Shown piece after piece: positions 1 to 64,000 of a stretch of DNA of 64,000 bases. The stretch is from Candidatus Dormiibacterota bacterium (lineage in GTDB: Bacteria > Chloroflexota > Dormibacteria > Dormibacterales > Dormibacteraceae). The translations under genes and the position numbers were made by a program. The stretch's first letter is position 1, and every line of letters starts with the position of its first letter. The DNA is taken from the NCBI GenBank assembly GCA_955652705.1, contig CATPBK010000100.1, positions 661 through 64,660 on the forward strand, given 5' to 3'. The notes under the pieces are model-generated. The model was not told the DNA's origin and searched no databases. It was given only the letters and a program-made list of their open reading frames with translations.

Positions 1-599
1 GCCTGTATTAGTCCATTGGTGATGGTGGGCCCGTAGCTCATAAAGCCATTGTTCTTAGCGTCGGCCGAGCTGGTCGTCGTCTCCGGGAACACGTTGGCCC
101 CGATGAGGTAGGGACTTATTGGCGTGCCCTGCCGCAAATCCACCACCACTGGCGCTTCGTCTCCAACTCGTACAAGCAACTGATCGTTGGTGGAACCAAA
201 AGTCGCGCTCAACCGCACGAGGACGAGAACTAGCAGTGCGATGCCGAGGATGCCCAGGATGCGAAATGGACGACGATGTTTGGTGAAGGGTTGGGTCAAT
301 CGAGACCGGGGGGACGTGGGCAGTGCCGTGGTTTTGGCCGGTTCCTCTGTTCGTGCGGTCTCTTCTTCGGTCTGGTCTTCACCTGCGAGGGCCGTCTTGA
401 GGGCCTGCTCGAAGGAGCTCCAGGTTGAGCGCCGTGCCGATCGCCCCTCCTGCTCTCTGCGACGCGCAGCGTAGGCTCGCTTCCGGCAGCGCCGCGAGCA
501 GTAGACCGCCCGTAGCGAGGACAACTCAAGTCCACAGACCTGACACCGGCGTGTGAAAGCCGGCTCAGGCGTGGTCAGGAGAGCAGCCGGAATCCGCAC
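1..599 (-). CDS. hypothetical membrane-anchored protein with N-terminal C4 zinc ribbon (partial; 3' end beyond window start)
   Basis: The minus-strand frame is open from GTG at 597-599 to position 1, with an in-frame stop upstream at 678-680. It is absent from the ORF track because no stop lies in the window. Translation MRIPAALLTTPEPAFTRRCQVCGLELSSLRAVYCSRRCRKRAYAARRREQEG...RPFRILGILGIALLVLVLVRL...YLIGANVFPETTTSS shows a CxxC-x11-CxxxC ribbon, a charged linker, one TM helix, then an extracytoplasmic part. Confidence 0.6.
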   Translation of the reverse strand, partial: MRIPAALLTTPEPAFTRRCQVCGLELSSLRAVYCSRRCRKRAYAARRREQEGRSARRSTWSSFEQALKTALAGEDQTEEETARTEEPAKTTALPTSPRSRLTQPFTKHRRPFRILGILGIALLVLVLVRLSATFGSTNDQLLVRVGDEAPVVVDLRQGTPISPYLIGANVFPETTTSSADAKNNGFMSYGPTITNGLIQ

Positions 600-1341
600 T
601 AGCCGCCAATATCCAAATTGGACGGTGCGCCGGATAAACGGTGCGGGACGGCCGCGGCGTTTCCACGACCAGGTGAATTACCTTCCATACCCGGGATCCA
701 CCGCGCGAAATGAGGAGCGAGGACTTTCCGAGCCTAGCGGAACGCCGATCGGCCCAACAATGGGACGAATGCCCCACCGGGGATCGGTGGTTCGACGCGG
801 GGGGCCGGCCTCCCAACTACCGCCAGACATGAAAGGGGCCTCCCCGGCAAGGACGTCGGAGGGTCACTCACCCTACCCCTTCCGGCGAGTTTCCCTTGCG
901 GCGGGCTGATGCCCATGTCCCCTGGGGAGGCCGTGCACGGGTCCCCGCTAAGAACCACTGGAGGGTGGTGGCGAGAGGAGAGGACGCAGGGTCCCGACGA
1001 TCGCGGACGATACGACTGCCGGACAAGAAAATCACTCCCCAAAAGACACGGGGAGCGATTCCCCCAAACTACTTCTCAATTGGAAGAAGGCAACCGCAAG
1101 ACTTTCTGTTTGACCGGACCTTCCCCTCGGCGACCCGCATTTGCCCCAACGGCCCCGGCGAGGTCGCCGGGCGTCCGGCCTGGCTGGATGGAGGAGAGAC
1201 CCGGGCAATCCCGCCCCGAGCCTCATCGAGCAGCTGGTGGAATCGATCCAGAGGGTCGGCACGCACGGGCGTCAAGGCTACCCTTGCAGCCATGTCCGGC
1301 CCGCGAGCCAGCCGGCAAATAAATGAGATGGGAGGCAAACC

Positions 1342-2055
1342 ATGGGCGTTGAACTGTCGCGCGGAGTCGAGAGGCCGGCTGGTGGCCCTGGATCGGCTTC
1401 GGCCGCAGGCGTCAGCATGCAGATTCTGTCGACCGAGCACTGGAGCTTGCTCGCAGCTCGATCGCTCGGCTATACGGATATCTACAGCCGCGCGAACATG
1501 TTCTTCTCGGTCCTGTCAGGGACCGTTATCGCGTTGGCTCTCATCGCACAAGCCGGTCGTTTCGGTGCCACGTTTACCGTCGCAGCCATCCTACTTCTGG
1601 GCATCGTCGTGTTCGTCGGACTGACAACAATCGCGCGGATTGGACGGCTCAACTATGAAGACAGTCTCTGGGTGACCGGGATGAACCGCATCCGGCATGC
1701 CTATCTGGAGTTGCATCCCGAGCTGAAGGATTATTTCGTCACCTCACAACATGACGACATGCGCGGCCTCATGACGACGCTCGGCATCACAGGCGCGGAG
1801 CCCGGCCGACACCTGCTTGCCGATCTCGGCCACACCGTGACGATCGTGCCGGGCATGATGATGCTCATCGTCGCGGTCGTCGCCGGGGCTTGGGCGGCAA
1901 CGGTGTCCATCGCCCTCGGCGCTTCCCAACCGTTGGCCATCGCGGTCGGTGCCGCGTGTTTCCTTCTCACAGTTGTTGCAAATATCATCTATGGTCGGCG
2001 AGCAGTCCGCGCCTGGACGACTGGGCTGGCGCCGAAGTTCCCCTCCCCAGATTGA
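1342..2055 (+). CDS. hypothetical integral membrane protein
   Basis: 237-aa ORF with GGAGG 6 nt upstream of the ATG. It has about four hydrophobic helices (FFSVLSGTVIALALIA, AAILLLGIVVFVGL, MMMLIVAVVAGAWAATV, AVGAACFLLTVVANII). No family recognised. Confidence 0.6.
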   Translation: MGVELSRGVERPAGGPGSASAAGVSMQILSTEHWSLLAARSLGYTDIYSRANMFFSVLSGTVIALALIAQAGRFGATFTVAAILLLGIVVFVGLTTIARIGRLNYEDSLWVTGMNRIRHAYLELHPELKDYFVTSQHDDMRGLMTTLGITGAEPGRHLLADLGHTVTIVPGMMMLIVAVVAGAWAATVSIALGASQPLAIAVGAACFLLTVVANIIYGRRAVRAWTTGLAPKFPSPD

Positions 2056-2113
2056 GGCCAGTGAACGACTCGACAGCCGCGAGCCATGAGAACTACGTCG
2101 TCTCCTTGAGAGG

Positions 2114-2188
2114 TGGCTCCGGAGCACGGATTCGAACCGTGAACCTTGCGGTTAACAGCCGCCTGCTCTACCGTTGAGCTACTCCGGA
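2114..2188 (-). tRNA. tRNA-Asn (anticodon GTT)
   Basis: The reverse complement folds as a cloverleaf: acceptor TCCGGAG/CTCCGGA, D arm GCTC-AACGGTA-GAGC, anticodon loop CTGTTAA, T arm CACGG-TTCGAAT-CCGTG. Discriminator G and CCA are encoded. 75 nt. Confidence 0.9.
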
Positions 2189-2240
2189 GCGGCAGGCTCT
2201 CGATTCTACCCGGGCCGCCTCGCGCCCCTACCATTGGGGC

Positions 2241-3734
2241 ATGGCTATCGCCGAAGACCTCGAGATTGCCCGCTACCTGAAAGACCAGCCTAAGAAGCTC
2301 TTCATCGGCGGCCGCTGGGTGGAGGCGGCCTCCGGCAAAACCTTCGACTCGATCAACCCCGCCACCGGCCAGGTTCTGGCCAAGGTCGCGGAAGGGGACC
2401 GGGAGGACATCGACCGGGCGGTGAAGGCGGCTCGTGCCTCCTTCGAGGCCGGCGTCTGGAAGGACCTGCCGCCCTCCGAGCGCGCCAAGATGCTCTGGAA
2501 AGTCGGCGACCTCATCGAGGAGCGCGTGCTGGAGTTCGCCCAGCTCGACAGCCTCGACAACGGCAAGCCCATCAACGAGGCGCTCCTCTTCGACGCCCCG
2601 ATCGCGGCCAGCACCTTCCGCTACTACGCGGGCTGGGTGACCAAGCTGCAGGGCGAGACCCACCAGCTCTCCTTCCCGGGTCGCTACCTGAGCTACACCC
2701 TGCGCGAGCCGGTCGGCGTCGTGGGCGCCATCGTGCCCTGGAACTTCCCGCTGATGATGGCCGCCTGGAAGGTCGCCTCGGCGCTGGCCTGCGGGAACTC
2801 CATGATCCTCAAGCCGGCCGAGGAGACGCCCCTCTCGGCCCTGCTCTTGGCGGAGATCATCCAGGAGGCCGAGATTCCGGCCGGCGTGTTCAATGTCGTG
2901 CCTGGGTTCGGCGAGACAGCCGGAGCCCGGCTCGCCGAGCACCCCGACGTCGACAAGATCGCCTTCACGGGTTCCACAGAGGTGGGCAAGAAGATCGTCC
3001 AAGCCTCGACCGGCAACTTGAAGCGGGTGAGCCTGGAGCTGGGCGGCAAGTCGCCCAACATCGTTTTCGCCGACGCCAACCTGCAGAGCGCCGCCAGCGG
3101 CGCCTTCATGGGCATCTTCGTGAACCAGGGCGAAGTCTGCACCGCAGGCTCACGTCTTTTCGTCGAGGAGAAGGTGTACGAGCAGACGCTGGACGAGCTA
3201 GCCAAGACCGCCGGCGACATCCAGCTCGGCCCCGGCATCGATTCCATGACGCAGATGGGACCGCTTGTCTCGCAGGCGCAGCTCGATCGCGTCATGGGCT
3301 ACATCACGGTCGGCAACGAGGAGGGGGCTCGACTGGTCACCGGCGGCACGCGCGCCGACGGCGACCTCGCCAACGGCTACTTCGTGAAGCCCACGATCTT
3401 CGCCGACGTGAAGGGGACGATGCGGATCGCGCAAGAGGAGATCTTCGGGCCCGTCCTGGCGGCGATCCCGTTCGCCAGCGAGGAAGAGCTGGTCGCCAAG
3501 GCGAACGAGAGCATGTACGGGCTGGCCGCCGGCGTCTGGACTCAAGACGTGAAGCGGGCGCACCGCGTGGCCCACGCACTGCGCGCCGGCACCGTCTGGG
3601 TCAACTGCTACAACGTCGCCGACCCCGCCAACCCTTGGGGCGGCTACAAGCAAAGCGGCTGGGGCCGCGAACTCGGCCCGTACGCGCTCGAGCTCTACAC
3701 CGAGCTGAAGAACGTCATCCTCGACATCAGCTGA
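2241..3734 (+). CDS. NAD(P)-dependent aldehyde dehydrogenase
   Basis: 497 aa with ALDH hallmarks VPWNFPL, FTGSTEVGK, LELGGKSP and EEIFGPV plus a catalytic Cys region (GEVCTAGSR). Confidence 0.9.
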   Translation: MAIAEDLEIARYLKDQPKKLFIGGRWVEAASGKTFDSINPATGQVLAKVAEGDREDIDRAVKAARASFEAGVWKDLPPSERAKMLWKVGDLIEERVLEFAQLDSLDNGKPINEALLFDAPIAASTFRYYAGWVTKLQGETHQLSFPGRYLSYTLREPVGVVGAIVPWNFPLMMAAWKVASALACGNSMILKPAEETPLSALLLAEIIQEAEIPAGVFNVVPGFGETAGARLAEHPDVDKIAFTGSTEVGKKIVQASTGNLKRVSLELGGKSPNIVFADANLQSAASGAFMGIFVNQGEVCTAGSRLFVEEKVYEQTLDELAKTAGDIQLGPGIDSMTQMGPLVSQAQLDRVMGYITVGNEEGARLVTGGTRADGDLANGYFVKPTIFADVKGTMRIAQEEIFGPVLAAIPFASEEELVAKANESMYGLAAGVWTQDVKRAHRVAHALRAGTVWVNCYNVADPANPWGGYKQSGWGRELGPYALELYTELKNVILDIS

Positions 3735-3748
3735 CGCCCGGCGCCAGC

Positions 3749-4045
3749 CTACTTGTCGGGCTTCGGCTCTGGCTCTGGCTTGTGCTCCGCGATCGGTTTT
3801 AGCAGCTCGGAAATGGAGCCCTCGAAAGCCTCCAGCCGCTGGTAGACCTCGAGTACCTCGTCCGTCGTGATCGGCTGGCTCCGGTCAACCTTGCTCCGGC
3901 TCTCCGTCCACTCGCTGCCACACTCGCAGCGGTGGTACACGTAGACGGTGCTGTACGACTGGTGGATATAGGCAGCCGCGTCAGAACGTTTGCGTCCACA
4001 GACGCACTGTGAGGACTCCGCTCCCGACCTCTTCATTTTCGACAA
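3749..4045 (-). CDS. small hypothetical protein with CxC...CxC zinc-ribbon-like motif
   Basis: 98-aa ORF with a TTG start at 4045 (alternative ATG at 4036). Motif CVCG-x24-CECG, and a C-terminal PEPEPKPDK tail. Codon third positions are GC-rich. No family recognised. Confidence 0.5.
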   Translation of the reverse strand: MSKMKRSGAESSQCVCGRKRSDAAAYIHQSYSTVYVYHRCECGSEWTESRSKVDRSQPITTDEVLEVYQRLEAFEGSISELLKPIAEHKPEPEPKPDK

Positions 4046-4108
4046 CGTGAACTCCGGCCTTTACTGAACAGGGATGCGGGCTGGCGGGATTCTAACCCAG
4101 CGGGGCTG

Positions 4109-4318
4109 TCAGTGAACGGAGGAATTGAGCTCTTTAATTAAGCCTTCGAGATCCCGCAGCCGGCCTTCTCGCGCCGCCTCCTCCAGGGTCACGTACTGGG
4201 AGAGGACGTCCACGAAGCCGTCACCGAGCTCGTAGCCGTGCTTGTAGAGCAAGCCGCGGCCCTGGGGCAGGCGATCGACCACGTCCACGATGCGGGAGCG
4301 GCGCGAGTACTCAGGCAC
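4109..4318 (-). CDS. small hypothetical protein
   Basis: 69-aa ORF with a GTG start. It overlaps the upstream 93-aa ORF by 8 nt (operon-like). The C-terminal codons are locally AT-richer. No family recognised. Confidence 0.4.
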   Translation of the reverse strand: MPEYSRRSRIVDVVDRLPQGRGLLYKHGYELGDGFVDVLSQYVTLEEAAREGRLRDLEGLIKELNSSVH

Positions 4319-4592
4319 TGCGTGGCTGGGCTTCCTTCTCAGGTACCACCTTGCGCCCGTGCCAGCGCTCCGGCAGCCACTTCGGCTTCTCGTCCGCGTA
4401 AGTCGCGACCAGCGCCCACTCCCCGTCCTTTTGCCTTGGCTCCACCCGCAGCTTGCCTTTGTAGCCGCGTGCCCGAACCGCGTCCATCAGGGCGACGCCG
4501 TAAAGCGCCAGGGTGATCACCTGGCTCTCGGTGTTGATCCGACCGCCTTCGCTGGACCCGTCGACGCGCGAGGTCCGGGAGTTGAGGATCAC
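4311..4592 (-). CDS. small hypothetical protein
   Basis: 93-aa ORF with strongly GC3-biased codons. The plus-strand ORFs covering it are shadow frames. The start is uncertain because the GTG at 4592 lacks spacing to an SD. Confidence 0.45.
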   Translation of the reverse strand: MILNSRTSRVDGSSEGGRINTESQVITLALYGVALMDAVRARGYKGKLRVEPRQKDGEWALVATYADEKPKWLPERWHGRKVVPEKEAQPRSA

Positions 4593-4632
4593 CTTCGGCT
4601 TAGGTTAGCGGGCAGCCCTGCCTCACAGGCTG

Positions 4633-5262
4633 CTAGCGAGGCGCCGCCGCCAGGATGGCATCGACCGCCCGCGCGTGGCCGAGCCGTCCCGTGTCCACGA
4701 CCAGGTCGTAGTGGCCTGGCTTCAGCCAGTCGTGGCCGTAGACCTGCTTCACATAGGCGGCCCGGTTGGCGTCGGTCGCGCGGAGCAGCTTGCGAGCCTC
4801 AGCCTCTGCCAGCTGCAGCTGCTCCATGGCTTCCCGAAGCCGGAACTCCTCGCCCGCAAGGAGGAACACGCTGAGCGCGTCCGGGCGGTCGCGCAAAATG
4901 TAAGCCGCGCCTCGCCCGACGACCACCGCGTCGCCTTGCGCGGCCTGCTTGATCACCACCTGAGTCAGTCGGAGCACCGAACGGCTCAGGTCAAAGGCGG
5001 GATCCGAATAGGGTGGCGTCCAGGCCGCCACGTCCTGCGGCGTGGAGAGGTCGACAGTCGCGAGCTGGCGGAGGAGCCGGTCGAGGAGGGAGCCGCGCTT
5101 CTCGTCGTAGGCCTCGACCACGTCGCGCCCGAGCCGGAGTTGCCGCGCCACCTCGTCGATGATCTTGCTGTCCAGGTACTCCCAGCCGAGCCGGTCGGCC
5201 ACCATCCGGCCCACCTTCTCGCCCCCGGCTCCGAACTGGCGACCGATCGTGATGACGGCCAT
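4633..5262 (-). CDS. cytidylate kinase-like family protein (AAA/P-loop)
   Basis: 209 aa. The N-terminus MAVITIGRQFGAGGEKVGRMVADRLGWEYLD is typical of the Cytidylate_kin2 family. Confidence 0.75.
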   Translation of the reverse strand: MAVITIGRQFGAGGEKVGRMVADRLGWEYLDSKIIDEVARQLRLGRDVVEAYDEKRGSLLDRLLRQLATVDLSTPQDVAAWTPPYSDPAFDLSRSVLRLTQVVIKQAAQGDAVVVGRGAAYILRDRPDALSVFLLAGEEFRLREAMEQLQLAEAEARKLLRATDANRAAYVKQVYGHDWLKPGHYDLVVDTGRLGHARAVDAILAAAPR

Positions 5263-5283
5263 CGAACCGAAACCTACAGCCGC

Positions 5284-6774
<1,491 letters not shown>

Positions 6775-8520
6775 CTAGCTCCTCTCCGGATCCTTCCGGG
6801 TCTTAAACGCTTGGACCTCCCGCGCGAGACGACGATCTTCCATTTCAAGCAGCGCGACCTGGTCGCGGTCGCCTCTTTGCTCCGCCTCCCCCAGCCGGCG
6901 GCGGACATCGCCCAAGCGAGTTTGCAGGGATTCGAGCCGCAGGCGCCAGGTAAGCTCGGCGACAAACTCGTCATCGGTTCGAGGGGGCGGATTCGCCCAC
7001 GCGCGTCTGATCAGTTCCTGCTCCTGCTCCCCGAAGCTCCCCAGCCGGTTGCGAAGGGCGTCCAGTCCACCGGCCTGCAAAGTTTGCCGCATCAGGCCGA
7101 ACGTTCGCCGGTCCTCCTCGTTGAAGTCGTCAGGAAGCGCGGACGATTCGACCCTGTCAAGGGCCTCTGGGCGTACAGCGATCACCGAGAGGATGTGCTG
7201 GCCGACCGTGAGCTTCTTCCCCGGGCGCGCCGCCTCCAAACCGCTTTCTTGGGCCGGAGCCGGTCGGCCGTTGCGCCGCATGAGGCGCTGGTCGATGCCC
7301 AGCCACTCCGCCGCCTTCACCCGGTAGGCTTCCCGCACCGCCGGCTCTGCGATCTTGAGGAGCACGCCATAGACCTTCTCCAGACCGACCTGGAGATCGC
7401 GCGGCCGGCTCGGGTTGAGCCCGGCGATGGTCTCCCGAATCCAGAACTCCCATTCGGGCGGGGCCGCCGCGGCGGCCTGCGACCAGTCGCCACCGGCGCG
7501 CAGGAACTCGTCGGGGTCCTTGGCCTCGCCGAGCGAGGCAACTCGCGTGCGAAGCCCGGCCGCGCTGCAGGTCTCGATCGCGCGGAAGGCGGCTGCCTTC
7601 CCGGCTGGGTCGCCGTCGAAGGCCAGGATGACCTCCTCCGTGAACCGTTTCAGCAGCTTGACCTGCTCCTCGGTGAGGGCGGTCCCCGAGGTGGCGATGG
7701 CGTTGGCGACGCCGAACTGGTGGGCCACGATCACATCGAACTGGCCCTCCACCAGGACCGCGTGGCCCCGGCGCCCGATCTCGTCCTTGGCGAGGTCGAG
7801 GGCGAAGAGAACACGACTCTTTGAGAACGCTGGGGTGTCAGGAGAATTGACATATTTCCTGTCATCGCTGCCGGTAGCGTCCCGGCCCACGAAAGCAACC
7901 GTCTGACCGCGCTCGTCGCGGATCGGGATGATCAGCCGGTTCTTGAAGAAATCGCGGCCGCGGCGGACGAGCCCGGCCTGGTCGGCGTCGGGCAGCGAGT
8001 GCTTGCGGCTGGAGAGGAACTGCTGCAGGCTCTGGCCGCCGGGCGGAGCGAAGCCGAGCTGGAAGCGGCGGGCGGTCTCCGGCGAGACACCTCGCTTGGA
8101 GAGGAGCTCCAGCCCGGGCCGCCCCACCTCGGTGGAGTGGAGCACGTACTCGTAGTACTGGGCGGCCAGGCGGTTCAGCTCCAGGATCCGCTTGCGCAGC
8201 TGGCTGCGCTCGCGCGTCCCCGGCGCCTCCTTCACGAGCTCGACGCCCGTACGCTCGGCCAGCAGCTCGAGCGCGCCGCGGAAGTCGACCTTCTCGATCA
8301 GCTCCACAAACGTGAAGACGTCGCCGCCCCGGTCGCAGCCGAAGCAGTGCCAGGTCTGCGTCTGCGGGGTGACGCGGAAGCTTGGCGTCTTTTCGGTGTG
8401 AAAGGGACAGAGGCCGGTGAACTGGCCGCCGACCTGGCGCAGGCGGACGTGCTCACGCACGATCTCAACCAGATCGGCGCGAGTGCGGATCTGCTCCTTA
8501 GCGTCGTCCCCGGCCGCCAT
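6775..8520 (-). CDS. dnaG: DNA primase
   Basis: 581 aa with zinc finger CPFHTEKTPSFRVTPQTQTWHCFGCDRGGDVFTF and TOPRIM motifs (LVEGQFDV, AFDGDPAG). Confidence 0.95.
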   Translation of the reverse strand: MAAGDDAKEQIRTRADLVEIVREHVRLRQVGGQFTGLCPFHTEKTPSFRVTPQTQTWHCFGCDRGGDVFTFVELIEKVDFRGALELLAERTGVELVKEAPGTRERSQLRKRILELNRLAAQYYEYVLHSTEVGRPGLELLSKRGVSPETARRFQLGFAPPGGQSLQQFLSSRKHSLPDADQAGLVRRGRDFFKNRLIIPIRDERGQTVAFVGRDATGSDDRKYVNSPDTPAFSKSRVLFALDLAKDEIGRRGHAVLVEGQFDVIVAHQFGVANAIATSGTALTEEQVKLLKRFTEEVILAFDGDPAGKAAAFRAIETCSAAGLRTRVASLGEAKDPDEFLRAGGDWSQAAAAAPPEWEFWIRETIAGLNPSRPRDLQVGLEKVYGVLLKIAEPAVREAYRVKAAEWLGIDQRLMRRNGRPAPAQESGLEAARPGKKLTVGQHILSVIAVRPEALDRVESSALPDDFNEEDRRTFGLMRQTLQAGGLDALRNRLGSFGEQEQELIRRAWANPPPRTDDEFVAELTWRLRLESLQTRLGDVRRRLGEAEQRGDRDQVALLEMEDRRLAREVQAFKTRKDPERS

Positions 8521-8532
8521 TCCCGGGGAAGG

Positions 8533-11202
8533 CTACTTGGTCGTGGAGCCCTCGGCCACCACCGCCTGCGCGGCCGCCAGCCTGGCGACCGGGACCCGGT
8601 AGGGGCTGCAGGAGACATAGTCCAGGCCCAGCTCATGGCAGAGCTGGATCGAGTCGGGGTCACCACCGTGCTCCCCGCAGATGCCGACCTCGAGGTCGGG
8701 CCGGGTCTGCCGGCCCTCGTCGACGGCGATCGCCATAAGACGGCCGACGCCGTTGCGGTCGAGGGTCTCGAAGGGGTTCTGGGGCAGGATCTTCTGCTCC
8801 ACGTAGCGGCCGATGAACTTGCCCTCGGCGTCGTCGCGGCTGAAGCCGAACGTGGTCTGCGTCAGGTCGTTGGTGCCGAAGGAGAAGAACTGCGCCTCGC
8901 GGGCGATCTCGGAGGCGGTCAGCGCCGCCCGCGGGATCTCGATCATGGTGCCGAACTTGTACTCGACCTCGACGCCCTTCTCCTTCTGGACCTGCCGTGC
9001 CACCGGCTCCAGCTCGTGCTTCACGAACCGCAGCTCGTTCACGTGCCCGACCAGCGGGATCATGATCTCGGGCCGGGCGTCGACCCCCTTCTTTTTCAGG
9101 TTGCAGGCCGCCTCCATGATGGCCCGGACCTGCATCCGGGTGATCTCAGGAAACAGGATCGAGAGCCGGCAGCCGCGCAAGCCCAACATGGGGTTGGCCT
9201 CGCGCAGCTGTTCGACACGGTCGAGCAGCCTCTGGACCTTCTTCAGCTTGGGACTCTTCGGGTTCTTGATTCGCAGCTCGGTCGCCTCGACCAGGAGCGC
9301 TTCGAAGTTGGGCAGGAACTCGTGGAGCGGTGGGTCGATCAGGCGGATCACGACCGGCAGCCCGTGCATGGCCTTGAAGATGCCCTCGAAGTCAGAGCGC
9401 TGGACCGGGAGCAGCTTCTCGAGCTGCTTCTCGCGCTCCTTGGTCGAGTCGGCCAGGATCATCGCCTGCACGATGGGCAGCCGCTCCTCCTCCATGAACA
9501 TGTGCTCGGTGCGGCAAAGCCCGATGCCCTGGGCACCGTTCTCACGCGCCTTCTCCGCGTCCCGCGGATAGTCCGCGTTGGCCCAGACCTGGAGCCGGCG
9601 GATCGCGTCGGCCCAGCCGAGCAGCGTCTTCTGGTCGGCCGACGGCTTCGGCTCGATGGTCTTCACCTGGCCCGAGTAGACCGCCCCGTTGGTGCCGTCG
9701 ATAGTGATCGTGTCGCCCTGCTTGACCACTGTCCCGTTGGAGCTGAACTTGCGCTCCCGGAGGTCGACATCGATCTGGTTGGCGCCCACGACGCAGGGCC
9801 GGCCCATGCCGCGGGCGACCAGGGCCGCGTGGCTGGCGGTGCCGCCGGTTGAGGTCAGGATGCCCTTGGCGGCGATCATCCCGTGCACGTCGGAGGGGTT
9901 GGTCTCGACGCGGACCAGGATCACCGCCTTGCCCTCCTTCCCCCACTCCTCCGCAGTGTCGGGGTCGAAGACGGCCTGGCCCGTGGCCGCGCCCGGCGAG
10001 GCCGGCACACCCTTGCCGATGGGCTTGGCGTTGGCCTGCGGGTCGACGCGCGGGTGGAGCAGCTGCTCGAGCTGGCGGGGCTCGACGCGGGCGACCGCCT
10101 CCTCGCGCGAAACGAGGCCCTCGCCCTCCATGGCGACCGCGATGCGGACCGCCGCCTCGCCCGTCCGCTTGGCGTTCCGGGTCTGGAGCATATAGAGCTT
10201 TCCGCGCTCGATCGTGAACTCCAGGTCCTGGACGTCGCGATAGTGCTTTTCGAGCTTCTCGGCGTAGTCCTGAAATTGCCGGTAAACCTCCGGGTTGTGC
10301 TTCTTCAGCCCGCTGATCGGCTCGGTGTCACGAATCCCGGCCACGACGTCCTCGCCCTGGGCGTTGCGGAGGTAGTCGCCGTAGAGCTCCTTGGCGCCCG
10401 TGATCGGGTTGCGCGTGAAGGCGACGCCCGTCCCGGAGCCGTCGCCCATGTTGCCGAAGACCATGGTCTGCACGTTGACCGCCGTGCCCAGGTCGTCGGG
10501 GATCTTCTCCGCGCGGCGGTAGGCGACCGCGCGCTCGGTGTTCCAGGAGCTGAAGACGGCGTTGATGGCGGCGCGCAGCTGCTCGAGCGGATCTTCAGGA
10601 AACGCTTCATGCGTGTGCTTCTTATAGAGGCCTTTGAAGGCCTCGACCACTTCCCGCAGCTCCTTCGGCTTGAGCTCGGGGTCGGTCTTCACGCCGGCCA
10701 GCTTCTTGGCGCCCGAAAGAGCGTCTTCGAAGAGCTCGCCCTCGATGCCCTTCACGATCTTGCCGAACATCTGTATGAACCGGCGGTAGGCGTCGAGCGC
10801 GAAGCGCTCATCGCCGGTCAGGCGCTGGAGGCCCGTCAGAGTGGCCTGGTTCAAGCCCAGGTTGAGGACCGTGTCCATCATCCCCGGCATCGAGAACTTG
10901 GCGCCCGAGCGGACGCTGACGAGGAGAGGGTTGGCGGCGTCGCCGAAACCCTTACCGGCCTGCTGCTCGACCTCCTTCAGCGCCTCGGTGACCTGTTCCC
11001 AGAGGCCTTTCGGAAACTTGCGGCCGTCCGCGTAGTACTGCCGGCAGGCCTCGGTCGTGATCGTCAACCCGGGTGGCACGGGCATCCCCGCGCGCGTCAT
11101 CTCCGCGACCCCGGCGCCCTTGCCGCCGAGCAGGTCGCGCAGGTCCTTGGAACCCTCTTTGAAGAGGTACACCCATTTCGTCTGCGTTGCTGTCTGCCCC
11201 AT
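8533..11202 (-). CDS. ppdK: pyruvate, phosphate dikinase
   Basis: The conserved N-terminus MGQTATQTKWVYLFKEGSKDLRDLLGGKGAGVAEM starts at the ATG at 11200-11202. The catalytic His region GGTASHAALVARGMG and the PEP-utiliser C-terminus are present. The track ORF extends 147 codons further (Arg-rich junk overlapping RayT), so I trimmed it. Confidence 0.93.
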   Translation of the reverse strand: MGQTATQTKWVYLFKEGSKDLRDLLGGKGAGVAEMTRAGMPVPPGLTITTEACRQYYADGRKFPKGLWEQVTEALKEVEQQAGKGFGDAANPLLVSVRSGAKFSMPGMMDTVLNLGLNQATLTGLQRLTGDERFALDAYRRFIQMFGKIVKGIEGELFEDALSGAKKLAGVKTDPELKPKELREVVEAFKGLYKKHTHEAFPEDPLEQLRAAINAVFSSWNTERAVAYRRAEKIPDDLGTAVNVQTMVFGNMGDGSGTGVAFTRNPITGAKELYGDYLRNAQGEDVVAGIRDTEPISGLKKHNPEVYRQFQDYAEKLEKHYRDVQDLEFTIERGKLYMLQTRNAKRTGEAAVRIAVAMEGEGLVSREEAVARVEPRQLEQLLHPRVDPQANAKPIGKGVPASPGAATGQAVFDPDTAEEWGKEGKAVILVRVETNPSDVHGMIAAKGILTSTGGTASHAALVARGMGRPCVVGANQIDVDLRERKFSSNGTVVKQGDTITIDGTNGAVYSGQVKTIEPKPSADQKTLLGWADAIRRLQVWANADYPRDAEKARENGAQGIGLCRTEHMFMEEERLPIVQAMILADSTKEREKQLEKLLPVQRSDFEGIFKAMHGLPVVIRLIDPPLHEFLPNFEALLVEATELRIKNPKSPKLKKVQRLLDRVEQLREANPMLGLRGCRLSILFPEITRMQVRAIMEAACNLKKKGVDARPEIMIPLVGHVNELRFVKHELEPVARQVQKEKGVEVEYKFGTMIEIPRAALTASEIAREAQFFSFGTNDLTQTTFGFSRDDAEGKFIGRYVEQKILPQNPFETLDRNGVGRLMAIAVDEGRQTRPDLEVGICGEHGGDPDSIQLCHELGLDYVSCSPYRVPVARLAAAQAVVAEGSTTK

Positions 11203-11258
11203 GTCTGTTGATAAGTTTGACGGACTGGCGACCTCGGTTCCGAGGCCTTTAATGGGCC

Positions 11259-11804
11259 TCAACCCTGGAGGAGGTCGTAGGGGCGGGACTTGTCCCGCCC
11301 GTCGAGGGATAACCTCGAACGAGGGGGTGGTGTCCGCGGTGGAACCGCCGCATTCTCGTGATCCTCGGCCCACCTTGCGGGATTCGCTTCGATGTAGTTC
11401 CAGGCCGCCTCCAGCTCTCGTTCGTCGCGAATGACTCTGTCGTAGTAACCCCGCTGCCAGATCGGTTGGCCGGCTCGCCGGGTGACAGCCGCCTTGTAGA
11501 CACCGACGAAGGTGCTCAATCGAGTGCGACGGGAGAGGGAGTCGGTGCCCAAGTTCAACCAGACGATTCCGTGCACGTGGTTGGGCATCAGCACGAACAC
11601 GTGGGACTTCGCATCGGGGAACAGCGAAGCGGATCGCCACCACTCGGCTTCGGCGATTGTGCCGAGCTCGGACCGCGACATCGCGGCGTGTTCGTCGATG
11701 CTTCCGAACAGCTCGTATCGCAAGCGGGTCACGACCGTGACGAAATACCAGTCGGGGGCGCTGTAGTCCCAGTGTTTCAGTCGGGGCGAGCGGCGCTGGA
11801 TCAC
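11259..11804 (-). CDS. REP-associated tyrosine (Y1, IS200-like) transposase, RayT type
   Basis: 181 aa with HUH motif LMPNHVHGIVW and the C-terminal block WQRGYYDRVIRDERELEAAWNYIEANPARW. There is no tnpB partner, and the gene is flanked by inverted REP hairpins (next three features). Confidence 0.8.
   Translation of the reverse strand: MIQRRSPRLKHWDYSAPDWYFVTVVTRLRYELFGSIDEHAAMSRSELGTIAEAEWWRSASLFPDAKSHVFVLMPNHVHGIVWLNLGTDSLSRRTRLSTFVGVYKAAVTRRAGQPIWQRGYYDRVIRDERELEAAWNYIEANPARWAEDHENAAVPPRTPPPRSRLSLDGRDKSRPYDLLQG
11276..11306 (+). repeat. REP hairpin copy 1 (GTAG head + 9-bp stem)
   Basis: Sequence cGTAG-GGGCGGGAC-TT-GTCCCGCCC-gtcgag. It lies inside the last ~15 codons of the RayT ORF. Confidence 0.8.
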
Positions 11805-11860
11805 GCGCCGATCATGGATCAGAGGCGCTGTGCGTGTCAGCCCTTATTAACAGCCGGACC

Positions 11861-11891
11861 CACGACGGGCGAGACAAGTCTCGCCCCTACG
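11861..11891 (-). repeat. REP hairpin copy 2 (inverted relative to copy 1)
   Basis: The reverse complement is cGTAG-GGGCGAGAC-TT-GTCTCGCCC-gtcgtg. It matches copy 1 at 28/31 positions, with a compensatory G:C to A:T stem change. Confidence 0.8.
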
Positions 11892-11901
11892 ACACCTAAT
11901 C

Positions 11902-11932
11902 CACGACGGGCGAGACAAGTCTCGCCCCTACG
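11902..11932 (-). repeat. REP hairpin copy 3 (identical to copy 2, 10-nt spacer)
   Basis: Exact 31-nt duplicate of copy 2. It ends 1 nt before the glyQS stop codon. Confidence 0.8.
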
Positions 11933-13246
11933 TTAGAAGCGCTGGGTTAACTCATCGACCAGCTCGGCGATGGGGACCCGGACCTGCTCCATCGAGTCCC
12001 GCTCCCGGATCGTGACCGCCCGGTCCTGCAGCGAGTCGAAGTCGACCGTGACGCAGTAAGGCGTGCCGACCTCGTCCTGCCGGCGATAGCGACGCCCGAT
12101 ATTGCCGCCGGTCTGGTCGTACTCGACCCGGAAGTGCGGCCGCAGCGCGGTCACGATCTCGCGCGCGGGTCCAATCAGCTCTTCCTTCTTGGAGAGGGGC
12201 ATCACCGCCACCTGGACCGGCGCCACGTTGCGGTGGAAGCGCAGCACGACCCGGGTCTCGCCTTTGACCTCGTCCTCGTCGTAAGCGTCGAGAAGCAGCA
12301 TGATCGCGATCCGGTCGGCGCCGACCGCCGGTTCGATCACCCATGGCAGGTAGCGCTCGTTCGTCTCCGGGTCCAGGTAGCTCAGGTCCTCGCCGGAGCG
12401 CTCCTGGTGCGTGCGGAGGTCGAAGTCGGTGCGGTCGGCCACGCCCTCCAGCTCCCCCCAGCCGAAAGGGAAGTCGTACTCGATGTCGGTTGTCTGCTTC
12501 GAATAGTGGGAAAGGCTCTCCTTGGGATGGTCGAAGAAGCGCAGGCGGTCGGGCCTGACGCCGAGCACCTCCTGGTACCAGCGCATCCGCTCGGCCCGCC
12601 AGTACTCGAACCAGCGGTCGTCCTCGTCAGGCTTGACGAAGTACTCCATCTCCATGAGCTCGAACTCGCGAAGCCGGAACACGAAGTTGCCCGGCGTGAT
12701 CTCGTTGCGGAAAGCGCGGCCCTGCTGGGCGATGCCGAAGGGGATGCGGACGCGGGTCGAGTTGAGCACGTTCTTGAAGTCCACGAACATGCCCTGGGCG
12801 GTCTCCGGGCGGAGGTGGACCTCGGAGGCGGAATCGGCGACCGGGCCCACGTGAGTGGCGAACATGAGGTTGAAGAGGCGCGGCTCGCTCAGCGCGCCGC
12901 CGCAGTTCGGACAGCGGCCGCCCTGCACCTGGTCGCCCCGCCAGCGGCGCTTGCAGTCACCAAGGCATTGCACCAGCGGGTCCACGAAGTTGTCGACGTG
13001 GCCGGAGGCTTTCCAGACCTCCGGGTGCATGATCAAGGTCGACTCCAGCCCGACCACGTCGTCCCGCAGCTCGACCAGATGCCGCCACCAGAGCTCGCGG
13101 ATGTTGCGCTTCAGCGCCACGCCATAGGGGCCGTAGTCGTAGAACCCGGAGAGGCCCCCGTAGATCTCGCTCGACTGGAAGATGAATCCCCGCCGCTTGC
13201 AGAGCGCGGTGACCTTCTCCATGAGGTCGTCGCGGGTGATCGCCAC
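11933..13246 (-). CDS. glyQS: glycine--tRNA ligase (class II, homodimeric type)
   Basis: 437 aa. N-terminus MAITRDDLMEKVTALCKRRGFIFQSSEIYGGLSGFYDYGPYG, and class II motifs are present. GTG start. Confidence 0.95.
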   Translation of the reverse strand: MAITRDDLMEKVTALCKRRGFIFQSSEIYGGLSGFYDYGPYGVALKRNIRELWWRHLVELRDDVVGLESTLIMHPEVWKASGHVDNFVDPLVQCLGDCKRRWRGDQVQGGRCPNCGGALSEPRLFNLMFATHVGPVADSASEVHLRPETAQGMFVDFKNVLNSTRVRIPFGIAQQGRAFRNEITPGNFVFRLREFELMEMEYFVKPDEDDRWFEYWRAERMRWYQEVLGVRPDRLRFFDHPKESLSHYSKQTTDIEYDFPFGWGELEGVADRTDFDLRTHQERSGEDLSYLDPETNERYLPWVIEPAVGADRIAIMLLLDAYDEDEVKGETRVVLRFHRNVAPVQVAVMPLSKKEELIGPAREIVTALRPHFRVEYDQTGGNIGRRYRRQDEVGTPYCVTVDFDSLQDRAVTIRERDSMEQVRVPIAELVDELTQRF

Positions 13247-13269
13247 TAGTCGACTGTAACGGCCACTAG
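13246..13269. repeat. solo copy of the MITE terminal repeat core, bracketed by CTAG
   Basis: CTAG-tcGACTGTAACGGCCA-CTAG fills the whole recO-stop to glyQS-start spacer. The 13-nt core ACTGTAACGGCCA is identical to both ends of the element at 53908-54123. Confidence 0.6.
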
Positions 13270-13982
13270 CCGGCTGTCCGCATCCGCCTCAGGAAGCGCA
13301 GCGAGTTGAGCCGGCGGTCGAGGTGGTACTCGAGCTGGGCGGTCAGGACCTCCTCCACGGCGTCCAGGATGCCGGGACCCAGCTTGAGCCGCCGGTAGAG
13401 GGCCAGATCGCCGGCGAAGATCACCCGGAGCACCTTGATCGCGCCCGTCTCAGAGGCGGGCTCGGCCGGGTCCGAGCAGCGCGGACAGAGGAAGCCGCCC
13501 GCGGCCGCCGAGAAAGGCGCCGGGGCATCGGGAAGCGGCCCCTCGCAGCGCGCGCACTGCGCCAGCTGAGGCGCATAGCCCATCAGGTCGAGCGCCGCGG
13601 CCAAGAAGTAGGCCGATCCCCGCCGCGGGTCGGCGTCGGCGGCCAGCTGGTTCAGCGCCCAGGCGGTCAGCTCGTATAGGTTCTCGACCGGGTTGCGGTC
13701 CTCGGTCACGCGCTCGGCCAGCTCCGCGACCAGCGCGGCGTAGGCGGTCCGGTCGGGGTCGGCCTGGATCCGAGGACCGGGCTTGCGCTCGACCTGGGCG
13801 ATCACGTCGAGGTTGCGCCCCCGGGCGAGCAGGACGTCCACCTGCCCGTAGAGCTGGAGCGGCGCCGCCAGGCGGCTCGAAGTCTTGCGCACGCCCTTGG
13901 CGATGGCGCCCACCTTGCCGTGCTCCTTCGTAAGCAGCGTGAAGATGCGGTCGGCCTCGCCGTAGTCGAGCTTGCGAAGCAC
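13266..13982 (-). CDS. recO: DNA repair protein RecO
   Basis: 238 aa from the GTG at 13982 (LRKLDYGEADRIFTLLTKEHGKVGAIAKGVRK...CARCEG...FLCPRC). Conserved RecO N-terminal residues (STYRDSAVV) continue upstream, so the true start is probably the CTG at 14007-14009. Confidence 0.85.
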   Translation of the reverse strand: MLRKLDYGEADRIFTLLTKEHGKVGAIAKGVRKTSSRLAAPLQLYGQVDVLLARGRNLDVIAQVERKPGPRIQADPDRTAYAALVAELAERVTEDRNPVENLYELTAWALNQLAADADPRRGSAYFLAAALDLMGYAPQLAQCARCEGPLPDAPAPFSAAAGGFLCPRCSDPAEPASETGAIKVLRVIFAGDLALYRRLKLGPGILDAVEEVLTAQLEYHLDRRLNSLRFLRRMRTAG

Positions 13983-14005
13983 GACCGCGGAGTCCCGGTA
14001 GGTGC

Positions 14006-15376
14006 TCAGGCTTGCTCCTCGGAACGCTCCCGCTCGAGGTTCTGCAGGTGATCGCGAGCTTCTTCGCGCTTGATGAGACCGACGTCGAGCAGGGTGTCGA
14101 CTGGCCAGGGCTCCGAGGACTGGATGCGGACCTGGCGCACGCGCTGGCCGTCCATCGCCTCCACGGTCCAGGTCGAGCCGTCCGCCTCGAACGTCGCGCC
14201 CGGCTTGGGTATCTCGCCGAGGACCGAATTGACGTACCCGCCCACCGAGTCGTACTCCTCGCTCTCGCCAAGCCGCAGCCCCAGCTTGTCGCAGAGCTCG
14301 TCGATCGGGTAGCTGCCGTCGACCAGCACCTCGGTCTGAGAGACGAACTGGATCGGCTCCTTCTCGGCCTGGTCGTACTCGTCGCGGATCTCGCCGACGA
14401 TTTCCTCGAGCACGTCTTCGAGCGTCACAATGCCGGCCGTTCCGCCGTACTCGTCGACCACCACCATCATGTGCGCCCGGTAGGTCCGCATCTCGTGCAG
14501 GAGCTCGTCGACCTTCTTCTGCTCGGGCACCTGGCGGATCGGCCGCAGCGCCTTCAGGATCTGGAAGTCGCGCCCGCCGTGCGCGTAGAAGCGGAGCAGG
14601 TCCTTCACGTGGATCAGGCCGATGATGTGGTCGATGTCCTTCTCATAGACAGGCAGGCGCGTGTGCCCGTGGGCCGCGATCAGGCGCTGGATCTCCTCCA
14701 GCGAAGCGCTCTTGTCGACGGCGATCACGTCGGTCCGCGGCACCATCACCTCGCGGACCAGCATGTCGCCGATCTCGATGATGGAGTCGATCATCTCGCG
14801 CTCTTCTTCCTCGATGACGCCCTGCTCCTCGGACACGTGGAGGAGCGTCATCAGCTCCGCTTCCGTGACGTATGGCCGCGGCTGCGCGCCCGGGATCACG
14901 GCGCGGCTGACGGCGGTCACAAACCACAAGATCGGCGAAAAAACCGTCGCCAGCGCGTCGACTATCGGCGCCACCTGGAGCGCCACCCGGTCGGCGTGGC
15001 GGACGGCCAGAGTCTTCGGCGTGACCTCCGCGAAGATGAGCAGGAAGACCGAGAGGAGAAGGCTGACGACAAAGTCGGTCAACGTCCCCAGGGCGTGGGG
15101 CACCACAGGGTGGATCAACTGCAAGCTGAGAAGCGTCGCCGAGGCCGAGGCCAGGATGAGGGCGAAGGTGTTGACCACCAGGACCGTCCCCAGGAAACGG
15201 TTCGGGTCCTGCTGCAAGCGCTGCAACGTGGCCGCCTTGGGGCTGCCTTCCTCTGCGAGGTGACGCACGCGGAGCCGGCTCACAGAGGTCAACGCGGTCT
15301 CGGTTCCCGACGCCAGCGCGGCGGCGAAGATGCAGATGACGAGGATGGTCGCCTCGCCCCAAGCCTGGGCGCTCAT
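14006..15376 (-). CDS. CNNM/DUF21 transmembrane domain - CBS pair - CorC_HlyC family transporter (TlyC/CorC-like)
   Basis: 456 aa with an N-terminal 4-TM DUF21 domain, tandem CBS domains (VREVMVPRTDV..., HMMVVVDEYGGTAGIVTLEDVLEEIVGEI) and a CorC C-terminal domain. Confidence 0.85.
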   Translation of the reverse strand: MSAQAWGEATILVICIFAAALASGTETALTSVSRLRVRHLAEEGSPKAATLQRLQQDPNRFLGTVLVVNTFALILASASATLLSLQLIHPVVPHALGTLTDFVVSLLLSVFLLIFAEVTPKTLAVRHADRVALQVAPIVDALATVFSPILWFVTAVSRAVIPGAQPRPYVTEAELMTLLHVSEEQGVIEEEEREMIDSIIEIGDMLVREVMVPRTDVIAVDKSASLEEIQRLIAAHGHTRLPVYEKDIDHIIGLIHVKDLLRFYAHGGRDFQILKALRPIRQVPEQKKVDELLHEMRTYRAHMMVVVDEYGGTAGIVTLEDVLEEIVGEIRDEYDQAEKEPIQFVSQTEVLVDGSYPIDELCDKLGLRLGESEEYDSVGGYVNSVLGEIPKPGATFEADGSTWTVEAMDGQRVRQVRIQSSEPWPVDTLLDVGLIKREEARDHLQNLERERSEEQA

Positions 15377-15378
15377 GG

Positions 15379-16368
15379 CTATCTGAAGAGCTCTGAGACG
15401 CTCCGGTTCTCGTGCACGCGGATGATCGCCTCGGCCAGCAGGGGAGCGACGGAGAGCACGGTCAACGGCGCGCCGCGCTTCCCTTCAGGGACTGGGATGG
15501 AGTCGGTCAGCACGACCTCTTCGAAGGGCGCGCCTCGCAGGTTCTCGAGCGAGTTGCCGGTCAGCACGGCGTGGGACGCGGCCGCGTAAATCGAGCCCGC
15601 GCCGGCCGACTTCAGAGCTCGCGCCGCCGCGCAGACCGTGTTGCCGGTCGTGATCATGTCGTCGACCACTACGCAGTCCTTGCCAGCCACCTCGCCAACC
15701 ACGTTCAGCACCTCCGTCTCCTCGTCGACGGGTCGCCGCTTGTCGATGATGACGAGGGAGGCGTGCAGCATAGTCGCCAGCTGGCGCGCGCGCTTCACCC
15801 CGCCCACGTCCGGCGCGACCACGGCGAGGTCGCGCGTCTTCTTCGTCTCCAGGTACGCGGCGATGATCTTGAGCGCGGTCAGGTGGTCGGTGGGAACGTC
15901 GAAGAAGCCCTCGATCGCCTCGGTATGCAGGTCGAGGAGGAGGACTCGGTCGGCGCCGGCCAGCGTGACGATGTTCGCGATCAGCTTCGCCGTGATCGGC
16001 TCGCGCGGCTGCGATTTGCGCTCCTTGCGCGCGTATCCGTAGTACGGGATCACCGCCGTCACCCGGCCGGCCGAAGCCCGGCGGAGGGCGTCCAGGATAA
16101 TGAACAGCTCCATCAGGTTCTCGTTGACCGGGTGGCAGGTGGGCTGGATCACGAAGACGTCGTGCCCGCGCATCGAGTCGGCGATCTTGACGTCGATCTC
16201 ACCGTCCGAGAAGCGCCGGACCTTCGGGTCGGTGAGGGGCACACCGATCTCCTCCGAGATGCGCCCGGCCAGCTGCGGGTTGGCGTCGCCCGAGATCAGC
16301 TTCAGGGCGCCCCAGGGCGAGGCCTCCTCGCTGGCGTACTCGACCGCGGTCTGCACCCTGCCGATCAT
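15379..16368 (-). CDS. prs: ribose-phosphate diphosphokinase
   Basis: 329 aa with motifs FSDGEIDVKI, IPYYGYARKERK and VDDMITTGNT. Its start forms an ATGA overlap with the glmU stop. Confidence 0.93.
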   Translation of the reverse strand: MIGRVQTAVEYASEEASPWGALKLISGDANPQLAGRISEEIGVPLTDPKVRRFSDGEIDVKIADSMRGHDVFVIQPTCHPVNENLMELFIILDALRRASAGRVTAVIPYYGYARKERKSQPREPITAKLIANIVTLAGADRVLLLDLHTEAIEGFFDVPTDHLTALKIIAAYLETKKTRDLAVVAPDVGGVKRARQLATMLHASLVIIDKRRPVDEETEVLNVVGEVAGKDCVVVDDMITTGNTVCAAARALKSAGAGSIYAAASHAVLTGNSLENLRGAPFEEVVLTDSIPVPEGKRGAPLTVLSVAPLLAEAIIRVHENRSVSELFR

Positions 16369-17711
16369 CGTTTTCTCCCGATTTTCCGTGGGATCTCTCT
16401 GGCGGGCGTGCCCACCACGGTCACGCCGGGGGGGACGTCGCTGAGCACGACCGACCCGGCGCCGGTCTTGCTGCCGCGGCCAAGTTTGACCGGCGCTCGC
16501 AGGAGCGTGTCGACCCCGACAAAGGCGTCGTCCTCGATCACCGTCTGGTTTTTCGCGGTTCCATCGTAGTTGGCCGTGACCGTTCCGGCCCCGATGTTCA
16601 CGTTCTGCCCGATCACCGCATCGCCCAAGTACGCAAAGTGGGGCACCCGGCTGCGACTACCGATCCGGGTTCGGACGATCTCTCCGAAGCTGCCGATGTG
16701 GACGTCGTCCGCGATCTCCGTGCCGGGCCGGAGCTTGACGAAGGGACCACAGTCGGAGCGGTCGCCGAGCCGGCATTCGCGAAGCCAGGCATGGTCGACG
16801 ACGCACGAGTTGCCGACCTCGGAGTCGGCGATGTCCGCGTAAGGGCCGATCCGGCATTCCTCGCCGATCACCGTCTTCCCACGCAGGATGGTGAAGGGCT
16901 CGACCACGGTGTCGCCGCCGATTTTGACGCCGACGTCAACGACGCAGCTCGCCGGATCAGTGAACGTCACGCCGCCGACCATGAGGTCTCGAACGACGCG
17001 GTTGCGGAGAGCCCGCTCGGCCGCGGCCAGCTGGACCCGGTCGTTGACCCCGAGCGCCTCGTCCGGATCCTCCAGCCGGACGACCTCGACCGGCGCATGG
17101 CTGGCGACCAGGTCGGTGATGTAGTACTCGCCCTGGCGGTTGTCGGGGCGGAGCCTGGCCAGCTCTTCGGCGAGCCCTTCGGCGCGGAAGCAGTAAAGGC
17201 CGGCGTTGATCTCGGTGATCTCCCGCTCGGCGGGGCTGGCGTCCTTCTCCTCCACGATCCGGTGGAACCTGCCCTGTCCGTCGCGCAGGACCCGCCCGTC
17301 GGGCCGGCCTGGGACGACGACACTGGCTATGGTGGTCGCCGCGCCCGCCGCGCGGTGCGTTTCGTAGAGCCGCTTCAAGGTCTCGCCGCGCACCAATGGA
17401 CAGTCGCCGTTCAAGACCAGCACGTCGCCCCGCAGGCGTTCGGGAGGCACCATCGAGAGGGCGTGGCCGGTTCCTCGCGGAGCCGCTTGCCAAACCACCT
17501 CGCACCGCCCCTCGACGTGTTGGGCGACCGCGCCCTGGGCGGGGTTCAAGACGACCAGCGGCCGGTCTACGCCAGCCTCGGCGCAAGCGTCGAGCAGGAG
17601 GTCGATCATCGGCCGGCCGGCCAGCGCATGGAGGACCTTCGGCTTCTTCGATCGGAGGCGGGTGCCGAGGCCGGCGGCTAGGATGACAGCCGTAAGTGGT
17701 CGCTGGCTCAA
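16365..17711 (-). CDS. glmU: bifunctional UDP-N-acetylglucosamine diphosphorylase / glucosamine-1-phosphate N-acetyltransferase
   Basis: 448 aa with N-terminal VILAAGLGTRLRSKKPKVLH and C-terminal left-handed beta-helix hexapeptide repeats. TTG start. Confidence 0.92.
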   Translation of the reverse strand: MSQRPLTAVILAAGLGTRLRSKKPKVLHALAGRPMIDLLLDACAEAGVDRPLVVLNPAQGAVAQHVEGRCEVVWQAAPRGTGHALSMVPPERLRGDVLVLNGDCPLVRGETLKRLYETHRAAGAATTIASVVVPGRPDGRVLRDGQGRFHRIVEEKDASPAEREITEINAGLYCFRAEGLAEELARLRPDNRQGEYYITDLVASHAPVEVVRLEDPDEALGVNDRVQLAAAERALRNRVVRDLMVGGVTFTDPASCVVDVGVKIGGDTVVEPFTILRGKTVIGEECRIGPYADIADSEVGNSCVVDHAWLRECRLGDRSDCGPFVKLRPGTEIADDVHIGSFGEIVRTRIGSRSRVPHFAYLGDAVIGQNVNIGAGTVTANYDGTAKNQTVIEDDAFVGVDTLLRAPVKLGRGSKTGAGSVVLSDVPPGVTVVGTPAREIPRKIGRKR

Positions 17712-17731
17712 CAGGAAGTCCTAATCGTAGG

Positions 17732-18460
17732 GTGAGAGCGGCGGCCCTGACCGGCGCCGCCCTGCTGTTCACGGCCTGCGGACTTGGCGGCGGCGGCAGC
17801 CAGGCTCCCAGGCCCTCGCCGCATCCCTCGCCCACTCTCGCCCCGAGCCCATCTCCGAGCGGTCCGGCCTCGATCTGGGTGATCCCGCCGGTCGGCCTCC
17901 GGCTGCACGCGTCCCCCGACCGCTCCGCCGACACCGCCGCCGTGATCCGCCAGGGCGCCCAGCTCGACGTGACCGAGACGCGGGCCGTCGGCACCGAGAC
18001 CTGGCTCCACGCCCACGCTCACGGCTCGGCAGACATCGACGGCTGGGCGCTCCACGATCCGATGCTCGTCACCGACATCCCGATGCAGCAACACGTCGAC
18101 AGCCCCCTGGGTTACTCGATCCTCTTCCCTCAGAGCTGGACGTTCGCGACGACCAGTCCCACGATTCAGACGTACACGGGGACGGCCGACTTGAGCCTGC
18201 TCGTCCAGACCGCCAGCGACCTCTCCAAGCTGCCGGCCGTGCCGAGCGCCGCCGGTAAGTCCGAACGCGAGAAGGGCCCGATCGACGTTTTCGGCAAGAG
18301 CCCGGTGATCACCTTCTACCACCTCGACGCGGGCCGCTACGAGCTGGCCACGTCGCTGGAGTGGGCACCCGGACGCGCTTACCAGTTCGTCTTCCGGCAG
18401 CCGGGCGCCGCGGACTCGCCGCTTTTCGAACAGATGCTCGAAAGCCTGGTCTTCAACTGA
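17732..18460 (+). CDS. hypothetical lipoprotein (SH3b-like segment)
   Basis: The GTG at 17732 gives MRAAALTGAALLFTAC, a lipoprotein signal with lipobox, followed by a Pro/Ser-rich linker. The track start at 17696 would overlap the glmU start. Confidence 0.6.
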   Translation: MRAAALTGAALLFTACGLGGGGSQAPRPSPHPSPTLAPSPSPSGPASIWVIPPVGLRLHASPDRSADTAAVIRQGAQLDVTETRAVGTETWLHAHAHGSADIDGWALHDPMLVTDIPMQQHVDSPLGYSILFPQSWTFATTSPTIQTYTGTADLSLLVQTASDLSKLPAVPSAAGKSEREKGPIDVFGKSPVITFYHLDAGRYELATSLEWAPGRAYQFVFRQPGAADSPLFEQMLESLVFN

Positions 18461-18474
18461 GCCTTCGGGGCAGA

Positions 18475-20907
18475 ATGAGCTCGATGGCCGCGAAGACCGA
18501 AGCCAAGCAGACGCGCACGTTGCCGCTGCTGCCGCTCAAGAACGCTGTTGTCTTCCCGCATGTCCTGGTCCCGCTGGCGGTCGGCCGGCCCCGTTCGCTG
18601 GCGCTGATCGAGCAACTCCCGCCGGGCGATCGGCTGCTGGCCATGTCCGCCCAGATCGACGAGGACGTGGAGGAGGCCGGGTGGGAGGACGTCCACCATA
18701 CCGGGACGCTGGTGCGCATCCAGCACCTGATCAAACTGCCGGACGGGACCTACCAGCTCGCCGTCCAGGGACTGGGCCGCCTCCGGTTGCTGGAGGCCAC
18801 GCAGCACGATCCCTTTCTCACCGTCGCCGTGGAGCCGCACCCCGAGGCGGCCGACGGGGGGGGCGGAATCGAGATGGAGGCGGTCTACCGGAGCGCCGTG
18901 GACAGCTTCCAGCAGCTCGTCGCGATCGCGCCGTACCTGCCGGGTGAGCTGCTGCCGACCGCGATCAACATCGAGGATCCGCTGCACCTCGCTTACTTCA
19001 TCGCCAACCACGTCAAGCTGGCGACTGATCAGCGCCAGGAGATCCTGGAGCTGCCGACGGCGCGCGCCAAGCTGGAGCGCCTGCTCGGCCACATGGCGCA
19101 CGAGCTGGAGGTGCTCGAGCTCGGCCGCAAGATCCAGACCAAGGCCGAAGAGCAGATGGGCAAGGCCCAGCGGGAGTACTTCCTCCGCGAACAGCTACGC
19201 GCCATCCAGCGCGAGCTCGGCGAGCTCGACCAGGACGCCGGCGAGGTCTCCGAGCTCAGGGAGCGGATCGAGAAGGCCGGCCTGCCGGCCGAAGCGCGCA
19301 AGGAGGCGGAGCGAGAGCTGACCCGGCTCGAGCGGGTGCCTTCCGCGTCACCCGAGTCCTCGGTGATCCGCACCTACCTGGACCTGCTCGTGGGGCTGCC
19401 CTGGAACGTGTCGACCGGCGGCGAGGTGGACGTCGGCAAGGCCCGCGAGGTCCTGGACGCCGACCACTACGACCTCGACAAGGTCAAACAGCGGATCGTC
19501 GAGCACCTCGCGGTCCGCCGGCTGAAGCAGCAGCGCGGGCTGATGGACCGGGGACGGGAGCCGATCCTCTGCTTCGCCGGGCCACCCGGCGTCGGCAAGA
19601 CGTCGCTCGGGCAGTCGATCGCGCGCGCCATGGGCCGCAAGTTTGCCCGGGCCTCGCTCGGCGGTGTCCACGATGAGGCCGAGATCCGGGGCCATCGCCG
19701 GACTTACATCGGAGCCATGCCCGGCCGCGTCATCCAGGCGATCAGGCGGGCCGAGTCCAACGACCCGGTCTTCATGCTCGATGAGGTCGACAAATTGGCC
19801 TCCGACTGGCGCGGAGATCCCTCCTCAGCGCTCCTGGAGGTGCTCGACCCGGAGCAGAACAAGGACTTCCGCGACAACTACCTCGACGTCCCCTTCGACC
19901 TGTCACGCGTTCTCTTCATCTGCACCGCCAACACGCTGGACACAGTGCCGGCGGCGCTCCGGGACCGCCTGGAGGTACTCCAGCTACCTGGCTACACCGA
20001 GGACGAGAAGCTTCAGATCGCGATCAAGTTCCTCCTCCCCAAGCAGCTCGGGGCTCATGGGCTTTTGCCGGAGGAGGTGGAGTTCACGGAGGACGCGATC
20101 CGCCTGATCATCCGCGAGTACACCCGGGAAGCGGGCGTCCGCAACCTCGAGCGCGAGATCGCCGGCGTCCTGCGCCGAGCGGCCGCCGAGGTGGCGGAGA
20201 AGGGGGTCCGGGACGGCGCTTTCTGCGTTGACGAGGCCCGCGTTCGCGAGGCGCTGGGGAAGCGGCGGTTCTACGACGTCTCGGCGGAACTGATCGATCG
20301 TCCGGGCATCGCGGTGGGCTTGACCTGGACCCCCGTCGGCGGCGAGATCATCTTCGTCGAGGCGACCCAGATGCCCGGCAAGGGCGACCTCCGGCTGACG
20401 GGGCAGCTGGGCGACGTCATGAAGGAGTCCGCCCAGGCGGCCTTGAGCTACCTGAAGACCCACGCGGACCGCTACCAAATCGACACCGCGCGCCTGGAGA
20501 CCGTCGACATCCACGTCCACGTGCCGGCGGGCGCCCAGCCCAAGGAGGGCCCGAGCGCGGGCGTGACCGTGCTCACCGCGATCGCCTCCGTCCTCACCGG
20601 CAAGCGCGTGCGTGACAACCTGGCGATGACTGGCGAGATCACCTTGCGCGGCAAGGTCCTGCCCATCGGCGGGCTGAAGGAGAAGGTGCTGGCCGCCCAC
20701 CGGGCAGGCATTCGCAAGGTGTTGGTGCCGGCTCGCAACGAGGCCGACCTGGACGACATCCCCAGCGAGCTCCGCGACGACATCGACATCGTGCTGGTCG
20801 AGACCCTGGACGACGTCCTGGACGAGGCGCTGGCCCTACGCCCAGCTGCCAACCGCCCGAGCGACCGCCGTCCAGCAGTCAAGGCCGGCCACCGCCGCGC
20901 CGGCTGA
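18475..20907 (+). CDS. lon: ATP-dependent Lon protease
   Basis: 810 aa from the ATG at 18475 (MSSMAAKTEAKQTRTLPLLPLKNAVVFPHV). Walker A GPPGVGKTS and protease catalytic PKEGPSAGV...TGEITLRGKVLPIGGLKEK are present. Confidence 0.95.
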   Translation: MSSMAAKTEAKQTRTLPLLPLKNAVVFPHVLVPLAVGRPRSLALIEQLPPGDRLLAMSAQIDEDVEEAGWEDVHHTGTLVRIQHLIKLPDGTYQLAVQGLGRLRLLEATQHDPFLTVAVEPHPEAADGGGGIEMEAVYRSAVDSFQQLVAIAPYLPGELLPTAINIEDPLHLAYFIANHVKLATDQRQEILELPTARAKLERLLGHMAHELEVLELGRKIQTKAEEQMGKAQREYFLREQLRAIQRELGELDQDAGEVSELRERIEKAGLPAEARKEAERELTRLERVPSASPESSVIRTYLDLLVGLPWNVSTGGEVDVGKAREVLDADHYDLDKVKQRIVEHLAVRRLKQQRGLMDRGREPILCFAGPPGVGKTSLGQSIARAMGRKFARASLGGVHDEAEIRGHRRTYIGAMPGRVIQAIRRAESNDPVFMLDEVDKLASDWRGDPSSALLEVLDPEQNKDFRDNYLDVPFDLSRVLFICTANTLDTVPAALRDRLEVLQLPGYTEDEKLQIAIKFLLPKQLGAHGLLPEEVEFTEDAIRLIIREYTREAGVRNLEREIAGVLRRAAAEVAEKGVRDGAFCVDEARVREALGKRRFYDVSAELIDRPGIAVGLTWTPVGGEIIFVEATQMPGKGDLRLTGQLGDVMKESAQAALSYLKTHADRYQIDTARLETVDIHVHVPAGAQPKEGPSAGVTVLTAIASVLTGKRVRDNLAMTGEITLRGKVLPIGGLKEKVLAAHRAGIRKVLVPARNEADLDDIPSELRDDIDIVLVETLDDVLDEALALRPAANRPSDRRPAVKAGHRRAG

Positions 20908-21549
20908 ATCCGGGTCGCCGAACTCCCGAAAGAAGGCCGACCCGCTGCCGGTCATGACCCATCCCTGGCCAAGCTTTTCGGCGAAGTCTCGGAGCCCCGG
21001 CTCGACCGTGGCGGCCGCCTGGAAGAGCTCGTTGCGGCCCTCGCCGCCGACCCGGTCCCAGGCCCGGTAGACCGCCGCGGTCGAGAGCTCCAGGCCGGGC
21101 CAGGCGAGGGCGAACCAGCCGGGGCGGTCAGGCAGCTGCTCCAGGCGCTCCCCGCGCCCGGTTGCCCGGGCGGTGCCGCCGCGCAGAAAGAAGGCCACGT
21201 CGGCGCCGAGGCTCGGCGCCTTCTCGCCCGCGTCAAAGGCGCGCAGGACGGCCGCGGCGTCGGAGCTGCCGCCCCCCAGCCCGGAGCCCGGTGGGATGCG
21301 TTTGGTCAGCTTCACGCGCGCCGTCGCACCAGCAGCGGCCAGTGCCCGGGTCACCAGGTTGTCCTCGCCCAGCGGCACGCCCAGGCCGGTGACTTCGAGG
21401 CTCGAATCCGGAGCCGGCTCCAGCTCGAGAAGATCGTGCAGGCTGACCGCCTGGAGCAGCGTGTCGACCTCGTGGTGACCATCACCCCGCCGGCCGACGA
21501 CCCTCAGCTCCAGGTTGACTTTCGCCCGGGCAGGCAGCGCCCGGATCAA
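20836..21549 (-). CDS. ispE: 4-(cytidine 5'-diphospho)-2-C-methyl-D-erythritol kinase
   Basis: The TTG at 21547-21549 forms a TTGA overlap with the upstream stop and gives (M)IRALPARAKVNLELRVVG. GHMP motif PPGSGLGGGSSDAAA. Compact at 237 aa. The rest of the 330-aa track ORF is Arg-rich extension. Confidence 0.8.
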   Translation of the reverse strand: MIRALPARAKVNLELRVVGRRGDGHHEVDTLLQAVSLHDLLELEPAPDSSLEVTGLGVPLGEDNLVTRALAAAGATARVKLTKRIPPGSGLGGGSSDAAAVLRAFDAGEKAPSLGADVAFFLRGGTARATGRGERLEQLPDRPGWFALAWPGLELSTAAVYRAWDRVGGEGRNELFQAAATVEPGLRDFAEKLGQGWVMTGSGSAFFREFGDPDSAGAAVAGLDCWTAVARAVGSWA

Positions 21550-22076
21550 GTTCTGGCCAGCAAGCCCCGCTTGTAGGCCGCGACCATCCGCTGGTAGTGA
21601 GCGGCCGGTCCGCCGTCCCCCACCCAGCGCGCCGAGGCGCCGGAGAGCGGCTTCTTGATCTGGGCGGGAACGCCGGCCGCCAGGTGGCCGGCGGGAACCT
21701 CGGCGCCCTCGCTCAGCACCGAGCCGGCGGCCAGCATGGCGCCCTTTCCCACCCGGCTGCGCTGGAGCATCACGGCACCCGTCCCGACGACCCCGTCTTC
21801 CTCCACGACGCAGCCCTCCAGGCAGCACATGTGGGCGACCGAGGCATTTCGCCCGATCAGGGTGGGCAGCTCGTGCGTGCAGTGGATCATGGTGCCGTCC
21901 TGGACGTTGGCGCCCTCACCGACGATGATGTGGGAGTCGTCACCCCGGAGGATGGCGCCGAACCAGACGCTGGCGCCGGCGGCCACCTCGACGTCGCCGA
22001 TCAGGACCGCCGTGGGCGCCACGTAAGCGTCAGGATGGACGCGGGGACGCTTGCCTTCGAACTCGAATTCCGGCAT
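21546..22076 (-). CDS. gamma-class carbonic anhydrase family / hexapeptide-repeat protein
   Basis: 176 aa from the ATG at 22076: MPEFEFEGKRPRVHPDAYVAPTAVLIGDVEVAAGASVWFGAILRGDDSHIIVGEGANVQDG. The upstream part of the 333-aa track ORF is the antisense shadow of the rpsT tail. Confidence 0.85.
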   Translation of the reverse strand: MPEFEFEGKRPRVHPDAYVAPTAVLIGDVEVAAGASVWFGAILRGDDSHIIVGEGANVQDGTMIHCTHELPTLIGRNASVAHMCCLEGCVVEEDGVVGTGAVMLQRSRVGKGAMLAAGSVLSEGAEVPAGHLAAGVPAQIKKPLSGASARWVGDGGPAAHYQRMVAAYKRGLLART

Positions 22077-22122
22077 CCCGTACAATCGTAGGCCGTGTCT
22101 TCTCCTGCCAAACCGATGACCC

Positions 22123-22557
22123 ATGGCTAAGCGAACCGCCTCCGCCAAGAAGCAGGCGCGCGCCGGCGCCCGCCGCGCGGTGCGCAACCGCTCGGTGCGG
22201 TCGGCGGTGAAGACGCGGGTCGCCCGGGCCCGCCGGGCTGTCGCTGAACACGACGTCGCCGAGGCCCGCGAGAGCGGCGTGGCCGCTGTGTCCGGCCTCG
22301 ACCGAGCCGCCGAGAAGGGCATCCTGCACCCCAACAACGCCGCGCGCCGGAAGTCGCGGTTGATGAAGCTCTTGAACTCGGTGGTCGCGTCCGAGCCTGA
22401 GGCAGCGACCGCAGGCAAGCGGTCGGACAAGAAGGCGGCGCCCGCCAGGAAGGCCGCTCCCGCCAAGAAGGCCGCGCCGGCCGCGAAAGCTGCACCGGCC
22501 AAGAAGGCCACCGCAAAGCCGGCGGCCGCCAAAAAGACACCGGCCAAGAAGAAATAG
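22123..22557 (+). CDS. rpsT: 30S ribosomal protein S20 with C-terminal Lys/Ala-rich extension
   Basis: Residues 1-88 match S20 (MAKRTASAKKQARAGARRAVRNRSVRS...GILHPNNAARRKSRLMKLLNSV). Residues 89-144 form a KKAAPA-type repeat tail. Confidence 0.9.
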   Translation: MAKRTASAKKQARAGARRAVRNRSVRSAVKTRVARARRAVAEHDVAEARESGVAAVSGLDRAAEKGILHPNNAARRKSRLMKLLNSVVASEPEAATAGKRSDKKAAPARKAAPAKKAAPAAKAAPAKKATAKPAAAKKTPAKKK

Positions 22558-22563
22558 CGAGAG

Positions 22564-23526
22564 CTAGAGCTTCGCGAGCACTCCGTCGAGCCCGAGCTCG
22601 GCGTCGACCTGGCCGGACTTGACCTCCCACTCGTAGGCGAGGATCACCTTGAGCCCGGCTTCGAGCCGATCCTCCCCCACCGACCCCGCGGTTTCGTACG
22701 CCTTCTGGACGACGAACGGGTGCTCCGGGAGCGCGGCCTGGATCTCGGCCAGGCTCTCGCCACGGTCACGGCGAGCTTTCACCTCCAGCACGAGCGCGAT
22801 GTGGCGGGCGAGCCGGTAGGCGATGGTGGTGGGCTGCCAGCCCGACCTGAGGAGCCCCCGCGCGGTCCGCCAGGCCTCGCCGGTCGGCCTGGGCAGGAGA
22901 TGGTCTGAGAGGCGGAAGATCTCGTCCTCCCTGCCGCCGGCGATGAGCGCGGTGAGAGCGGCCTGGTCGAGCGGATGGCCGGCTTCGCGATAGGCGGCCA
23001 GCTTGCGCAGCTCGGAATCGATGACGCCGGCATCGGGCGGGCTGGCGCGAGCGACCAGGGCGGCGACGTTGGCCGCGAGGCCAAGGTCCCGCCCGCGCTG
23101 GCTTGCCCACTCGTTCAGCGCGCGGGCCTTCAGCTTCGGGAACTCGCGGACCAGGCCGGCCGGCAGGGCCTGGACGGCCTTCAGCAGCGGGCTGGAAGCT
23201 GGCAGGCGCCCGGCCACAGTCAGGACCAGCCGAGTGCTGTCGGGCAGGGCCGCCAGGGCTGGGGTCAGGCTGTCGGCCTTGCGCGGCGCCAGCCCACGCA
23301 CGGACACCACGCGATGGGGGTCCAGGAAGGGCGCCTGCAGGATGGCGTCCTGGAGCTTCACCGCGGTCACGCCGCCCGGGTCCAGGCTCTGTTCTCCGAA
23401 CTCCGAGACCAGATCGCGCCGCCACGTCGTCAGGACCCGCTGGGCATCCTCGTCGGCGAGGAATGTCTCCTCACCGTGCAGGAGCAGGGCTTGCGGGTCG
23501 CTGGTCCGAGCCGGCATCCCGCGCAT
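22564..23526 (-). CDS. holA: DNA polymerase III subunit delta
   Basis: 320 aa with a HolA-like layout (LLHGEETFLADE..., C-terminal winged helix region). It sits in the conserved position next to comEC and rpsT. Confidence 0.8.
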   Translation of the reverse strand: MRGMPARTSDPQALLLHGEETFLADEDAQRVLTTWRRDLVSEFGEQSLDPGGVTAVKLQDAILQAPFLDPHRVVSVRGLAPRKADSLTPALAALPDSTRLVLTVAGRLPASSPLLKAVQALPAGLVREFPKLKARALNEWASQRGRDLGLAANVAALVARASPPDAGVIDSELRKLAAYREAGHPLDQAALTALIAGGREDEIFRLSDHLLPRPTGEAWRTARGLLRSGWQPTTIAYRLARHIALVLEVKARRDRGESLAEIQAALPEHPFVVQKAYETAGSVGEDRLEAGLKVILAYEWEVKSGQVDAELGLDGVLAKL

Positions 23527-23550
23527 CGTAGCCGGGGGGCTCCGCCGGGC

Positions 23551-25704
23551 TCATAACGAAAGCTCGATGGCTCCCTCCTGGTCGGTCCGGCGGACCGCGC
23601 CCGGAGGGATGCCGCGAGCAAGCCGGGCGGCGGCTGCCGAGACAATCAGCTCGCGCGGCCGAGCGCGGTCCAGGAGCTCTTGGGCGGGAGCCGTCCGCCC
23701 GCCCGCGGGCAGCAGCAGGTAGTCGCAGCGCCCACGTAGGCGCGTCGCAGCCTCGACCTCGGCCTCGGGGTCGAGCTCACTCATGTCGCAGAAGGCGCGG
23801 CCGTCCGGGCTGACGATCCGAAGCGCCAGCGGATCTCCCGCCTTCGAGAGAGCCTGCAGGCGCATGCCCGCCAGCTTGAGCTCGGCCCCGGCGCCGAGCC
23901 GGGTCAAGCGGGCCCCGCCCGCGACGGCGCCAAGCGCGGCGCCCCGCCAGGCCGTCCCGGGCAGGTCACCCGCCGGCAGCACAACCAGGCCGACCTTGCG
24001 ATCGAGCCCGCTGAGTCCGCCCGTATGGCCAAGCCCTGGCGCGGTGATCACGAGGCCATCGAGGTCACGGCGCCAGGGCGCCAGGTGCTGGCCGAGGCCA
24101 TCCGCCAGGCGCGCCGGGCTGGGACCGCCGTCGACCAGGAACTGCCCCGCGGGGCCCGAGACCAGCAGGGCCTGGCCATCGCCGACGTCGAGCACGACCG
24201 CCAGCGGTAGTGACCGTTCCCAGGCCAGCAGCTCGACGCCGGCCACAGCAAGCGGGCCGGCCACGGCCAAAAGGACGGCGAGGACCCGGAGAGAGCCCCG
24301 GCTGCGAACCGCCCCGAGCAGGCCGGACAGCCCCGCGTAGTAAGCCAGTCCGGCCCAGGGCGGGAAGCCGGCGATGGGCAGGGCCGCACCCGGCGGTTTG
24401 GCCAAGAGGCCGGCCACCTGCTCCAGGTAAGCGAGCAGACCAACCAGCGGCAGAGCCACGATCGAGCCCGCGGCGGGCATCAGGGCCAGGGGCGCCAGGA
24501 GCAGGCCGGCTCCGACCATCGCCGGCAGCAGCGGCAGGACGAGCGCGTTGGCGATGGGCGCCACCGGCGAGATCACGTGGAACCCCTGGGCGGTGATGGG
24601 AAGCGTGCCGACCTGGGCCGCACAGGTGACGGCGAAAGGTTCGCGCAGGAGGTGGGGCAGCCAGGTCAATCGGCGTTCGATGGCCGGGGTGAGCAGGACG
24701 ATGGCCGCTGTGCCGAGGAAGGAGAGCTCGAAGCCGACGTCCCAGGCCACCTCTGGCGACCAGGCGATCATGGCCGCGCCCACCAGTCCGAGAGAGGTCC
24801 AGACGTGCGCACTGCGACCAAGTCGCGCCCCGACCAGAGCGAGACCTCCCATGGCGGCGGCGCGGACCGCGGCCGGGGTGGCGCCGCCGGCCAGCGCGTA
24901 GCCGGCGATCATCGCAACGACGGGGATCGTGGACCAGCCGCCCAGCAGCGGCGTCAGGGCAGCCGAAGCGAGCCGCGCGAAGACCGCGACCTTGAGGCCG
25001 CTCAGCACCAGGAGGTGCACCAGGCCGGTTGCGACCAGGTCCTGCTGGAGCCGGGCTGGCACACCGTTTCGGATGCCAAGGACGACGCCGAGGAGCACCG
25101 CCGAATGCGGCCGCGGAACCAGCTCCTCGACTGCCTGGCGGTAGGCAGCGCGTAGCTTCGAGGGAACGCCTGCCGGGAAGGGCGCCGGGGCGAGCACCGT
25201 CAAGCCCGGGACGGGCAGCTCCAGATAGGCATGCCTCTGGGCGAGATAGGCGCGGCGGTCGAAGCCCGGCCGCTCTTGAGGCAGGCGCAGCCGGCCCCGA
25301 GCCTCGACCCGGTCGCCGAACGCGACCCGGCTTTCCCCCCGCACTCGCACCAGGACGCTGCCGTAGACCGGCTGGTCGGGCGCCAGTAGCAGCTCGTAGC
25401 CGCCGCCCGTGGGGCGCGGGTCGTCGACGGCGCTGCCGCGGAGGGTGACCTGCCTGCCCGCCATGGCGGCCGCCCGTGCCGCGAGCCCCGGATCCGCCGG
25501 CGGGAGCTCGGCGCGGGCCAGTCCGGCCAGCGCGGCGGCAATCGCAATGGCCAGGAGCAGCGGGCGCAGAAAGACGGCGAGGCCCAGCGCCGGCGCCACC
25601 AGCAGCAGCGCCACCGCTCCGAGTTCAGGGCGCCCAGGAAGCAGCGCCTCGGAGACGACGAGTACGCCTGAGAAGGCCAGGCAGACGATGAAGGCCGGGG
25701 TCAC
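23551..25704 (-). CDS. comEC: DNA internalization-related competence protein ComEC/Rec2
   Basis: 717 aa with a multi-TM competence domain and a C-terminal metallo-beta-lactamase-like domain (VLDVGDGQALLV...). The GTG start forms a GTGA overlap with the comEA stop. Confidence 0.85.
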   Translation of the reverse strand: MTPAFIVCLAFSGVLVVSEALLPGRPELGAVALLLVAPALGLAVFLRPLLLAIAIAAALAGLARAELPPADPGLAARAAAMAGRQVTLRGSAVDDPRPTGGGYELLLAPDQPVYGSVLVRVRGESRVAFGDRVEARGRLRLPQERPGFDRRAYLAQRHAYLELPVPGLTVLAPAPFPAGVPSKLRAAYRQAVEELVPRPHSAVLLGVVLGIRNGVPARLQQDLVATGLVHLLVLSGLKVAVFARLASAALTPLLGGWSTIPVVAMIAGYALAGGATPAAVRAAAMGGLALVGARLGRSAHVWTSLGLVGAAMIAWSPEVAWDVGFELSFLGTAAIVLLTPAIERRLTWLPHLLREPFAVTCAAQVGTLPITAQGFHVISPVAPIANALVLPLLPAMVGAGLLLAPLALMPAAGSIVALPLVGLLAYLEQVAGLLAKPPGAALPIAGFPPWAGLAYYAGLSGLLGAVRSRGSLRVLAVLLAVAGPLAVAGVELLAWERSLPLAVVLDVGDGQALLVSGPAGQFLVDGGPSPARLADGLGQHLAPWRRDLDGLVITAPGLGHTGGLSGLDRKVGLVVLPAGDLPGTAWRGAALGAVAGGARLTRLGAGAELKLAGMRLQALSKAGDPLALRIVSPDGRAFCDMSELDPEAEVEAATRLRGRCDYLLLPAGGRTAPAQELLDRARPRELIVSAAAARLARGIPPGAVRRTDQEGAIELSL

Positions 25705-26276
25705 ACGCGCAGGTGCTTCTTCGCCTGGGCGTAGTCGGCGGCACCCATGCCGAGGACGGTGACAAGCTCACGAATTGAGGTGAAGGGACCGAACTGCTCG
25801 CGCTGGGCCACGACCGCGGCTGCCAGGTCGGCTGTGAAGCCCGGGATCGTGGCCAGCTCCTCGGCGGTGGCGCTGTTGAGATCGGCCTTAGCCCCGCTGA
25901 TGCTGCCGCCGGAGGCCGTCTTGAGGAAGGGGACCTTGACCTGCTGGCCATCACGCAGGCGCCCCGCCAGGTCGGGAAGGCGGGCTGGGTCGGCCTGGGC
26001 GGCGAGGCCGCCCGCGGCCGCGATCGCATCGGAGGCGCGGTCGCCGCGCTGCAGGCGATAGATACCCGGATGCACGACCGCTCCGCTGACGTGGACGAGC
26101 AAGCCCGCCACAGGCGGTACCGCGGCCGGGAGCTGGCCGGCCACGACGGGGGCAGTCCCGACAACCGGCGCGGAGGAATGGAGGGCGAGAGCGCCCACGA
26201 AGGCGCTCCCGCCCAAGAGGAGGGGGAGGGTGAGCAAGGCGAGCCGGCGCCAGCCGGGCAGGAGGGTTGGTCTCAT
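25701..26276 (-). CDS. comEA: ComEA family DNA-binding protein
   Basis: 191 aa with an N-terminal TM helix, an SLBB-like region and a C-terminal helix-hairpin-helix (DLNSATAEELATIPGFTADLAAAVVAQREQFGPFTSIRELVTVLGMG). Confidence 0.85.
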   Translation of the reverse strand: MRPTLLPGWRRLALLTLPLLLGGSAFVGALALHSSAPVVGTAPVVAGQLPAAVPPVAGLLVHVSGAVVHPGIYRLQRGDRASDAIAAAGGLAAQADPARLPDLAGRLRDGQQVKVPFLKTASGGSISGAKADLNSATAEELATIPGFTADLAAAVVAQREQFGPFTSIRELVTVLGMGAADYAQAKKHLRV

Positions 26277-26356
26277 GGACCGCCAGTCTCGATGGCGGCG
26301 GCCCGGGCGGGAACCTACCCTGTTAAGGCGCTTTTAGACTGAGCTCCGACCTCCAC

Positions 26357-26433
26357 TGGGGAGTAGCCAAGTCTGGTAAGGCGGCGGACTTTGGATCCGT
26401 GATTCGGTGGTTCGAATCCACCCTCCCCAGCCA
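26357..26433 (+). tRNA. tRNA-Gln (anticodon TTG)
   Basis: Acceptor TGGGGAG...CTCCCCA, anticodon loop CTTTGGA, T arm GGTGG-TTCGAAT-CCACC, with G + CCA encoded. It closely resembles canonical bacterial tRNA-Gln. Confidence 0.9.
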
Positions 26434-26434
26434 G

Positions 26435-27262
26435 CTACCCAGCGGGCCGCTCGTGACGTGCCTGGTAGGGCGTCGGCGGAGCCTGCGTCTGGCCGGCGGC
26501 GCCCGGCTCGGCCTCGCCCGACCCGGCCCCTTCCGGCTCCGCGCCGGCGGCGGCACGCTTCTCGAGCTGGCGAGCGGCGCCCTGGCCGGTCTTGTACCAG
26601 TGCTGCCACATCTGCCCGGCAACCTCCTGGCCGCCGAGGCCGAAGGCTAGCCCGACGGCCAGGGCCGCAGCGCCGACCAGGCCGATGAAGAGCGTGTCCA
26701 CGATGGCGGCGGCGACGCCGATCTGGCTCAGCGCGATGATGACCGCGAGCGTCAGGATGGCGGCGCGGGCCAGCCAGGCCAGCAGGTTGGGATTGCGGAA
26801 CCCGACCTCCCCGGCCGAGCCGCTCACCAAGGCCGCCACGAAGTTGGCGATCAAGGCGCCGACCATGATCACGATGAGCGCCACGGCCAGGTTCGGGAGG
26901 AAGAGCACGATCTGGTTGATGAGGGTGACCACGGCCTGCAGATGGAGCGCCTCGGCCGCGAGCTCAATGAAGATCAGGCGGATGAACCAGCGAGCCAGCT
27001 CGCCCATGATTCGCGACGCGCTGGGGTCGCGGGCGCCGGTCAGCGCGATGAAATTGGTGGCGCCGGTGCGCTGGGCGACGGTGTCGAAGCCCAGGCGGCG
27101 GAGCACTGTCGACACCAGACGAGCGACCGCGTCGGACAAGAGCCAGCCCACCAGGAGCAGCAGGAGGGCGCCAATCAGGGCCGGGATGAAGGACAGGAAC
27201 GTCATCAGGGCAGCTGTGGTCGACAGCAGCAGCGCCTGGGCGAAGTTGGCTACCTGGGGCAT
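26435..27262 (-). CDS. membrane protein with conserved TM-helix repeats (MscS-associated TM_helix family-like)
   Basis: 275 aa with repeated units of TM helix followed by RRLGFD-type motifs (LLLLLVGWLLSDAVARLVSTVLRRLGFDTV). The C-terminal tail is low-complexity. Confidence 0.55.
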   Translation of the reverse strand: MPQVANFAQALLLSTTAALMTFLSFIPALIGALLLLLVGWLLSDAVARLVSTVLRRLGFDTVAQRTGATNFIALTGARDPSASRIMGELARWFIRLIFIELAAEALHLQAVVTLINQIVLFLPNLAVALIVIMVGALIANFVAALVSGSAGEVGFRNPNLLAWLARAAILTLAVIIALSQIGVAAAIVDTLFIGLVGAAALAVGLAFGLGGQEVAGQMWQHWYKTGQGAARQLEKRAAAGAEPEGAGSGEAEPGAAGQTQAPPTPYQARHERPAG

Positions 27263-27364
27263 TGCACTCTCCTTGGGGCAAGCGGTTCCGGGGCTCTCCC
27301 GAGTATAGAAACTGACCTATCGATATCCAATTTGTCTGCAACCAAGCGGACGATTAGATCCTGA

Positions 27365-28333
27365 ATGAGACGAACCGGGCTCATCGCCGACGACCTCACG
27401 GGGGCCGCCGACTCTGCCGTCCCCTTCCTTGCCCTCGGCCCCGTCCGGGTCGGTCTCTGGCCGCATGTTCCCGACGGTCGGGCCGTCTGCCTCGCCGTCT
27501 CAACGGAAAGCCGGCAGGCCCCGAGCCAGCTCGGGTTTGAGCGGTCCAGGACAGCCGCGCGCAGCCTGCGCCTGGCCGGCTGCGACCTGCTGTATCGCAA
27601 GGTCGACTCTCAGCTCCGCGGCAGCGTCGCCGGTGACCTGGCGGGGGTGCTCGACGGCTTCGCAGGGCCCTGCGTCCTGGCGCCGGCCCTGCCCGAGGCG
27701 GGGCGGCGGACCGTCAGTGGACGCCAGCTGTTCGGAAATTCGGTCGTCGACATCGCGACCGTGCTGGTGAAGGCGGGCCGCCCGGTCGTGCTGGGCGGAA
27801 TTGCTGAAGCCGCCCCCGGCGTCATCGCTGTCTGCGATGCGGAGACTGACGCCGACCTGGACGTGATCGCGGCGGCGGTCGCCGCTCTGTCCGAGGTGAT
27901 CCCGGCGGGCTCCGCAGGCCTGGCCGCGGCGCTGGCGCGAACTCTTGGTGGGTCGCACGGCCTGCGCGGCTCGGGCTGGCCGCCCTCCCGCCGGCCGGTA
28001 GCTGTGGTCGGCAGCCCCGAATCGCGCTGGCAGGCTGCCGTAGCGGCGCGCCGGGGTTGGGCGGTGATCCGCCTCCAGCATTCGGATCCGCCACCTGGCC
28101 TCGACGCCTATGACGGCCTGGTGCTGACGGGCGGGCAAACCGCGGCGCGGGTGCTCACCTCGCTGGGGGCTCAGGGACTCGACCTGGCCGGGCTGGCGGC
28201 GCCCCTGGTGCCGGTCGGGCGGATCGTCGGCGGTTCGCGCCCGGGCCTCCCGGTGGCCCTCAAGAGCGGCGCCTTTGGCGGAGCCGGCACAATCAGCGCC
28301 GCCCTCGGCTGCCTGCGCCGTGGGCGCCGCTGA
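27365..28333 (+). CDS. four-carbon acid sugar kinase family protein (DUF1537-like)
   Basis: The N-terminal signature MRRTGLIADDLTGAADSAV is typical of this family. At 322 aa it is shorter than I expect for the family. Confidence 0.6.
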   Translation: MRRTGLIADDLTGAADSAVPFLALGPVRVGLWPHVPDGRAVCLAVSTESRQAPSQLGFERSRTAARSLRLAGCDLLYRKVDSQLRGSVAGDLAGVLDGFAGPCVLAPALPEAGRRTVSGRQLFGNSVVDIATVLVKAGRPVVLGGIAEAAPGVIAVCDAETDADLDVIAAAVAALSEVIPAGSAGLAAALARTLGGSHGLRGSGWPPSRRPVAVVGSPESRWQAAVAARRGWAVIRLQHSDPPPGLDAYDGLVLTGGQTAARVLTSLGAQGLDLAGLAAPLVPVGRIVGGSRPGLPVALKSGAFGGAGTISAALGCLRRGRR

Positions 28334-28350
28334 AGGCTGTTCATCCGGGT

Positions 28351-29346
28351 CTACAGGGATTCGAGCTTGCGCAGGACCTGGCGAAAGGTGGCCAACTGCT
28401 CGGCCGGCTCGATCCCGAACCAGGGGACGCTCAGAGCCAGGCGGTCAGTGTGGGCCGCCCAGCGCGCGATCCCGGCCGCGAGGTCGTCGAGCAGCACCAC
28501 GCCCAGCCGGTCGAGAACGTGCTCGTCGACCAGCCGCTGGGCTTCCGAGCGGCGACGTTCGGCCAGCGCCGCGAGGATCTGGTCGGCGACATCCTTGAGG
28601 CCGGCGTGGTCGAGCACGCGGCGGTAGCCGGGCACGGTGTAGGCGGTCATCTGGTGTGCCAGTGCTTCGCGACTCTGGGCCACGACGAGCGACATGAGGA
28701 TCGGCGGATCGGGCCGGCCGGCGCCCGCAGCACCGGTGGCCAGGGCCGGACGGATGACCTCGTCGAGGTAGGCAGTGGTCGCGAACATGTGCGCCGCAAA
28801 GCCGTCGGCGCATTCGCCGGCGACGCGCGTCATGACCGGGTTGACACCCGCGAGGTAGATCGCCGGCTGCGGCCACGGCTCGTCCGCTCCCGGCATGAAG
28901 ACGGGCTGCCTGATCCGATAGAACGGCCCCTCGTAGCGGCCGTGGCCATGCCGGTACGCGCTCCAGCAGCCACGCACCGCCCCGACGTAGTCCTTGATGC
29001 GCGGCGCGGGCCGGTCCGCCTCGACGCCGAAACGGTTCCAGAGTGTCGGGCTGACCTGGCTGCCGAGGCCGAGGATGAAGCGCCCCCCGCTCCAGCCGGC
29101 CAGGTCCCAGGCTGCCTGGGCGGTGACCGCCGGGCTGCGCGAGAAGGCCACCGCCACGTTGGTGCCGACCTCGACCCGGCTGGTCGCCGACAGCGCGGCG
29201 GCCGCCAGCAGATAGGGCTCACGCCGTACGTCGGCCACCCAGACCGCCTCGGCGCCGGCCGCCTCCGACTCGGCTGCCAGGCGCTGGGCCTCGCCGAGAG
29301 TGACGCCACCCGGCAGCATGACGCCAGGTCGAAAGCGGTCACTCAC
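28351..29346 (-). CDS. LLM-class (luciferase-like) flavin/F420-dependent oxidoreductase
   Basis: 331 aa with a TIM-barrel LLM pattern (EAAGAEAVWVAD...FILGLGSQV...). GTG start with GGAGGG upstream. Confidence 0.75.
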   Translation of the reverse strand: MSDRFRPGVMLPGGVTLGEAQRLAAESEAAGAEAVWVADVRREPYLLAAAALSATSRVEVGTNVAVAFSRSPAVTAQAAWDLAGWSGGRFILGLGSQVSPTLWNRFGVEADRPAPRIKDYVGAVRGCWSAYRHGHGRYEGPFYRIRQPVFMPGADEPWPQPAIYLAGVNPVMTRVAGECADGFAAHMFATTAYLDEVIRPALATGAAGAGRPDPPILMSLVVAQSREALAHQMTAYTVPGYRRVLDHAGLKDVADQILAALAERRRSEAQRLVDEHVLDRLGVVLLDDLAAGIARWAAHTDRLALSVPWFGIEPAEQLATFRQVLRKLESL

Positions 29347-29367
29347 CGCCTCAAACCCTCCACCAAA

Positions 29368-29386
29368 CCCCCCACCCTCAGGGGGG
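29368..29386 (-). terminator. possible intrinsic terminator downstream of leuS
   Basis: On the minus strand: CCCCCC-UGAGGGU-GGGGGG followed by UUUGGU. The U tract is short, so the call is weak. Confidence 0.3.
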
Positions 29387-29446
29387 AGTTCCTCGCAGTG
29401 GTTCGCAGGGTATTCCGGGCCGGCGGGCTCAGCGCAACCGTCCCTG

Positions 29447-31888
29447 TTAAGGGATCAGGTTGATGATCAGCCGCTCCGGCACGTAGATGACTCGCCGTGG
29501 CGTGCCTCCGTTCAGGTAAGGCCGCACCCGCTCCGAAGCCAGCGCGAGCCGGACCGCCTCCGCCTCGGGCAGCCCCGGCGGCACCTCCAGTCGGTCGCGC
29601 AGCTTGCCATCGACCTGAACGACCAGTGTCACCTGCGGCTCAGCCGCCAGCGCGGCGTTGTAGGCCGGCCAGGGCTGCTCGCCGCAGAGCCCCCGCCCGC
29701 CCAGCCGCTCCCAGAGCTCCTCGCCGATGTGCGGCGCCATCGGGTAAAGGAGGAGGACGAGGGTGCGGATGGCCGAATCCCAGGCCGGCCCAGGCCTTCC
29801 GCCCCCGCGCAGGTGATCCTCCAGCGCATTCCCCAACGACATCAGCTCGGCCACCGCCGTGTTGAAGCGGAAGCGGTTGTAGTCGTCGGTGACCTTCCCG
29901 ATCGCTTGTTGGACGCGGCGCGCCAGGACCTCGTCGGAAGCAGCCGTCCCGGTCGCGGCCAAGGCGTCCGGTTCCAACGCCAGCCGCCAGACCGACTGCA
30001 AGAAGCGCACCGGCCCGGCGATCGCCCGATCCGACCATTCGGCGTCATCCTCGGGCGGGCCGAGGAACATCTCGTAGACCCGGCCGGCGTCGGCGCCCTC
30101 CTTCTTGACCAGGTCGTCGGGAGCGACCCCGTTTCCCTTCGACTTCGACATGACCGCGCCGAAGCGCTTGACCATGCCCTGTGTGAAGAGCCGCGTGAAG
30201 GGTTCGGGCGCGCTTCCGGCCAGCTTCTCGTCGCTCAGGAACTTCTGGAAAAAGCGCGAGTAGAGCAGGTGGAGGATGGCGTGCTCGACGCCACCCGTGT
30301 ACTGGTCGACCGGCATCCAATGGTCCGCCAGCTCGGGGTCGAAAGGAAGCTCCTGGTTGTGCGCGTCTGTGTAGCGCAGGAAATACCAGGAGGAGTCGAT
30401 AAAGGTGTCCATCGTGTCGGTTTCGCGACGCGCCGCGTGGCCGCAGCGCGGGCACTCGCACTCGTAGAACGAAGGCTGTTCGGCGAGCGGCCTGTTCTCC
30501 GCCGGCAGCAGCACCGGCAGCTCGTTCAGGGGCACCGCCACGATGCCATCGACCGGGCAGTGGACGATCGGTATCGGGCAGCCCCAATATCGCTGGCGGG
30601 AGATCAGCCAGTCGCGCAGCCGGTAGCGCGTGACGCGATGGCCGATACCGCGCGCCTCCAGCCAGTCGCAGACGGCATCAACCGCGCGCTCGACCGGCGT
30701 GCCGCTGAAATCGCCGCTGTTGACCATCGTGCCCGCACCGATGTAGGCCTCGGTCAGCTCGCCCTGCGGGCCCGCGGGCGGCGCGATCACCTCGACGATC
30801 GGCAGACCGTACTTGCGCGCGAATTCGAAGTCGCGCACGTCGTGGCCGGGCACCGCCATGATGGCGCCCGTCCCGTACGTGTAAAGCACGTAATCGGCGA
30901 CCCAGATCGGCAGGCGTTCGTCATTGACCGGGTTGCGCGCGTATCCGCCCGTGAAGACGCCGGTCTTCTCGTGCTCGGTCGAAAGCCGCTCGATCTCTGT
31001 TTCGCGGCGCGCTCGCTCGACGTAGGCACGCACCTCTTCGCGTCGTGCCGGCGTCGTAAGCTTGCCGACCAACGGGTGCTCGGGCGCGAGAACCATGAAA
31101 GTGGCGCCCCAGAGCGTGTCCGGCCGGGTCGTGTAAACGCGCAGCTTTTCGTCCGCCAATCCATCGATCGGAAAGTCCACTTCGGCGCCGTGCGAGCGGC
31201 CAATCCAGTTGGCCTGCATGGTACGCACATGCTCCGGCCAGTCTTTCAAGAGCGCGAGGTCGTCGAGGAGCCGGTCCGCGTAAGCGGTGATCTTCAAGAA
31301 CCACTGCTCGAGGTCGCGTTTTTCGACCTCGACATCAGGGTGCCGCCAGCAGCGGCCGTTGACCACCTGCTCGTTCGCCAGCACCGTCTTGTCGATCGGG
31401 CACCAATTGACCGGTGACATCGCCCGGTACGCCAGTCCGCGTTCGTAAAAGCGGAGGAAGAGCCATTGCGTCCACCGGTAGTAGTCGGGGTCGCAAGTGG
31501 TCACTTCGCGCGCCCAGTCGTAGAGGATGCCCATCATCGCCAGCTGCTCCTTGGCGCGGGCGATGTTGGCGCGAGTCCAGGCATCCGGGTGGGTGCCCTT
31601 CTCGATCGCGGCGTTCTCGGCCGGCAAGCCGAATGCGTCCCAGCCGAACGGGTTCAGCACCTCGAATCCGCGCATCGCCATGAAGCGCGAGAAGAGGTCG
31701 CCGATTACGTAGTTGCGCATGTGGCCCATGTGCAGGTCGCCGCTCGGGTAGGGGTACATGACGAGGTTGTAGTACTTCGGCTTCGGGGAGCTGTCCGAAG
31801 CCTGCATCACGCCGCGCTCGTTCCAGACCTGCTGCCACTTGGGCTCGATCTCTTGGGGGACGTAGCGGGACCGGCGGCTGGTGGCCAT
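29447..31888 (-). CDS. leuS: leucine--tRNA ligase
   Basis: 813 aa with the HIGH region ([10 protein letters not shown]), KMSKS (VMSKSKGN) and a CP1 editing domain. Confidence 0.95.
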
Positions 31889-31944
31889 GGGAAGTGAGTT
31901 CGAAGTTTAGCTAGGGCGTTCTCCGCGCGACTCCGCTCGCGACG

Positions 31945-32772
31945 CTAGCGCCGGCGGGCCGCCAGCACCTCGTGGCCGATGATGGCCAGGAGGACGAGCC
32001 CCGCTCCCGCTCCCTGAACCACGTTCAGGCGCTGGCCCGCGAGCACCACGGCAGCCAGCAACGCCCAGGCCGGCTCCGTGGCCAGGATGAGCGCTGTCCG
32101 GCTGGCTGAAATCTTGGTCTGCGCCCAGGTCTGGATCAGGAAGCCGACGGCCGAGGCGAGCACGCCCGTGACGACCAGCGCGAACCAGACACCGGGCGTA
32201 GGCCGCGAGAAGCTTTGTACGCTGCCCGCAGAAAAGAGCACCCCGGCGACCAGCATCTGCACGAGCGCCAGGGGCGCCGGCGGCAAGCCCGGCGCCCAGC
32301 GCCCGAGCAGCACGATGTGCAGCGCGAAGGCGATCGCGCAGCCGATCACGAGCAGGTCGCCCGGCGTGGGCAGCGAGAAGCCGGACCCAGTCAGCAAAGT
32401 GATCCCGAGCAACGCCACGATCGCTGCCGCGAACGTGCGCCGCGGGATGCGTGCGCCCAGCAGCCCGTCGAGGAGCGGGGTCACGATCACGAAGAGACCG
32501 GTCAGGAGGCCGGCGTTGCCCGGGCTCGTCGACTGCAGCCCGACGGTCTGCAGGAGATACCCCGCCGTCAGCGCCAGCCCGATCGGGATACCGACCAGGA
32601 TCACCCGCCGCGAAGGCAGCCGGCGGGCGACCGCCACCATCACCAGCGCGGCGATGGCGAAGCGGATGGCGAGGAAGGGAAGCGTCGGATACTGTGAGAT
32701 CGCGTCCTTGACGAGGACGAAAGTCCAGCCCCAGACCGCCGTCACCAGCAGCAGGAGCAGGACGTAGATCAA
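31945..32772 (-). CDS. EamA/DMT family transporter
   Basis: 10-TM DMT pattern starting (M)IYVLLLLLVTAVWGWTFVLVKD. Start is TTG at 32770-32772 or GTG at 32743-32745. The 360-aa track ORF adds an Arg-rich extension antisense to the HIT gene, so I trimmed it. Confidence 0.7.
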   Translation of the reverse strand: MIYVLLLLLVTAVWGWTFVLVKDAISQYPTLPFLAIRFAIAALVMVAVARRLPSRRVILVGIPIGLALTAGYLLQTVGLQSTSPGNAGLLTGLFVIVTPLLDGLLGARIPRRTFAAAIVALLGITLLTGSGFSLPTPGDLLVIGCAIAFALHIVLLGRWAPGLPPAPLALVQMLVAGVLFSAGSVQSFSRPTPGVWFALVVTGVLASAVGFLIQTWAQTKISASRTALILATEPAWALLAAVVLAGQRLNVVQGAGAGLVLLAIIGHEVLAARRR

Positions 32773-33251
32773 TGGAGCACCTCTACGCGCCCTGGCGGAT
32801 GGAGTACATCGGCGGCGAGGCCGAGCCGGGCTGCCTTTTCTGCCGCGCGCTCGCCGACCCCAAGGCCGATCTGGTCGTCGACCGGCCGCCCGGAGCGCTT
32901 CTGCTCTTGAACAAGTTCCCGTACAACAGTGGACACGTCCTGGTCGCGCCCGCCGCCCACAAGGGCGATCTGGCCGATCTCGACGAGCCGGAAACCGCCC
33001 ACCTGATGGCCGCGGTCCAGCTGACACTTCGCGTTCTGCGCCAGGAGCTGCGTCCGGAAGGCTTCAACGTCGGCGTCAACCTCGGTCGGGCAGCCGGAGC
33101 GGGCATCCCCGACCACGTCCACTTCCACGTCGTTCCGCGCTGGAACGGTGACACCAACTTCATGCCGGTCCTGGCCGAGGTGAAGGTCGTCAACGAGCAC
33201 TTGACGCGCACCGCCGAAAAGCTCCGCCAGGCCTTTGCTGCCGCCCGCTGA
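32772..33251 (+). CDS. HIT (histidine triad) family protein
   Basis: 159 aa. N-terminus MEHLYAPWRMEYI and triad motif DHVHFHVVPRW. Confidence 0.88.
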   Translation: MEHLYAPWRMEYIGGEAEPGCLFCRALADPKADLVVDRPPGALLLLNKFPYNSGHVLVAPAAHKGDLADLDEPETAHLMAAVQLTLRVLRQELRPEGFNVGVNLGRAAGAGIPDHVHFHVVPRWNGDTNFMPVLAEVKVVNEHLTRTAEKLRQAFAAAR

Positions 33252-33255
33252 CCGC

Positions 33256-34638
33256 TCAGGCGCGGCGCCAGGTGAAGCGCCCGCCCACCACGGTGGCCAC
33301 AACGCGGCCGCCGTCGATGACCGAAAGGTCGCAGAGGTATCCAGGCCGCAGCCGCCCGACCGAGCCCTCCATCCCGGCCGCGTAAGCGGCCCCGACTGTG
33401 TAAGCGCGCAGGGCAGCCGCTTGGCTCAAGGCCAGGTCGGGATGCCAGCCGGCCCGGCGCCTCCAGGTGGTGGCGGCGGCCAGGCCGAGCAGCGGATCGG
33501 CGTCCTCGACTGGCGCGTCGGAGCCGAAGGCGAGCACCGCCCCCGCCGCGGCCAGCCGGCGCCAGGCGTAGGCCGACGCGGTCCGGCCGGCCCACTCGCG
33601 GTCGGCCAGCTCGCGATCGCTGACCGCGTGGAGAGGCTGCATCGAGGCGACCGCGCCCACCCGGCGGAAGCGAGGCGCATCGGTTGGGTCGACGCACTGC
33701 GCGTGCTCGATGCGGGGCCGCCAGCGCGCCCAGCTGCCGGCCACCGGCTCCAGCGCGTCGAGGGCGCGTCGGACGGCGCCGTCACCGATAGCGTGGAGGC
33801 AGACGTTGAGGCCCGCCCCGACGCAGCGCCTCACCAGCTCGACCAGCTCGGGCTGCGGCAGCACCGCCACTCCCGAGCCATCGAGCATCTCGGCGGTGCG
33901 GCTGCCCAGAGAGCCGTCCAGGAATGCCTTCACGCCCCAGATCCGGAGCTGGTGGTCGCCCCAGCCGGAGCGGATCCCGATCCGCTCGGCGGCGGCGAGG
34001 TCGGCGGCCGGCAAGTTCCAGGTCACCCGCAGAGGCAGGGCGCGGCGGGCGTGAAGGCGCTGGAAGGAGCGGAAGGCGCGCGGGGTGTCCATCGCGTGAA
34101 CCGAGGTCAGACCCTTCCGGGCGAGCGCTCGCAGCTCGGAGCTCAGGGCGCGATCGAACTCGACGTCGGTCGGCTCCGGCAAGAGCTTGCCAACCTCGCC
34201 GACGAGCGTCTCCTTGATGGGCACGCTCGGATCGATGCCCGCCAGCGCGTACGCAGGAGTGCTGAGCCAGGCCGAGTGGCCATCCTTGCGGACCAGGAAG
34301 ATCGGGCGCCCACCGGCGACCGCGTCGAGCTCCTCCGGCCGCGGCCAGGAGGCGTCATCCAGCCACTCGTCGTTGTTCCAACCCTGACCGATGAGCCAGG
34401 CCCTGGCGGGCAAGCGGGCCGCGCCCGCCCGGACCCGTTCCAACACCCGGGCGCGGTTGGAGATGCCCTGGAGCTCGAGGCCCAGCCGTCGGAGAGCCAG
34501 GTGCTCGAGATGGATGTGCGCATCGTGCAGGCCGGGCCAGACCGCACCGGAGAGATCGTGAACGACGGCGTTCCGACCCGCGGCCGCGCGGGCGCCGTCG
34601 CCCACCGCCAGGATGCGCCCGTCAGGGCCGGCCGCCAC
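33256..34638 (-). CDS. amidohydrolase family protein (Amidohydro_3 / YtcJ-like)
   Basis: 460 aa from the GTG at 34638, with metal-binding PGLHDAHIHL. The family N-terminal strand may extend to the CTG at 34663-34665. Confidence 0.8.
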   Translation of the reverse strand: MAAGPDGRILAVGDGARAAAGRNAVVHDLSGAVWPGLHDAHIHLEHLALRRLGLELQGISNRARVLERVRAGAARLPARAWLIGQGWNNDEWLDDASWPRPEELDAVAGGRPIFLVRKDGHSAWLSTPAYALAGIDPSVPIKETLVGEVGKLLPEPTDVEFDRALSSELRALARKGLTSVHAMDTPRAFRSFQRLHARRALPLRVTWNLPAADLAAAERIGIRSGWGDHQLRIWGVKAFLDGSLGSRTAEMLDGSGVAVLPQPELVELVRRCVGAGLNVCLHAIGDGAVRRALDALEPVAGSWARWRPRIEHAQCVDPTDAPRFRRVGAVASMQPLHAVSDRELADREWAGRTASAYAWRRLAAAGAVLAFGSDAPVEDADPLLGLAAATTWRRRAGWHPDLALSQAAALRAYTVGAAYAAGMEGSVGRLRPGYLCDLSVIDGGRVVATVVGGRFTWRRA

Positions 34639-34661
34639 CTCGGGGCGGCAGCCCCGAAAGA

Positions 34662-35795
34662 TCAGAGCCCGTAAGACTTGCCGATGATCTCCTTCATGAT
34701 CTCGTCGGTGCCGGCGCCGATCCGGCCCAAGCGCGCATCACGCCAGGCCCGCTCGACAGGGAACTCCCGCATGTAGCCGTGGCCGCCCAGGATCTGGATC
34801 GCTTGGTCGGCGACCCAGACCGCGTTCTGGGACGCCAGCAGCTTGGCCTGCGAGATCTCCCGGACCGGATACTCGCCTTTGTCCCAGCGCTGCGCCGTCT
34901 CGTACACGAACGAGCGGACGCAAGCGGTCCGCGTCGCCATGTCGACAAGGCGGTGCTTGATGACCTGGAAGCCGGCGATGGGCTGCCCGAACGCCTGCCG
35001 GTTTTTGGCGTAGTCCATCGTGTACTCGGTGATCCGTTGGGCGCCGGCGACCTCGCCCGCCGCGGCGATCATCCGCTCGCCCTGGAGCTCCCACATGAGC
35101 TGCTTCCAGCCTTCGCCTTCGTCGCCGATCAGGTTGCCCGCGGGCACGCGGCAGTCCTCGAAAAGGAGCTCGGCGGTGTCGGACGAGTGCATACCGAGCT
35201 TTTTCAGGGTCCGTGTGACCTGAAAGCCGGGCGTCCCCTTCTCGACCACGATCAGGTTGTAGCCGGAATGCCCACGCTCGCGGTCGCTCTTGGCCACCAC
35301 CAGGATCCAGGAAGCCCGGGCGCCGTTCGTGATGAAGATCTTGCGGCCGTTCAGCACCCAGTGATCGCCGTCCTTGCGCGCCACGGTCTGGATCCCGGCC
35401 AGGTCGGAGCCCGCGTCGGGCTCGGTCATCGCGATCGCCGCGATGGCGGTGCCCGCGATCGCCGGCGCCAGGAACCGCTGTTTCTGCTCGTGCGTCCCGA
35501 ACTTGTTGACCGGGGGCGTGGCCATCTCGGCCTGGACAGCGACGGCCATCCCGAGGCCGCCGCAGCCGGCCCGGGCCATCTCTTCGGAGAGGACAACGGC
35601 GCTGAAGTAGTCGCCGCCCTGGCCCCCGTATTCGGGAGGGTAGCGCAGGCCCAGGAACCCGAGCTCGCCAAACCGGCGCACTATCGAGTCCGGGAACATG
35701 GCCTCCTCCCACTCTTCGAGGTGGGGCTGAACCTCCTTCTCGAGGAAGCGCCGGATGTGCTGGCGAAGCTCCTCGTGCGCGTCGGTGAAGTACAT
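34662..35795 (-). CDS. acyl-CoA dehydrogenase
   Basis: 377 aa with ACAD N, middle and C domains (AMTEPDAGSD, ITNG, QILGGHGY). Confidence 0.92.
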   Translation of the reverse strand: MYFTDAHEELRQHIRRFLEKEVQPHLEEWEEAMFPDSIVRRFGELGFLGLRYPPEYGGQGGDYFSAVVLSEEMARAGCGGLGMAVAVQAEMATPPVNKFGTHEQKQRFLAPAIAGTAIAAIAMTEPDAGSDLAGIQTVARKDGDHWVLNGRKIFITNGARASWILVVAKSDRERGHSGYNLIVVEKGTPGFQVTRTLKKLGMHSSDTAELLFEDCRVPAGNLIGDEGEGWKQLMWELQGERMIAAAGEVAGAQRITEYTMDYAKNRQAFGQPIAGFQVIKHRLVDMATRTACVRSFVYETAQRWDKGEYPVREISQAKLLASQNAVWVADQAIQILGGHGYMREFPVERAWRDARLGRIGAGTDEIMKEIIGKSYGL

Positions 35796-35919
35796 GAACC
35801 TCGATTCTAGGGTGGCAGCCGGAACCTCAGGTTCAGGCTTCGGGTATCATTCGCTCCGGCCGTGGGCCGCGGTTCTGGCCTGGGCTTTTGTGCAGGGTTG
35901 ACTCGAATTTGGAGACGGT

Positions 35920-36018
35920 TTGGGCTCGGTAATCAAGAAGCGGCGTAAGAAGATGCGCAAGCACAAGCACAAGAAGATGCTTAAAAAGACCCGGTGGCAG
36001 CGCCGGGCGCACGCCTAG
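35920..36018 (+). CDS. 30S ribosomal protein bS22-like mini-protein (32 aa)
   Basis: Not in the ORF track. TTG start 5 nt after GGAGA. Translation (M)GSVIKKRRKKMRKHKHKKMLKKTRWQRRAHA, stop TAG at 36016-36018. From memory it closely resembles actinobacterial bS22 (MGSVIKKRRKRM.KKKHRKLL..TR.QRR...). Confidence 0.75.
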   Translation: MGSVIKKRRKKMRKHKHKKMLKKTRWQRRAHA

Positions 36019-36041
36019 CTTCTCTCAGCAGCCCGCGGGCG

Positions 36042-37010
36042 CTAGGCAGCCGCTCCCCAGTCTTTCTCGAACCTGGCCCTGTATGCCGCCACGGGTCCGC
36101 TCGCGTCGGTGGAGACGTCGAGCTCGTGGTTGACGCCCAGGCCGTGGCCGCTCCAGTTCGCCGAGCCGAGGACGAGCAGGCCGTCAAAGAGGCCGATCTT
36201 GGCGTGCAGCTTGGCTCCAGGCGGAGCCGGGTACCAGCGCGCGGCCACGGCGCAGCGTTGGAGCTGCCTGAAGCCCGGCAGGTTCACGTCCTGCCCGGGG
36301 TCGAGCAGAACGCGCACCAGCACGCCCCGGCGGACAGCCGCGCAGAGGCCGCTCAGGAGGGCCTGGTCGGTGAACGCGAAGACCTCGGCCGAGACGGCCC
36401 GTCGAGCCCGCTCCAGGGCGCCCTCGAGGAGGGTCCTGATCTCGCTGCCCGGGCTGGTCTGGGCGATGGGCCCGGCGGTCACACCCAGCGGTAAGGGCAC
36501 GCCCGCCGCCAGGCTCCAGTCCTGCTCGAAGATCGCCCGCAGCCGAGTCAGGTCGCCGTCAGCGCGCAGGACCAGGCCGTAGTCGTGGTTGCGATAGCTG
36601 CCGGTTCCCCAGTTCATGCCGCTGATCAAGGCGGCGCCGTCGGCCAGCAGCAGCTTGACGTGGTCGATCTGGCCGCGTTTGTCGTCGACCGGGTAAAAGC
36701 GGACCGGGAGGCCGCCGGCCGCCAGCACCGAGGCGATCGCCACCGACATGGAGACGGTGGGGTCGAGCAGGACGCGGACCCGGGCGCCGCGCTGCTGCGC
36801 GATCGCGAGCGCCCCGGCCAGGTCGCGCCGGCCGAACTCGTACATCTCGACCGCCACCTCCCGGCCGGCGGAGCCGATCAGGCCGGCGGCGGCATCGAAG
36901 ATGCGGGCGTCCTGGTAGAGGTCGCCGGCGGGCGGCGGAGTTGCGGGCAGAGCGCCGCATGCCGCGAGGACCATGAGGGTGAGCAAGAAGACGAGGGCGT
37001 GGAGTGGCAT
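36042..37010 (-). CDS. phospholipase D-like (HKD) domain lipoprotein
   Basis: 322 aa with lipobox LMVLAAC and two HKD motifs (DHVKLLLADGAALISGMNW; LHAKIGLFDGLLVLGSANW). Confidence 0.8.
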   Translation of the reverse strand: MPLHALVFLLTLMVLAACGALPATPPPAGDLYQDARIFDAAAGLIGSAGREVAVEMYEFGRRDLAGALAIAQQRGARVRVLLDPTVSMSVAIASVLAAGGLPVRFYPVDDKRGQIDHVKLLLADGAALISGMNWGTGSYRNHDYGLVLRADGDLTRLRAIFEQDWSLAAGVPLPLGVTAGPIAQTSPGSEIRTLLEGALERARRAVSAEVFAFTDQALLSGLCAAVRRGVLVRVLLDPGQDVNLPGFRQLQRCAVAARWYPAPPGAKLHAKIGLFDGLLVLGSANWSGHGLGVNHELDVSTDASGPVAAYRARFEKDWGAAA

Positions 37011-37043
37011 GCCAGGCAGCCTAGGCCGGGCGTGCGGGCCTGT

Positions 37044-37850
37044 CTACCCGACCTGTAAAGGCGTCCCGGCCGCCGCGTCGAGGGCTTCATCGGCGCGACC
37101 TTCCCGAAGCCCGACCTCGATCAGCCCCAGGCTGCCGACGTACCAAAAAGGCACGCCCTCGGGCGCCTCCGTGAAGGTCCTGGCCGTGACTTCGACACGT
37201 ACGCCGTTCACGAGCAGGCGCTTGGGTGGCGCGTCGAGGTCCGTGACGAGGTTGCCGAAGCGGTCGACCCAGACCACGGATGGCGGCGTCGGCGGCAGAA
37301 CGCCCAGCTGGACCGCGTCGCCCAGCTCCTCGAAGGCCGTCCCGGCTGCCAGCCGGCCCGCCGCCGGCGCGAACACGTCGCGTCCTTCGAATGTCGGCGA
37401 GGCGCCCTCCGGGTGCGCCAGGCTGATGGCGCGAGCGGACTTCGCCCGGCGGCGCAGGAAGTCAAAGAGCCCGTTGTCCGGGCCCACATAGTAGGACCCG
37501 TCCAACTCCAGGGCGAGCGCTCTGCGCTGGGAGCCAACCCCGGGATCGACGACCGCGAGATGGACGCTCCCGATTGCGAAGTCGCGAGTGCCCGCCCAGA
37601 GAACGAAACCGCCGGCGCGGACGTCGAAGGGTGGGATCGCGTGGGAGAGGTCGACCAGGCGGGCTTGCGGGCAGGTCGCGAGCAGGACGGCCTTCATGGA
37701 CGCGACGTAAGGCGAGCCCACTCCGAAATCGCTCGTCAGGGTGACGAGCGGCCTACCAGTACCTGGTCTCCTGCCACGGGTCGGCGTCGTCGTGGTACCC
37801 CCTCTGCTCCCAGAAACCGAGACGGTTCTTGGCCATGAACTCGAGGCCAC
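37044..37850 (-). CDS. SAM hydrolase / SAM-dependent halogenase family protein (DUF62)
   Basis: The conserved core starts at LVTLTSDFGVGSPYVASMKAVLL (about 37745). The only canonical start in frame is the GTG at 37850, which overlaps the upstream gene by 98 nt, so the start is uncertain. Confidence 0.7.
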   Translation of the reverse strand: MASSSWPRTVSVSGSRGGTTTTPTRGRRPGTGRPLVTLTSDFGVGSPYVASMKAVLLATCPQARLVDLSHAIPPFDVRAGGFVLWAGTRDFAIGSVHLAVVDPGVGSQRRALALELDGSYYVGPDNGLFDFLRRRAKSARAISLAHPEGASPTFEGRDVFAPAAGRLAAGTAFEELGDAVQLGVLPPTPPSVVWVDRFGNLVTDLDAPPKRLLVNGVRVEVTARTFTEAPEGVPFWYVGSLGLIEVGLREGRADEALDAAAGTPLQVG

Positions 37851-38355
37851 GCAGCCACTTGGCGGACTTCCAGAAGTATTTCTTCGGAACCAGCAAGCGA
37901 AGCGGCCAACCGTGCTCCGGCGTCAGGTCGGATCCGTTCCAGCCAAAGCAGAGCATCACGTCGTCGTCGTCAAGCACCTGGAGCGGCACGGACGTTGTGT
38001 AGCCGTACTCAGAGTGCGCCATCACGTACTTCGCGGCGGGCGTCGGCTGGACGCGCTGGAGGATTTCCTGGACGGCGACTCCCTGCCAGGTGTCACCGAG
38101 GCGCGACCAGGCGGTGACGCAGTGGATGTCGGCGGTGATCTCTTTGCGCGGCAGCGCCCGGACTTCCTTGTAGCTCAGCGTGATCGGGTTCTCGACCTCG
38201 CCGAAAACCTTGAGTGACCAGGTCTTGAGGTCGGTCTTGGGGACCGGTCCGAAATGCAGCAGCGGCCAGCGATCCGGCGCGGTCAGCGTTTGCCCCGGCG
38301 GGAACCGTTTGGGATCGACGCCGGCCGGGATCCGGCTCCGGCGGAAGAGGTCCAC
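37753..38355 (-). CDS. sulfite oxidase-like molybdopterin oxidoreductase domain protein
   Basis: 200 aa with ADIHCVTAWSRLGDTWQGV and LLVPKKYFWKSAKWLRGLEF, typical of the Oxidored_molyb family. Confidence 0.8.
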   Translation of the reverse strand: MDLFRRSRIPAGVDPKRFPPGQTLTAPDRWPLLHFGPVPKTDLKTWSLKVFGEVENPITLSYKEVRALPRKEITADIHCVTAWSRLGDTWQGVAVQEILQRVQPTPAAKYVMAHSEYGYTTSVPLQVLDDDDVMLCFGWNGSDLTPEHGWPLRLLVPKKYFWKSAKWLRGLEFMAKNRLGFWEQRGYHDDADPWQETRYW

Positions 38356-38387
38356 AGCGGCAGTATATGGACCCCCTGAGAACCGGC

Positions 38388-40169
38388 TCAGACGCTGAAC
38401 TGCCAGGTCTTGGTGAAGGCCGCGCCGTTCACCGTGCCGGTCACAGTGACGTTGTACTTGCCTGCTGGGAGCGGCGACTTGGCCAGCACCGCGAACTCGT
38501 TTGGGGAGAGATTGTTCGTGCCTGGCGGTATCTGGTAGGTGTCCACCTGGCCGCCGCTGGGCCCGGTCAGGTCCGCCTTGCCGACCGCCAGCGTCGCACC
38601 CAGAGGCGCTTGCAGGGTGATCGGGTAGCCGATCGGGTAGGTCGCGGTCGGAACCGGGTCCGGGACCTCCCCGCCGCTGAAGGCGGCCGGAACGCCGGTG
38701 CTGTTGGGTGGCGGGTAAGCAATCAGCTCGCCCGGCTCGGCGCCGGCGATCCCGAAGTCGAGGACCTGGATCGAGAGGCCGCCGACCTGGGCCTCGCCGT
38801 AACCGGCCAGCTTTGCCTCCCGCGAGGTGATCGGATAACGGTGGTAGACAGTGTCGACCCAGCGTTCGACCGCCGCCGGCGCGATGAAGACGTGGGAGAT
38901 GACTTCGCTCGTGATCGACGACTGCGCGTAGCCGAAGTGCGCGGCCCGGTCGCTCGAGTTGTGGCCGAACGAGCCGGGCAGGGACGCGTCCTCGAAATGG
39001 ACGCCGTCGCCGTTCAGCGACGATTGTCCGAAGTTGAAAAGGAAGAAATAGCTGTGCGCAAGCGCACTCTCCGCCAGCGCGGGATTCTCCGCCACCGCGC
39101 CCAGCCCGACCGTGGCGCGGGTGGCGTTGACTGCGGCCAGGGCATCCTTGCGGGCGGTGGTGATCCCGTCGGTCGGCGGCGGCTGGGCGAAGGCCAGCTC
39201 CTGGGCCGGGTCCTTCTTCAGGACGAGTGAGTCCAGAAACCGGAGGAACTGGTAGACATTTCCGGCCTTGGGATCGGCCTTCAAGGCAGCCAGGAGCCGG
39301 TCGTGAGCAGTGTTGAAATCGCGGCTTACCGCGACGTCGACCTCGGCCAGACCGAGCGTCGCGGTGGCGCCGTTCGGCCGGACTTTGAGCGCTGCATCGT
39401 AAAGCTCGATGGCGACCGGCGCGTTGCCCTGCAGGAAGGCGGCGTCGCCTTCCGCGCTGAGCACGGCGTACTGCCCGGCTTCTTTCCTGGCCACATCGCG
39501 GAGCAGCTGTATGGCTTTGCCGGCGTTGGCATGGCCCGACTGGTAGCGCGACAATTCCAGGCTCCGCTCCGGGAAGCCCGGCTGGTTCTTCAAGGAGAGC
39601 TCGAGGTGGTTCAACTCCTGCAGGGAGTCGCCCCGTGCGCGGTAGTAGTTGGCCCAGTCGCGGTCCGCCTCGGCGCGCGCGTAAGCGTCCGCGGCTGCTT
39701 TCTGGCCGGCGCGTAGCTGGTCGCGCGCCTCAGCGAAGCGGCCGGCGTCGGCCAGAGCTTCCCCATAGAAGAGGTGGGCGAGCGGATCGACCGGCGTAGC
39801 CTTGATCGCCTTCGCCCCCGCCGCCACCGCTCCGGTCACATCTTCCGACCAGTCGAGCGCGCGCGTGAGCCTGCTGAGCGAGACCGAGTCGGCGTTGTCC
39901 TTGACCGCCTGCTGCGCCTGTTGGACCGCCTCGACGAAACGGTTCTCGTAGTCCAGCAGCAGCACGTAATGGGCGCGCGCGTTGGGCGTTCCGGAGTCGA
40001 TCAGCGCCTGGTAGTCCTTTTCGGCGCCGTCATACTCGCCGCTGAAGAACTTCGTGTCGGCCTTGGCCAGCGGGGTGCTTTTTGGCGCCGGCTTAGGCGC
40101 GGACGGAGCCACTTCACAGGCTGCAACAACCAGGGCTAAGAGGGCCACCAAGAGCCCTGCTCGCTTCAC
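38388..40169 (-). CDS. lipoprotein with TPR repeats, CAP/SCP domain and C-terminal Ig-like region
   Basis: 593 aa with lipobox LVVAAC, several TPR-like repeats, and a CAP-like segment (AAVNATRATVGLGAVAENPALAESALAHSYF). Confidence 0.65.
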   Translation of the reverse strand: MKRAGLLVALLALVVAACEVAPSAPKPAPKSTPLAKADTKFFSGEYDGAEKDYQALIDSGTPNARAHYVLLLDYENRFVEAVQQAQQAVKDNADSVSLSRLTRALDWSEDVTGAVAAGAKAIKATPVDPLAHLFYGEALADAGRFAEARDQLRAGQKAAADAYARAEADRDWANYYRARGDSLQELNHLELSLKNQPGFPERSLELSRYQSGHANAGKAIQLLRDVARKEAGQYAVLSAEGDAAFLQGNAPVAIELYDAALKVRPNGATATLGLAEVDVAVSRDFNTAHDRLLAALKADPKAGNVYQFLRFLDSLVLKKDPAQELAFAQPPPTDGITTARKDALAAVNATRATVGLGAVAENPALAESALAHSYFFLFNFGQSSLNGDGVHFEDASLPGSFGHNSSDRAAHFGYAQSSITSEVISHVFIAPAAVERWVDTVYHRYPITSREAKLAGYGEAQVGGLSIQVLDFGIAGAEPGELIAYPPPNSTGVPAAFSGGEVPDPVPTATYPIGYPITLQAPLGATLAVGKADLTGPSGGQVDTYQIPPGTNNLSPNEFAVLAKSPLPAGKYNVTVTGTVNGAAFTKTWQFSV

Positions 40170-40216
40170 CCGGTGAAGGTTAGCGCCGCCGGTATACTGG
40201 CCAGGCAGACGGATCT

Positions 40217-40289
40217 GGGGCGGTAGCTCAGCTGGGAGAGCGCCTCCCTCGCACGGAGGAGGTCAGGGGTTCGAATCCCCTTCGCTCCA
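40217..40289 (+). tRNA. tRNA-Ala (anticodon CGC)
   Basis: GGGGCGG acceptor with the G3:U70 identity pair, anticodon loop CTCGCAC, T arm AGGGG-TTCGAAT-CCCCT. CCA is not fully encoded. Confidence 0.9.
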
Positions 40290-40293
40290 CCTC

Positions 40294-41451
40294 ATGTCGT
40301 GTCGAAATGAGACGAGGCAGCTCGATTGTCTTAGCGCTGATCCTGAGTGCCGTGGCTTGCTCGACTTCAGCACCCAAGGCGCCGACCCCGTCCCCGACAA
40401 CGAGTTCACCACAGGGCAGGTGATCGCCATTACATCCCGGCCCTCCGACGTCGTGGTGGCTGACCTCAACGGCGACGGGAAGCCGGACACCGCGGTTACC
40501 AGCGAGACCGATCCAGTCGTCGGAGTGACCCTGGGCAAGGGCGACGGAACGTTCGCCAAGATGTTGAGTATCCCCGCCGGTCAAGTGGGCAGCCACATCG
40601 TCGCCGCGGATCTCGACGGCGACGGGCACGTCGACCTGGCGACCTCCAACCATGACGGCACCGCGACCGCCCTCTGGGGTAACGGCGACGGAACCTTCAG
40701 CCGACCGGTGAGCTACAAGGTCAGGGGTGACCTGGCTGTCGCCGAAGCATGGTGGCTTGTTGCGGCCGACTTGAACGGCGATCGCGCGCTCGATCTGGTC
40801 GTGTCGATCTACGGCTCGAACGGTCCCGATCCTTCAGCTCCGGGCCAAGTGGCCGTGCTCCTCAACCGCGGCAGCAGGACCTTTGACAACCCGGTCTTCT
40901 ACGCGGATCGCGCGGCTGTGGCCGTCGTCGCGGGAGACTTCGATAGCGACGGGAAGATCGACATCGCGACAGCCGATTTCGACCGCACTGTGCGCGTCTT
41001 TCGGGGTGACGGCACTGGTCACCTGGGACCAGCGGCGGAGTACTCGATCGACGGACAGGGAGTGGCGATCGCAGCGGGCGACTTCAATGGAGACAGCGTC
41101 CTGGACCTGGCCACCGGAAACGATGGCACCCACAGCCTGTCGGTCTTGCGCGGCCTGGGGGAGGGAACGTTCGGGACATCGGTGCGCTTCGAGGCCGGCA
41201 ATACCCACACGATCGCCTTGGCTGACCTGAATCGCGACGGCCACCTCGACCTGCTCGCCGGCGGCTTCGACGAAAGGTTCGTACGCTTCTTGCCCGGGAA
41301 GGGCGACGGCAGCTTCCTCGCGGAGGTGAGGATCGATATGGGCTGGGCCAATGCACGCGGCGTGGCCGCCGCCGACTTCAACGGCGACCGCAAACTGGAC
41401 CTTGCCGTCGCAGACAACGGCCCGACACTCCATGTGTTCATCGGCAAGTAG
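40294..41451 (+). CDS. FG-GAP/VCBS repeat (integrin-alpha-like beta-propeller) protein; N-terminus probably frameshifted
   Basis: Seven DxDxDG-type repeats (ADLNGDGKPD, ADLDGDGHVD, ADLNGDRALD, GDFDSDGKID, GDFNGDSVLD, ADLNRDGHLD, ADFNGDRKLD). The in-frame N-terminus MSCRNETRQLDC... has no signal peptide. Confidence 0.8.
   Translation: MSCRNETRQLDCLSADPECRGLLDFSTQGADPVPDNEFTTGQVIAITSRPSDVVVADLNGDGKPDTAVTSETDPVVGVTLGKGDGTFAKMLSIPAGQVGSHIVAADLDGDGHVDLATSNHDGTATALWGNGDGTFSRPVSYKVRGDLAVAEAWWLVAADLNGDRALDLVVSIYGSNGPDPSAPGQVAVLLNRGSRTFDNPVFYADRAAVAVVAGDFDSDGKIDIATADFDRTVRVFRGDGTGHLGPAAEYSIDGQGVAIAAGDFNGDSVLDLATGNDGTHSLSVLRGLGEGTFGTSVRFEAGNTHTIALADLNRDGHLDLLAGGFDERFVRFLPGKGDGSFLAEVRIDMGWANARGVAAADFNGDRKLDLAVADNGPTLHVFIGK
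40307..40423 (+). other. out-of-frame lipoprotein signal-peptide segment belonging to the FG-GAP gene
   Basis: The +1 frame reads MRRGSSIVLALILSAVAC-STSAPKAPTPSPTTSSPQGR then TGA, a textbook lipobox plus Ser/Thr/Pro linker. It stops where the FG-GAP frame becomes meaningful. Confidence 0.5.
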
Positions 41452-41562
41452 ATTCAATTACGGCCAAGCGGAACTAGGCCTCTTCGTTCACCACGAAAAC
41501 CTGGGAATAGTCGGGACGCAGCTCGAGCCTCCCTGAATGTCGGAGCGGCGACTTGAGTGTGT

Positions 41563-42063
41563 CTAGAGACCCGCGACAGGCGAACTTAGCGCTCTCTCCG
41601 CGTCACGATGAGACTGGTCAGGCAGTGCTTCGATCAGGCGTTTCAGGTTGGCCATCTCAATTCCCTGGCCCCAACGGATCACGCGGTCGAGGATGGGCTG
41701 GAGCCACCTCGTGCCCCGCCCAAGCTCCCCCTCGGTCAAACGCGTCAGGCGCGTTCCGTCCTCAGTGCGCTCGAACGTGATGCGAGCGTTGGCACGGCCA
41801 ATGAACGCGACATCGGCGGCATACGAGACGGCGCGGTTGGGTTCGTACTCGGTGAGCACCAGCGTCTGTGACTTGATCTCGAAACGGCCGAGCAACCGGC
41901 GTCGACTCTCGATGGTCGAGCCCACCCTCGAAGGACCATCGGAGGTTTGTCGCAGCTCACTTCCGCTTGCTGTCCACCTCGGCGAGTTGCTCAGATCGTT
42001 GACGAAATCCCACACCGTCTCGACGGGCCGGTAGATCACTGTGCTTAGCTCGATCCGCAACAA
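41563..42063 (-). CDS. SRPBCC (START/polyketide-cyclase-like) family protein
   Basis: 166 aa starting MLRIELSTVIYRPVETVWDFVNDLSNSPRW, typical of the family. Confidence 0.75.
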   Translation of the reverse strand: MLRIELSTVIYRPVETVWDFVNDLSNSPRWTASGSELRQTSDGPSRVGSTIESRRRLLGRFEIKSQTLVLTEYEPNRAVSYAADVAFIGRANARITFERTEDGTRLTRLTEGELGRGTRWLQPILDRVIRWGQGIEMANLKRLIEALPDQSHRDAERALSSPVAGL

Positions 42064-42227
42064 CTCGCTGCCCCCCTTTCAGAAGCTTGAAATGAAGACC
42101 GGCGACCACGTCCCGGCCGCAGCGTTGCATCGACAGTCGCCGGACGCAGTCTTGGGCCTCGCGCCATAAGAAAGTCAGTAACTTTCGCGCTGAGCCGGGT
42201 AGCTGCCCGGCGCCAGGTCTAAAGGGC

Positions 42228-43640
42228 TTAGGGCGCGATGTTCTGGTTCAGCCTAAAGACGTTGTCGGGGTCGTAGCGCCGCTTCAGGGCTTTCAGGCGC
42301 TCGTACTTCGCCGGGCCGTAGATGGCGCGCACCACCTCCTCCCCCGAATCGGCGACAGCGTTGACGTAGTTGCCGGCCACCGTGAGGGGCAGAATCGCGT
42401 CAAGCGCCGCCCGGGGCCAGGCCCGGTGCGCTTCGTCGAGGGTGGCGTCGCCCCAGACGGCTTCCATCTCGACCCAGAAGGCCGCCTCGCGGCCGCTGAA
42501 GGGGGTGGCGTCCGCTGGCACGTCGGCAATTGCGCCGCCCATCGCCCAGATCGAAACGGAGCAATCGCCCCCCGACGGGCTGGCGGCAAGGTGCTCGGCC
42601 ATTGCCAGGACGGCCGCCTCTGGGAGCCCGGGCAAGAAGGCTGCCTTCATATAGACCCGCTTCCCCCAGGCCGATTCCTCGTCCGCAGCGGCCTGCGTCG
42701 TCAGATATGCCATCGGCTGGATGGTGTCGCTCAGCGGCTGCGTCGCCCGGAGCGATCGCAAGTATCGCTCCGCTTCTGCCACCGGCCCGCAATGCATGAT
42801 TCCGATGAAGCAGGCGAATTTCTCGTCCGGCGCGAGCGGGCCCGGCTGGCCGAATCCCATGGCCAGGAAGAGCTCCCGCGGCGCCTCGGCCGCGAGCTCG
42901 CGGTACATCGAGGCCACCTCCGCGGTGCGGCTGAGCGGATAAATGAGGGCTCCCCGCGTGACCCCCGGGCCGACCGGGCTGAGACGGAACTCGAAAGAGG
43001 TCACCACGCCGAAGTTGGCGCCCGCGCCGCGCAGCCCCCAGTAGAGGTCCGAGTTCTCGTCCGCGCTGGCGCGAATTGTTTGGCCTTCAGCTCCGACCAC
43101 ATCACAGGCGAGGAGGTTGTCGATGGTGAGGCCGTATTTGCGCTGGAGCCTACCGATCCCGCCGCCGAGCGTGAGGCCGCCCACGCCCGTGTGGCCGACC
43201 ACGCCCACCGGACAGGCCAGAGCGAACTCCTGAGCCGCGCCATCCAGCTGGCGCAGGAGCGCGCCGCCCTCAACGCGCGCCGTTCGCTGCTGAGGTTGGA
43301 CGGTGACTCGGGACATGGGTGAGAGATCGATCACGACGCCGCCGTCGCAGGTCGACAATCCAGGAATGCTGTGGCCGCCGCCGCGGACGGCCACGACCAG
43401 CTCCTGCTCGCGCGCGAAATCCAGCGCCGCGACCACGTCCTCGATCCGAGCGCAGCGCGCCACGAGCGCCGGGCGCTTGTCGGCGAGCGCGTTCCAGACC
43501 AGCCGGGCCTCCTCGTAGCGGGCATCCGCCGGCTGGATCAGATCCCCCGCGAACCGGTTGCGGAGCGACCTCACGGCGGCTGGATCGAGTGGCTCGACAA
43601 CCTGCATTGCTTCCCTCCTTGGGTTGCGCCCAACGGCCAT
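42228..43640 (-). CDS. FAD-binding oxidoreductase with BBE (berberine-bridge-like) C-terminal domain
   Basis: 470 aa with an FAD_binding_4 region (VAVRGGGHS) and a C-terminal RYDPDNVFRLNQNI. Confidence 0.85.
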   Translation of the reverse strand: MAVGRNPRREAMQVVEPLDPAAVRSLRNRFAGDLIQPADARYEEARLVWNALADKRPALVARCARIEDVVAALDFAREQELVVAVRGGGHSIPGLSTCDGGVVIDLSPMSRVTVQPQQRTARVEGGALLRQLDGAAQEFALACPVGVVGHTGVGGLTLGGGIGRLQRKYGLTIDNLLACDVVGAEGQTIRASADENSDLYWGLRGAGANFGVVTSFEFRLSPVGPGVTRGALIYPLSRTAEVASMYRELAAEAPRELFLAMGFGQPGPLAPDEKFACFIGIMHCGPVAEAERYLRSLRATQPLSDTIQPMAYLTTQAAADEESAWGKRVYMKAAFLPGLPEAAVLAMAEHLAASPSGGDCSVSIWAMGGAIADVPADATPFSGREAAFWVEMEAVWGDATLDEAHRAWPRAALDAILPLTVAGNYVNAVADSGEEVVRAIYGPAKYERLKALKRRYDPDNVFRLNQNIAP

Positions 43641-43717
43641 TCTGCGCAGCGCCGCAGGAAGCAGTCAACGCCACTGCTCAGTCGGCTGCTCGCGGGTACG
43701 TGGCAATAGAAGAGCTG

Positions 43718-43738
43718 GGCGCGGCGCGAGGCCGCGCC
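43718..43738 (-). terminator. possible terminator hairpin downstream of thioesterase gene
   Basis: 8-bp GC stem GGCGCGGC / GCCGCGCC with a 5-nt loop. The minus-strand tail CAGCUCUUCUAUU is only moderately U-rich. Confidence 0.3.
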
Positions 43739-43772
43739 GCTGCCTACCACCCCGATAGCGTGATGGAACGTT

Positions 43773-44555
43773 CTAGGGGCGCGGTTCGACCAGCAGGCTC
43801 TGCAGCGAGCGCCCGAGGCGGCCTCGCCGGTCGTACAGGGCGCCCTCTGCGAAACCTGTGCCCTGCGGTTCGAGCCAGGTGCGGGCGTCGACGCACACCC
43901 AGTCGTCGACCGGCAGACGGTGCACGTACACCGTGAGATCGGGATTGATGTAGATCATTCGCTCCGGTTCGACCAGGTTGCTGATCCCGTTTGGAAAGTC
44001 GGCCGCCGCACAGATGCGCTGAAGCCCGCTCGGCTCTTCGCCGGGAACGACCGGGAGCTTGAGCCGGAACCAACCCCAGCAGGGCCCGAGCCGGCCCAGC
44101 AGCTCGGTGGGAATGCGAACTTCAACACCCAGCCTGTGGTAAGCGGGCCCGCCCCGATAGCTCGGCACCGCCGGGTCGACCACCGACTCCGGTGGGCCAT
44201 GTGGTGGCGGCTCTTCACCGCCCGGGACCGAGACCGCCGACTCGCGGATCCTGACCGCCGTCGCCCGCGCCACCTCGTCTTCCCCGTTCCAGAGCGAGGC
44301 TTCGACGAGCTGGACTTTGCGACCTGGCCGGAGCAGGCGCGACTTGACCGCCAGCGGCACCATGCCCACCGGCCGCATCAGCTCGATGGTCAGCCGCGCC
44401 ACGAACATCGCGTGCTCGGCGGGGAAGCGCTCGATCTCGCGGGCCAACAGCATGGTGGGCGGTCCGCCGTGCAGAGCCTGCTGGCTCCACGGGCTGAGGG
44501 CCGCTTCGGTGGGATGAAAGAGGTCACCCTCGCGCGCGAAGATCGAGTCCGGCAT
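43773..44555 (-). CDS. acyl-CoA thioesterase (TesB-like double hot-dog) family protein
   Basis: 260 aa. N-terminus FHPTEAALSPWSQQALHGGPPTMLLARE resembles the thioesterase-II-like family. Confidence 0.6.
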   Translation of the reverse strand: MPDSIFAREGDLFHPTEAALSPWSQQALHGGPPTMLLAREIERFPAEHAMFVARLTIELMRPVGMVPLAVKSRLLRPGRKVQLVEASLWNGEDEVARATAVRIRESAVSVPGGEEPPPHGPPESVVDPAVPSYRGGPAYHRLGVEVRIPTELLGRLGPCWGWFRLKLPVVPGEEPSGLQRICAAADFPNGISNLVEPERMIYINPDLTVYVHRLPVDDWVCVDARTWLEPQGTGFAEGALYDRRGRLGRSLQSLLVEPRP

Positions 44556-44566
44556 TCGCCCGAAGC

Positions 44567-46009
44567 TTAGGGGCCGAGCAGATAGCCAAGGCGCCGGGGG
44601 AGGTGTGCCAGCGCCGAAGCCAGGGCGGGCGGCCGGCGGCCACGCTCCTCCGCTTGATCCTTGGCGATGATGGCCCTCCGCAGCACGGCCGCCCCCAGCG
44701 ACCGGAGAGGCTCCGGCGGATAGAGCCGGAGCGGCCGGTCGACCATCGGCAGGTGCGTCAATTCGGTGTCGGCCCCGGACACCAGGTCAGCCAGCACCTG
44801 GCCTGCTAGATGCGCGGGCGCCACGCCGTTGCCCGTGTACCCCAGCGCGTAGAAGAGGTTCCTGGCCTCGAGCCGGCCGAAGACTGGCAGATGGGTCCCC
44901 GACACGTCGATCGGCCCTCCCCAGGCATCCACGATAGGAACGTCGGCGAAGCTCGGGAAGAGGCGCCGGAAGCCGTCAGCCGCCTCCGCCACGGCGCGCC
45001 GGTCACGGGTGAAGGAATCGCCGATGCGAGGGGCAGCCCGGCCTCCGCCCCCGCCGAAAGCGATCCGGCCGTCCCGCGTCGTGCGGAAATAGCGAATCGA
45101 GGTCCGCAGGTCGCTGACGAGCTCACCGCCGGTCCACCCGATCTCGGCCAGCCGCTCCGGCGCCGGCGCGGTCAGGACCATGTAGCTGCTCCAGGCCACC
45201 AGCCTTCGGCGGAGGCCGGGCCAACCGATCGCCCAGGCGTTCACGGCGATCACCGCCCGGGGGGCGCGTACCGCGCCCTGCGGGGTGACGGCCAGCGCCG
45301 GCGGCCCGGAGTCGAGGCGCGTCACAGGTGTGCCCTCATATACGCTGACGCCCTTCTCCAGCAGAATGCGCCGCAGGCCGCGCACCAGCAGCGCCGGCTG
45401 GATCGAGGCCCCGTCTCGCATGAAAGCCCCGCCCCGGAAGGCGGGCGAGGCACAGCGCCGCTTTACCTCCTGCGGGCTCAGCTCCACGAGCTCCTCCGGG
45501 GCGCCCACCTCGCGGGCCAGCCGGACCATCTCCTCGCAAACGGCTTCGTGGGGAGCGGAAGTCGCCGCGAAGAGGTAGCCCGCGCGCCTGTACCAGGCGT
45601 CGATGGCGTGCTGGTCGCACAACTCGCCGATCGCCCGGATGCTGTCGGAGATCGCCCGGCAGGCGCGGACCGCCGCCTCGGGGCCGTACAGAGTGATGAG
45701 GCCGTCCAGCTCGTCCCACCAGCCGCTCGCGAAACCGCCGTTGCGCCCGCTCGGTCCCCCGCCGCAGATGTCGGCCTCGAGAACCACCACCCGCAGGGCG
45801 GGCTGGCGTTCGGTCAGGAAATGGGCGGTCCAGAGGCCCGTGTAGCCGCCGCCGACGATGACCACGTCAGCGTTCAAGTCTTCCCGCAGCGGAGGCCGCG
45901 GTTCCTCGCCCCCCGCGGCCAGAGCCTCGCGCAGCCACCAGCTGCGCTGGCTTCCTGGGTTCTGCGCGTTGCCGACGAGGCCCAACCCCACCGGCAACGT
46001 CCGGTTCAA
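44567..46009 (-). CDS. FAD-dependent oxidoreductase (DAO family; gamma-glutamylputrescine-oxidase-like)
   Basis: The TTG at 46007-46009 forms a TTGA overlap with the permease stop. Dinucleotide fold ADVVIVGGGYTGLWTAHFL. 480 aa. The rest of the 810-aa track ORF is a shadow over the permease gene. Confidence 0.8.
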   Translation of the reverse strand: MNRTLPVGLGLVGNAQNPGSQRSWWLREALAAGGEEPRPPLREDLNADVVIVGGGYTGLWTAHFLTERQPALRVVVLEADICGGGPSGRNGGFASGWWDELDGLITLYGPEAAVRACRAISDSIRAIGELCDQHAIDAWYRRAGYLFAATSAPHEAVCEEMVRLAREVGAPEELVELSPQEVKRRCASPAFRGGAFMRDGASIQPALLVRGLRRILLEKGVSVYEGTPVTRLDSGPPALAVTPQGAVRAPRAVIAVNAWAIGWPGLRRRLVAWSSYMVLTAPAPERLAEIGWTGGELVSDLRTSIRYFRTTRDGRIAFGGGGGRAAPRIGDSFTRDRRAVAEAADGFRRLFPSFADVPIVDAWGGPIDVSGTHLPVFGRLEARNLFYALGYTGNGVAPAHLAGQVLADLVSGADTELTHLPMVDRPLRLYPPEPLRSLGAAVLRRAIIAKDQAEERGRRPPALASALAHLPRRLGYLLGP

Positions 46010-47508
46010 ATGGCGCCCACGGCCCTCGCGCTGAGCGCCGTCTCCGGCGCCGATTCGGTCGGCAGGCTGAGGTAGCGCGGGCGCCGCCTCAGGTACGTCC
46101 AGGCGAGCGCCGGCGCCGCCGCCAGCATCAGGGCGGCCGGCACGACCACGAGGAACTTCCCGTTCGTGGCGTCGAAGGCGAGATAGCCGCTGTGGACCCA
46201 GTCCGTGTAGATCAGGTAGCCAGCCAGAGCGAAGAGGCTGACCGCGCTCAAAACCGGGACGATCCCGGCGAACACCAGGCCGTAGAGGCTCTTGCTCAGC
46301 GCGTGCCTGTAGTAGACGGTGCAGGCGATGCCGGTCCAACCGTAATACCAGGCCACGAGGAGTCCGATCGAGGTCACGCCGGAGCTGACGATCGCGCCCA
46401 GGCTGTTTCCGAGCCTGAGCGAGAGGACGGCGATCAAACCGGCCAGGGTGCCCATGATCAGGGTGCCCACCCAGGGCGTCTTCCAGCGCGGGCTGACGAT
46501 CGCCCAGACCCGTCCCAGCATGCCGTCGCGTCCCATCGAGTAGGCCGTGCGCACGCTCGGTAGGAGCGTGGTCTGCAAAGTGGCCACGGTCGACGACAGG
46601 AAGGCGAGGATCGCCAGGGAGCCCCAGTACGGCCCGACCAGCTTGTTGGCGAAGGCGGTCAGCGTGGTCGCCGCGTTGTCGCTGATCTCCTTCGGGGTCA
46701 GCACCATCTGGATGGAGATGCAAGCGAGCATGAAGAGCAGCAGGAGCGCGATCATGCCGAGGATCCCGGCGCGCCCGGGGTTCTCGTTGGAGTCGACGGT
46801 CTCCTCGTTGATGTTCGCCGCCGTGTCCCAGCCCCAATAGAAGAAGACCGAGATAACGACGCCGGCCGCGATGCCCCCGAGGCCGCCCATCGAAAGTGGG
46901 CTCAGCCAGCTCAGCGAGAACTGGCTGCCCCCTCCCTTGAAGAGGCCGATGATCGAAAAGCCGAGCACCACGAGGTACTCGATGCTGAGTAGCACCCACT
47001 GGAAGCGGGCGGCGACCTGAATGCCCACCACGACCATGTACGTCACGAGCGCCAGGAAGAGGACGCCGAAGACGACCTGGTCGACCTGGTTGGCGGAGTC
47101 GAGGGTGATCGGCCCGAGACTCGTCAGGCCCCAGGCGTTGAACAGCTGGAGGAGCGCAAGACCTGCTTGGGGCCCCGCGAAGGACATGAACAGCAGATCT
47201 GTAACGATCACCACCCAGCCGTTGGTGAATCCGATGATCGGGTGGAGAGCCTTGCTGGCCCAGGTGTAAGCGGCACCACAGTTGGGGTCAGCCCGGTTCA
47301 TGTAGTAGTACGCGATGGCGATCCCGGTCACGGGCAGGAAACCGAGCCAGATCGCGGCCGGTCCCGCCAGCGCCACGGCTGCCGCCAAAGCGGCCAGCGT
47401 TGTGGCGATGCTGTAAGCCGGGGCAGTGCTCGAAACCGCGATGATGACGTCGTCCCAGAGTCCGAGTGCGCTCTTGCGCAGCTCCGGCGCGGCGGTCGTG
47501 GCTGCCAT
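46006..47508 (-). CDS. APC family amino acid/polyamine permease
   Basis: ATG at 47508 preceded by GGGGGA at about 7 nt. Translation MAATTAAPELRKSALGLWDDVIIAVSSTAPAYSI... with about 12 TM helices. Confidence 0.85.
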   Translation of the reverse strand: MAATTAAPELRKSALGLWDDVIIAVSSTAPAYSIATTLAALAAAVALAGPAAIWLGFLPVTGIAIAYYYMNRADPNCGAAYTWASKALHPIIGFTNGWVVIVTDLLFMSFAGPQAGLALLQLFNAWGLTSLGPITLDSANQVDQVVFGVLFLALVTYMVVVGIQVAARFQWVLLSIEYLVVLGFSIIGLFKGGGSQFSLSWLSPLSMGGLGGIAAGVVISVFFYWGWDTAANINEETVDSNENPGRAGILGMIALLLLFMLACISIQMVLTPKEISDNAATTLTAFANKLVGPYWGSLAILAFLSSTVATLQTTLLPSVRTAYSMGRDGMLGRVWAIVSPRWKTPWVGTLIMGTLAGLIAVLSLRLGNSLGAIVSSGVTSIGLLVAWYYGWTGIACTVYYRHALSKSLYGLVFAGIVPVLSAVSLFALAGYLIYTDWVHSGYLAFDATNGKFLVVVPAALMLAAAPALAWTYLRRRPRYLSLPTESAPETALSARAVGAI

Positions 47509-47608
47509 TCGTCGTCCCCCTTGCGTAGGCGTGCCCTGCGTTCTCTGCGCTATGTACCACACGGATTCGGCCGGGCGTCAAAGACGCCGGTATGCTGGCG
47601 GGAAAGCG

Positions 47609-48985
47609 ATGTCCAGCAGCACCGCATCGGTCGCGACCGACAGCGCTCGGATCGAAGCCTTGATCGCGCGCGAGGAAGAGCGCTTCCGGGCCGATCGGCG
47701 ACGCTCCAACCAACTCTGGAACGAAGCCCGCAAGTACAGCCCACGAGGCGTGCCCTCCTCCTTCCAGGACGCCGCTCCGCAACCGATCTTCGTCGAGAAG
47801 GGCCTCGGCAGCCGGATCTGGGACGTCGACGGCAACGAATACGTCGACTTCCACAACGGCTTCGGCGTGATGGTGGTGGGCCATGCCCATCCGCTCATCG
47901 TCCAAGCGGTCAGCGAGCGCATCGCCAGGGGATCGCATTTCGCGCAACCGGTGGCCGAGGACGCCATCGTGGCCGCCGAGCTGGCGCGGCGGTTTGGCCA
48001 GCCGCAGTGGCGCTTCACGAACAGCGGGACCGAGTCGACGCTCGACGCGGTCCGCGTCGCGCGCGGCTTCACTGGCCGCGAGCGCCTGCTCAAGATCGAG
48101 GCCTCCTACCACGGGCACCATGACGCGCTCATGGTCTCGGTCGAGCCGCCACCGGACCTGATGGGGCCGCCCGACGCGCCGGCCTCGGTCCCGCAGAGCG
48201 AAGGCATCCCGGCCGCGGCGGTGGCCCTGACGACGGTGGTGCCGTTTAACGACCTGGCGGCGCTGGAGCGGGCTTTCGAGCGCCACCCCGGCGAGGTCGC
48301 GGCGGTCATCGTCGAGCCGGCGATGATGAACGTGGGGATCGTGCTGCCCGACCAGGGCTACCTGGAAGGCGTCCGCGAGGCGGCGCACCGGCACGGAGGG
48401 CTGCTCATCTTCGACGAGGTGAAGACCGGCGTCACGATCGCGTCGGGGGGTGCCACCGAGCGCTTCGGCGTCCAGCCGGACCTGATCGCGCTGGCCAAGG
48501 CGATCGGGGGCGGGCTCCCTTGCGGCGCGATCGGAGGCAGGGCGGACGTCATGGCCGTGATCGAGGAGAAGCGGGTCGCCCAGATGGGCACGTTCAACGG
48601 CAACCCGCTCACGACGGCCGCCGCCAAGGTCACGCTCCAGGAGATCTTGACGCCGGCGGCGTATGCGCACTTCGACGCTCTGGCCGAGGTGCTCCAGGGC
48701 GGGCTGGACGGCGTCATCGCCGAGCACGCGCTGCCCTGCCACGCGATCACGATGGCGGCCCGGGGCGGCATCACGTACCGCAAGGAGCGGGTGCGCAACT
48801 ACCGCGACTACCTGGAAACGGACAAACGCGCGGCCTACCTGTCCTGGCTCTACCAGTGCAACCGGGGTGTCCTCATGGCGCCAGGCGCCGAGGAGAACTG
48901 GACCATCTCGGTGCAGCACTCTGAGGAGGATGTCCGGCGCTTCGTGGACAACTTCGCGGAGATGGCGCGCGACCTCAGGGCCTGA
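47609..48985 (+). CDS. class-III (PLP) aminotransferase, glutamate-1-semialdehyde-aminomutase-like
   Basis: 458 aa from the ATG at 47609, with motifs DVDGNEYVDFHNGFGVMVVGHAHP, LIFDEVKTG and a PLP Lys region ALAKAIGGG. Confidence 0.85.
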   Translation: MSSSTASVATDSARIEALIAREEERFRADRRRSNQLWNEARKYSPRGVPSSFQDAAPQPIFVEKGLGSRIWDVDGNEYVDFHNGFGVMVVGHAHPLIVQAVSERIARGSHFAQPVAEDAIVAAELARRFGQPQWRFTNSGTESTLDAVRVARGFTGRERLLKIEASYHGHHDALMVSVEPPPDLMGPPDAPASVPQSEGIPAAAVALTTVVPFNDLAALERAFERHPGEVAAVIVEPAMMNVGIVLPDQGYLEGVREAAHRHGGLLIFDEVKTGVTIASGGATERFGVQPDLIALAKAIGGGLPCGAIGGRADVMAVIEEKRVAQMGTFNGNPLTTAAAKVTLQEILTPAAYAHFDALAEVLQGGLDGVIAEHALPCHAITMAARGGITYRKERVRNYRDYLETDKRAAYLSWLYQCNRGVLMAPGAEENWTISVQHSEEDVRRFVDNFAEMARDLRA

Positions 48986-48989
48986 TGAG

Positions 48990-50276
48990 ATGAGCCAGCT
49001 GACCGAAGCCGACCTGGCCGGGCTGCGAGAGCGCTTCATCCCGCGCGGGCTCGCCACCGCGCACCCGCTCATCGCTGAGCGCGCCAAGGGAGCCGAGCTC
49101 TGGGACCGGGAGGGCCGGCGCTACATCGACTTCGCGGGCGGGATCGGCGTCATGAACGTGGGCCACGCCCACCCGCGCGTCATGCAGGCAGTGCTGGCAC
49201 AGCTGGAGCGGCTCACGCATACGTCCTTCCAGGTCCTCATGTACGAGTCCTACCTGCGGCTGGCCGAGCGGATCTGCAGCGTCGTCCCGGGCGACTTTCC
49301 CAAGAAGGCGATCTTCTTCAGCACCGGCGCCGAGGCGATCGAGAACGCGGTCAAAATCGCCCGCGCGGCGACTGGCCGGCCGGCCGTGATCAGCTTCCGG
49401 GGCAGCTTCCACGGCCGCACGCTCCTGGCCCTGACGCTGACCGGCTCGGTCATCCCTTACAAGCAGAGCTTTGGCCCTTATGCGCCCGAGGTCTACCAGG
49501 CTGCCTTCCCGTACGAGTACCGAGGCTGGAGCACCGAGCAAGCCCTGGCTTCGCTCGAAGATGTGTTCAGCTCCGAGGTCGCCCCCCAAAGGGTGGCCGC
49601 CATCGTGATCGAGCCGGTCCTCGGCGAAGGCGGGTTCGTGCCCGCCCCAGCGGCTTTCCTGCGCGCGCTGCGTGATCTCACCGAGCGGCACGGCATCCTG
49701 CTCATCGCCGATGAGATCCAGACCGGCTTCGGCCGGTCCGGCCGATTCTTCGCAATCGAGCACGCGGGCGTTGCGCCTGACCTGGTGGCGGTCGCGAAGA
49801 GCCTCGCGGCGGGCTTCCCGCTCTCCGGCGTGATCGGCCGGGCCGACGTCATGGACGCCCCTGACCCCGGCGGCCTGGGCGGCACTTACGGAGGCAATCC
49901 TGTCGCCTGCGCCGCGGCGCTGGCCGTGCTCGACGTCATGCACGACGAGGGCCTGCCCGAGCGGGCTCGAGGAATCGGCGAAAAGCTGGAGGAGCGGATG
50001 CGCGGCTGGGCCGCGGAACACCGCCTGGTCGGGGACCTGCGCGTGCTCGGGGCGATGGCGGGCCTGGAGCTGGTCTCCGATCGAGGCACGCGGGCGCCGG
50101 CCGCGGCGGAGACGGCCCGGATCCTTAGCCTCGCCCGCGACCGGGGGCTGATCCTCCTGCGCTGCGGCATCCACCACAACGTCATCCGCACCCTGATGCC
50201 GCTCACGATCCCGGACGACCTGCTGGAAGAGGGCCTCGACATCCTCGAGGCGGCACTGGAGGAGGTCTCGAAATGA
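48990..50276 (+). CDS. gabT: 4-aminobutyrate--2-oxoglutarate transaminase-like class-III aminotransferase
   Basis: 428 aa from the ATG at 48990, with motifs [38 protein letters not shown] and [14 protein letters not shown]. Confidence 0.8.
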
Positions 50277-51718
50277 AGGCAGCGATTCGCAGCCACCAGA
50301 TGTTCGTGGGCGGCGATTGGGCGCCCGGCTCCGGCGGCGAGGTCCAGGAGGTCAAGAACCCGGCGACCGGCGAGGTCATCGCGCAGGTCCCGAAGGGCAC
50401 GCCGGCGGACGTCGACGCCGCGGTGGCCGCAGCCCGTAAGGCTTACGAAGAAACCTGGTTCGATAGCACGCCCCGTGACCGCAGCGAGCGATTGCTGAAG
50501 CTCGCCGACGCCGTCGAGGCTCACGGCCAGGAGCTCGCCCGGATCGAGTCGGAGAACGTTGGCAAGCCGCTTGCCGCCACCATCTCGGAGGAGATCCCGC
50601 CCATCGCGGACACCTTCCGCTTCTTCGCCGGGGCCGCCCGGCTGCTCGAGGGACGCGCGGCCGGTGAGTACATGACCGGCTTCACGAGCTTCATCCGGCG
50701 GGAGTCGCTCGGCGTGGTTGGGTCGATCGCTCCCTGGAACTACCCGCTGCTGATGGCGGCGTGGAAGGTCGCTCCCGCGCTGGCGGCGGGCAACACCGTC
50801 GTGCTCAAGCCTTCCGAGTGGACGCCGCTCACAGCGCTGCGGCTGGCCGAGCTGGCGGCCGACATCCTGCCGCCCGGCGTCCTCAACGTGATCACCGGCG
50901 ACGGGGAGCCGGTCGGCGCCGGGCTCGTCCGCCATCCCGGAGTGAACATGGTGTCTCTGACCGGCGACGTCGCGACTGGCAAGGAGGTCGCCCGGGCCGC
51001 CGCCGCGACGCTGAAGCGCGTCCACCTCGAGCTGGGCGGCAAGGCGCCGGTGATCGTCTTCGACGACGCCGATGTGGCCGCGGTCGTGGAAGGCATCAAG
51101 GTGGGCGGCTTCTTCAACGCGGGCCAGGACTGCACCGCGGCGACGCGCGTCATCGCCGGTCCCGGGATCCATGACAGCCTGCTGGCCGACCTGGTGCCGG
51201 CCGTCAACTCCCTCCACGTCGGCGATCCCACGGCCGACGACACCGAGATGGGCCCTCTCGTTTCCGACGAGCAGCTGGACCGCGTCGCCGGCTTCGTGGA
51301 CCGGGCGCGGCAGGGCGGCGCCAAGGTGCTGGCGGGGGGCTCGCGGATCGACAAGCCGGGGTCCTGGTACAAGCCGACTGTCGTGCTGCCGCCCGCGCCC
51401 GACGCCGAGATCGTGCAGCGGGAGGTGTTCGGGCCGGTCGTCACCGTCCAGCAGTTCAGCGATGAAGAGCAGGCCCTGGCCTGGGCGAATGGTGTCGACT
51501 ACGGGCTGGCCGCTTCGGTCTGGACCCGCGACGTCGGGCGCGCGCTCCGCATGGCGCGACGGCTGCAGTTCGGGACGGTCTGGATCAACGCGCACATCCC
51601 GCTCGTGAACGAGATGCCACACGGCGGCTACAAACAGAGCGGCTACGGCAAGGACATGTCGATCTACTCACTCGAGGAGTACACGCAGATAAAGCACGTG
51701 ATGGCGTCGCTCGACTGA
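50273..51718 (+). CDS. aldehyde dehydrogenase (aminobutyraldehyde / succinate-semialdehyde dehydrogenase-like)
   Basis: 481 aa with an ATGA overlap onto the previous gene. Motifs [39 protein letters not shown]. Confidence 0.88.
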
Positions 51719-51794
51719 CGCCCGCCTTAACGCATAGCCACTTTGGCAACCGGAGGCGACGACCCGGAGGACTCGCCGGGCCTGGCAGAGGGAA

Positions 51795-51818
51795 CCTGGA
51801 AGCCGCGATTCGGCCAGG
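51795..51818 (+). terminator. possible terminator hairpin after the aldehyde dehydrogenase gene
   Basis: CCUG-GAA-GCCG-CGAUU-CGGC-CAGG followed by UUUCG. The stem is interrupted and the U tract is short. Confidence 0.3.
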
Positions 51819-51824
51819 TTTCGA

Positions 51825-52505
51825 CTAGTGCCGGGCGACCCTGATGCCGAGCTCGTCGAGGTGGATCCGGAGGTCGGCCGGGTCCTCGTAGACGCGGAAA
51901 GCGCCCGCCCGTTCCAGCTCCTCGCGGCCGTAGCCCCCAGACAGCAAGCCGACGCCCAGGGCGCGCGCCCGCTGCGCGGCGAGCATGTCCCAGACGCTGT
52001 CGCCGACGACGATGGCGTCCTGGGCGCCAACGCCCAGCTTCGCCGCGGCGGCCAGGAAGAGGTGTGGGTCCGGCTTCGCGAAAGGCACCTCGTCGCGCGT
52101 CACGACCGCTGTGCCAGGCGGGACGCCCAGGATCCGCAGCACCGGGTCGGCGCTGTGCCGCCCGCCGCTCGTGGCGATCGCCCAAGGAATGCCCATCTCG
52201 GTGAGCTGGCGGAGCAGGTCGCGGGCGCCGGGCAGGGGGCGGACCTGGGTCACCGCGCGTTCATAGGCGCGGTAGTGGGCCTCCATCACCTGGTGTGCCT
52301 CATCGGGGGCCAGGTCACGCCCCGTCTCCCGCAGCAGCGCGTTCACGAAGAGGCCGCCGCTCATGCCGATCCGCCGGTGGATGCGCCAAACGGAGAGCTC
52401 GATCCCGGACTCTTCCAGTGCCTCGCGCCAGGCGAGCACATGCTGGTAGACCGAATCGACGAGCGTGCCATCGAGGTCGAAGAGGAGAGCCGGCTGGACT
52501 TCCAT
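51825..52505 (-). CDS. HAD-superfamily hydrolase (phosphoglycolate-phosphatase-like)
   Basis: 226 aa. Motif I is LLFDLDGTLVDS; motif IV is VVGDSVWD. Confidence 0.85.
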   Translation of the reverse strand: MEVQPALLFDLDGTLVDSVYQHVLAWREALEESGIELSVWRIHRRIGMSGGLFVNALLRETGRDLAPDEAHQVMEAHYRAYERAVTQVRPLPGARDLLRQLTEMGIPWAIATSGGRHSADPVLRILGVPPGTAVVTRDEVPFAKPDPHLFLAAAAKLGVGAQDAIVVGDSVWDMLAAQRARALGVGLLSGGYGREELERAGAFRVYEDPADLRIHLDELGIRVARH

Positions 52506-52508
52506 CGG

Positions 52509-53300
52509 TTAGCAGGCCAGCTCCAGGTGCGCGCGCCGCCAGGCCCTGCGCAGCATGAATAGGCCGACTGCCGAAACAAAGGCCATGCCGCCCAGCTCGA
52601 AGACGAGGAAGAGAAGCGGCGCGACGTCCGTCGCCCGCGGGAACGGGTTGAGCCCCAGCGGGCTGGACGTGAGAAGAAGCGTGAGGAGGATCGCTATCCC
52701 CCGCATCGAGTCCCAGAGGCCGTGCAGGAGGGATACCAGCAGGTAGGCCCCGACGAACTTCCAGGTCAGCCGGAGCCGGCCCCGCCTCGCGGCGGCTCCA
52801 AAGAGAACCCCGCCCAGGATCCCTGTCCAGAGGCCGTGCCCGACCGGCGCCAGGACGCCCCGCAGCACCTCGGTCCAGACCAGGTTCAAGAGCGAGAGCC
52901 CGTGAGGCGTGAAGAGCGCGTTCAGCGCATAGCCGCTGCTTTCGAAGGCGGCGAAGCCGAAGCCGACAGCGGCCCCGAGGACGATCCCGTCGAGCGTCGT
53001 GAAGTGCCGGATGCCCCAGGCCACGAGGAGCAATGCAAGAACCTTGGCGAGCTCCTCGATCAGGCCCACGCCGAGATAGATGAAGATCCCGTCCTGGAGC
53101 AGCCAGACCTCCAGCAGCGAGGCGGTCAGCACGCCCAGCACGCCGCCATAGACGAAGGCGAAGAAGATGCGCTGGCTGGAGATGGTGGCGCTGGGGTCGT
53201 GGTCGAGATAGAAGACGACGGCGGTGGTTGGGACGAGGAAGCTGCCGAGCAGCACGACGGTCGGAATCAGATTGAGGTTGCCGGTCAGATCGGTCACCAC
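52509..53300 (-). CDS. PrsW family intramembrane metalloprotease
   Basis: 263 aa, multi-TM, with motifs GLIEELAK and HGLWTGILG / HGLWD. The N-terminal boundary is uncertain because a hydrophobic in-frame segment continues upstream without a canonical start. Confidence 0.7.
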   Translation of the reverse strand: MVTDLTGNLNLIPTVVLLGSFLVPTTAVVFYLDHDPSATISSQRIFFAFVYGGVLGVLTASLLEVWLLQDGIFIYLGVGLIEELAKVLALLLVAWGIRHFTTLDGIVLGAAVGFGFAAFESSGYALNALFTPHGLSLLNLVWTEVLRGVLAPVGHGLWTGILGGVLFGAAARRGRLRLTWKFVGAYLLVSLLHGLWDSMRGIAILLTLLLTSSPLGLNPFPRATDVAPLLFLVFELGGMAFVSAVGLFMLRRAWRRAHLELAC

Positions 53301-53471
53301 GACCGAGAGGACCCAGAGGAGTAGGCCGCTCAGAAGGACGGCCAGCCACCGCCAGCGTCGGATCGCAGGGGCGGCGCTAATCGACGACGAGCCTCGAAGC
53401 CCCCAACACCTACACGATAACCAGCCCGCTTCGGGAATGGCGATGCACGAACCTGGGTAAGAATTGGCGTA

Positions 53472-53900
53472 GTGACGATCGACTGTCCCCAGTGCGACAC
53501 CAAGAACCGGGTTGATTCGGCTGCCACGGGTGCACCCGTCTGCGGCAAGTGCAAAGAGGCCCTCCCCTGGCTCGCAGACGCCGGTGACGCCGACTTCAAG
53601 GCCGTGGTCGAGGAGTCGCCGCTCCCCGTGCTCGTCGATTTTTGGGCGCCCTGGTGCGGGCCTTGCCGAATGGTCTCGCCGGCCGTCGAGCAGATCGGCC
53701 GCGACCTCCGCGGCCGGCTGAAGGTGGTCAAGGTCAACACCGACGACAACCAGGTCCTCTCCGAGCGCTTCGATGTCCGGGGCATCCCGACGCTGGTGAT
53801 GCTGAAGGGCGGCAAGCAGGTGGACCGGGTGAGCGGGGCCATGCCCGCGCCGCAGCTGCGCCAGTGGGTGTTCGCGGCGATGCTGGCCGGCGCCCGCTAA
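53472..53900 (+). CDS. thioredoxin with N-terminal zinc-finger (thioredoxin-2 type)
   Basis: 142 aa with CPQC...CGKC followed by FWAPWCGPCR. GTG start. Confidence 0.88.
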   Translation: MTIDCPQCDTKNRVDSAATGAPVCGKCKEALPWLADAGDADFKAVVEESPLPVLVDFWAPWCGPCRMVSPAVEQIGRDLRGRLKVVKVNTDDNQVLSERFDVRGIPTLVMLKGGKQVDRVSGAMPAPQLRQWVFAAMLAGAR

Positions 53901-53907
53901 GCCCGCT

Positions 53908-54123
53908 CTAGTGAACTGTAACGGCCATTTGCGTAGCAGGCCGGAGGCTCAGAGACCGGCGTTCCAGGCCGTCGGTGCCAAGGCGCGGGTGGCGCGACGA
54001 CGAGCGCATCCAAAGATGCGTGATGTCTAGCGCCGGGCCCCGCAACACCGGCGTCAGCGCCCGGAGGGCGCCCGGCGGCCTGGAACGTCGGATGCACGTC
54101 AAATGGCCGTTACAGTCCACTAG
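53908..54123. mobile_element. MITE-like palindromic element (20-nt terminal inverted repeats, CTAG on both flanks)
   Basis: CTAG + TGAACTGTAACGGCCATTTG (53912-53931) pairs with CAAATGGCCGTTACAGTCCA (54100-54119) + CTAG, matching at 19/20. A nested 12-nt inverted repeat CGTTCCAGGCCG (53960-53971) pairs with CGGCCTGGAACG (54076-54087). There is no credible ORF inside. Confidence 0.6.
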
Positions 54124-54626
54124 TCGAAGACCAGCGCGTAACCCTGGCGCGGATGGCTGACCAGGCGGCAGGGGACCTGGGCCGCCTCCAGCCTGCCTCG
54201 CAACCTGCCGACGTACGTGCGAACCTGCTCCTGCGCCAGGTTCGGATTGCCCCAGGCGCGCGAGGGCAGCGTGGTGGTCGGGAAAAAGCGGTTCGGGTGG
54301 GCCAGCAGGAACCCGAAGAGCTGCGCTTCGCGGGGGGTCAGCGCGACGGCCCGGCCGTTGTGGCCGAGGATACCGACGTTGACGTCGAGCTCCACCCCGA
54401 CCAGCTCCCAATGACGCGTTTGCCAAAAACGTAGGCGCTCGCCGACGCGCGTCACCTCCGCCTCCAATCGCCTGATGTCGCCGATCGGAGCGCCCTGCTC
54501 GCGAGCCCGGTCCAGGATCCCGCTGTTGATCGTCGAGAGCTCCTCGTAGACGGTGACCCAGCGGCGAGCGTCCGCCGGGTACTCTGTGTCTGGATCCTCA
54601 CCAGGAATCAGCGACCGAACGGCCAC
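54120..54626 (-). CDS. winged-helix (OmpR/PhoB C-terminal type) transcriptional regulator without receiver domain
   Basis: 168 aa. The C-terminal LTPREAQLFGFLLAHPNRFF...VRTYVGRLRGRL...GYALV matches the Trans_reg_C fold. The N-terminal ~90 aa are unassigned. Confidence 0.7.
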   Translation of the reverse strand: MAVRSLIPGEDPDTEYPADARRWVTVYEELSTINSGILDRAREQGAPIGDIRRLEAEVTRVGERLRFWQTRHWELVGVELDVNVGILGHNGRAVALTPREAQLFGFLLAHPNRFFPTTTLPSRAWGNPNLAQEQVRTYVGRLRGRLEAAQVPCRLVSHPRQGYALVFD

Positions 54627-54696
54627 CCCCAGCAGTCCCCCTGTTGACGAAGCCGGCTGCAGAAGAGCCTAGCACTTTGGTTTTACGTGCCGGCTT

Positions 54697-55956
54697 TCAG
54701 CGCAGGAAGTCGACGGCCTCTTCCTTGCCGTCCCAGACCACTGTCGTGCGCGCCGGCTCGGTCCGCGCCACGACACGCCCGCCCCTGAGCACAAGGCGGC
54801 GCGGAGCGACGAGCCTGATGGCGTCCACCTCGGTCGGCGCCGCGAAGCAGACCAGGTCGGCCGGCTGTCCGGGCTCCAAACCGTAGGCCTCGATCCCGAG
54901 GGCGCGAGCGGAGTTGTACGTGATCATCTCGAAGAGTGTCTTCAGCTCGCGGTGTCCAGACATGTGCCCGTAATGGGCCAGCACGAAGGCGGCTTGCAGA
55001 GGGTCGCCATAACCGAGCGGATACCACGGGTCCATCACGGAGTCGTGGCCGATGCAGACGTTGACACCGGCTTCGAGGAGCTCCTTGACGCGCGTCATGC
55101 CACGCCGGATCGGATGGCTGTCGAAGCGGCCCTGCAGCACCGAGTTGTCGAGCGGGTTGGTCACCATGTTCATATGCGCGCGCCGCAGGTTGTTGATGAG
55201 CCGGTAGGCATAGGCGTTGTTGTAGGAACCCATCGCCGTGGTGTGGCTCGCGGTGACCCTGCCTTCCAGGCCCAGCCTGATCGTTTCCGCCGCCATCACT
55301 TCGCTGAACCGAGAGTGGTCGTCGTCGGTCTCGTCGCAATGGATGTCGACGCGCAAGCCGTGCTCGGCGGCCAGCTCGAACGCGAACTTGACCGATCGCT
55401 CGCCGTACTCGCGGGTCAGCTCGAAATGCGGGATCGCGCCGACCACATCGACGCCGAGCCCGACCGCCTTCTTCATCAGCTCCTCTCCACCGTCGAACGA
55501 TTGGATCCCCTGCTGAGGGAAGGCGACCAGCTGCAGCGTCATCTGCTCGCCGATCTCCTCCCGAAGCTCGAGCAGCGCTCGCACGGCCCGCAACTCGGGA
55601 TCGCAGACGTCGACGTGGCTGCGGACGTGCTGGACGCCGTTGGCGAGCTGCCAGCGGAGAACCTTACGGACCCGGCGCTTCACGTCTTTGATGGTCAGGT
55701 CCCGCACCCGCTCGGACCAGATCGCGATCCCTTCGAAGAGGGAGCCGCTCAAATTCCAGCGCGGCTCGCCGACCGTGAGCACGGCGTCCAGATGGATGTG
55801 CGGCTCGACCAGGGCCGGCGTGACGAGCCCGCCCTCGAGGTCGATCATCTCCGTCGCCTCTGCCTCCGGCGGCGCGAACGCTCCCTCCCGCACGCCGATG
55901 TCCGTCAGCTCGTCGGTCCCCATCAGGCGGGCGTTGCTGAGCAGGAGGTCGAGCAT
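54697..55956 (-). CDS. amidohydrolase, cytosine-deaminase-like
   Basis: 419 aa from the ATG at 55956 (MLDLLLSNARLMG...) with metal ligands EPHIHLDAV, VDIHCDETDD and IGHDSVMDPWYP. It is divergent from an NCS1 permease. Confidence 0.8.
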   Translation of the reverse strand: MLDLLLSNARLMGTDELTDIGVREGAFAPPEAEATEMIDLEGGLVTPALVEPHIHLDAVLTVGEPRWNLSGSLFEGIAIWSERVRDLTIKDVKRRVRKVLRWQLANGVQHVRSHVDVCDPELRAVRALLELREEIGEQMTLQLVAFPQQGIQSFDGGEELMKKAVGLGVDVVGAIPHFELTREYGERSVKFAFELAAEHGLRVDIHCDETDDDHSRFSEVMAAETIRLGLEGRVTASHTTAMGSYNNAYAYRLINNLRRAHMNMVTNPLDNSVLQGRFDSHPIRRGMTRVKELLEAGVNVCIGHDSVMDPWYPLGYGDPLQAAFVLAHYGHMSGHRELKTLFEMITYNSARALGIEAYGLEPGQPADLVCFAAPTEVDAIRLVAPRRLVLRGGRVVARTEPARTTVVWDGKEEAVDFLR

Positions 55957-56033
55957 TTTCTCTGCGAAGTTAGCAGCAAAAGGAAATAGACTTCGCCTTG
56001 TCCCGCGAGCCACTTCTTCTAGGGGGTAGATGA

Positions 56034-57503
56034 ATGGCGACGTCGACTGACAACGTCGAGCAGGTCGTACCGGTACGGGAGGGCGACTACGGGGAGAGGG
56101 TCGCCACCGTCGAGCCCGGGGGCGTGGAGTACATCTCGCTCCGGGAGCGCCACGGCAGGCCCATCGACCTCTTCTGGACCTGGCTCTCTCCAAACCTCGA
56201 GTTCGCGACCATCTTCGTCGGCATCATCGCTATCACGCTCTTCGGCCTCAACATGTGGGAGACGGCGACGGCCATCGTGATCGGCAGCGCGTTGGGATCC
56301 CTGACCCACGCCATCCTCTCGTCCTGGGGACCCAAGTTCGGCGTCCCCATGATGGTCGAGAGCAGGGGAGCGTTCGGGTTCCTCGGCAACATTCTCCCCG
56401 CGGGTCTCAACACAATCACCGGAGCCTTCGGCTGGTTCATAGTCAACAGCGTCAGCGGGTCGTTCGCGCTGCTCGCCCTCGTCGGCCTGCCGATCTCGTA
56501 CTTCTGGCTCGGCTTCCTTGTCATCGTCGTCGTCCAGGTGGTGATCGCCACTCTCGGCCACAACCTCATACACGTGTTCGAGCGCTGGGCACTGCCCCTC
56601 CTGGGGGTCGTCTTCGCCGCGGCCTGCATCTTCATCTTCATCAAGGGCAACTACGGCGTCGGCTACAACCCAAAGGCCGTCTTGGCCTCAGGCGAGTTCG
56701 GTGGCTGGCTTCTGCTTTTCACTGCAGCCTTTGGTTACGCGGCCGGCTGGAATCCTTATGCAGCCGACTACACGCGCTATCTGCCTCCCAATACGAGCCG
56801 CTTCATGGTCGCCTTCTGGGCAGGCTTGGGAGTCTTCGTCTCCTGTGTCGTTCTCGAGATGGCCGGCGCAGTCCTGGCCACAGTCGCGGGCACAAAGTGG
56901 GGGCCAAATGACATTCCGACACAGCAGCTCCAGAGGGCGATGCCAGATTTCGTCTACTACCTGACCTTGCTCTGCATCGCCGTCGGCGCGGTGGCCGCGA
57001 ACGCAATCAACATCTACAGCGGCACGATGTCTCTTGTCTCGCTGGGAATCCGTGAGATGGGGCTTACGCTCAGGCAGCGCAGGGCGGTGCTGGCCGTCGC
57101 GGCTGGCATCATCGGCTACTTCGGCGGCCTCTACTTGGAAGCTCAGGGCTACCAGGGCAAGTACGAGCAGTTCTTGTTGCTGATCAGCTACTGGATCGCA
57201 CCCTGGCTGGCGGTCGTACTCGTCGACTACTGGCTGCGCAAGGGTGACTACGGTAACGAGCGCGTCTTCTACGACACCAAGCACTTCCGTTGGCAGGGGT
57301 TCACCGCGATGGGGATCGGGCTGGTCGTCTCCATCTACCTCTTCTCGAACAATGCGCTCTACGTGGGCACGATTCCCAAGTCCAACCCACAGATCGGAGA
57401 CGTCACCTTCATCGTCGGTTTCGTCCTCGCCGCCGTGCTCTACTACGTTTTCAGTCTGGTGCAACCCGTCAAGACGCAGGCGGCCGTCGAGAAGGTCGCC
57501 TGA
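56034..57503 (+). CDS. NCS1 family purine/cytosine (nucleobase) permease
   Basis: 489 aa, 12-TM, with an N-terminal cytoplasmic VEYISLRERHGRPIDLFWTW typical of the CodB/FCY2-type family. Confidence 0.85.
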   Translation: MATSTDNVEQVVPVREGDYGERVATVEPGGVEYISLRERHGRPIDLFWTWLSPNLEFATIFVGIIAITLFGLNMWETATAIVIGSALGSLTHAILSSWGPKFGVPMMVESRGAFGFLGNILPAGLNTITGAFGWFIVNSVSGSFALLALVGLPISYFWLGFLVIVVVQVVIATLGHNLIHVFERWALPLLGVVFAAACIFIFIKGNYGVGYNPKAVLASGEFGGWLLLFTAAFGYAAGWNPYAADYTRYLPPNTSRFMVAFWAGLGVFVSCVVLEMAGAVLATVAGTKWGPNDIPTQQLQRAMPDFVYYLTLLCIAVGAVAANAINIYSGTMSLVSLGIREMGLTLRQRRAVLAVAAGIIGYFGGLYLEAQGYQGKYEQFLLLISYWIAPWLAVVLVDYWLRKGDYGNERVFYDTKHFRWQGFTAMGIGLVVSIYLFSNNALYVGTIPKSNPQIGDVTFIVGFVLAAVLYYVFSLVQPVKTQAAVEKVA

Positions 57504-57518
57504 CCGGAATCAGTTAGC

Positions 57519-58076
57519 TCAAGCCTTTTGTGCGCCAGCCGCGGTCATCACTTCGACCGCGGCGGCGCTGGTGTCCGGGGCCACCCCCACTATGTCTTCG
57601 GTGAGGAGTCGGACCTGGAAGCCCTCGGCGAGGGCGTCCATCACCGTCGCGCGCACGCAGTAGTCGGTGGCGATCCCGCCCACGTCGAGTCCCTCGATCC
57701 CGTTCTTCTTGAGCCAGTCGCCGAGCGATTCGCCGGTCGTCGTGTGGGCCTCGAACCCCGAGTAGGCGGCCGCCCGCTGCCCCTTGTCGAAGACCTCGTC
57801 GACGAGGTGCGTATCCAGGTTCGGGTGGAACTGGGCGCCGGGGCTGCCGGCGACGCAGTGCACCGGCCAGGACTCGTGGTAGTCGGGCTGCTCAGAGAAG
57901 TGCGCGCCAGGGTCCTCGTGCCAGTCCCGCGTCGCGACCACCGCCGCGTAGTCGGCGCGATGAGCGCGCGCGTGCTCGCTGATGCGACGCGCCACCTCGG
58001 CGCCACCCGCCACGGCCAGGCTGCCGCCTTCGCAGAAGTCGTTCTGCACGTCGACGATGACCAGGGCCCTCTTCAT
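57519..58076 (-). CDS. pncA: nicotinamidase/pyrazinamidase (isochorismatase family)
   Basis: 185 aa with MKRALVIVDVQNDFCEGGSLAV, a catalytic Cys context (GIATDYCV) and metal-binding DWH. Confidence 0.85.
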   Translation of the reverse strand: MKRALVIVDVQNDFCEGGSLAVAGGAEVARRISEHARAHRADYAAVVATRDWHEDPGAHFSEQPDYHESWPVHCVAGSPGAQFHPNLDTHLVDEVFDKGQRAAAYSGFEAHTTTGESLGDWLKKNGIEGLDVGGIATDYCVRATVMDALAEGFQVRLLTEDIVGVAPDTSAAAVEVMTAAGAQKA

Positions 58077-58647
58077 GGAGGACTATTTTGCGGTGGCCGA
58101 GACTCCCGAGGACCACATCCGGCTGGAAGCGGACATCGACTCCGAGCTGGCGGCGTTGGCGGGCAACCCGCGCGCCAGCCTCTACCGGCGGCTGCTTTCT
58201 AGCTATCCAGCCGGCGTCTGCGTGGTCACGGCGTTCGACGAGTACGGCGGGCCGCGCGGCCTGACCCTGATCGCCTTTTGCGGTGTCTCGCTGGACCCCC
58301 CGCTGGTGCTCGTTTGCGTTGACCGCGCCTCCAACACGCTGCCGGCGATCCAGGCCACGGGTGGCTTTACCGTCAACTTCCTGGGCAGCGGCAGCCCTCA
58401 TGTGGCCCGGCTTATGTCGACCAAGGCGGAGGACAAGTTCGAGAGCATCGCCTGGGTGTCGCCCAGCCAGCCGGAGGGCGGTCCGATCCTGCACGAGGAC
58501 TCCGCCGGGTACATCGTCTGCCGGACCTGGCACTCGGTCGAGGCGGGCGACCACTGGGTCTTTGTCGGCGAAGTCCTCGACGGCGCCGTCGAAGAGGACC
58601 GGCTGCCGCTCGTCTTCCACCGGCGCCGGTACCGGGAGCTCGGCTAA
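58075..58647 (+). CDS. flavin reductase family protein (FMN-binding split barrel)
   Basis: 190 aa from the ATG at 58075, with core LLSSYPAGVCVVTAFDEYGGPRGLTLIAFCGVSLDPPLVLVCV. The ATG overlaps the pncA ATG on the other strand (CATG). Confidence 0.75.
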   Translation: MEDYFAVAETPEDHIRLEADIDSELAALAGNPRASLYRRLLSSYPAGVCVVTAFDEYGGPRGLTLIAFCGVSLDPPLVLVCVDRASNTLPAIQATGGFTVNFLGSGSPHVARLMSTKAEDKFESIAWVSPSQPEGGPILHEDSAGYIVCRTWHSVEAGDHWVFVGEVLDGAVEEDRLPLVFHRRRYRELG

Positions 58648-60053
58648 CTCGCGGTCGCGAGCCGGTCGCGGAGGCCCGTAAGGAGCGGATAGAGCCCTTC
58701 GGCGCTTTTGACCGCACTCGTATCCAGCCCAAACTCGCGGCGAGCGAGAAGGAATGGGTGGAGCTGCTCCCCGCCGGCCGAGCCATGGCCTCCGACCTGG
58801 TTCTCAAAGTTGACCTGGCGACCTTCGTGATAGCGGCCGAAGACCACCAGGTCGCCCGAATGCTGGAAAGAGTTGAGGCGGCTCAGCTGAGCTCCGATCA
58901 CGTCGGGATCGTCCAGCCCGGCGAGCAGCTGGCGAGGGTTGGCGAGGCGGCCTTCGCCCGTTACGTAGACGTCGCGATCGCCGTCTCGGAGCATGACAAA
59001 GCCGATGCGTTCGAGGCCGGCCAGGCGCTCGACAAGCCCAGGGAACCGGCGGTCGATCTCCGGCCCCTGGAGCCGCCCCGGCAGGTCCCGGAAGTAGACG
59101 TGCCCAAGCCCGCCGGAGTAGGTGATGACGACCCGCCCGGCCGCCGGGTTCTCCAGGCCGAACCGGCCGCCCTTGAACTCCTGCACCTGGTGGCCGGGAA
59201 GCCACTCGGCCAGGATGCCGCCCAGCTGGCGCCCATCCTTACGGACGAAGGGCTCGGTCTCGACCTGGCCGTGATCGGAGAGGACGACCAGCTCGTAGCG
59301 GTCCCGCGCACGGCGCGCCGCGAGCCGGATCGTGTGGTCGACGTGGCGCAGGATACGCAGGCTCTCCGGGTGCTCCGGGCCGAAAGCGTGCGCCGCCTCG
59401 TCGAAGGTGTAGTAGCAGGCATAGATGACGGGCAAGCCCTCTTCGATTGCCTGCAGCAGAGCGAACCGGGTCAGATGATGGACGACCACCTCGTGGTAGA
59501 GGTCGGCGATCACGTAGTTGCCGGCCGCTCTCCCGCCGCGAAGGCGCGCTTTGAGATAAGCGCCCGTGATCATCGCCACCGACCAGCCGCCGTGGCGGAT
59601 CCAGTAATAGAGCGTCACCGGATTGGTCAGGAAAGGCAGGATGACCTTGCGGTTGACGTCGGTGTGGCGCTCCTCGTAGGCAGGGCCGAAGCGGTCCTGG
59701 TCCCCGGCTGCGTAGAGGGCGGCGATGCAGCAGCCGCCTCTGGTCAGGGGCTCGCGCCCCTGGAAGTACTTGCCGGCCACCTTGTGGAAGGTCGAACCGC
59801 TGCCGAAGCCGACCAGCAGGTCACGCTCCTTGTCCCACCAGCGGTAAGAAGGGATCTCGTCGTTGTCGCCGTAGAGAATCCCGGCCTGCGCAAAAGGCGT
59901 GGTCGAGGGCACGCCGCAGCGGTAAGGAAGCGCTTCGTAGCCATCCTCCACGAGCATCCGGCTGATGAACGGCATCTGGCCCGCGGCCACCGCGCGCAGG
60001 AGGTTGGCGTGGCTCAACCCATCGACGTGGATGACGATCAGACCTCGCCCCAC
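58644..60053 (-). CDS. alkaline phosphatase superfamily protein (nucleotide pyrophosphatase/phosphodiesterase-like)
   Basis: 469 aa with N-terminal LIVIHVDGLSHANL and later LSDHGQ metal-site motifs. Confidence 0.65.
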   Translation of the reverse strand: MGRGLIVIHVDGLSHANLLRAVAAGQMPFISRMLVEDGYEALPYRCGVPSTTPFAQAGILYGDNDEIPSYRWWDKERDLLVGFGSGSTFHKVAGKYFQGREPLTRGGCCIAALYAAGDQDRFGPAYEERHTDVNRKVILPFLTNPVTLYYWIRHGGWSVAMITGAYLKARLRGGRAAGNYVIADLYHEVVVHHLTRFALLQAIEEGLPVIYACYYTFDEAAHAFGPEHPESLRILRHVDHTIRLAARRARDRYELVVLSDHGQVETEPFVRKDGRQLGGILAEWLPGHQVQEFKGGRFGLENPAAGRVVITYSGGLGHVYFRDLPGRLQGPEIDRRFPGLVERLAGLERIGFVMLRDGDRDVYVTGEGRLANPRQLLAGLDDPDVIGAQLSRLNSFQHSGDLVVFGRYHEGRQVNFENQVGGHGSAGGEQLHPFLLARREFGLDTSAVKSAEGLYPLLTGLRDRLATAS

Positions 60054-60101
60054 GCCGGCAGTTAAGCGGAAACCGCCGGCCCGCGCGCGTCCGGGCCGCT
60101 G

Positions 60102-61403
60102 TCAGCGGTTCGGGGTGCGCCGGTGTCCGCGAGCGTTGCGGTTCCGAACCAGCTCGGCGTCTGCCCGGGCCAGTAGCGCCGGACCCCGCTCTGCCGGGCC
60201 CTTCAAGGCGGCCAGGCCGAAGCTGAACGTGAGGCCGGTACTGGCGCCCGACCGGCGGGCGTCCTCCAGGATCCGCCGCGCGTCCGCCGGGGAGGCGCCG
60301 GGCAGCACACAGACGAACTCGTCACCCCCATACCGGAACACGACGTCTTCAGCGCGGAGCCGTTGGCCCAAGGACGCGGCCGCGGCTTTCAGCAGGGCGT
60401 CGCCGGCGGCGTGTCCCTTGGAGTCGTTGATGCTTTTCAGGCCGTCCACGTCAACAAAGGCGACAGTGAGAGCCGCGCCGAGGCGGCGGGCCCGCGCCAC
60501 CTCCCGCTCGAGGGTAGCCAGCCCGGCCGCTCGCCGCATGACGCCTGTCAATTCGTCGAAGGCGACCTTGTCGCGGAGCAGCTCCAGCTCGGTCCCGCCC
60601 AGGGCCGCGAGCCGGTCCGGCTCGATGCCCAGCTCAGCGGCGAGAGATTGGATCGCGAGAGCCTGGCGGCGCCTCCCAGCCGCCGCCAGGGTTCGGGCCA
60701 AAAGCAGCAACCAGATCACGAGCAACAGCGGCAGGACCGCGAGCGTGACTGCCAGGTTGGCCGGGAGGTTCGGCAAAGCGATCGGAAGTGGCGGGAGGTT
60801 GATCCCGGCCCGGACGCGGAGCGGCGGATCGTCGAGGCGCGGCTGCGCCGGTGCGATCGCCAGTCCCCCGCCCGCCAGCCCCGCCTGCGGTTGAATCGCG
60901 ACGGACGCGGCAGGGGCGCCGCCGATCACGACGAAGGCGCCCGGAATGGCCGGCGCCGCTCTCGGCACGGCCCCCCTGACGGTCGGTGTGGTCTGTGTCG
61001 TCTGTATCGTCTGTGTCGCCGGGGGCGTCGATGTCGATCGGGGCTGAGGGGGTTGCACCACTGGATTCGGGGTCGGGGTCGGGGCCGGGGTCGGCGTCGG
61101 GCCGGGACCGGTCACCGGCGACCTGGGAGGAGGATTTTGGCGGTCACGGCTCTGGGTCGCGATCCTGAAGGCCCGGGAGCTCGGATTCTGGTTGCCGCGC
61201 TGCTCCCTGCCCTGGTGGCCGTCGTTGCCCTTCTCCCCGCCTTGGGCCCGGTGCTGGGAACCATTGGAGCTTCCCTGCTCGTGCTGGGAGTTCCCCTTTC
61301 CGTGATGCTCCGAGGAGTCGGCCAGGGCGAGGACAGGCGCCGCGAACAGGGACAGCCCGGCCAAGCCGGTGGCGAGGATGAGACGGACCAGAACGACTGC
61401 CAC
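60102..61403 (-). CDS. membrane-anchored diguanylate cyclase (GGDEF domain)
   Basis: The GTG at 61403 gives MAVVLVRLILATGLAGLSLFAAPVLALA (signal/TM1). A His/Gln/Gly/Asn- and Thr/Pro-rich extracytoplasmic region follows, then TM2 (LAVLPLLLVIWLLLLA), then GGDEF with an intact RYGGDEF and an RAED I-site 5 residues upstream. The track ORF (622 aa) is over-extended. Confidence 0.75.
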   Translation of the reverse strand: MAVVLVRLILATGLAGLSLFAAPVLALADSSEHHGKGNSQHEQGSSNGSQHRAQGGEKGNDGHQGREQRGNQNPSSRAFRIATQSRDRQNPPPRSPVTGPGPTPTPAPTPTPNPVVQPPQPRSTSTPPATQTIQTTQTTPTVRGAVPRAAPAIPGAFVVIGGAPAASVAIQPQAGLAGGGLAIAPAQPRLDDPPLRVRAGINLPPLPIALPNLPANLAVTLAVLPLLLVIWLLLLARTLAAAGRRRQALAIQSLAAELGIEPDRLAALGGTELELLRDKVAFDELTGVMRRAAGLATLEREVARARRLGAALTVAFVDVDGLKSINDSKGHAAGDALLKAAAASLGQRLRAEDVVFRYGGDEFVCVLPGASPADARRILEDARRSGASTGLTFSFGLAALKGPAERGPALLARADAELVRNRNARGHRRTPNR

Positions 61404-61526
61404 CTGTAGAGATAAACAACGGGGAATCCCCCTCTCTTGCGTGGGCGGCCCAAGATCCTCTCCGCCCGAAACCGGTCCCTCAGGTCGCCGTCCAGGCGCC
61501 TCAAACGACTCCGCCATACTGGCGTC

Positions 61527-63020
61527 GTGACCACCCCCTCCAGGCCCGACGTGATCGTGGTCGGCTCGGGGTCGGGCGGGGGCGTGGTCGCGAGCCGCCT
61601 CTCCGAGGATCCCGCCCTTCGGGTCCTCCTGCTGGAGGCCGGGCCGGATTTCCCCGACCTCGGGAGCGTGCCAGATGCGGTCCTCCACTGCCGCCTCGGG
61701 AGCGGCGTCAACGAGCTGGACTGGGACTACCTGGACCGGGGCGCCCGCTCCGCGCTGCCCCGGGGGCGGCTCGTCGGCGGCAGCTCGAGCGTGAACTCGA
61801 CGTTCGCCCTGCGGGGCCAGCCCGAGGACTACGATGCCTGGGCCGCGCTCGGCGCGCCGTCGTGGACCTGGGACGAGTGCCTGCCGTACTTTCGTAAGCT
61901 GGAAACCGACGAGGACTACGGTGTCCGCGCTTACCACGGGTCCAGCGGTCCGATCCATGTCCGTCGTCATCCTCTCGACGACTTCCAGCAGGCGGTTCTA
62001 GAAGCCTGCCTGGAAGCGGGCCACCCGCGTCTCGACGATCTTAACGAACCCGGCGGAATTGGTGCCGGTCCACTCCCGCGCAACCTCGACGCCGAGGATC
62101 GTCGCCAGAGTGTCCTGATCACCTACCTCGCCCAGGCTCGCCAGCGGCCCAACCTGGAGATCCTGGGAGGCGCGCTCGTCGACACCCTGCTGATTACCGC
62201 CGGGCGCGCGACCGGGGTCCGCCTCGCCTCCGGGGAGGAGATCGTGGGCGGCCGCGTGGTCCTCGCCGCTGGCGCCTACAACTCGCCGCAGCTGCTGCAG
62301 CGCAGCGGAATCGGTCCCCGTGAGTTCCTCGCCGCGGCCGGGATCGACGTCGTCCAGGAGCTGCCGGGCGTCGGGCGCCACCTGCTCGACCACGCCTCGA
62401 CGCTGGTCGCCCTGGACACCGGCCGCAAGGCTCCCTCGGGCTTCATCCCGATCGGCCCGAGCTGCAAGCTGCGCACGCGCGGTGGGCTCGCCGTCGACGA
62501 CGTCAAGTTCACGTTCGTATTCGGCGAGCTGTTCGCGATGCCGGGGCTGTCCGGGCTCTACGTGGAGGTCAGCAACTGCACTTCCGAGGGCGAGGTCCGG
62601 GTGCGGTCCCGAGAACCCGAGGCCGAGCCGCACATCGCGCATCGCTTCTTCTCGGATCCGGCCGACCTCGACCGGGCGCTGGGCGGAACGCTGGCCGCTA
62701 TCGAAGTCGCCCGCGTCATGGCCGACAGCATGCGCTGCGAGCAGCTCCTGCCCGATGCGCAGATCGCGCGCGACCCGGAGGCGGTACGCCAGCACATCCT
62801 CGATTTCCACGCCACCGACTACCACCCGTGTGGGACCTGCAAGATGGGAGCCGAGTCCGATCCGCTGGCTGTGGTCGACGACCATTGCCGGCTGCGCGGG
62901 ATTGACAATCTTTACATCGCCGACGCATCGGTTATGCCGACCGTGCCCCGCTGCAACATCAACGTGCCGACGATGATGGTCGGCGAGCGGGTCGCGGATT
63001 ACGTCCGAGCCGAGCTCTAG
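61527..63020 (+). CDS. GMC family (choline-dehydrogenase-like) FAD oxidoreductase
   Basis: The GTG at 61527 gives (M)TTPSRPDVIVVGSGSGGGVVASRLSEDPALRVLLLEAG. The GMC C-terminal region (HPCGTCKMG) is present. The track start at 61437 adds 30 Arg-rich residues. Confidence 0.85.
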   Translation: MTTPSRPDVIVVGSGSGGGVVASRLSEDPALRVLLLEAGPDFPDLGSVPDAVLHCRLGSGVNELDWDYLDRGARSALPRGRLVGGSSSVNSTFALRGQPEDYDAWAALGAPSWTWDECLPYFRKLETDEDYGVRAYHGSSGPIHVRRHPLDDFQQAVLEACLEAGHPRLDDLNEPGGIGAGPLPRNLDAEDRRQSVLITYLAQARQRPNLEILGGALVDTLLITAGRATGVRLASGEEIVGGRVVLAAGAYNSPQLLQRSGIGPREFLAAAGIDVVQELPGVGRHLLDHASTLVALDTGRKAPSGFIPIGPSCKLRTRGGLAVDDVKFTFVFGELFAMPGLSGLYVEVSNCTSEGEVRVRSREPEAEPHIAHRFFSDPADLDRALGGTLAAIEVARVMADSMRCEQLLPDAQIARDPEAVRQHILDFHATDYHPCGTCKMGAESDPLAVVDDHCRLRGIDNLYIADASVMPTVPRCNINVPTMMVGERVADYVRAEL

Positions 63021-63038
63021 CGCCTGACCTAGAGCGAA

Positions 63039-64000
63039 TCAGCGCGAGGCCGAAACCTGGCTCGCGGCGGCCTGCCGGAGAACCTCCGCCTTGTCGGTGC
63101 GCTCCCAGGGCAGATCGAGGTCATCGCGGCCGAAATGCCCATAAGCCGCCGTCTGGCGGTAGATGGGCCGGCGCAGGTCCAGGTGATGGATGATGGCCGC
63201 CGGGCGGAGGTCGAAATGGGCCCGAAGCAGCCGCAGGATGTCCGCCTCCGGGATCGTGTTGGTGCCGAACGTCTCCAGCGCGATCGAGGTCGGGTGCGCG
63301 CGCCCGATCGCATAAGAAAGCTGCACCTCGCAGCGCTCGGCCAGGCCCGCCGCGACCAGGTTCTTGGCGACATAGCGCGCTGCGTACGCGGCCGACCTGT
63401 CGACCTTGGAGGGGTCCTTCCCGCTGAACGCGCCACCGCCGTGACGGGCGACGCCCCCGTAAGTGTCGACGATGATCTTGCGGCCGGTGAGGCCGGCGTC
63501 GGCCGACGGACCGCCCAGCTCGAAGCGGCCGCTTGGGTTGACCATGATTTTGGTTGCGGAGTCGACCATCCCGGCCGGCAGCACTTTGTCGATCACCTGC
63601 TCGCGCACGCCGCGCTCGATCTCCTCGTTCGTGACACCCGCGGCGTGGTGCGTCGAGACCACAATCGCCTCGATTCGCCGCGGTTTGCCGTAGGCGTACT
63701 CGACAGTGACCTGGGCCTTGCCGTCGGGCCGCAGCCAGGGCAGCGAACCTTCGTGGCGAGCCTGCGCCAGGCGCCGCGTCAGCCCGTTGGCGAGCGAGAT
63801 CGTGAGCGGCATCAGCTGGGGCGTCTCGGTGCAGGCAAAGCCGATCATCATTCCCTGGTCACCCGCGCCCTGGAGCTCGAACGGGTCATCGTCGAGGTCA
63901 CCGGTCCGCTCTTCGAGCGAGTGGTCGACACCCGCCGCGATGTCGGGTGACTGCTCCTTCAAGTAGACGGAGATGTTGGCGTGATCAGCGTCGAATCCGA
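63039..64000 (-). CDS. metK: S-adenosylmethionine synthase (partial; 5' end beyond window end)
   Basis: Motifs [29 protein letters not shown] and the C-terminal domain are present. The frame stays open upstream of the track's internal Met up to the window edge. Confidence 0.93.

Follow-up and report, generated by a model that had tools for sequence, protein, structure and literature searches.

The locus described here is very probably a REPtron, that is, an intact RayT gene flanked by its cognate inverted REP hairpins, on the chromosome of a soil Chloroflexota. It lies in a 64-kb stretch of DNA with a G+C content of 68%; this whole stretch is referred to below as the window. The placement is based on structural and residue-level features that agree with the definition of a REPtron, and not on curated score cut-offs. 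Several observations count against it: the protein scores below the NCBIfam cut-off and has no Pfam match, the REPs upstream of the gene are arranged in tandem, the gene has an atypical GC3 and a raised dS, and no REP was found outside the cassette in ~86 kb of sequence. An earlier note on this DNA had described a RayT-type gene bracketed by inverted GTAG-headed REP hairpins, and the motifs, the hairpins and the matches to E. coli TnpA_REP (PDB 4ER8) bear this description out.

The host is a soil Chloroflexota, and the locus is a chromosomal one between glyQS and ppdK. The named members of the 90%-identity protein clusters of PpdK, RecO and CorC are Chloroflexi/Chloroflexota MAGs, so the suggestion of an actinobacterium-like genome in the earlier note has to be abandoned. 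The genes ppdK and glyQS, and recO, which comes after glyQS, are all on the minus strand. According to the ORF list, the RayT gene is a 181-aa minus-strand ORF, as had been noted, and no tnpB-like ORF stands beside it at the locus. RayT is present once in the 64-kb window, and no second copy of the unit formed by RayT and its hairpins was found there. The three 31-nt hairpin copies, their inverted orientation and the 10-nt spacer were all recovered where they had been placed before (Table 1). Two further observations of the earlier note held: REP copy 1 is the source of the last 15 codons of the ORF, and the outermost REP abuts the glyQS stop codon, copy 3 ending at the base before it. The variable cassette, defined by comparison with close relatives, takes in the last 26 nt of glyQS and ends on the other side 26 nt upstream of the ppdK ATG.

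Table 1. Coordinates of the RayT gene, its motifs, the REP hairpins and the neighboring genes in the window.
Feature	Position	Strand	Description or basis
RayT / TnpA_REP-like ORF	11259..11804	(-)	181 aa, GTG start; ORF list
Conserved core of the RayT ORF (residues 1-150)	about 11355-11804	(-)	
Tail of the RayT ORF (residues 150-181)			Variable, partly REP-encoded; low pLDDT, unconserved in homologues
HUH motif H76-V77-H78	11571..11579	(-)	Aligns with HMH of E. coli TnpA_REP
W116-Q117...D122-R123...R126 block	11427..11459	(-)	Alignment to 4ER8
Catalytic tyrosine motif Y137-I-E-A-N141 (Y-x3-N)	11382..11396	(-)	Aligns with Y115...N119 of 4ER8
REP copy 1	11276..11306	(+)	GTAG head on plus strand, G:C stem variant
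REP copy 2	11861..11891	(-)	GTAG head on minus strand, A:T stem variant, upstream of RayT
REP copy 3	11902..11932	(-)	Same sequence as copy 2; the two form a tandem pair
Promoter-like site CTGACA-18 nt-CATGAT	11811..11840	(-)	Just upstream of the RayT start codon
Variable cassette, 732 nt	11229..11960		Without counterpart in close relatives (115 nt in its place); blastn limits, window vs L121-L123
ppdK	8533-11202	(-)	Neighbor of RayT
glyQS	11933-13246	(-)	Neighbor of RayT; stop codon 11933-11935

Three copies of the REP pattern GTAG-GGGCGRGAC-TT-GTCYCGCCC surround the ORF, copy 1 at its 3' end and copies 2 and 3 upstream of it. Each consists of a 9-bp stem with a 2-nt loop and carries the GTAG directly at the foot of the stem. 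Copy 1 reads CGTAGGGGCGGGACTTGTCCCGCCCGTCGAG on the plus strand, with the layout CGTAG-GGGCGGGAC-TT-GTCCCGCCC-GTCGAG. Copies 2 and 3 do not differ from each other; both are found on the opposite strand, with 10 nt of spacer between them, and their reverse complement is CGTAGGGGCGAGACTTGTCTCGCCCGTCGTG, with the layout CGTAG-GGGCGAGAC-TT-GTCTCGCCC-GTCGTG. This adjacent pair is arranged head-to-tail and is not an inverted REPIN doublet. The two bases 5' of GTAG are TC or AC in the window.

Compensatory changes maintain the hairpin. Between copy 1 and copies 2 and 3, three of 31 positions differ, and two of these form a paired change from G:C to A:T within the 9-bp stem; direct comparison thus reproduced both the compensatory swap and the identity of 28/31 given in the earlier note. 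When up to 3 mismatches were allowed, the 24-nt core occurred exactly three times in 64 kb, compared with no occurrence in 100 shuffles, and a looser scan found no further copies in the window. Folding of the 31-mer as single-stranded DNA, a check that the earlier note had proposed, yielded a predicted hairpin of 8-9 bp for each copy (-10.3 to -12.1 kcal/mol, z from -3.0 to -3.9). A terminator scan of the region detected no intrinsic terminator and no T-run features; consequently, the REPs are not classical intrinsic terminators. The Rfam search of the region gave no match.

The protein is a TnpA_REP/RayT-type HUH-Y1 enzyme by sequence and predicted fold, and its activity is a predicted one. 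The Pfam scan returned no match at E ≤ 0.1, including to Y1_Tnp (PF01797), the family against which the earlier note had proposed to search it; PF01797 was matched by 45 of 57 RayT homologues. The sole NCBIfam match was NF047646 REP_Tyr_transpos (E 1.4e-18, 67.2 bits, below the curated cut-off of 80), and none of the IS200 models of NCBIfam matched. Given the lack of a Pfam match, the family assignment is based on NCBIfam, on a profile search of the PDB and on a fold search. A phmmer search of the PDB with the single RayT sequence found only E. coli TnpA_REP (4ER8), while a profile built from 57 sequences matched 4ER8 with an E-value of 6.3e-8 and ISDra2 TnpA with an E-value of 0.39. The AlphaFold model had a pLDDT of 86.4 and was confident except for residues 150-181; in Foldseek its top match was 4ER8_A (E 1.2e-7), followed by IS200/IS605 transposases. 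The protein database contained 466 RayT homologues, many of them named RayT by JGI, and the closest of these, with 88% and 61-68% identity, came from soil metagenome contigs.

In the alignment to 4ER8, the HUH motif is matched by H76-V-H78, the catalytic Y115 by Y137, and N119 by N141. An HUH motif had already been read from the ORF in the earlier note. H76, H78, W116, Q117, R126 and N141 do not vary among the 57 homologues, Y137 is found in at least 90% of them, and D122 and R123 are likewise invariant or nearly so. In E. coli TnpA_REP the residues contacting GTAG are W94, Q95, E100, H101 and R104 (PMC6006769). The first two and the last correspond to W116, Q117 and R126 in RayT, and E100 and H101 to D122 and R123; the same D/R substitution is reported for the REP-associated subclasses 2.5 and 2.7 (PMC6006769).

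Compared with its 88%-identical homologue in the relative L124, RayT showed a dN/dS of 0.10 over 150 codons, which indicates a functional gene. On this sequence comparison, RayT is intact, under purifying selection and predicted to be functional. Each close homologue has a different C-terminal tail, which repeatedly comes from a REP translated in one frame or another; the tail is probably incidental.

No REP was found outside the cassette in the 64-kb window and ~22 kb of a close relative (~86 kb together), and none was present in the fetched stretches of the relatives L121-L123 (18-23 kb each). These ~86 kb amount to ~2% of the genome and give a rough upper bound of ~150 dispersed copies at a genome size of about 4.5 Mb, which is far below the density in E. 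coli yet compatible with a REP family. The lineage-specific 29-mer CGTAGGGGCGRGACTTGTCYCGCCCGTCG had 0 matches in the metagenome collection.

Other genomes carry the hairpin widely. A scan for GTAGGGGCGNGACNNGTCNCGCCC with one genome per species returned at least 120 stretches, with 134 matches among those listed; copies per genome are lower bounds, and the source genome of the window is not among the 120 stretches listed. The matches listed fell in Chloroflexota (Anaerolineae, Phototrophicaceae, Aggregatilineales, Ktedonobacterales) as well as in Thermoleophilia, Gaiellales, Bryobacterales, Deinococcales, Hyphomicrobiaceae and others. The commonest core (62 of the 134 matches listed) was identical to that of window copies 2 and 3. 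This core, GTAGGGGCGAGACTTGTCTCGCCC, occurred in Chloroflexota, Actinomycetota, Alphaproteobacteria (Hyphomicrobiaceae), Planctomycetota and other groups, and stem variants of the 24-nt REP core were seen in Acidobacteriota and Deinococcota. At the free stem pair, the 134 copies listed had a Watson-Crick pair in 118 cases, G-T in 7 and another combination in 9, with four pair types represented; since copies within one genome are not independent, these counts are supportive and carry no formal test. Among the matches listed, the two bases 5' of GTAG were mostly CT.

A RayT homologue stood near the match in only one of the 120 stretches listed, at a distance of 4 kb, which indicates that the hairpin is a dispersed repeat in those genomes. 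The same 120 stretches held 346 GTAG-GGG hairpins, many of them in inverted doublets or tandem pairs; inverted doublets with GTAG outside and spacers of 21-25 nt were common, and one Anaerolineae genome had a REPIN-like doublet of ~150 nt in at least 10 copies.

Hairpins were also surveyed beside RayT homologues. All six related RayT genes (61-88% identity) had inverted GTAG hairpins, whose upper stems differed while the pairing was kept. At the loci of distant homologues (n = 80), about half had GTAG-GGGCG-footed hairpins within 400 nt. A metagenome scan with the RayT alignment returned distant relatives (≤45% identity) plus one contig already known, and these relatives served only as a survey of hairpins beside homologues. 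Taken together, the six of six related genes and the half of the distant loci indicate that gene and hairpin travel together across a large RayT subfamily. The recurrence of one GTAG-GGGCG-footed core in many phyla suggests that this subfamily keeps a common recognition element.

The site between glyQS and ppdK was then compared among relatives. Four of them (L121-L123 and L130), ~93% identical to the window at the DNA level and 96% identical in PpdK and GlyQS, have the gene order corC-recO-glyQS-ppdK with a glyQS-ppdK spacer of ~105-115 nt; neither RayT nor a REP was found at this site in any of the four. Two short contigs (L124 and L125) carry an 88%-identical RayT, likewise between ppdK and glyQS. 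The flanks of these contigs are 98.6-100% identical to the empty-site genomes, and the cassette therefore differs in presence and absence within one species-level population. Another contig of this population (L131, 85.7 kb) is 100% identical to the L124 flank and ends exactly at the ppdK start codon, as would be expected if the assembly had broken at this polymorphic site with its repeats.

The window and L124 have collinear flanks, but a core of ~570 nt is inverted between them. The GTAG heads of the REPs keep the same direction relative to glyQS and ppdK in both; the window has two plus one REPs and L124 two plus two, and in L124 the GTAG of a REP supplies the glyQS stop codon. On the simplest reading, the core was likely inverted by recombination between inverted REPs.

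On the glyQS side, the non-homologous segment has its edge within the last 9-12 codons of the gene; on the ppdK side, the edge is ~22-26 nt before the ATG. Neither edge coincides with a REP, and at both the identity of L124 to its conspecifics falls abruptly from 100%. Such an abrupt drop is characteristic of an allele that was replaced through homologous recombination with a diverged donor, not of transposition. More generally, because the breakpoints of the present and absent alleles lie in the flanking genes, they point to exchange by homologous recombination or to deletion rather than to transposition. The empty-site spacer of L121 showed no convincing similarity to REP remnants, so deletion and a site that was never occupied are not separable from that sequence.

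The dS between the RayT versions of the window and L124 was 0.69, ~2.3 times that of the flanking genes between the window and L121 (0.26-0.33). GC3 was 0.79 in RayT versus 0.93 in its neighbors. These values indicate a cassette that is old and somewhat foreign in composition, and they fit better with a foreign origin or exchange than with strict vertical descent. RayT homologues were present in only 6 of 72,556 plasmid records. Two diverged lineages have the cassette at one and the same site, with its core inverted between them; it seems to have resided in the chromosome for long and does not resemble a hopping IS. The term "domesticated", which the earlier note had applied to RayT, is accordingly justified in part: purifying selection, the shared site in two diverged lineages and the near-absence from plasmids agree with it, whereas the lack of the cassette in very close relatives and the atypical GC3 do not. 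As a separate matter, glyQS had been suspected of being cargo since its protein formed a one-member cluster at 90% identity; this idea was dropped when tblastn gave 96% identity to the GlyQS of the relatives.

It is very unlikely that the locus is an autonomous IS200/IS605-type IS, with a classical TnpA, hairpins serving as left and right subterminal ends and a recent transposition of the whole unit. Such an element would agree with hairpins found only beside the gene within 64 kb, with a cassette missing in very close relatives, with a GC3 below that of host genes and with IS200/IS605 TnpAs as the next-best structural matches. However, the same hairpin stands on both sides, inverted and with GTAG heads, in place of two different same-strand ends, and the tyrosine motif is Y-x3-N as in TnpA_REP, not Y-x3-Q (PMC6006769). 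The profile search also separated 4ER8 clearly from ISDra2 TnpA (6.3e-8 vs 0.39), with no IS200 match in NCBIfam. Furthermore, the breakpoints of the alleles fall within glyQS and before ppdK instead of at the hairpins, the core was inverted with the orientation of the flanking REPs kept, and at least 119 other genomic stretches have the hairpin but no RayT gene. Even less credible is a decaying relic gene with hairpins as neutral leftovers. The C-terminus, which continues into a REP and is different in each homologue, and the scores below curated family thresholds, would suit a relic, but the dN/dS of 0.10, the full set of intact catalytic and GTAG-contact residues and the confidently predicted fold, with the divergent tail lying beyond the conserved domain, all argue against decay.

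A more serious contender, although we still consider it rather unlikely, is a resident RayT without spread of its REPs in this lineage, as a recent arrival or in a quiescent state; the three hairpins would then be the whole family and have a mainly local role. That role, for instance protection or termination of the transcript 3' end after glyQS and insulation of ppdK, is put forward equally tentatively. The zero dispersed copies in ~86 kb of the genus point this way, as do the position of the REP pair directly after the glyQS stop, a stop that in L124 is itself supplied by GTAG, and the precedent of Marinomonas, where REPs concentrated around tnpA_REP are interpreted as a sign of recent arrival (PMC8266576). 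On the other side, 86 kb is such a small part of the genome that up to ~150 copies would escape notice, T-run terminator features are lacking, and a dS of 0.69 between cassette versions is that of an old cassette and not of a recent arrival. A bolder proposal, which we regard as distinctly improbable, takes the cassette for an exchangeable and invertible module, whose core is flipped by RayT-dependent strand exchange and which has spread between species and even phyla. It would explain the identical 24-nt core in several phyla. In current views, REPtrons do not move as units and REPs are species-specific, and an exchangeable module, if real, would contradict both.

Under the preferred interpretation as a REPtron, the cassette is an ordinary example of a known system. 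It shares with the E. coli REPtron (TnpA_REP/YafM, REP/BIME; PMC3333891, PMC3479197) the HUH-Y1 fold, the HUH and Y-x3-N motifs, the W/Q/R contacts to GTAG, inverted flanking REPs, the lack of tnpB and an essentially chromosomal distribution. In contrast, the sequence identity between the two proteins is only ~20%, E100/H101 of the E. coli enzyme are replaced by D/R, and the REP of the window is short and perfectly palindromic (9 bp, 2-nt loop), whereas that of E. coli has a long bulged stem. The window REP is more like that of the Stenotrophomonas maltophilia REPtron Sm (group 3), a perfect palindrome after GTAG with an 8-bp stem and a 3-nt loop (PMC8266576). D in place of E100 and R in place of H101 are shared with subclasses 2.5 and 2.7 (PMC6006769). 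Subclass 2.5 (Pseudomonas, Stenotrophomonas) is reported mostly from xanthomonads and pseudomonads (PMC6006769), unlike the Chloroflexota host of the window, and the likeness to it is one of residues and REP form.

Within the same phylum, GTAG-23 REPs are known from Thermomicrobium roseum (Chloroflexi), likewise a GC-rich host, where they are mostly clustered at a few loci (PMC3733652); they are likened to the window REP by description, as their consensus is published as a figure only. Together with the REPtron-type TnpA_Y1 subclasses catalogued across phyla (PMC6006769), these published Chloroflexi REPs (PMC3733652) make the statement of the earlier note that such systems are little described an overstatement. 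As in REPIN-RAYT systems (Bertels and Rainey; PMC3116915, PMC5581495), RayT, present once in the 64 kb of the window, is under purifying selection at a chromosomal site that is stable in diverged lineages, and its REP core forms repeated inverted doublets in other genomes. Unlike in those systems, the doublet of the window is head-to-tail, no dispersed REPINs were found in the window, and the cassette varies in presence and orientation among close relatives. The IS200/IS605 TnpAs (IS608, ISDra2) have the same HUH-Y1 fold and hairpin-guided single-strand chemistry; however, they are characterized by Y-x3-Q, two distinct same-strand end hairpins, multiple copies and often tnpB, none of which was seen in the window.

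How RayT may work is suggested by its counterparts in E. coli, Stenotrophomonas and Marinomonas (PMC3479197, PMC8266576). TnpA_REP recognizes REPs that have folded in single-stranded DNA, for which it needs GTAG and features of the stem, cuts at CT (or CA) 5' or 3' of the hairpin via a phosphotyrosine, and can join strands; the complementary strand is no substrate (PMC3333891, PMC3479197, PMC8266576). By analogy, RayT would bind the folded REP on single-stranded DNA and read the 5' GTAG at the foot of the stem, would cut at a dinucleotide close by, with Y137 forming the 5'-phosphotyrosine link, and might then rejoin the strands. Binding, cleavage and rejoining of this kind would form the presumed route of REP copying. 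According to the alignment, the residues for each TnpA_REP step are present in RayT of the window.

RayT/REP systems have been studied almost entirely in Proteobacteria. The present locus leaves the known picture of RayT and REPs unchanged and adds to it a clean, intact example from an uncultured soil lineage of Chloroflexota. A single site is seen in three states among near-identical genomes, namely empty, occupied, and occupied with an inverted core, and comparing these states is relevant to the gain, loss and rearrangement of REPtrons. The empty/occupied/inverted series and the one REP core recurring in many phyla are of specialist interest.

A promoter consensus scan upstream of RayT gave 1 site versus 0.1 expected. 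This promoter-like site, located between the inner upstream REP and the RayT start codon, is partly conserved in L124, where the CTGACA hexamer and its surroundings are retained, and it may represent the promoter of RayT.

In the sister population, metagenome contig Ga0209059_1000005 (L131, 85,719 nt) has its terminus (L131:1) precisely at the start codon of ppdK. It matches the flank of L124, the contig that carries RayT, with 100% identity. These observations suggest that assembly stopped at the polymorphic cassette. In the inverted-cassette strain L124, glyQS takes its stop codon TAG (L124:802-804) from the outermost REP, as part of that element's GTAG head, and the final 11-12 codons of glyQS are different in each of the three alleles (window, L124 and the empty site of L121). 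Two small hairpins lie 3' of the window RayT; the empty-site allele contains no counterpart of either.

Coordinates of the hairpins near the window RayT and of the gene containing a REP
Feature	Position	Detail
Hairpin CCTCGG-TT-CCGAGG	window 11232-11245	between RayT stop codon and ppdK
Hairpin AGGCC-TTTAATG-GGCCT	window 11243-11259	between RayT stop codon and ppdK
Gene with internal REP	L126:4893-5408	REP at 5159-5182

The REP on stretch L126 is translated in-frame within its gene, giving ...GGASPAPTTT.... This gene has a different genomic context, with a 2-hydroxyacid dehydrogenase gene on one side and an M24 peptidase gene on the other. A REP read through in this way is a feature described for subclass 2.4 (PMC6006769).

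Among the matches listed from the REP core scan, a single RayT homologue was located near a dispersed REP (L005:2930-3412, Aggregatilineales chromosome OY759986.1; 36% identity). It is enclosed by one inverted pair whose head is GTAC rather than GTAG (GTACGGGCGAGCCGGTGGCTCGCCC). The Anaerolineae MAG p16x44bins.21 contains a unit of ~150 nt in which two different REPs are inverted (GTAGGGGCGAGACTTGTCTCGCCC, 22-nt spacer, GGGCGACTCAAGAGTCGCCCCTAC). Near-identical copies were found at at least 10 places (stretches L013, L014, L019, L060, L074, L083, L100, L115 and L118), a pattern resembling a REPIN population; further stem variants are also present at the locus.

The window also contains other repeats. 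The 18-nt tandem repeats at 22428-22551 (families D6 and D10) would encode a lysine/alanine/proline-rich repeat, e.g., KKAAPA. The 46-nt family D2 (40449-41406 and 50875-50920) encodes a calcium-binding-like ...D(L/F)NGDGK.D... motif and probably represents FG-GAP/VCBS-type repeats within one large gene. Stretches 2683-3077 and 50679-51070 (families D1 and D4), separated by 48 kb, share 73-74% identity and look like paralogous genes; the former falls in a 497-aa ORF (2241-3734) that corresponds to an aldehyde dehydrogenase in relatives.

Follow-up and report, generated by a model that had tools for sequence, protein, structure and literature searches.

Between a thioredoxin gene and a convergent winged-helix regulator gene, the 64,000-nucleotide stretch of DNA analyzed here (the window; 68% GC) carries a 210-bp palindromic element that we identify, with a probability of about 95%, as a MITE: a nonautonomous, mobile element and not a conserved cis-structure. 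We base this identity on multiple copies in unrelated contexts and on precise empty sites at the orthologous locus, both of which strongly support the proposal of an earlier sequence-only reading that the segment is a MITE-like nonautonomous transposable element. The element is small, its 210 bp lying within the limit of about 300 to 500 bp that applies to MITEs; it is noncoding, has 21-nt terminal inverted repeats (TIRs), occurs at several unrelated loci, and has both a precise empty site and a target duplication, as expected of a MITE. In the window it was inserted at a lone CTAG that shares bases with the regulator's stop codon, and every relative sampled lacks an insertion there.

Members of the family come from uncultured soil bacteria of high GC content, a lineage whose NCBI label is Chloroflexi and whose RecO relatives are labeled Dormibacterota. 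The closest contigs to the window are labeled Chloroflexi or Chloroflexota MAGs, and RecO homologues with 63 to 73% identity are labeled Candidatus Dormibacteraeota. In the literature searched, we found no description of transposable elements of this lineage. The family is new and of a known type, and it will not surprise a specialist; the understanding of MITEs in general is unchanged. What it adds to a poorly known uncultured soil lineage is a defined MITE family with exact ends, a target site, alleles with and without the insertion, and the remains of a decayed copy.

Structure of the element and its flanking genes

Every feature that the sequence-only reading had described in this segment was found where that reading had placed it, with some adjustment of lengths and boundaries. 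The sequences CTAGTGAACTGTAACGGCCATTTG (53908 to 53931) and CAAATGGCCGTTACAGTCCACTAG (54100 to 54123) form the terminal inverted repeat that it had reported, 24 nt long and 96% complementary (23/24, one mismatch). The window contains two occurrences of the 20-nt repeat, which 100 shuffles never produced, and allowing up to three mismatches gave no further match in the window. The second inverted repeat nested inside is also present but slightly longer than the 12 nt originally read, with a left arm at 53956 to 53975 (plus strand) and a right arm at 54072 to 54091 (minus strand), each of 20 nt and together 90% complementary. At the center is the small hairpin GCATC-CAAA-GATGC (54006 to 54019), as had been noted; sequence and fold give it a wider form, GCGCATC-CAAA-GATGCGT (54004 to 54021), at the tip of a long stem. 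The segment is predicted to fold as RNA into one long imperfect hairpin of −143.9 kcal/mol, with z scores of −9.2 for the plus strand and −7.8 for the minus strand, and the minimum free energy fold of the 210-nt core contains 83 base pairs. Covariation within the hairpin is uninformative because the copies are too similar (93 to 95%).

The boundaries were revised. Whereas the sequence-only reading had delimited a 208-bp core with 4-bp CTAG flanks, the alignment of five independent copies, together with the empty sites, resets the ends of the MITE body to 53911 and 54120, giving 210 bp. This body is a nearly end-to-end imperfect palindrome with a GC content of 70%. The five aligned complete copies have the invariant ends GTGGAC…GTCCAC, except that the left end of the window copy reads GTGAAC (GTGAAC…GTCCAC). 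The TIRs, conserved in all copies and matching at 20 of 21 positions in the window, are GTGAACTGTAACGGCCATTTG on the left (53911 to 53931, plus strand; the consensus of the other copies is GTGGACTGTAACGGCCATTTG) and, on the right, a sequence whose reverse complement is GTGGACTGTAACGGCCATTTG (54100 to 54120, minus strand). The open reading frames inside the element are mechanical ones of 39 to 66 amino acids with no Pfam match, and its translated frames retrieve only spurious calls, in agreement with the earlier statement that no coding ORF lies inside.

The flanking genes are those that the sequence-only reading had proposed, and Pfam confirmed both. To the left lies a Trx2-type thioredoxin gene (53472 to 53900, plus strand; PF00085, E = 7e-30, with a subthreshold Zn-ribbon match), whose TAA stop codon ends 8 nt before the left TA flanking the element. 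To the right lies a Trans_reg_C winged-helix regulator gene (54120 to 54626, minus strand; PF00486, E = 8e-11). The right-hand CTAG does supply the stop codon of the regulator, as had been observed: the TAG at 54120 to 54122 on the minus strand is made up of the TA target and the terminal C of the element. The C terminus of the regulator (…VFD-TAG) is alike in the filled and empty alleles.

Copies, empty sites, and a decayed relic

An exact scan with the 17-mer ACTGTAACGGCCATTTG of the GTDB representatives, one genome per species, gave three real matches, all in the Dormibacterota-like MAG "Chloroflexi bacterium CF_83" (VBGR01), and 18 chance or coding coincidences. The three matches mark full-length copies. 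BLAST and alignment place two of them, L003 (431 to 644) and L007 (4546 to 4755), at 95% identity each; the third, L010 (3244 to 3493), has 79% identity and an internal insertion of 36 nt. The flanks of all three are dissimilar to the window. When JGI metagenomes were scanned with a degenerate TIR pattern, the L003 and L007 loci were recovered again and two copies were added, the complete L026 and L023, which is cut by a contig end, along with about 20 coding-sequence coincidences (V-D-Y-N-G-H-L motif). The filled sites therefore total six (window, L003, L007, L010, L026, and L023), with one relic, and their flanks are mutually dissimilar. A copy count had been suggested as a check on mobility, and it returned a multicopy family: the five unrelated loci outside the window, in a related MAG and in soil metagenomes, hold copies with 79 to 95% identity. 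The most divergent of these is L010 (VBGR01000041.1), where the 36-nt GC-rich insertion (…GGATTGGGGGCCCCGCCCGCAGGGTGGGGAATGCGGC…) lies in the right arm at 3380 to 3420.

Copies of this kind leave traces in sequence resources. One Logan contig, which matches positions 51799 to 53944 of the window with 100% identity, ends 37 nt inside the element, as assemblies typically do on reaching a repeat. A search of a protein database with the concatenated translated frames, seeking copies or a parent transposase, retrieved only three spurious ORF calls, on other copies (P0009 to P0011). In practical terms, the element breaks short-read assemblies and seeds spurious ORF calls in protein databases.

For the empty-site search, the closest homologues of the regulator were traced to their contigs, which comprised three NCBI MAGs (VBIE01, VBGR01, and VBGY01) and ten ENA contigs. 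In all 13 orthologous contigs the regulator and thioredoxin genes are convergent, intact, and 12 nt apart. All 13 junctions are empty and read …CGCTGAGCCCCGACCGCC-CTAG-TCGAAAACCAGC… (…GACCGCC-CTAG-TCGAAAACC…), with a single CTAG where the window has CTAG-element-CTAG. Empty sites of exactly this form, CTAG alone at orthologous loci, had been proposed beforehand as something to look for, and a single copy held at a conserved position had been named as evidence against mobility; the reverse of the latter was observed. One of the empty junctions, on VBGR01000090, belongs to the MAG that holds three copies elsewhere, so the family is present in that genome while this site is unoccupied. The DNA flanking the insertion is 88 to 90% identical between the window and the empty-site relatives, and identity to the window is about 93% at the recO–glyS locus of relatives. 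Between MITE copies from different genomes it is about 95%. Copies that are closer to one another than their flanks are would fit an insertion after the lineages split, from a source that was still homogeneous.

The window also contains what is probably an older insertion that lost its interior. At 13246 to 13269, the sequence CTAG-TCGACTGTAACGGCCA-CTAG preserves, between its CTAGs, a 16-nt piece of the terminal repeat that differs at one position, and it includes an exact 14-mer match to the TIR that is not expected by chance. This relic lies at the RecO stop codon, which the second CTAG supplies, just upstream of the start of the glycyl-tRNA synthetase gene. In ten contigs from a related population whose RecO is 95% identical, a different remnant, TTAG-TCCGTAGC-GGCCGTTACAGTCCAC-TGG, occupies this site, and in more distant relatives (RecO 70 to 73% identical) the relic is absent and the spacer sequence is unrelated. 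Long palindromes are prone to slippage deletion, and we infer that the form of the relic is the expected product of such a deletion between the CCA of the left repeat and the CCA that ends the right one. If this interpretation is correct, the relic shows past activity and loss of the family.

Target site and rival explanations

The flanks of the copies have the dinucleotide TA in common. TA adjoins both ends of the window copy and of L026, the left end of L003 (TG on the right), the right end of L010 (CA on the left), and the single readable, right end of L023 (which reads CTAC); neither flank of L007 is TA (CA on the left, AA on the right). TA thus adjoins 7 of the 11 ends, and the flanks of the remaining four (TG, CA, CA, and AA) are each one substitution away from it, although these target statistics are thin because they come from only six filled sites and one relic. 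By comparison, TA makes up 1.2% of the dinucleotides in the window (760 observed against about 1,609 expected). The base inside the TA is invariant at all 11 ends (G on the left, C on the right) and for that reason belongs to the terminal repeat, whereas the base outside varies, with C at three of five left flanks and G at three of six right flanks (6/11 together; Fisher p of about 0.04 by hand calculation on a small sample). Identical 4-mers stand on both sides of only one of the five complete copies, that of the window; the others read CTAG/CTAA, CTAG/CTGG, ACAG/CTAG, and TCAG/CAAC. The first of these pairs, from L026, shares TA on both sides and is mismatched at the outer bases. The window alone cannot separate a 2-bp from a 4-bp duplication because CTAG is a palindrome and both predict the same filled and empty sequences. 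Across the copies and the empty site, we favor as the simplest reading the duplication of 2 bp (TA) at targets that are preferentially CTAG, in which the duplicated target would be 53909 to 53910 on the left (within CTAG at 53908 to 53911) and 54121 to 54122 on the right (within CTAG at 54120 to 54123). Two other candidates were rejected. Duplication of 3 bp (CTA/TAG) would require the 3-mers at the two ends to repeat each other directly, which they do not, and symmetrical TIRs bordered by TA at either end speak against a palindrome-associated element of the IS200/IS605 type.

Insertion at TA with duplication of that dinucleotide characterizes Tc1/mariner and IS630-family elements (PMC2170065). 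ISY100, for example, gave a TA duplication in 34 of 39 in vitro products, with occasional AA/TT targets (PMC2170065), and a preference of IS630 for TA within 5'-CTAG-3' is stated in the title of Tenzen and Ohtsubo (1991). A TA duplication of this kind points to a DDE transposase of the IS630/Tc1-mariner type that acted in trans. An enzyme of this class would have bound the terminal repeats, excised the element, and joined its 3' ends to staggered positions at TA, so that insertion duplicated the central TA of CTAG. We consider it probable that the element is a TA-duplicating, IS630-type MITE, an assignment that draws on the target signature only because no partner transposase was found; membership in an IS630-derived class is accordingly likely but unproven.

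The sequence-only reading had suggested that the CTAGs could be a 4-bp target-site duplication, of the kind that IS5-family elements make. If an IS5-family or related transposase had acted, with a YTAR/CTAG duplication, the element would be 208 bp long and read TGRAC…GTCCA. IS5 itself targets YTAR, which the perfect CTAGs on both sides of the window copy fit. CTAG is also present at three of five left and two of six right flanks, and in 7 of 10 comparisons an outer base is the same as its partner, more often than base composition predicts. However, the duplication is perfect in just one of five complete copies, and the extra mismatches all fall at the outer positions. The base that would be the inner one of the duplication is invariant (11/11), a pattern expected of a transposon end under constraint but not of a target duplication, and L026 (CTAG/CTAA) and L023 (CTAC at its one readable end) depart from a shared 4-mer. 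Across copies only TA is common to the flanks, and the adjoining G/C behaves as part of the element. An IS630-type preference for CTAG with TA duplication explains the same data without extra mutations, and an IS5-like partner was likewise not found. A 4-bp duplication is therefore probably wrong, and an IS5-family origin is unlikely. Much less plausible still is a host cis-element, whether a structured RNA gene, an mRNA-stabilizing 3' hairpin, or a bidirectional terminator, although the location exactly between convergent genes and the very stable folds predicted for both strands would suit one. Bacterial MITE transcripts form long stem-loops, and such host roles have been discussed for them (PMC2229807, PMC10969869). 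Against this explanation, the junction is empty in 13 of 13 relatives with both genes intact and 12 nt apart, and copies of the sequence stand in unrelated contexts, one of them (L010) immediately before a start codon. An Rfam search of positions 53000 to 55000 (E ≤ 1) returned one irrelevant weak match only, and a promoter and terminator scan found no sigma-70-like promoter and no hairpin with a T-tract terminator. The earlier suggestion that the element is by identity a structured RNA or bidirectional terminator is thus unsupported.

The window does contain a gene of the kind that spreads REP/BIME-type palindromic repeats. It encodes a RAYT-like protein of 181 amino acids (11259 to 11804, minus strand; NCBIfam NF047646, E = 1.4e-18, below the curated cutoff), with a weak match to the TnpA-REP structure PDB 4er8 and no Pfam match, and it is flanked by its own hairpin repeats. 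These repeats (GTAGGGGCGGGACTTGTCCCGCCC) have nothing in common with the MITE, which has 21-nt TIRs and TA flanks. REPs are about 20 to 40 nt long, without terminal inverted repeats of this sort, and make no target duplication. Sequence comparison effectively refutes the idea that the MITE is a palindromic repeat spread by this RAYT, which we consider the least credible of the alternatives.

For the probable IS630-type MITE, a parent element was sought in several ways. Exact-pattern scans, which would miss diverged ends, found no full-length insertion sequence or autonomous partner with ends GTGGACTGTAACGG… among GTDB representatives, JGI metagenomes, and IMG/VR, so that the search for insertion sequence ends matching the repeat, suggested by the sequence-only reading, returned no match in these collections. 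IMG/VR gave coding coincidences only, no two TIRs at insertion sequence spacing were paired in the genome, metagenome, or viral scans, and blastn of the element against PLSDB plasmids gave no match. A single tblastn query, the Shigella IS630 transposase, found nothing at E < 0.9 in the window and the fetched loci (about 64 kb of host and about 0.3 Mb of related loci), and the TIR has no resemblance to IS630 ends as read from pSS_046. The claim that the window has no cognate transposase held as far as this tblastn search tested it; the RAYT that is present is unrelated. The consensus TIR GTGGACTGTAACGGCCATTTG provides a sequence tag for finding the missing transposase.

Among known systems, the closest in behavior are RUP of Streptococcus pneumoniae and the Correia/NEMIS elements of Neisseria, with which the element has no sequence in common. 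Both are small, with TIRs, TA at the termini, and long stem-loop transcripts (PMC2229807). RUP is a TA-targeting bacterial MITE and, like the element described here, is small and noncoding, has TIRs, and inserts at TA; it is attributed to a transposase of the IS630 family, that of IS630-Spn1, acting in trans (PMC2229807). However, RUP is 107 bp long and AT rich, with about 108 copies and TIRs that match a known insertion sequence, whereas the present element has 210 bp, 70% GC, few copies per genome so far, and no parent found. Correia/NEMIS elements are similar in their TIRs of about 24 nt, TA termini and target duplication, long stem-loop transcripts, and definition by filled and empty sites (PMC2229807). 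Their length of 107 to 155 bp, their hundreds of copies, and their IHF sites were not seen here. Correia elements also carry promoter elements, and none was seen in this element. IS630 and ISY100 have in common with it the TA target and, on the reading favored here, the 2-bp duplication and, for IS630, the preference for TA within CTAG, but they are autonomous elements of about 0.95 to 1.15 kb that encode a DDE transposase, whereas this element encodes nothing and its ends are unlike those of IS630.

Placement on stop codons and neighboring loci

Because the element begins with G, TA followed by the element rebuilds TAG, and insertion into a TAG or TAA stop codon consequently leaves the protein unchanged. 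Four of the seven sites lie on stop codons of real genes, as supported by Pfam or database homologues: the regulator in the window, RecO at the relic, a GNAT acetyltransferase at L026, and an OppC-like permease at L023, the target TA in the last two being within a TAG stop. At L007 the TAG of an E1 dehydrogenase is 2 nt from the element, and at L010 a gap of 3 nt separates the end of the element from an epimerase start codon (ATG). CTAG occurs 31 times in the window against about 188 expected from base composition, and 5 of the 31 are in the element and the relic. With TA and CTAG rare in a 68% GC genome, surviving copies would tend to cluster on gene ends. Target choice and the survival of harmless insertions are inseparable here, and we regard the placement as mainly a matter of survival. 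The family would in that case exemplify the persistence of a TA-targeting element in a genome of 68% GC through landing on stop codons and rebuilding them.

The convergent transcripts would each now end in a hairpin of about 100 bp, and any effect of this would be a by-product and not the reason for the presence of the element. A more speculative proposal, which we doubt even more than an IS5-family origin, is a "stop-codon-homing" MITE, in which the CTAG/TA preference and the terminal G allow harmless colonization of TAG and TAA stops and some copies are retained for the effect of the hairpin. If this were true, a 3' UTR hairpin of about 100 bp could be a mobile transcript-end stabilizer or a barrier between packed convergent genes.

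Several further features of the window and its relatives were seen. Another spurious entry in public protein collections, P0003, arises at an empty site, where the reading leaves the regulator gene with a frameshift and continues on the antisense strand of the thioredoxin gene. Positions 44555 to 51822 form a segment of about 7.3 kb between genes for a 4HBT thioesterase and a HAD hydrolase, which are 39 nt apart in related MAGs. A transposase was sought in this segment and none was found; its genes are metabolic only, encoding a DAO oxidoreductase, an amino acid permease, class III aminotransferase(s), and an aldehyde dehydrogenase. The RAYT-like gene is part of a REPtron-like unit (11259 to 11932), with its hairpin repeat at 11277 to 11300 (plus strand), 11867 to 11890 (minus strand), and 11908 to 11931 (minus strand), and relatives with 93% identity have no part of this unit in their glyS-ppdK spacer. 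Finally, about 96 nt (53359 to 53455) separate the thioredoxin gene from a gene for a PrsW-like protease in the window, where relatives have two DUF3147 genes (about 760 nt); this difference is a lineage-specific deletion or gain adjoining the MITE site.
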